DNA of 11,846 nt, taken from positions 1 through 11,846 of the forward strand of contig JBFXGD010000107.1 of the NCBI GenBank assembly GCA_050178385.1, given 5' to 3'. Within the stretch, counting starts at the first letter, position 1; each line of letters begins with the position of its first letter. Shown piece by piece: positions 1 through 11,846 of this stretch. Both the position numbers and the translations under genes were made by a program. Source of the stretch: Calditrichaceae bacterium. GTDB taxonomy: Bacteria; Calditrichota; Calditrichia; Calditrichales; JBFXGD01. The notes beneath the pieces were generated by a model. The model was not told the DNA's origin. It saw nothing but the letters and a program-made list of their open reading frames with translations, and did not search any database.

Positions 1-451
1 TCTTGCGCCTCGGCGCCCCCCGTTCTCCGGTAAATTTTGCAGAGTGTTTAGGATGTTAATTTGTTTTTGGGTTTTATGTAACCCGGGTGTTTTGAAAGGG
101 CGACTTCCGCGCAGCGGTTCAGTTCACAGGGATAGTCTACTGTGTTCATTCGCCTGAAAAACTGAGATTTTCATACGAGTAGTCTTCACCTCAAATCCTT
201 CGGTTTGATCTGCATAATTTTATGTATCAGGCTCCCAATAACAGATCAAAATAACGCCCTGTAAAAATCAAAATCCAGGAGTTCAAATTCTTCCTTGCCT
301 TCAAAGCGGCGGTCAGGATATGCTCCAATTAAGTTTATTTTTTTTGGGGGCCAAGCTGTCTGAATTGGTTGGATAGACAGATACTTTTACTTGAAAATTT
401 AGGGTGAAAAATCGGCAGATGAAGCTGTCCAGCATGAGAAGAAACCATGAA

Positions 452-511
452 CGCTAACCAGGCTAATTCGGCCGACGCAAAAAGCCGCGCGGCTGATTAG
501 CGATGTTGTGG
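452..511 (+). other. Integron attC-like recombination site (about 60 bp)
   Basis: R'' box CGCTAAC (452-458) and R' box GTTGTGG (505-511). Internal fold-back GCTAAT(462-467)/ATTAGC(496-501), then C469-G495, GCCG(471-474)/CGGC(490-493), CGC(476-478)/GCG(487-489), with single unpaired bases T468 and A475. This is the typical attC layout. No integrase gene in the window. Confidence 0.75.
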
Positions 512-522
512 TCTGGTTAAAT

Positions 523-1060
523 GGAGTAATAAATCCATCAGTCGCAATATAAAGGATACAATGAGCACGCAGGTAATTCTGGTTACGTTGAATTTGCTGC
601 AGGTAAAAATCAATTCGATTTTCCTCTTTTTTGCCAATTCCACTGCCGGAAGGTGTCTGCTCAACAGAAAGATTGTAGGCGGTATTATAGTCCAGATCAA
701 CAATTGCCAGAGATGAGATTTCCTGCCCTTTTTAGATTTGCCGGCAACCCCGCTCCAAAAATAGTCGATCCCATAGCTGTGTTTCCCACTTTTGGGTACA
801 AACGAAGCATCAATTGCTGCCATCTTCTTGTTTTCTTCAGGGATGGTTTCCAAAATCAACCGGTGATTCAATTCGGTAAAATCGAATGGCTTTTTGAAAT
901 TTCTTGAAAAACTTTTTTCATGGAGAACGCTGTAACGACTCATGTTGTGGTAATTCATCCGGCCCCGGAGGATCATGATCGTTGAAAATAAGATCAACAA
1001 GAATTTCAGTTGCGGTTTAGAGATGGACATTTGAGATAAAATAGGCTTTATTGTCTCCAT
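523..1060 (-). pseudogene. DDE transposase fragment, frameshifted and C-terminally truncated
   Basis: ATG at 1060 with SD TAAGGAG (METIKPIL...). First catalytic-Asp motif AIDASFVPKSGKHSYGIDYFWSG. After AAAAAGGG (726-733) the -1 frame continues KGQEISSLAIVDLDYNTAYNLSVEQTP...NRIDFYLQQ...YIATDG (second Asp), then breaks off before the attC site. The listed 497..1114 ORF is the unshifted frame. Confidence 0.75.
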
Positions 1061-1128
1061 AGAGTTCTCCTTATGTTGATATGAAAATTTTACTTCGCAA
1101 TAAAACTTTCTCAATTTTGGAGAACTCT
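1061..1128 (-). promoter_or_regulatory. Fold-back able to sequester the transposase RBS
   Basis: Perfect 10-bp inverted repeat AGAGTTCTCC (1061-1070) / GGAGAACTCT (1119-1128). One arm carries the GGAG of the SD directly before the ATG. Confidence 0.6.
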
Positions 1129-1157
1129 TGTCTATATTATTTTATAAATCCATATTA

Positions 1158-1176
1158 AAAACTGTCCGAACTATTG
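1158..1176 (-). repeat. Putative left terminal inverted repeat of the IS (CAATAGTTCGGACAGTTTT)
   Basis: About 100 bp upstream of the transposase start and resembles termini I recall for this IS group. The partner IR is absent, so it cannot be confirmed from the window. Confidence 0.5.
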
Positions 1177-1355
1177 AAAATAAACAAACCTTATTTTATC
1201 CACCGATCCTAACATAGGGCCATCCCCAATGCCTGCCAGGGTAGGAATCGTTCTTTCGGATTTCAATCCTTCAATCTGTAACACAATTTGATCCAAACAG
1301 ATATCCCCCTTTGATGATGCCTGCGATATTCTGGATAGGTCATCTCGCACAATCT

Positions 1356-1433
1356 AAAGAATGTTTTCATTCCTTTTAAGATATAAATCATTTTATATTG
1401 ACATATAAAGGATGATGTGATTCATATATTTTC
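1356..1433 (+). promoter_or_regulatory. Candidate promoter/operator region of the xre-cas operon
   Basis: Consensus -35 TTGACA at 1398-1403, with only a weak -10 at canonical spacing. Inverted repeats GAATG-N4-CATTC (1359-1372), ATATAAA-N4-TTTATAT (1381-1398) and ATGA-N6-TCAT (1412-1425). No SD in front of ATG 1434. Confidence 0.45.
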
Positions 1434-2552
1434 ATGGATCAGAGTCTCAGCTTTATAGGAAAAAATATTCGTTTCTATCGCAGGTCAAGAAATTGGACCC
1501 TGAAACAACTGGCATCTAAAATCGGAATACAGGAAGGCCCGCTTGGCAGAATTGAAAGAGGGCAGAACCTGCCTTCTGCAACAGTGATTTTTCAGCTGTC
1601 TCAGGTTCTCAATATTCCTACTGATGCTATTTTTGCCTCCCGGATTTCAGAGGCCCAGGCAGTTGTTGAGACAGATTCCCTATTTATGACAACTGGATCT
1701 GAATCATTGCCCGCACCTTTGATAGATGCCTGTCAGGAGATAATGACGGCTTTCCACTGTCTTGAAGATGTCTGTCAGGTACAAAAATATGCCAAGCTCC
1801 CTCTTTTCATTCCTTTTGAACCAAATTATTCCGGCATGGAACAACTATCTGAAATGGTTAGAAATTATCTTGGCATCAGTGATGCGATTGTCTTTGATTA
1901 TTTTGAACTCTTTGAAAATTTTGGCCTGCGAATCCTGGTTTTTCCATTCATGAAGCAGGCCAGGGACATTGGCGCTGTTTCCTTCTATGAGCCCGACTAT
2001 CACAATGCATTTTTTTTCCTCAATGCTTTAAAAAACCCAGAAAAACAATTGTTTTCTCTTGCCCTTGAATTGGGCAAAATTCTCATTTTCAATCAGATAA
2101 AAAACTGCAGAGATAAATATCTTTTCGTCCCTGTCGCTAAAGAACAAGAGCGTCCCATTAATGAACTCCGCGCTGCTAAACGATTTGCCGCAACCTTTCT
2201 TACGCCAGCAACAGCCGTCCATGCCACTATCAGTCAGTTGGGTATTATTCCTGAGAATTGGACGTGGGACCTGCTCTTGAGAATTAAACACCGCTTCGGC
2301 GTATCAGCGGAATCATTCCTGTATCGCCTAAAAGAGTTGAACCTTATTTCCGATAAGTCGGCAGAAGAGATTCAATCCAGAATCCAAACCTTTTACAAAA
2401 ATACTCGATATAAGGAACCGGGTTCGTCCAAAAGAATTCTTAACTCCAATGGTCGTTTTTTTGACTTGCTGTTAACGGCATCATCCATCGAATCGGAAGA
2501 AACAGAAGAGATTCATGAAGTAGTGAACCGGTATAAAATTATGTGCGGGTAA
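1434..2552 (+). CDS. XRE-family HTH transcriptional regulator fused to an ImmA/IrrE (DUF955)-like domain with a degenerate HExxH motif
   Basis: N-terminal Cro/C1 HTH (IGKNIRFYRRSRNWTLKQLASKIGI...IERGQNLPS...LSQVLNI). C-terminal DUF955 signatures: EKQLFSLALELGKIL (consensus about RqrFTLAHELGHl), AKRFAATFLTP and FGVSAESFLYRLKELNLI. 372 aa. Confidence 0.85.
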   Translation: MDQSLSFIGKNIRFYRRSRNWTLKQLASKIGIQEGPLGRIERGQNLPSATVIFQLSQVLNIPTDAIFASRISEAQAVVETDSLFMTTGSESLPAPLIDACQEIMTAFHCLEDVCQVQKYAKLPLFIPFEPNYSGMEQLSEMVRNYLGISDAIVFDYFELFENFGLRILVFPFMKQARDIGAVSFYEPDYHNAFFFLNALKNPEKQLFSLALELGKILIFNQIKNCRDKYLFVPVAKEQERPINELRAAKRFAATFLTPATAVHATISQLGIIPENWTWDLLLRIKHRFGVSAESFLYRLKELNLISDKSAEEIQSRIQTFYKNTRYKEPGSSKRILNSNGRFFDLLLTASSIESEETEEIHEVVNRYKIMCG

Positions 2553-2570
2553 TATTCAAGGAGGCTTGAC

Positions 2571-3584
2571 ATTCAACTAATAGTCAACTCAAGCGGAACT
2601 CTGATCAAACAGAGAAATGAAATATTTTTGTTCCAGAACAAGGAAAACAAACTTGAATTGTCACCACTTAAGCTGGAGTCAATCATTATTTCCAACCAGG
2701 CCATGATCTCAACAGCGGCTATCTCCTTGGCGCTGGAGCACAACATTGATCTCGTATTTCTTGATAAATACGGCTTTCCTTTAGGCAGGGTCTGGTTCTC
2801 TAAAATGGGTTCCACTGCAACGATTCGGAGAAAGCAACTCGAAGCAGCAGAAGTCGATATCGGGGTGAAACTGGTGCTTGGTATGATACAAAATAAATTG
2901 GAAAACCAAATTGCTTTTCTAAAGAAACTCAAATACGCCCGACCAGATAAAAAGGATCTGTTTGACACCCCCATACATACTATTCAGGGGTCCCTCGAAT
3001 CTTTGGACTGCGATCTCAGGGATCTTGAAGAATCCCGATCTCTTATTATGGGGCTTGAAGGCGCTGCCGGTCGAGCTTACTTTTCCTGCATTTCCAGAAT
3101 TATGCCGGAAAACTATCGTTTTAAAGGGCGCTCAAGACATCCGGCATTGGACCCATTTAACGCGGCCTTGAATTATTGCTATGGCGTCCTTTATTCACAA
3201 GTTGAGAAAGCCTGTATCATTGCAGGGCTTGATCCTTTTGTAGGATTCATGCATACGGATAACTACAACAAAAAATCTTTGGTCTTCGACCTCATTGAGC
3301 CTTTTCGTATTTTTGCAGATCAGGTATCAGTCTATTTTTTTACCGGCAAAAAAGCAAAAGACGAATACTTTCATATCCAGGAAAAGTCCTGCTCACTCAA
3401 CACAAAAGGCAAACCACATATCATAGAGGCACTTAACAATCACCTTGAAGAAAAGGTCCGTTACCGCAATAAAAATGTAAAAAGAAAACACATCATAAGT
3501 CACGAGGCGCACCGTTTAGCCAACATTCTTTTGGAGGATTCAGGAATGGCACGTCCCGACTGGCTCGAAATAAAGGAGTTCTAA
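2571..3584 (+). CDS. cas1: CRISPR-associated integrase Cas1 (337 aa from a probable ATT start; the ORF track gives TTG 2628)
   Basis: IDLVFLDKYGFPLGR, MGLEGAAGRAYF, DPFNAALNYCYGVLY, GLDPFVGFMH and LVFDLIEPFR, so catalytic E/H/acidic residues are present. The frame is open upstream to give xQLIVNSSGTLIKQRNEIF, like Cas1 N-termini. SD AAGGAGG at 2558-2564 lies 6 nt before ATT 2571. Confidence 0.95.
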   Translation: MQLIVNSSGTLIKQRNEIFLFQNKENKLELSPLKLESIIISNQAMISTAAISLALEHNIDLVFLDKYGFPLGRVWFSKMGSTATIRRKQLEAAEVDIGVKLVLGMIQNKLENQIAFLKKLKYARPDKKDLFDTPIHTIQGSLESLDCDLRDLEESRSLIMGLEGAAGRAYFSCISRIMPENYRFKGRSRHPALDPFNAALNYCYGVLYSQVEKACIIAGLDPFVGFMHTDNYNKKSLVFDLIEPFRIFADQVSVYFFTGKKAKDEYFHIQEKSCSLNTKGKPHIIEALNNHLEEKVRYRNKNVKRKHIISHEAHRLANILLEDSGMARPDWLEIKEF

Positions 3585-3585
3585 A

Positions 3586-3885
3586 ATGAGTTCCATCCTG
3601 GCTTGGATTATGTACGATATTGCAGAAAACAAAAGCCGGAACAAGGTAGCAAAAACTTGCAAAAAATATGGCCTGACCCGGGTCCAGAAGAGTATCTTTC
3701 TTGGCCGTCTGGACATCAACCGCTTCGACGAACTGGCCGAACACTGCCTGGATCTTATGAATGAAGACACAGACAGTGTCTACCTCTTTCCCTTTTGCCA
3801 GGAGGATTTTCGCCGCATCCACGTTTTGGGACAGGGTTTTGACCGGAAACTGGTGAATGATGAAATTCTTTCTAAATTCTTTTAA
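3586..3885 (+). CDS. cas2: CRISPR-associated Cas2
   Basis: 99 aa with WIMYDI, YGLTRVQKSIFLG and DSVYLFP. Follows cas1; SD AAGGAG at 3573-3578. Confidence 0.95.
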   Translation: MSSILAWIMYDIAENKSRNKVAKTCKKYGLTRVQKSIFLGRLDINRFDELAEHCLDLMNEDTDSVYLFPFCQEDFRRIHVLGQGFDRKLVNDEILSKFF

Positions 3886-3902
3886 CGTTGGAAACTCATG
3901 AC

Positions 3903-4568
3903 ATGAAAAAAGCTGTCTTAAAATTAAACAATGTTTCCCTGAAACCCGAGCAGGTTCACAAGTTGCGAGGTTTTGTCGGAAATTTATTCAAAGATCACGA
4001 TCTAATCCACAATCATAATCAGGAAACGGGCAAGGTCATATATCGTTATCCCTTAGTTCAGTTCAAGCTGATTGACCGGGTTCCATCTATTCTATGTGTC
4101 ACGGAAAAGGCGGTGACGGTGTTCCATGATCTTTTTATGAAACTGGATACCGTTACCATCGACGGCATGGAAATCCCAATTTTTGAAAAAGACTTGAAAT
4201 TGGAGGACGTGGCTTTCGGCTATTCAGATGAGACATTTGTCTACGAGTTCCAGAGTCCCTGGATCGGGCTTAACCAGAAAAACTACGCTGAATACGAAAA
4301 CACTCCTGATGAAACCGCACGCAAAGATCTGCTCAAACGTATTCTCACCGGCAACATCCTGTCCATGAGCAAATTTCTTGACGACCGACTTGCACCTGGC
4401 CAGACCATCCGTACGGATCTGACTGTTAAACCCGGGGCTGTAAAATTAAAGGGGAAATCCATGATAGGCTTTAAAGGCGTGATCAAAACCAATTTCATAA
4501 TTCCGGATTACCTGGGCCTTGGCAAATCGGTGTCGAGGGGCTTCGGAGTTGTCAGGAGGATCATATGA
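3903..4568 (+). CDS. cas6: crRNA-processing endoribonuclease Cas6 (Cas6b type)
   Basis: LRGFVG, LIHNH and YRYPLVQFK (Cas6b-like catalytic region), SPWIGLNQKNY, and C-terminal G-loop YLGLGKSVSRGFG. Start is ATG 3903 or TTG 3888. Confidence 0.92.
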   Translation: MKKAVLKLNNVSLKPEQVHKLRGFVGNLFKDHDLIHNHNQETGKVIYRYPLVQFKLIDRVPSILCVTEKAVTVFHDLFMKLDTVTIDGMEIPIFEKDLKLEDVAFGYSDETFVYEFQSPWIGLNQKNYAEYENTPDETARKDLLKRILTGNILSMSKFLDDRLAPGQTIRTDLTVKPGAVKLKGKSMIGFKGVIKTNFIIPDYLGLGKSVSRGFGVVRRII

Positions 4569-6427
4569 TAGAAGCCATTGCCGAATTGGGCAGGCATGCC
4601 CTTGCACAGGACCCATCTGTGTCCATGTTTGATATCTGGCTTGAGGACTCTTACAATGATGGACAAAATGAGCACTTGTTTCTTGTTGTTTTTGAGAAAA
4701 CGGGCGATGCCTGGTATTACAAAGGGATTGATTACCGGCAAAACGGAAAAGCTTTAAAGGCCAAGCTCCTCTATAAACGCGGTTCTTCACGTGGGAGTAA
4801 CAAAACACCCACAGGACAGGTATCCGCAGATATCGGTAAGACCTTTGACCAAAGAATCAAAGGCTGGTTTGAAGCATATTGTGAAGCAAGTTTTCTTGAT
4901 AAAGACGACCAGACATTTCTTACAAATATCAGGGATGTTATCCAGGATCACGGGGCAGACATCCGTGAAGATTTGAATAGCAAGCTGCAACAAGTTGAGG
5001 GTAAAGGAGCTGTCCTTTCGGTTTTGTTTATTGATGGGGGGCAACCCAAATTCCCGGGCGACTATCCGTTCTTTTCTCGATTTATTACTGAAGAATGTGT
5101 CAAAGAATATAAATACTCAAAAACGTTTAAAAAGTACTCTTATTCCAACCAATCGACCTGTTCGGTCTGCAAGCAAATAAAAGATGAGGTTTTTGGATAT
5201 TTTACTACGCTGAAGTTTTACAACGTGGATAAACCGGGCATGGTTTCAGGTGGTTTCCGGCAAGATCAAAGCTGGAAAAATTATCCGGTTTGCCTGGATT
5301 GCGCTTTGAATATCGAAATGGGCATTAAGGTTATGGAGTCTAACCTTGATTATAGTCTTTATGGACTGCGGTATTACCTAATTCCCAAACTCATTCGTCC
5401 TACAGGCTCGGACCCTTATCTTCTTGATACGATTTTTAATCTTAAAAAAGATTTGAAGATCAACGATCAGGACAGGCAGACCATTACCGGCCAGGAAGAT
5501 GAAGTTTTTGATCTGGTGAAAGAGGAAGAGAATCAGATCAGTTTTAATCTTGTTTTTTACGACAAGCCCCAAAAAGAAGTGTTTCGGATTCTTGCTAATA
5601 TCGAAGATGTTTTGCCCTCCCGGATCAGATGTCTGTATGATGTAAAGGACTGTGTGGACCGAATCGTATTTTTTCAGAAATTATCCAAAGAAGGGAAACG
5701 GATTTTTCGGTTTCATTTCGGCGTGATCAGGCAGTTTTTTCCCAACGATAAAATGAATGGAAATTATAATAAATCATTTCTTCAAATCGTGGATAATGTG
5801 TTTAAGAGTGCATCCATCGGGTACTCTTTTGTTCTGAGCCACATCATGAAAATTGTGAGAAAAGCATTTATTGCCGAGGAGAATGATTGGTTTTTCACTC
5901 TTCAAGGATGGATGTTGCTTATTTATTTAAACGAACTTGGCATATTAACCGACAACTGCGAAAAGGAAAGACCTATGGATCAGATGTTTTTTCAATCATT
6001 CGAAATAACGTCCAAAGAGGAGTTTGAAGATAAAGTGACTTTTTTCTTTGAGACATTCCAGAATTTTTTCAGGACAGATGCCCATAAAGGGGTTTTTCTC
6101 CTTGGGGTATTAACAAAACTATTACTGAACATTCAGTCTCAGGAAAGAAACTCAACCCCCTTCCGCTCGCGTCTGAAGGGGCTTAAGATGGACAGCCGGG
6201 ATCTGATCGGTCTGCTGCCTATAATCGTCGATAAACTCGAACAGTACCAAAAAAATTACTATTCTCGTCTTGAAACACTGATTTCCAAATTCATGATTGC
6301 AGCCGGGGATCACAATAAGTGGGAGATCCCACTGGATGAGCTGAACTATATTTTTGTCCTTGGTATGAACCTGTCCGACTATTTTAAAATCGAAAAATCG
6401 GAAAAGAATACCGTTACTAATCCCTAA
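4565..6427 (+). CDS. cas8b: Type I-B large subunit Cas8b (TM1802/Csh1 family)
   Basis: 620 aa between cas6 and cas7. MIEAIAELG start, CSVC...FYNVDKPG...YPVCLDC Zn-type motifs, C-terminal FLLGVLT...LLNIQ...PF and YIFVLGM. ATGA overlap with cas6 and SD AGGAGG. Confidence 0.9.
   Translation: MIEAIAELGRHALAQDPSVSMFDIWLEDSYNDGQNEHLFLVVFEKTGDAWYYKGIDYRQNGKALKAKLLYKRGSSRGSNKTPTGQVSADIGKTFDQRIKGWFEAYCEASFLDKDDQTFLTNIRDVIQDHGADIREDLNSKLQQVEGKGAVLSVLFIDGGQPKFPGDYPFFSRFITEECVKEYKYSKTFKKYSYSNQSTCSVCKQIKDEVFGYFTTLKFYNVDKPGMVSGGFRQDQSWKNYPVCLDCALNIEMGIKVMESNLDYSLYGLRYYLIPKLIRPTGSDPYLLDTIFNLKKDLKINDQDRQTITGQEDEVFDLVKEEENQISFNLVFYDKPQKEVFRILANIEDVLPSRIRCLYDVKDCVDRIVFFQKLSKEGKRIFRFHFGVIRQFFPNDKMNGNYNKSFLQIVDNVFKSASIGYSFVLSHIMKIVRKAFIAEENDWFFTLQGWMLLIYLNELGILTDNCEKERPMDQMFFQSFEITSKEEFEDKVTFFFETFQNFFRTDAHKGVFLLGVLTKLLLNIQSQERNSTPFRSRLKGLKMDSRDLIGLLPIIVDKLEQYQKNYYSRLETLISKFMIAAGDHNKWEIPLDELNYIFVLGMNLSDYFKIEKSEKNTVTNP
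5975..6427 (+). CDS. cas11: Probable internally translated small subunit Cas11 (150 aa), in frame inside cas8b
   Basis: AAGGA (5963-5967) lies 7 nt before in-frame ATG 5975 (KERP|MDQMFF...), at the linker before the helical C-terminal domain. Internal Cas11 translation is established for types I-B, I-C and I-D. Confidence 0.65.
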   Translation: MDQMFFQSFEITSKEEFEDKVTFFFETFQNFFRTDAHKGVFLLGVLTKLLLNIQSQERNSTPFRSRLKGLKMDSRDLIGLLPIIVDKLEQYQKNYYSRLETLISKFMIAAGDHNKWEIPLDELNYIFVLGMNLSDYFKIEKSEKNTVTNP

Positions 6428-6439
6428 GGAGGTTCCAAA

Positions 6440-7441
6440 ATGACTGATATAAACAAACGCAGTGAATTACTTTTTCTCTATGACATTGAGAATTCGAATC
6501 CCAACGGAGACCCCAACGATGAAAACAAGCCTAGAATTGATGAAGAAACAGGCCGGAACATCGTGACTGATGTAAGACTGAAACGTACAGTCCGGGATTA
6601 CCTGTTTGAAAAAGGAAAAGATATTTTTGTTCAAGAAAAAGTCTACGATGATGAAGGCCATATACAGGATGCAAAACTCAGAGCACTGGATTATCTCAGG
6701 GATCAGGAGGATTTAAGTAACAAGAAAGCCGAGGAGCAGAAACAGATCATTTCCCGGAACATTCTGGGGGAGTGCATTGATGTTCGCCTTTTTGGTGCAA
6801 CGATTCCGCTGGACCTAAAGGTTAAGGATGGGAACAAAACAAAAAGCGTTTCCAGTTCATTGACCTATACGGGGCCGGTCCAGTTTAAAATGGGAAAATC
6901 GGTGCATGGGGTTAAAATCATGCATGTGAAAGGAACCGGTGCCTTTGCATCGAAAGAGGGGGCAACAAAGAAAACATTCAGGGAAGAGTACGTCCTTCCA
7001 TATTCGCTAATCGGGTTTTACGGAATTGTGAATGAAAATGCTGCGAAACACACCAAGCTTACCGAGGAGGATATGGCTGATCTTAAAAAGGCCATGTGGA
7101 ACGGCACCAAAGGTCTGATTTCAAGATCTAAGTTCGGTCAGATGCCAAGGCTGCTTTTGTGCATCACTTATAACGAACCTAATTTTTTTATCGGGGAACT
7201 GGATAACCGTATCCGCCTCAAAGCAGATTGCATTGATTCCAAAATCAGGAAACCGGAAGATTACGCTGTAGACCTTACTGAGCTTGTGGAAACCGTCAAA
7301 TTACATAAAGATAAAATCAAAAGTGTGGGATATGTGAGTGACAGAAAAATGAGTTACCTGATTAACGGGAAACCCATTACCCTTGATTGTAAGGAATTGA
7401 AACAACTTAATTTTATAGACGAATCTGCTGAGGTCCTGTGA
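6440..7441 (+). CDS. cas7: Type I-B backbone subunit Cas7 (Csh2/Cas7b)
   Basis: NPNGDPNDENKPRID, VTDVRLKRTVRDY, IDVRLFGAT, TGPVQF and SRSKFGQMPRLLL. SD TAAGGAGG. Confidence 0.95.
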   Translation: MTDINKRSELLFLYDIENSNPNGDPNDENKPRIDEETGRNIVTDVRLKRTVRDYLFEKGKDIFVQEKVYDDEGHIQDAKLRALDYLRDQEDLSNKKAEEQKQIISRNILGECIDVRLFGATIPLDLKVKDGNKTKSVSSSLTYTGPVQFKMGKSVHGVKIMHVKGTGAFASKEGATKKTFREEYVLPYSLIGFYGIVNENAAKHTKLTEEDMADLKKAMWNGTKGLISRSKFGQMPRLLLCITYNEPNFFIGELDNRIRLKADCIDSKIRKPEDYAVDLTELVETVKLHKDKIKSVGYVSDRKMSYLINGKPITLDCKELKQLNFIDESAEVL

Positions 7442-8148
7442 TGGGCAAAGCGCTTTCTTTTATACTGAGGGGGGATTACGGTCATTTCAAGAAATATTAC
7501 ACCACCACCTCCCCCCTGACATTCGAGTTTCCTCCGCCACCTACGATAATTGGTATCGTATCCGCCATTATCGGTCTTGACAAAGAAACATATCTCCATC
7601 ATTTCCCGGACAATTCCTGGAAAATTGCCGTGTGTATTACCAGGACCGTTAAAAAGGTCAGGTGGACAGTGAATATGGTTGATACGAAACAGCATTTCTG
7701 GAGGATCAAGAACCGGACCCAGATCCGGACCGAATACCTTAAGGACCCCGAGTTCAGAATTTACTTTTATCACTCGGATAAGGATTTGTATGAGCTGTTG
7801 AAAGAAAAGCTTTCCAGCCATCAATCCGTGTATACAGTATCCCTTGGCTTAAGCGAACTTATCGGAGATTTCTCCTTTGAAGGTGAATGGCCTCTTACGG
7901 AGTGTGACGATACCGGATTTCAGGAAATCCGTTCGGTGGTTCCCGTGTCCTGTTTGCAGGATGACTCCTCCGTGGCTTTTGACAGTGGCCTGGAGTTGTT
8001 CAAAGTCAATTATCCGGTGTCAATGGCCCCGGATCGCACGGTGACAAGACGGGACGATGTCTTATTTGAGCGTTGTGCCAGGAGCATCTCCTGCAAAGTT
8101 CGCCAATCATTTGATACAGGTAAAGGTGACCGTATTGTGTTCTTCTGA
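7441..8148 (+). CDS. cas5: Type I-B Cas5 (Cas5h/Cas5b)
   Basis: GDYGHFKKYYTTTSPLTFEFPPPPTIIGIVSAIIGL and EYLKDPEFRIY...VYTVSLGLSE. Start is ATG 7441 or GTG 7438, overlapping the cas7 stop. Confidence 0.93.
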   Translation: MGKALSFILRGDYGHFKKYYTTTSPLTFEFPPPPTIIGIVSAIIGLDKETYLHHFPDNSWKIAVCITRTVKKVRWTVNMVDTKQHFWRIKNRTQIRTEYLKDPEFRIYFYHSDKDLYELLKEKLSSHQSVYTVSLGLSELIGDFSFEGEWPLTECDDTGFQEIRSVVPVSCLQDDSSVAFDSGLELFKVNYPVSMAPDRTVTRRDDVLFERCARSISCKVRQSFDTGKGDRIVFF

Positions 8149-10531
8149 GCTGCTTTCCCACCCTGAAAAACGGCTTATTGATCATATGGGACGGGTAGCC
8201 GAGGCCTGTGTCTCAAAATTTAATGAAGATCAGAGCAACTTTGGACAATATTTCAGCCTTGACCATTGGAAGTGTCTGATATGGCTTATGGGCTTTTTTC
8301 ATGACATCGGCAAGGCCACGTCTTTTTTTCAGGAATACCTGGTAGAAAAAAACGAAGATAAAAAACAGGTCATGAAAAATGATCCCATGACCAGGCATGG
8401 CCTTCTATCCGCTGTGATCGCACATTTCTGTGTATCCCTGTATTGTGAAGCGTATCCGGAAAAAAACGATGTGTGGCAAGTTATGCCATTGTTTATTTTT
8501 CTTTGCATCAAAAGGCACCATGGGAATATGGGAAACGCCATCCGGTTTAAGGGCTCGGACAATGAATTGGACAGTACTGAGCCAACGCATTTGGATGCCC
8601 AGATTCAAGCATGTTCAAAGGCGGAAATAGATGATTTCCTGAAACATATGGAGCAAAAAACCGGACTTGAGCTTTCAGCAGAAGAGTTTCCACATTCCTG
8701 GCAAAATTATTATACAAAAAATATCGCCAGAGCTGAAAACAGGAAGCTCTTTAGAATCCCCCAAAACACCGAACACTATTTCATTTTTCAGTACCTGTTT
8801 TCTCTGTTGCTGCATTCGGATAAAGAGGAGGCTATTTTCAGCGGTTCCCTGAGTATCAAACGCAGTCCTATCCCGGACCATATTGTCCGGGATTACATAA
8901 CACGGCAGTTCGGGAAACCTGAAAACAGGATGGATCAAATACGATCGAATATATTTGATGATGCGGAACGATCCATTATGGATGCGGATATCCGGTCAAA
9001 CCATATTTTTTCGTTAAATGTCCCCACAGGTACAGGGAAGACGTTCACCTGCCTGTCGGTGGCACTTAAACTGAGAAAACGGCTGGAAAAGCCGGGGCCA
9101 ATACCTCGAATTATTTACGCCCTTCCATTTACCAGCATTATTGATCAGAATTATGAAGTCTTCAAAAAGGTGCTTTCCGTTCCCGATTCATCAATCCTAT
9201 TGAAACACCACCATCTGGCAGATATGTGTTACTCAGCCGGGCTTGACGAATTTGAAACCGGTGAATCCAAATTTTTGATTGAAAGTTGGACGTCTGAAAT
9301 CATCGTGACTACCATGTTTCAGGTTTTTCATACCTTTTTTACGAATAGAAACAGGATGATTCAGAAATTCAGGATGTTTGCCAATGCCATCGTACTTCTT
9401 GATGAGGTTCAATCTCTGCCGTACAAGTACTGGGTGATCGTCAGAAAAAGCATGAAACTCATGGCCAGCCTTTTACACACCCGATTCATTCTGATTACGG
9501 CCACTCAGCCCAAACTATTTGAAGACAATGAAATCATCGAACTGGTCCCGGATAAGCAAAAGTATTTTTCCCAACTGGACAGGGTGACCCTGACCTTCCA
9601 TGAAACGCCCCTCACGTTATCTGACTATGCTGAGCTTTGCAAAGATGGAGTGCGGACGAGCGACGAATCATTTCTATTTGTTATGAATACGGTCAATTCT
9701 GCGATAATTCTGTATCAAGCTCTGGCTAATGTCGATCCAGATGCGGATTGTTTTTTTCTGTCCACCAATATTATCCCGACTCACCGCCGGAAACGTATCC
9801 GGGATATCAAAGAAAGTTCCCGGAAAAAAATTATAGTTTCAACGCAGATGATTGAAGCCGGTGTAGATATTGACGTGGAAAATGTCTGGCGGGATTCGGG
9901 GCCGTTAGAATCCATCAATCAAGTGTGCGGCAGATGTAACCGAAATTTTAAAGAAGGCCGTAAAGGCCGTGTCCGTCTTTTTCAGATCCTGGATGAGAAT
10001 AATAGAAATACGCCATTTGAAAAATATGTTTATGGAGAAAATGCCCTGTCCATGCTGGAAACTAAAACCATTATCTCGGAAAAGCCTGAAATCTCCGAAA
10101 CGGATTTTCTCCAAAACATGGATCGATATTACGCGGAAATTCAATCCAAACAAAACAATGAAGGTTCAAATGAGCTCCTTGAATATATGGACAACCTTCA
10201 GTTTCAGAATGTTTATAAAAATTTTCACCTCATTGACCCGGTTAATTATGATTTGAAAGACGTGTTTATTGAATGGGATGAAACAGCCCAATCAGTCTGG
10301 AAGAAATACCTGGAGATCAAATCCTTTTGTAATCCGATAAAAAGAAAAGAGGCTTTTCTGAAGATTCGAAAAACACTTTATGATTATGTCCTGTCAGTTC
10401 CGTCGAAATATGTGCCTGATCAAGAGTTTGAAGGGACATTTTTAGTATATACCTGGCGCGACTCGCTTTCAGCATGTTATGATGAGGCTACCGGCTGGAA
10501 AAGAGATACGGGCGGGACTTTGGCTTTTTAG
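8135..10531 (+). CDS. cas3: Cas3 HD nuclease-helicase
   Basis: SHPEKRLIDH, HDIGK and RHHG (HD domain); PTGTGKT (Walker A), LLDEVQ (Walker B), ITATQP, STQMIEAGVDID and QVCGRCNR. Start placed at TTG 8135 behind AAGGTG (8123-8128) rather than ATG 8057, which would overlap cas5 by 92 nt. Confidence 0.95.
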   Translation: MCSSELLSHPEKRLIDHMGRVAEACVSKFNEDQSNFGQYFSLDHWKCLIWLMGFFHDIGKATSFFQEYLVEKNEDKKQVMKNDPMTRHGLLSAVIAHFCVSLYCEAYPEKNDVWQVMPLFIFLCIKRHHGNMGNAIRFKGSDNELDSTEPTHLDAQIQACSKAEIDDFLKHMEQKTGLELSAEEFPHSWQNYYTKNIARAENRKLFRIPQNTEHYFIFQYLFSLLLHSDKEEAIFSGSLSIKRSPIPDHIVRDYITRQFGKPENRMDQIRSNIFDDAERSIMDADIRSNHIFSLNVPTGTGKTFTCLSVALKLRKRLEKPGPIPRIIYALPFTSIIDQNYEVFKKVLSVPDSSILLKHHHLADMCYSAGLDEFETGESKFLIESWTSEIIVTTMFQVFHTFFTNRNRMIQKFRMFANAIVLLDEVQSLPYKYWVIVRKSMKLMASLLHTRFILITATQPKLFEDNEIIELVPDKQKYFSQLDRVTLTFHETPLTLSDYAELCKDGVRTSDESFLFVMNTVNSAIILYQALANVDPDADCFFLSTNIIPTHRRKRIRDIKESSRKKIIVSTQMIEAGVDIDVENVWRDSGPLESINQVCGRCNRNFKEGRKGRVRLFQILDENNRNTPFEKYVYGENALSMLETKTIISEKPEISETDFLQNMDRYYAEIQSKQNNEGSNELLEYMDNLQFQNVYKNFHLIDPVNYDLKDVFIEWDETAQSVWKKYLEIKSFCNPIKRKEAFLKIRKTLYDYVLSVPSKYVPDQEFEGTFLVYTWRDSLSACYDEATGWKRDTGGTLAF

Positions 10532-10552
10532 GGAGAGAAGGTCACAGAACAT

Positions 10553-11143
10553 ATGAATAACAGCTTTTCTTTAACGGCAACCCATCTTCTGGAATATCTG
10601 TACTGCCCTCGTTACACCTACTTTGAGCATGTACTTGCTATCCCAGAGAACCAAGGAAATCGTTTCAAAGTCCAAAAAGGCCGCACCGTTCACGAAAAAA
10701 TAAGGTCCATGAACCCTGACTATTTGCGAAAGAAAATAGGCGTGGTCGATAAAAAAGCAGATATGTACCTTTCCAACCAGGGAATGCGTGGGGTTGTTGA
10801 CGAGATCCTTTTTCTTGATGACGGCACTGCGGCGCCATTGGATTACAAATATGCCGAATACAAGGACCGGGTGTTTAAAACCTATAAGCTCCAACTTGCG
10901 TTTTATGGACGATTGATTGAAAAAAATTATGATGTCCCGGTAAACAGAGGATTTATCATCTATACCCGGAGTAAAAATAAGTTGATAGATGTTCCCCTGA
11001 CCGGTAAAAATTATGATGAACTAGAAATGACGATGCACGGAATTGCCGATGTGATTGACCGTTGCCGTTTTCCGCAACCCACCACGGTAAAAAATAGGTG
11101 TTCGGATTGTTGTTACAGGAATTTATGCAGTGGTGGCCAATAA
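10553..11143 (+). CDS. cas4: Cas4 RecB-like nuclease
   Basis: EYLYCPR, GRTVH, GVVD, LDYK, QLAFY and C-terminal CSDCCYRNLC (Fe-S cysteines). 196 aa. Confidence 0.93.
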   Translation: MNNSFSLTATHLLEYLYCPRYTYFEHVLAIPENQGNRFKVQKGRTVHEKIRSMNPDYLRKKIGVVDKKADMYLSNQGMRGVVDEILFLDDGTAAPLDYKYAEYKDRVFKTYKLQLAFYGRLIEKNYDVPVNRGFIIYTRSKNKLIDVPLTGKNYDELEMTMHGIADVIDRCRFPQPTTVKNRCSDCCYRNLCSGGQ

Positions 11144-11398
11144 AAGAATTGATCGTTGACTATGGGAGTGATAAAAATCATATAATCCATTAAATGGTGG
11201 TTTAAAAAAAATGATTGATCCAAAATTATTGGGGTTTTCGTTAAAATATAAATATGAACTATAAAAACAATCAGTTTTAGACCTCTGGTAACTCCCAATA
11301 AGGTGGTTTTATAACATGTGCCTTCAAAACGATCAAATTTCGCTCTTTGAAAATTTATGTAAACCGATTGATTTTAATGAAGATTTTAAAAAAATGGG
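11144..11398 (+). promoter_or_regulatory. AT-rich CRISPR leader
   Basis: 255-bp non-coding AT-rich stretch between cas4 and the first perfect repeat. TTGACT (11156-11161) and TATAAT (11181-11186) are separated by 19 bp. Confidence 0.8.
11361..11373 (-). promoter_or_regulatory. IHF-like binding site in the leader
   Basis: The minus strand reads AATCAATCGGTTT, one mismatch to WATCAANNNNTTR, ending 25 bp before repeat 1. Confidence 0.45.
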
Positions 11399-11846
11399 CT
11401 TCCGGAACCACTTCCAGAACAACAAGGATTGAAACATCGTTACAATAGTTGCAACTGTATTTCATTTTTCAACTTCCGGAACCACTTCCAGAACAACAAG
11501 GATTGAAACCAAACTCAAGCTCCCGTAGTTCGTCCTCGGACATGCTTCCGGAACCACTTCCAGAACAACAAGGATTGAAACAACCAGATTGAAGATAAGG
11601 GAGATTTATAGCATGACTTCCGGAACCACTTCCAGAACAACAAGGATTGAAACCAAACGTCCTGTCGTTTATAACAGTTCCATCCATTCTTCCGGAACCA
11701 CTTCCAGAACAACAAGGATTGAAACTTGGAGAGTAACAAGTCCGTAAAGCGCCAATTTTTCTTCCGGAACCACATCCAGAACAACAATGATTGAAACTTA
11801 ACACCAAGGAAAAATAAGCCAGCAATAAAAAACTTACGGAACCACT
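11399..11846 (+). CRISPR. CRISPR array, 37-bp repeat CTTCCGGAACCACTTCCAGAACAACAAGGATTGAAAC, runs off the window end
   Basis: Repeats start at 11399, 11473, 11545, 11617 and 11689 (identical), 11761 (T14A, G28T) and 11833 (partial, C4A). Spacers are 37, 35, 35, 35, 35 and 35 bp. The 3' ATTGAAAC handle and the leader position give + orientation. Confidence 0.99.

Follow-up and report, generated by a model that had tools for sequence, protein, structure and literature searches.

A degenerate ImmA/IrrE-fold XRE protein heads a type I-B cas operon and represents a family linked to cas operons in two distant bacterial groups

To our knowledge, bacteria control their type I CRISPR-Cas systems mostly by way of global regulators, H-NS/LeuO, CRP and quorum sensing among them, and dedicated cis-encoded CRISPR regulators have been described chiefly in archaea and in type III signalling. 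In restriction-modification systems, the C protein is encoded by the first gene of the defence operon and regulates itself by feedback through a pair of operators at its promoter; some C proteins are translated from leaderless mRNA. The CapH/CapP genes lie upstream of the operon that they regulate, in divergent orientation, and CapH-CapP fusions have been reported beside 15 CBASS systems and DISARM; the part of that report available to us does not mention a link to CRISPR-Cas (10.1101/2022.04.27.489752). RmrA/ImmA is presented, in the sections of its description drawn on here, as a promiscuous antitoxin hub that often carries an N-terminal HTH (PMC10440598). PrpR and RamB, members of the ScfR family from mycobacteria and corynebacteria, combine an XRE HTH with an IrrE-like domain in which HExxH is not conserved and which serves as a ligand sensor (CoA, 4Fe-4S), according to the available portion of PMC6765138. 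A published description of a regulator of this type heading cas genes was not found in our literature searches.

The window analysed here, 11,846 nt of contig JBFXGD010000107.1 from a Calditrichaceae bacterium, contains a type I-B locus encoded entirely on the forward strand. Profile searches identified cas1 (2571–3584), cas2 (3586–3885), cas6b (3888–4568), cas8b of the TM1802/Csh1 family (4565–6427), cas7 (Csh2; 6440–7441), cas5 (Cas5h; 7438–8148) and cas4 (10553–11143), with cas3, comprising an HD nuclease and a helicase, at 8057–10531; the true start of cas3 may be further down, as its listed first ATG overlaps cas5. The locus ends in a CRISPR array (11399–11846) of 37-nt repeats with a period of 72, of which six are complete and a seventh is truncated where the contig ends.

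Upstream of these genes lies the regulator gene (1434–2552, forward strand), which encodes 372 amino acids with an XRE HTH, a degenerate M78 domain and a conserved C-terminal motif, and which ends in a TAA stop codon at 2550–2552; no Shine-Dalgarno sequence precedes its ATG at 1434. Upstream of the regulator there is a single ORF, a reverse-strand IS701 fragment. The GC content of the contig is 41.7% compared to 41.8% for the genome, and its tetranucleotide distance ranks at the 94th percentile among contigs of comparable length, figures that fit horizontal transfer as well as mis-binning. The reading frame of Cas1 stays open from position 2553 onward, and the alignment to the Cas1 Pfam model begins at 2577 with model position 1; as no ATG, GTG or TTG is found in this frame before 2628, the ATT at 2571 is the likely start codon, 18 nt after the regulator stop. 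A GGAGG ribosome-binding site is found at 2560–2564, and in a related locus (L006) an ATC occupies the place matching the ATT. A terminator scan detected nothing from 2303 to 2750, and the 18-nt gap on the same strand without terminator, as described in an earlier note on this DNA, holds.

A promoter-like match was found inside the regulator gene (2221–2248), and the cas genes could therefore have a promoter of their own. Four RNA-labelled runs searched against 1300–3300 yielded one short contig each (1560–1757, 2533–2706, 2663–2850 and 2968–3178), and three of the four runs are probably DNA. The contig at 2533–2706 (174 nt, 100% identity) comes from a metatranscriptome and is the only one bridging the cas1 start; it is an assembled contig that reaches only 20 nt to the left of the regulator stop, from which no transcript end can be read and for which DNA carry-over is possible. 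Regulator and cas genes may be co-transcribed, a reading to which this contig lends slight support.

The requisite domains were both recognized by Pfam well above threshold, in agreement with the HTH plus M78 architecture proposed earlier: HTH_3 of the XRE family at residues 12–64 (1467–1625; E 1.9e-10, 41 bits vs a cut-off of 23) and Peptidase_M78/ImmA-IrrE (PF06114) at residues 164–300 (1923–2333; E 2.4e-11, 43.9 bits vs a cut-off of 22), the latter catalytically degenerate. An AF2 model of the regulator (pLDDT 78.8, pTM 0.77) has low confidence in the linker at residues 68–93. With a structural aligner, the HTH domain of the model matched C.AhdI and the HTH domains of SinR and ImmR at Z 11–12, the best matches being C.AhdI, C.BclI and C.Csp231I (Z 11.3–11.8). 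The M78 part has an IrrE/CapP-like fold, aligning to CapP (7t5t; Z 10.7, rmsd 3.6, 164 residues) and to PprI/IrrE bound to ssDNA (8sln; Z 10.5, rmsd 4.6, 170 residues). No PDB entry reached E ≤ 0.001 in a Foldseek search with the model, the E-values being only about 1e-3.

A homodimer through the peptidase-like domain was predicted with a score of 0.49, compared to 0.06 for the best control; 20 of 30 proteins whose structures were solved as same-chain pairs attained this mark, as did 1 of 23 whose structures were solved as single chains. The dimer runs agreed in at least 90% of contacts, with a partner pLDDT of at least 79. The predicted interface (residues 114–117, 147–164, 267–284 and 333–352) includes family-invariant positions and part of a family-specific C-terminal motif at residues 328–349 (2415–2480), in which E328, P329, R334, N339, G340, R341, F342, D344, L345 and A349 are invariant. 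The idea that the pseudo-peptidase acts as an oligomerisation module gains support from this predicted arrangement.

A neighbourhood survey, suggested earlier as a test of the link to cas, revealed a strong enrichment. When our own cas HMMs were applied to relatives for which 1.5 kb or more of DNA follows the gene, cas genes were found downstream on the same strand at 51 of 60 loci in a Desulfobacterota-centred set and at 31 of 45 loci in a set from Verrucomicrobiota, Kiritimatiellia and Lentisphaerae (82/105 together), and at no locus of either set (60 + 45) were they upstream or on the opposite strand. By comparison, cas was linked to 0 of 68 controls, generic XRE-M78 proteins whose motif is intact and which a genome scan had returned at 22–32% identity. 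The family is thus directionally linked to cas operons in two distant bacterial groups. Judged by Pfam-labelled neighbours, cas genes occur within the next four ORFs at 43 of 59 loci, and at six further loci they are found farther down, behind interposed genes. The median distance from the regulator stop to the first cas ORF is 276 nt, stop-to-stop. The gene following the regulator varies (cas3, cas1 or cas6) while strand and order never do, and cas3 comes directly after the regulator in 21 loci of the first homologue round.

The operons headed by these relatives belong to subtypes I-B, I-C, I-E, I-F and I-G, and the family is not confined to type I-B, which corrects the framing of the earlier note. 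The regulator tree clusters by host lineage and not by subtype, with the subtype label changing 34 times, and two sister paralogues within one genome (L037 and L044) head an I-F and an I-G operon. The regulator is carried, among others, by MAGs labelled Akkermansia, some with an I-C locus, and by cultured bacteria such as Desulfobacter curvatus DSM 3379, Desulfobacter latus AcRS2 and Desulfamplus magnetovallimortis. A genome scan for relatives with intact HExxH found only one close member (L161), followed by genes for TIM and SecG, and close intact-HExxH members were not found in a metagenome scan, in which the sole cas-linked locus (L242) encodes a degenerate YELGG-type protein. In a plasmid collection, all matches stayed under 28% identity and bore the name "XRE family transcriptional regulator". 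No cas genes were present within the available DNA at 9/60 and 14/45 loci of the two sets, including one followed by fumarase and PFOR (L073) and one followed by ribosomal genes (L074), and the regulator accompanies only 5 of the roughly 12 Cas1 loci of five large genomes. Partial carriage and the cas-less loci indicate that CRISPR-Cas does not require the regulator and that the two are not always linked.

Profile comparisons raise the alternative that the protein is a RosmerTA-type, RmrA-like antitoxin or a remnant of one, with a toxin as its partner and with cas adjacency reflecting defence-island clustering. The top PADLOC matches are RmrA models covering nearly the full length (PDLC03949: E 2.4e-28, 97 bits, residues 10–333, in a collection without curated cut-off), so that RmrA, and not CapP, is the closest profile match. 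The NCBIfam model "spr1629 family repressor/antitoxin" (NF052239) also matches residues 7–329 (E 1.1e-13), but its 51 bits are far under the cut-off of 335. The hub-like promiscuity and frequent HTH of RmrA/ImmA, as far as described in the part of the source used above, would suit such a role, as would the toxin-like or defence-candidate genes (Fic/SoFic, Doc, YhcG/PDC-S02, ORF6N/PDC-S05) interposed between regulator and cas in many relatives. However, the window holds no toxin candidate: the gene adjacent to the regulator is cas1 after 18 nt and not an RmrT-type toxin gene, and upstream there is only the IS701 fragment. In addition, cas3 directly follows the regulator at the 21 loci mentioned above, a variable next gene at constant strand and order fits promoter control better than the neutralising of one protein, and the intact-motif XRE-M78 proteins, which make up the bulk of RmrA-like proteins, showed no cas linkage (0/68). 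We therefore regard the antitoxin explanation as unlikely.

The zinc site of the M78 domain has been lost. HExxH is replaced by LELGK (residues 211–215; 2064–2078), a stretch that aligns to HEFVH of chain 9vzy_A in a PDB sequence search, and the Glu of ExxAxxFA, the third ligand, is missing from ELRAAKRFA (residues 244–252; 2163–2189): in the E-x-x-A-x-x-F-A register L245 occupies the ligand position, which places E244 one residue out of register. Both substitutions had been read from the DNA in the earlier note and stand in translation and alignments alike. The loss of both His is conserved across the family, with HExxH retained in 0/121, 0/77 and 0/63 members of three sets of relatives; in the first set, which consists of the window's protein and its best 120 homologues, His is absent at both motif positions in 121/121 sequences. 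The third-ligand column is variable in all three family alignments. Judged from these alignments, LELGK is not a chance feature of one sequence, and because all three zinc ligands are lost the regulator is predicted not to work as a metallopeptidase.

These data bear on a second alternative, a working protease switch resembling a fused CapH-CapP, in which non-canonical residues would support self-cleavage between HTH and peptidase domain upon DNA damage, thereby freeing the promoter. The reported CapH-CapP fusions provide a precedent, the motif Glu is present in 120/121 close relatives, the low-confidence linker (68–93) is what a cleavable linker might look like, and H108, E111 and D112 in the linker region are invariant; together with the near-invariant H286 these could in principle form an alternative metal site. 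Against this, both His and the third ligand are missing in all members of the three sets, the Glu is gone in 13/63 of the second group, which is equally cas-linked, and the regulator is co-oriented with and first in its operon, in contrast to the divergent CapH/CapP as described in the accessible text. A functional protease thus appears improbable.

A conserved promoter module, recognized by comparison of the family's upstream regions, precedes the gene and comprises two copies of a 16-nt candidate site, 52 bp apart. The anchor used for the comparison was a -35-like TTGACA hexamer (1398–1403, forward strand; -36 to -31 relative to the A of the start codon), which is found as an exact match within the search range and at similar distance from the ATG in 76 of 81 sources. 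The proximal operator candidate (1409–1424), between hexamer and start codon, is identical at 12/16 positions to that of a clade-mate (L016). Its best upstream match is the distal operator candidate, where a perfect 5+4+5 palindrome (1359–1372) sits in a 16-nt site starting 52 nt upstream of the proximal one; the window's two sites match each other at only 11/16 positions (empirical 0.07), with the distal site at the family-typical offset. Across the family, the best self-match of the proximal site fell at -43 to -39 in 34/75 loci compared to 4.3 expected, and matches to the family PWM were about 25 times denser at -150 to -60 than elsewhere in the loci, both figures ignoring kinship between loci; the 550 nt that follow the regulator show no excess of PWM matches, and the window's own two sites both score below the PWM threshold. 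The window's half-site pattern occurs elsewhere in the window 7 times compared to 4.7 expected, and not in the CRISPR leader.

A perfect 7+4+7 inverted repeat (1392–1409) is centred on the -35-like hexamer and may be a second operator candidate, or possibly due to chance in A/T-rich DNA. Its 7/7 complementarity compares to a family mean of 3.79/7 and to 2.55 in shifted controls, and palindromes at this place are modestly enriched (at least 6/7 in 9/76 loci vs 1.6% of shifted controls; at least 5/6 in 4/42 loci of the second group). The -10 element is uncertain: a 17-nt spacer after TTGACA would give a poor hexamer in the window, and the promoter geometry is putative. The possibility that the regulator controls only itself or an unlinked regulon and is a passenger of cas operons without effect on them, which would suit the cas-less loci, the housekeeping genes after two of these and the lack of the regulator at most CRISPR loci of carrier genomes, is very improbable given the strict same-strand upstream position at 82/105 loci in two distant groups and five subtypes, the short gaps (18 nt in the window) and the absence of further operator sites downstream of the gene.

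We consider it likely that the protein is an autoregulated, cis-encoded regulator of the cas operon, with a dead peptidase domain that serves for dimerisation and probably as a signal sensor; the family-wide, directional cas context and the conserved ligand loss support the dedicated CRISPR regulator that the earlier note had proposed. The N-terminal XRE HTH would bind as a dimer to the partly palindromic 16-nt sites, which would bracket the -35-like hexamer of the regulator's own promoter at a distance of 52 bp, about five helical turns. Since no terminator or second operator was detectable, one promoter may drive the regulator and eight cas genes, and the protein would then feed back on the whole operon and set cas expression. 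The C-terminal two-thirds, modelled as an ImmA/IrrE-fold domain without zinc ligands, would form the dimer interface and is probably a sensor altering DNA binding upon a damage or infection signal, a role proposed by analogy with IrrE/PprI and CapP, active relatives for which single-stranded DNA is the trigger. Both the nature of the signal and the sign of regulation are our suggestions: repression appears probable because the proximal site lies within the core promoter, and activation from the distal site is also possible.

That relatives head at least five CRISPR subtypes in distant bacteria points to a dedicated, possibly signal-responsive CRISPR switch, and the presence of other genes between the regulator and cas suggests that further defence genes use this promoter as a landing pad. 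A broader reading, possible but doubtful, is that of a portable, signal-responsive module for inducible CRISPR immunity: the dead ImmA/IrrE domain would have kept an ssDNA- or infection-sensing surface and act allosterically on the fused repressor, type I operons and interposed single-gene defence cassettes would be turned on solely upon damage or infection of the cell, the module would be swapped between cas subtypes within a host lineage, and that of the window would have moved with its cas operon into a phylum otherwise without it. A conserved regulator encoded first in operons of five subtypes in two distant groups would offer a directly testable handle on when bacteria turn CRISPR immunity on and on how its cost and autoimmunity are limited. 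The few known pseudo-peptidase sensors (PrpR/RamB) would be joined by one linked to defence, and the regulator would illustrate one way in which pairs of protease and repressor (ImmA/ImmR, IrrE/DdrO, CapP/CapH) can evolve into an allosteric switch made of one protein.

When compared to known systems, the regulator resembles CapH/CapP in having an XRE-type HTH and an ImmA/IrrE-fold domain beside an immune operon, and PADLOC models of capP and capH match it at E 2.8e-7 and E 0.002, respectively. CapP has zinc-peptidase activity and cuts CapH in the presence of ssDNA, whereas the regulator, judged from its sequence, lacks all three zinc ligands, and the opposite-strand placement given in the accessible CapH/CapP description is replaced by co-orientation at the head of the operon, in the window as at the 82 cas-linked loci out of 105. 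RmrA shares the order of HTH and ImmA domain and the defence context, but is toxin-paired and described, in the part of the source at hand, as a Zn-peptidase, while the regulator is partnered with a cas operon and has no zinc site. The C proteins of restriction-modification systems are similar in HTH fold and may be so in promoter logic; at around 80 residues they have no sensor domain, unlike the regulator. PrpR/RamB, of which Foldseek lists 6cyy and 6cz6 for the regulator model, control carbon metabolism and not defence; the GAF-like/DUF2083 domain of the ScfR family has no Pfam match in the regulator, and the RamB model matches only the HTH region (residues 7–84; 20.8 bits vs a cut-off of 700). 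As far as their available description goes, PrpR/RamB nevertheless set the precedent for a pseudo-peptidase sensor within a transcription factor.

The window is a complete 11,846-bp contig of a 3.89-Mb assembly in 320 contigs, in which the regulator gene (1434-2552, + strand, 372 aa) is followed on the same strand by cas1, cas2, cas6b, cas8b (TM1802/Csh1), cas7 (Csh2), cas5h, cas3 and cas4, and by a CRISPR array of 37-nt repeats extending from 11399 to the contig end (+ strand). Upstream of the regulator, bordering the cassette on its left, Pfam identified an IS701/DDE_5 transposase fragment (497-1114, - strand) whose truncated ORF covers only profile positions 55-113 of 272. The cas genes (2571-11143) begin with those for adaptation and end with cas4 (cas1-cas2-cas6b-cas8b-cas7-cas5-cas3-cas4), which is not the usual I-B order; the related locus L006 shares the beginning of this arrangement. 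The listed cas3 ORF (8057-10531) overlaps cas5 (7438-8148) by 92 nt, and cas3 probably begins at a codon further downstream. At the contig end (11761-11846), the last full repeat carries two mismatches and the partial terminal repeat one, a trailer-end pattern that would place the leader at 11144-11398.

The fusion of an XRE-HTH to an ImmA/IrrE domain, claimed in the earlier note from the sequence alone, was recovered by Pfam as HTH_3 at residues 12-64 (E 1.9e-10) and as Peptidase_M78 at residues 164-300 (E 2.4e-11; 43.9 bits, cut-off 22). An AlphaFold2 model of the regulator was built from 37 family members (mean pLDDT 78.8, pTM 0.77). A Foldseek comparison of this model with the PDB gave no match at E ≤ 0.001, the best rows being PprI/IrrE at ~1e-3. 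With a second structural aligner, residues 128-330 matched CapP (Z 10.7, rmsd 3.6, 164 aligned) and PprI with ssDNA (Z 10.5, rmsd 4.6, 170 aligned), and the HTH domain matched restriction-modification (R-M) controller proteins, SinR and ImmR at Z 11-12. As judged from the predicted structure, the peptidase-like domain is a true ImmA/IrrE-fold homologue, as the earlier note had supposed. The same assembly holds a second Peptidase_M78 match in a 205-aa open frame (contig C219, 3508-3849, E 1.8e-7).

The zinc site of this domain is degenerate. Residues 211-215 read LELGK (nt 2064-2078) at the position of HExxH, and a PDB sequence search aligned them with HEFVH of 9vzy_A, an XRE-M78 protein with an intact motif. 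The third ligand position in the E-x-x-A-x-x-F-A register is L245, with E244 off by one residue, in agreement with the out-of-register Glu of ELRAAKRFA reported earlier. The loss of both histidines, until then read from one protein, proved to be clade-wide. A word-indexed protein search with the regulator gave 430 hits at E ≤ 1e-3. The top 120 (53-91% identity) derived chiefly from Desulfobacterales metagenome bins; among the query and these 120, no His was found at either position in 121/121 and the Glu was present in 120/121. Proteins translated from genome loci agreed, with HExxH in 0/77 and Glu in 72/77 of a first set, and 0/63 and 50/63, respectively, in a second set centred on Verrucomicrobiota, Kiritimatiellia and Lentisphaerae (the PVC group). 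An exhaustive search of 1.84 billion representatives gave 2118 proteins at E ≤ 1e-3 (86 at ≤ 1e-30), and when 118 of the top representatives were aligned, 8 had a complete HExxH, each of them a more distant relative. Since these eight also have the other hallmarks of the family, the regulator clade descends from active peptidases and has since lost the site.

The genomic context of the family was analyzed in 80 first-set loci, retrieved from one-genome-per-species contigs with the family alignment as query; neighbouring ORFs were called, clustered and labelled with Pfam and NCBIfam, and one locus (L017), whose focal ORF was not retained by the ORF picker, was left out, leaving 79. Downstream DNA of 1500 bp or more was available at 59 loci. 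At 43 of these a recognisable cas gene occurred within the four following ORFs, in every case on the strand of the regulator, and six further first-set loci had cas3 or cas1 more distantly, beyond interposed genes. For a second scan, more divergent members served as seeds; it added 63 loci, chiefly from Verrucomicrobiota, Kiritimatiellia, Lentisphaerae and Akkermansia. By labelled neighbours, cas genes were present in 25 of the 34 with enough downstream DNA among 51 handled by the picker. For a uniform count, the first-set Cas clusters verified by Pfam were turned into HMMs (covering only Cas1, Cas2, Cas3, Cas2-3, Cas5, Cas6, Cas7, Cas8c, Cse1 and Csy1), which were run against every stop-to-stop ORF of 80 aa or longer at loci with 1500 bp or more of downstream DNA. 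Same-strand downstream cas genes were found in 51/60 first-set loci, a count that is partly circular because the HMMs derive from that set, and in 31/45 second-set loci, whereas XRE-M78 proteins with intact HExxH gave 0/68, neither of the latter two counts being circular; in all three groups, cas genes upstream or on the opposite strand numbered 0. The enrichment beside cas genes, whose absence the earlier note named among the results that would refute it, is thus present, and its dedicated CRISPR regulator holds as to linkage, though not for type I-B alone: the regulator heads I-B (cas1-cas2-cas6b), I-C (cas3-cas5-cas8c-cas7), I-E (cas3, cse1, cse2), I-F (cas1, cas2-3, csy1) and I-G operons (Cas3g, GSU0053, GSU0054, Cas8g2), some of the operons starting with cas6. 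The window protein is a member of a conserved, catalytically dead, ImmA/IrrE-fold XRE family heading type I CRISPR-Cas operons. At many loci (including L040, L055, L057, L064, L066, L068, L099, L101 and L125) one to six same-strand genes lie between regulator and cas, encoding ORF6N (PDC-S05), YhcG (PDC-S02), Fic (SoFic), PDC-M59A with Doc, a DnaQ-like exonuclease, RhuM, DUF5131 with TcmP, four-helix-bundle 'IVP' proteins or a HEAT_CxxC_PD-DExK protein. This interval has the appearance of a landing pad in which defence genes share one promoter.

In a maximum-likelihood tree of 77 regulators (the window and 76 loci, excluding three partial proteins of <300 aa and L017), the proteins clustered by host lineage and not by cas subtype, which required 34 changes. 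Two sister paralogues from one Desulfococcus bin (L037 and L044) head I-F and I-G operons, and L010 (cas3 first) and L058 (I-F) are likewise sisters. Across five large carrier genomes the regulator lay upstream, on the same strand, at 5 of about 12 Cas1 loci, and is therefore a frequent but not obligatory head. One carrier (G080) has a second, more distant copy (C1:1849686-1850798, E 4.5e-122) away from every Cas1 match. The window's own genome contains one regulator copy and one cas1, and other genomes at least 80% complete had no regulator match at E ≤ 1e-30 (0/33 of the order, 0/77 of the phylum). This absence and the placement of the window on a long branch within a Desulfobacteraceae clade argue that either cassette and regulator were acquired jointly by horizontal transfer or the contig was mis-binned; the truncated transposase at the left flank, taken with the absence from the 77 phylum genomes, suggests the same two readings, and contig composition is compatible with both.

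The regulator ends just before cas1 with no terminator, as had been noticed: its stop codon (2550-2552, + strand) is followed by GGAGG (2560-2564, + strand), and a terminator scan found no terminator-like site between the genes. All parts of the earlier note's sequence description were thus confirmed. An open frame for Cas1 extends from 2553, and alignment to the Cas1 model begins at 2577 with model position 1. Because the first in-frame ATG/GTG/TTG comes only at 2628, 19 codons downstream and within the region covered by the model, the ATT at 2571 is the likely, non-canonical start. L006 has ATC at the equivalent position with its own GGAG ahead, the start lying 6-7 nt past GGAG(G) in both loci (window 2553-2630, L006 7121-7200). 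An out-of-frame TTG with a 4-codon ORF overlaps the start site and is conserved in both. In a metatranscriptome run, a single 174-nt contig matched 2533-2706 with zero mismatches, spanning the cas1 start (38 nt left, 136 nt right) and reaching just 20 nt left of the regulator stop; it is a weak hint at a regulator-cas1 transcript, as an assembled contig gives no transcript end and DNA carry-over is possible. Near-complete copies of 1300-3300 (0.81-0.92 of sampled words) occurred in runs belonging to two or more other studies (X3, X5), alongside two runs that may be the source.

In 76 of 81 sources (80 loci and the window) the regulator ATG is preceded, at a similar spacing, by an exact TTGACA, at about -36 to -31 with the A of ATG as +1. 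A partly palindromic, A/T-rich 16-nt site begins 5 nt past it, and the ATG follows after about 12-14 nt with no Shine-Dalgarno sequence upstream. This spacing would fit a leaderless or very-short-leader mRNA, with a weak -10 element. In 34/75 loci, the sequence most similar to the proximal site of that locus started 52 nt upstream of it, against 4.3 expected if uniform, treating related loci as independent. For a PWM of the proximal site, hit density in the -150 to -60 interval, outside its training region, was about 25-fold that in the remainder of the loci, with no enrichment in the 550 nt after the regulator. In the window, the candidate distal operator is a perfect 5+4+5 palindrome (1359-1372), TTGACA (1398-1403) lies within a 7+4+7 inverted repeat (1392-1409), and the candidate proximal operator occupies 1409-1424; these sites diverge from the family consensus and fall below the PWM threshold, the proximal one being identical at 12/16 positions to that of its clade-mate L016. 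Several PVC-group promoters instead have a palindrome overlapping the TTGACA hexamer (at least 5 of 6 in 4/42). Two sites five helical turns apart, one inside the core promoter, would suit an autoregulating dimeric XRE protein.

A two-copy prediction of the regulator scored 0.49 (runs 0.49, 0.54 and 0.38) against 0.06 for the best control, exceeding a mark met by 20/30 proteins solved as same-chain pairs and 1/23 solved as single chains, a calibration that is only rough here because a custom family alignment was the input. The runs shared at least 90% of contacts, with partner pLDDT of at least 79. The predicted interface (residues 114-117, 147-164, 267-284 and 333-352) comprises the peptidase-like domain and a family-specific C-terminal motif and contains the invariant Q268, G270, W276, R283, I284, R334, R341, D344 and L345. 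The prediction supports a model of a homodimer through the peptidase-like domain, and with it the earlier suggestion of an oligomerisation module. Control of the cas operon in cis is probable. As to the sign of regulation and the nature of the signal, we infer that a mainly repressing role, relieved by a signal, is a tentative reading somewhat short of even chances, and that ssDNA is an unlikely signal.

A CRISPR-linked XRE-pseudo-M78 regulator was not found described in the literature covered, namely main texts outside subscription journals. In the accessible portions, 'peptidase' and 'XRE' were absent from the main text of the Shmakov preprint on CRISPR-linked genes, 'XRE', 'peptidase', 'M78' and 'ImmA' from the 2025 CRISPR classification, and such a description from the mSystems 2020 network paper and two older Makarova papers. 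By profile, RmrA (E 2.4e-28) is the closest family. It comprises the HTH-ImmA antitoxins of RosmerTA, and PMC10440598 and the Millman preprint describe it as a promiscuous antitoxin hub; membership was rejected, as the regulator has neither a toxin partner nor a zinc site. By function the nearest match is CapH/CapP, which also occurs in fused form next to CBASS and DISARM, but its divergent orientation and proteolytic activity are both missing in the regulator. According to PMC6765138, PrpR/RamB are XRE regulators whose IrrE-like domain lacks HExxH and senses a ligand. These proteins have a GAF/DUF2083 part, which the window regulator lacks. R-M controller proteins are encoded by the first gene of their operon, with two operators and, in some cases, a leaderless mRNA. 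Their promoter logic is similar to that proposed for the regulator.

Follow-up and report, generated by a model that had tools for sequence, protein, structure and literature searches.

The stretch of DNA analysed here, referred to as the window, comprises 11,846 nucleotides of a contig from a Calditrichaceae bacterium and carries a CRISPR-cas locus headed by cas1 (Table 1), the gene of the enzyme responsible for recording new immune memories in CRISPR. By Pfam, the locus contains cas8b (TM1802 family), cas6b, cas7, cas5, cas3, cas4 and the cas1-cas2 pair next to a CRISPR array, a combination that identifies it as type I-B; the last repeats of the array are degenerate. A promoter scan of positions 1100-4000 returned no promoter-like site between cas1 and the HTH-M78 gene that precedes it, and the promoter and terminator totals in this region were close to shuffle expectation.

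Table 1. Features of the window, numbered from its first nucleotide
Feature	Position	Strand	Remarks
HTH_3 + Peptidase_M78 (ImmA/IrrE-like) gene	1434..2552	+	TAA stop 18 nt before cas1 start, same frame
Shine-Dalgarno sequence of cas1, AAGGAGG	2558..2564	+	6 nt before cas1 start; from sequence, conserved in relatives
Putative ATT initiation codon of cas1	2571..2573	+	Aligned to ATG of distant orthologues, ATT/ATC of close orthologues
cas1 coding sequence, 337 codons + stop	2571..3584	+	Pfam Cas_Cas1, clade dN/dS
TTG, codon 20 of cas1	2628..2630	+	First canonical in-frame codon; gene callers' choice, 318-aa product
Shine-Dalgarno sequence of cas2, AAGGAG	3573..3578	+	In last cas1 codons (Lys-Glu of ...IKEF), 7 nt before cas2 ATG
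cas2	3586..3885	+	ATG one base past cas1 stop
cas6b	3888-4568	+	Type I-B operon
cas8b	4565-6427	+	Type I-B operon
cas7	6440-7441	+	Type I-B operon
cas5	7438-8148	+	Type I-B operon
cas3	8057-10531	+	Type I-B operon
cas4	10553-11143	+	Type I-B operon
CRISPR array, 37-nt repeat	11398..11846	+	Six full repeats, six different spacers; reaches contig end

The stop codon of the upstream gene (TAA, 2550-2552) stands in the cas1 frame, which is open from position 2553. On the forward strand, AAGGAGG is followed by CTTGAC (2565-2570), by ATT and then by the codons CAA CTA ATA GTC AAC TCA AGC GGA ACT, and the frame holds no ATG, GTG or TTG between the TAA and the ATT, the first canonical codon being the TTG at 2628. 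An earlier sequence-only reading had described a perfect Shine-Dalgarno sequence (SD) six nucleotides before an ATT, with no canonical in-frame codon until this TTG, and both points agree with the window sequence and its frames. AAGGAGG occurs twice in the window, where 1.6 copies are expected by chance anywhere, and both copies lie on the forward strand, 6-7 nt upstream of the cas1 and cas7 starts. The host genome uses SDs, with GGAG before 24% of its long ORFs versus 3% at control positions. The predicted RNA fold around the start (2521-2640) is unremarkable (minimum free energy -21.2 kcal/mol, z = -0.6 against shuffles), and the SD of cas1 is mostly unpaired in it.

The protein read from the ATT matches the Pfam family Cas_Cas1 (PF01867) over its full length and above the curated cut-off (252.7 bits against 22.3, E 5e-75), with profile positions 1-282 of 283 aligned to residues 3-289, and the best solved Cas1 structure, 4n06, aligns from its chain residue 4 to query residue 2 onward. 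All 83 sequences share E163, H228, D240 and E243, presumably the residues that form the metal-binding active site in Cas1 proteins that have been studied. In an AlphaFold2 model, strands are predicted at residues 2-5, 10-15 and 18-23, with pLDDT values of 87-93 over the first 30 residues; with a start at TTG 2628, two of these strands and a portion of the third would therefore be lost, as the sequence-only reading had anticipated in stating that the first beta-strands would be deleted. It was also correct that this TTG is without an SD, as no SD-like run occurs in the preceding 30 nt. In relatives, codon 20 varies among TTG, TTA, CGN, TGC and AGR, and TTG 2628 was rejected as the cas1 start for its missing SD and its lack of conservation. 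Judged from these sequences, AUU at 2571 is very probably the true start of the window cas1.

A sequencing error at position 2573 had been raised as a possibility. Contigs of three runs from three studies (X2, X3 and X5, of which X2 is possibly the source of the window assembly) span 2571-2573 with 0 differences, and a sequencing error is therefore rejected; the codon comparison comprises these three runs, as the contigs of X6, a more divergent strain, are without coverage of 2491-2730. The stretch occurs in 20 runs, each of them DNA or of unspecified type; RNA is recorded for none.

Comparison of codon 1 across 125 Cas1 loci found ATT in 15, ATC in 8, ATG in 83, GTG in 3, TTG in 3 and another codon in 13. 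These 13 are distant families that are out of register, and one of the three GTG loci (L032) is a broken cas1, without a start and with a frameshift near codon 32, that is likewise read out of register. Every intact locus with at least 75% identity has ATT or ATC at codon 1, so that an ATG>ATT mutation of recent date, or one private to this strain, is rejected; the comparison of ATT with ATG in orthologous loci, suggested as a check, gave 23 ATT/ATC loci among the 125, the opposite of the all-ATG outcome that would have spoken against a mechanism. In 20 of the 23 ATT/ATC loci, the frame contains no canonical codon from the upstream stop to codon 1; this stop is 15-36 nt off in 21 of the 22 loci that show one (93 nt in L149). 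The next canonical codon moves among relatives, standing at codon 11, 20, 28 or 39; codon 11 is CTG in the window and ATG in many clade members, in which a second, shorter Cas1 product from that ATG is conceivable. Named carriers of ATT or ATC are Desulfospira, Desulfocicer vacuolatum DSM 3385, Desulfobacula, Desulfamplus and one metagenome-assembled genome labelled Muiribacteriota, and the loci include an isolate genome. The cultured D. vacuolatum DSM 3385 has ATC, and in the cultured Desulfobacula toluolica Tol2 Cas1 is annotated from Met 11, as known from the annotation and not from DNA. Among 60 genomes of GTDB relatives of the host, the Cas1 proteins all have 44% identity or less.

The SD is the sole conserved block upstream of codon 1 in the clade. 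All 15 ATT/ATC rows with enough upstream sequence have an SD match of 5 nt or more at a spacing of 5-8 nt, compared with 17 of 41 bacterial canonical rows when any spacing in the last 20 nt is allowed, and a match of 6 nt or more is found in 12 of the 15 compared with 8 of the 41. The ATG-started type I-B Cas1 proteins (a Desulfobacterales-type sister clade, archaeal relatives and PDB 4n06) belong to the same family and share the N-terminus M/I-Q-L-V-I-N-x-x-G, and the bacterial sister loci often have the cas1-cas2-cas6b order of the window. However, they differ from it in starting with ATG, rarely GTG or TTG, and in mostly lacking a strong SD.

In a tree of 83 unique Cas1 proteins, built with codon 1 left out, 16 ATT/ATC rows and one ATG row (L036) form one clade of 17 (SH-aLRT 99), the other 66 rows all have canonical starts, and a minimum of 2 changes is required. 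L036, which keeps a strong SD, is nested inside the clade (SH-aLRT 98-99); a tree uniting all ATT/ATC rows is not rejected (AU p = 0.065 in a 29-row subset under LG+G4). The ATT/ATC state has a single origin on the tree, and its combination with a strong SD therefore counts as one evolutionary event, unreplicated. Within the clade, 5 changes among ATT, ATC and ATG occurred. Silent sites in the clade are saturated, as three or more different bases occur among 12 sequences at 42 of the 47 invariant four-fold sites, and dS between the window and its nearest relative is 1.44. With dN/dS of 0.05-0.09 among clade members, cas1 is, by this sequence measure, under strong purifying selection. Codon periodicity in the clade starts exactly at codon 1, whose first two positions are invariant. 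No significant depletion of G or A was seen at its third base: G accounts for 16% of four-fold third bases and occurs once at codon 1 among the 17 unique members, purines are as scarce at 5 of the 47 four-fold sites as at codon 1, and ATA is likewise missing from 2 of 12 invariant Ile sites. These counts cannot demonstrate selection against ATG at codon 1. As a separate observation, a four-codon ORF from TTG 2566 is also found in L031 and, as judged by eye, is lost in other clade members; it is treated as shared ancestry of the window and L031.

Overall, the best explanation appears to be a genuine, long-kept weak AUU start with low, IF3-sensitive translation of Cas1, to which a probability of about 0.8 is given from the sequences. 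Initiation further downstream, at TTG 2628 here and at the codon-11 ATG in many relatives, would turn the first 10-19 codons into an untranslated leader. This would agree with the downstream codons picked by gene callers (among 63 database homologues with 69% identity or more, 59 fall short of 337 aa) and with the frequency of the codon-11 ATG in the clade, but it is very improbable given that conservation over codons 2-10 is of the protein type, with third positions free to vary and Q2, N6 and G9 invariant in the clade, that pS exceeds pN over codons 2-19 in 8 of 8 pairs compared, and that the next canonical codon is not fixed. Furthermore, the SD stands before codon 1 and not before TTG 2628, and residues 2-23 form three confidently predicted strands in a region where the 4n06 alignment already begins at residue 2. 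Artefact or decay, whether an error of sequencing or assembly or a private start loss silencing cas1, might be suspected given that the host genome is a 320-contig metagenome-assembled genome and that one relative (L032) has a broken cas1. Nevertheless, on the sequence data it can be given next to no weight, as contigs from three studies show no difference at this codon, ATT/ATC is common to 23 loci including an isolate genome, and the cas1 ORF is intact and under purifying selection. Equally implausible is an N-terminal extension, in which ribosomes would arrive by readthrough from the HTH-M78 gene or by termination-reinitiation coupled to it, making the ATT an ordinary Ile codon. The in-frame TAA 18 nt upstream would permit this in the window; however, the homologous gene precedes cas1 in another frame in L031 and L088, and elsewhere in the clade the upstream neighbours are other genes (an opposite-strand sulfate permease in L033, an opposite-strand methylase in L101/L035, a WYL regulator in L149 and cas3 in L042), with the SD alone conserved between stop and codon 1.

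With a weak AUU start, the strong SD would position the ribosome on AUU 2571, the initiator tRNA would read AUU or AUC to give an N-terminal Met at about 1-2% of the AUG rate, and IF3 would discriminate against such starts, the efficiency and IF3 figures being those of E. coli and not of these bacteria. Cas1 synthesis would be slow and would increase as IF3 activity falls. Historically, one clade of cas1-cas2-cas6b-led type I-B loci would have swapped ATG for an Ile-type near-cognate codon and later drifted between ATT and ATC with the strong SD retained. By the E. coli analogy Cas1 is probably made in small amounts, and because AUU and AUC there reach 1-2% of AUG, a throttle on adaptation at the level of translation is plausible. 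A less probable, though serious, account is that a slightly deleterious mutation removed the ancestral ATG and that a stronger SD restored sufficient output, with no regulatory role. The single origin of ATT/ATC is consistent with such compensated drift, as are the revertant L036, whose strong SD implies that ATG is viable in that context, the lack of a significant shortage of G or A in the third position, and the mostly weak SDs of the ATG sisters, which suggest that the family may tolerate a wide range of initiation strengths. It is harder to reconcile with the retention of ATT/ATC in 16 of 17 unique lineages despite saturated silent sites and a dN/dS of 0.05-0.09; selection therefore at least does not favour more Cas1. 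In addition, a single-base change to ATG would give 50- to 100-fold more initiation by the E. coli figures in the available extract of the source (10.1101/063800). Between low Cas1 output that was selected and a start loss that was compensated by a stronger SD and then tolerated, the balance is close to even and leans slightly toward selection.

The features of starts of the infC and pcnB kind recur at this locus: the window cas1 has no canonical in-frame start before its conserved N-terminus and a close upstream stop, the near-cognate codon follows an SD at functional spacing, and it is kept in orthologues and aligned with the ATG of others. The weak codon of infC completes an autoregulatory loop, as IF3 represses the AUU start of its own gene. 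Unlike infC, cas1 would at most be a passive reader of IF3 activity, and to our knowledge Cas1 has no known link to IF3. Similarly to cas1, E. coli infC has a sole Ile-type near-cognate start after an SD that is held across taxa, and infC of the window genome (AAGGAG, 7 nt, ATC, no canonical start) has the same layout as cas1 (AAGGAGG-N6-ATT), provided that the 11.8-kb contig is rightly binned (GC 0.417 versus 0.418). In the available extract of a study of E. coli initiation, AUA, AUC, AUU and CUG support initiation at 1-2% of the AUG level, Met was found at the N-terminus of a reporter started with AUC, infC and pcnB are confirmed AUU-start genes, and a survey has pcnB starts alternating among AUG, GUG and UUG across phyla (10.1101/063800). 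The pcnB gene resembles cas1 in its weak start, and its product is wanted in small amounts; it differs in encoding another protein and, within that extract, in its alternating canonical codons, whereas ATT/ATC in cas1 is held clade-wide. According to the accessible text of the respective reports, an ATT start attenuates expression of ebpA in Enterococcus faecalis (PMC4447247) and the GTC start of sigR in Streptomyces is repressed by IF3 (PMC5472188). As may hold for cas1, a rare start codon thus attenuates ebpA and gives IF3 control of sigR, but these are, in those texts, single genes of single genera that were experimentally tested, whereas cas1 is a clade-wide case inferred from sequence. 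By its sequence features, cas1 is an additional case of an Ile-type weak start, after infC and pcnB.

Among the matches listed in a literature search on cas1 and AUU or other non-canonical starts, no non-canonical cas1 start was described; a TTG annotation of cas4 in Francisella and an ATT annotation of ureF in Synechocystis were set aside, the former not being cas1 and the latter being unrelated. Relative to a start at codon 1, public databases truncate Cas1 in 59 of the 63 close homologues, and one cas1 gene appears in them at five different lengths. Truncated Cas1 calls would drop N-terminal strands predicted by the structural model, and family models, structural work and expression constructs derived from them would have the wrong first residue.

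CRISPR biology has yet to explain how spacer acquisition stays infrequent in cells while remaining available to them. It is possible, though unlikely on the present analogy, that Cas1 synthesis in this type I-B clade serves as a read-out of IF3 activity through its AUU/AUC start and so forms a translational gate on CRISPR adaptation. Under such a gate, a drop in initiation fidelity, caused by stress, by an imbalance of ribosomes and IF3 or perhaps by phage takeover of translation, would make Cas1 output from the strong SD jump and turn spacer acquisition on. A weak start shared by the integrase genes of a whole clade would offer a genetically testable lever on this question, and cultured carriers exist.

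The genome under study comprises 320 contigs and is 94% complete, and the window, which is its entire contig C107, carries a complete type I-B CRISPR-Cas locus, recognised by Pfam, in the gene order cas1, cas2, cas6b, cas8b, cas7, cas5, cas3 and cas4. Between the stop codon of the upstream gene and cas1 lie a perfect Shine-Dalgarno sequence (SD), six bases and an ATT codon, which is followed by the codons for QLIVNSSGT. No ATG, GTG or TTG occurs in frame between that stop codon and the ATT, and the first canonical in-frame codon after it, a TTG at codon 20, has no SD before it; re-reading the sequence confirmed the sequence-only reading on all of these points. Counted from the ATT, the Pfam Cas1 profile match begins at residue 3 and the alignment with the best solved relative (4n06) at residue 2. 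In an AlphaFold2 model with an 83-sequence alignment as input (mean pLDDT 82, and 87-93 over the first 30 residues), strands are predicted at residues 2-5, 10-15 and 18-23, so that initiation at the TTG would cost the first two of these and part of the last, in line with the earlier expectation that it would delete the first beta-strands. The window contains two copies of AAGGAGG, both located 6-7 nt 5' of a cas gene start. The cas2 gene has an AAGGAG of its own within the cas1 coding sequence, where AAG GAG encodes Lys-Glu in the conserved C-terminus of Cas1 (...IKEF), and the cas2 ATG lies one base past the cas1 stop.

Features of the window and of the compared loci, with their coordinates
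Location	Feature	Coordinates	Strand	Remarks
Window	205-aa ORF, probably a transposase remnant	497-1114	-	5' of the locus; partial match to the DDE_5 transposase profile (positions 55-113 of 272)
Window	HTH_3 and Peptidase_M78 (ImmA/IrrE-like) gene (HTH-M78)	1434-2552	+	about 375 aa; ends 18 nt 5' of cas1; shares the cas1 frame
Window	Stop codon TAA of the HTH-M78 gene	2550-2552		
Window	SD of cas1, AAGGAGG	2558-2564		
Window	cas1	2571-3584	+	starts at ATT (2571-2573)
Window	TTG, codon 20 of cas1	2628		
Window	SD of cas2, AAGGAG	within 3573-3586		
Window	Overlap of cas5 end and longest cas3 ORF	8057-8148		92 nt
Window	AT-rich segment, probably the CRISPR leader	11144-11397		beside cas4
Window	CRISPR array	11398-11846		37-nt repeat; six different spacers; reaches the contig end
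L031	HTH-M78 gene directly 5' of cas1	1360-2487		out of the cas1 frame
L088	HTH-M78 gene directly 5' of cas1	174-1325		out of the cas1 frame
L044	HTH-M78 gene about 1 kb 5' of cas1	389-1531		sister locus with an ATG start
L032	cas1, Thermodesulfobacteriota MAG	2032-3046		87% identical
L155 (contig C55 of the window's genome)	infC, AAGGAG to ATC	about 18526-18541		ATC at 18539

Elsewhere in the locus, the HD-domain match of the longest cas3 ORF begins only at residue 47, and the true start of cas3 may be located further downstream. Substitutions occur in the last two repeats of the CRISPR array, and beyond these one more repeat, incomplete and altered, reaches the contig end.

A sequencing error at the ATT, which had been considered possible, is rejected by contigs from three studies. 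The stretch is present at least partly in 20 public runs from 13 studies, four of which were compared to the window. The contigs of X2 (a single contig over 1400-3900, possibly the source of the window's own sequence), X3 (2357-2629) and X5 (2381-2686), from three studies, show zero differences at the ATT, while X6 has no contig over 2491-2730 and says nothing on the start codon. The strains in X2, X3 and X5 are near-identical to the window, and they exclude an error while carrying no information on conservation.

Conservation was followed in more distant genomes. Sixty relatives of the host genome contain Cas1 only at 44% identity or less, and in the six of their loci that align to query residue 1, the start codon (five ATG, one TTG) stands exactly opposite the ATT. 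Of the 63 protein-database homologues listed with identities of 69-94%, 59 fall short of 337 aa (293-333 aa), 29 of these beginning at the Met of codon 11; two are 337 aa, and two read in from upstream with Ile at position 1. The next 57 listed homologues (61-67% identity) include 53 of 337 aa beginning MQLVIN. Species-representative genomes supplied the DNA of 55 loci and metagenomes that of 69, and across 125 loci aligned to the N-terminus, codon 1 is ATT in 15, ATC in 8, ATG in 83, GTG in 3 (one being the broken, out-of-register copy L032) and TTG in 3, the remaining 13 being distant Cas1 families whose register misses the start. All intact loci with at least 75% identity carry ATT or ATC, among them the isolate Desulfocicer vacuolatum DSM 3385 (ATC), a Desulfospira MAG (ATC) and Desulfobacula MAGs (both codons), and such starts recur at 64-67% identity in a Desulfamplus MAG, a Muiribacteriota-labelled MAG, L097/L098 and L149. 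The proposal of a recent, private ATG-to-ATT mutation is therefore rejected. The interval from the upstream stop to codon 1 is free of canonical in-frame codons in 20 of the 23 ATT/ATC loci; the other three are L089 (TTG at -18), L149 (GTG at -54 and -42) and L087 (contig end).

Two further loci differ at this position. In L032, TCT GAA replaces codons 1-2 and a frameshift lies near codon 32, which points to gene decay or else to misassembly. L013 (G039:C158), of a different Cas1 family, has its upstream stop 45 nt from the conserved N-terminus, and the interval contains no canonical in-frame start. It does contain an ATA in frame, two codons 5' of the aligned start and immediately after GGGAGA; the homologue L020 has ATG. 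L013 may represent another non-canonical or broken cas1 start.

A quick IQ-TREE tree was built from 83 unique Cas1 proteins with codon 1 excluded, leaving out 42 of the 125 rows (16 exact duplicates, 6 broken, incomplete or short, 6 below 44% identity and 14 from distant families). All 16 ATT/ATC rows fall within a single clade of 17 (SH-aLRT 99), in which the ATG-started L036 is nested (SH-aLRT 98-99), and all 66 rows outside have canonical starts. This tree requires at least 2 changes, and shuffled labels require 14.8 on average. Constraining the ATT/ATC rows to group together costs 30 log-likelihood units, but the constrained tree is not rejected (AU p = 0.065; 29-row subset, LG+G4), so that one gain of ATT/ATC and one reversion to ATG in L036 are likely, not certain. 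Within the clade, codon 1 has undergone at least five state changes among ATT, ATC and ATG.

The ungapped alignment of the 17 clade members further supports well a conserved ATT/ATC start of cas1. The first and second bases of codon 1 are invariant, and the codon periodicity, two conserved bases and then a free third one, sets in exactly there; 5' of it, conservation is confined to the SD block (-12 to -7). Q2, N6 and G9 are invariant while all or most of their silent variants occur, and at 42 of the 47 invariant four-fold sites three or four different bases occur (12 sequences), indicating saturation. The dS between the window and its nearest relative is 1.44, dN/dS is 0.05-0.09 in the six pairs with measurable dS, and over codons 2-19 each of the eight pairs compared has pS above pN. 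Of the ATT/ATC rows with enough upstream sequence, 15/15 match the SD over 5 nt or more at a spacing of 5-8 nt, and 12/15 over 6 nt or more, versus 17/41 and 8/41 in bacterial canonical rows (any spacing, last 20 nt). L036 retains AAGGAGG.

The clade keeps the order cas1-cas2-cas6b, and the genes 5' of cas1 vary: apart from HTH-M78 genes in differing frames, they include a sulfate permease (L033) and a DNA methylase (L101/L035), both on the opposite strand, a WYL regulator (L149) and cas3 (L042). These differences rule out readthrough from, or obligatory coupling to, the upstream gene. Gene order alone does not explain the codon either, since cas1-first order is also frequent in bacterial sister loci with ATG. 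WYL/WCX-domain regulators adjoin cas1-cas2 in L149 and L138, and these and the HTH-M78 genes may be recurrent regulators of such loci.

Non-canonical starts of the Ile type are already known as a kind, to which cas1 adds a case: examples are infC and pcnB of E. coli (10.1101/063800) and the ATT start of Enterococcus faecalis ebpA (PMC4447247), alongside a GTC start in Streptomyces sigR (PMC5472188). A full-text search of the published literature found no account of a non-canonical cas1 start. The ATT is already annotated as the start in at least one NCBI record, P0029 (337 aa), which with M for ATT equals the gene of L035/L101. That gene is recorded with five starts (P0029, P0035, P0042, P0060 and P0064) at ATT codon 1, ATA codon 5 and ATG codons 11, 33 and 45.

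The host genome uses SDs, as GGAG precedes 24% of 2274 long ORFs at -20 to -4, versus 3% of random positions. Its own infC, encoding initiation factor 3 (IF3), has AAGGAG, seven bases and ATC, with no ATG, GTG or TTG before the IF3_N domain, and probably starts at AUC, judging by this sequence. This corresponds to the classical IF3-controlled arrangement, and its layout of an SD and then an Ile-type codon is like that of cas1, assuming correct binning of the contig (GC 0.417 versus 0.418). IF3 discriminates against such near-cognate start codons. In E. coli, initiation at AUA, AUC, AUU and CUG reaches 1-2% of that at AUG, and a reporter started by AUC bore N-terminal Met (10.1101/063800).

Drift to ATT/ATC followed by SD compensation is still a live alternative, given the apparent single origin of the state and a third-base G frequency at codon 1 (1/17) that is not significantly below that at four-fold sites (16%). 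However, ATT or ATC persists in 16 of 17 unique lineages even though ATG is one transversion away, silent sites have reached saturation and the protein is under strong constraint; this argues indirectly for selection maintaining these codons. The best reading of the analysis is that cas1 has a real, long-maintained weak AUU/AUC start, at which the strong SD would set a low, IF3-sensitive output of Cas1.
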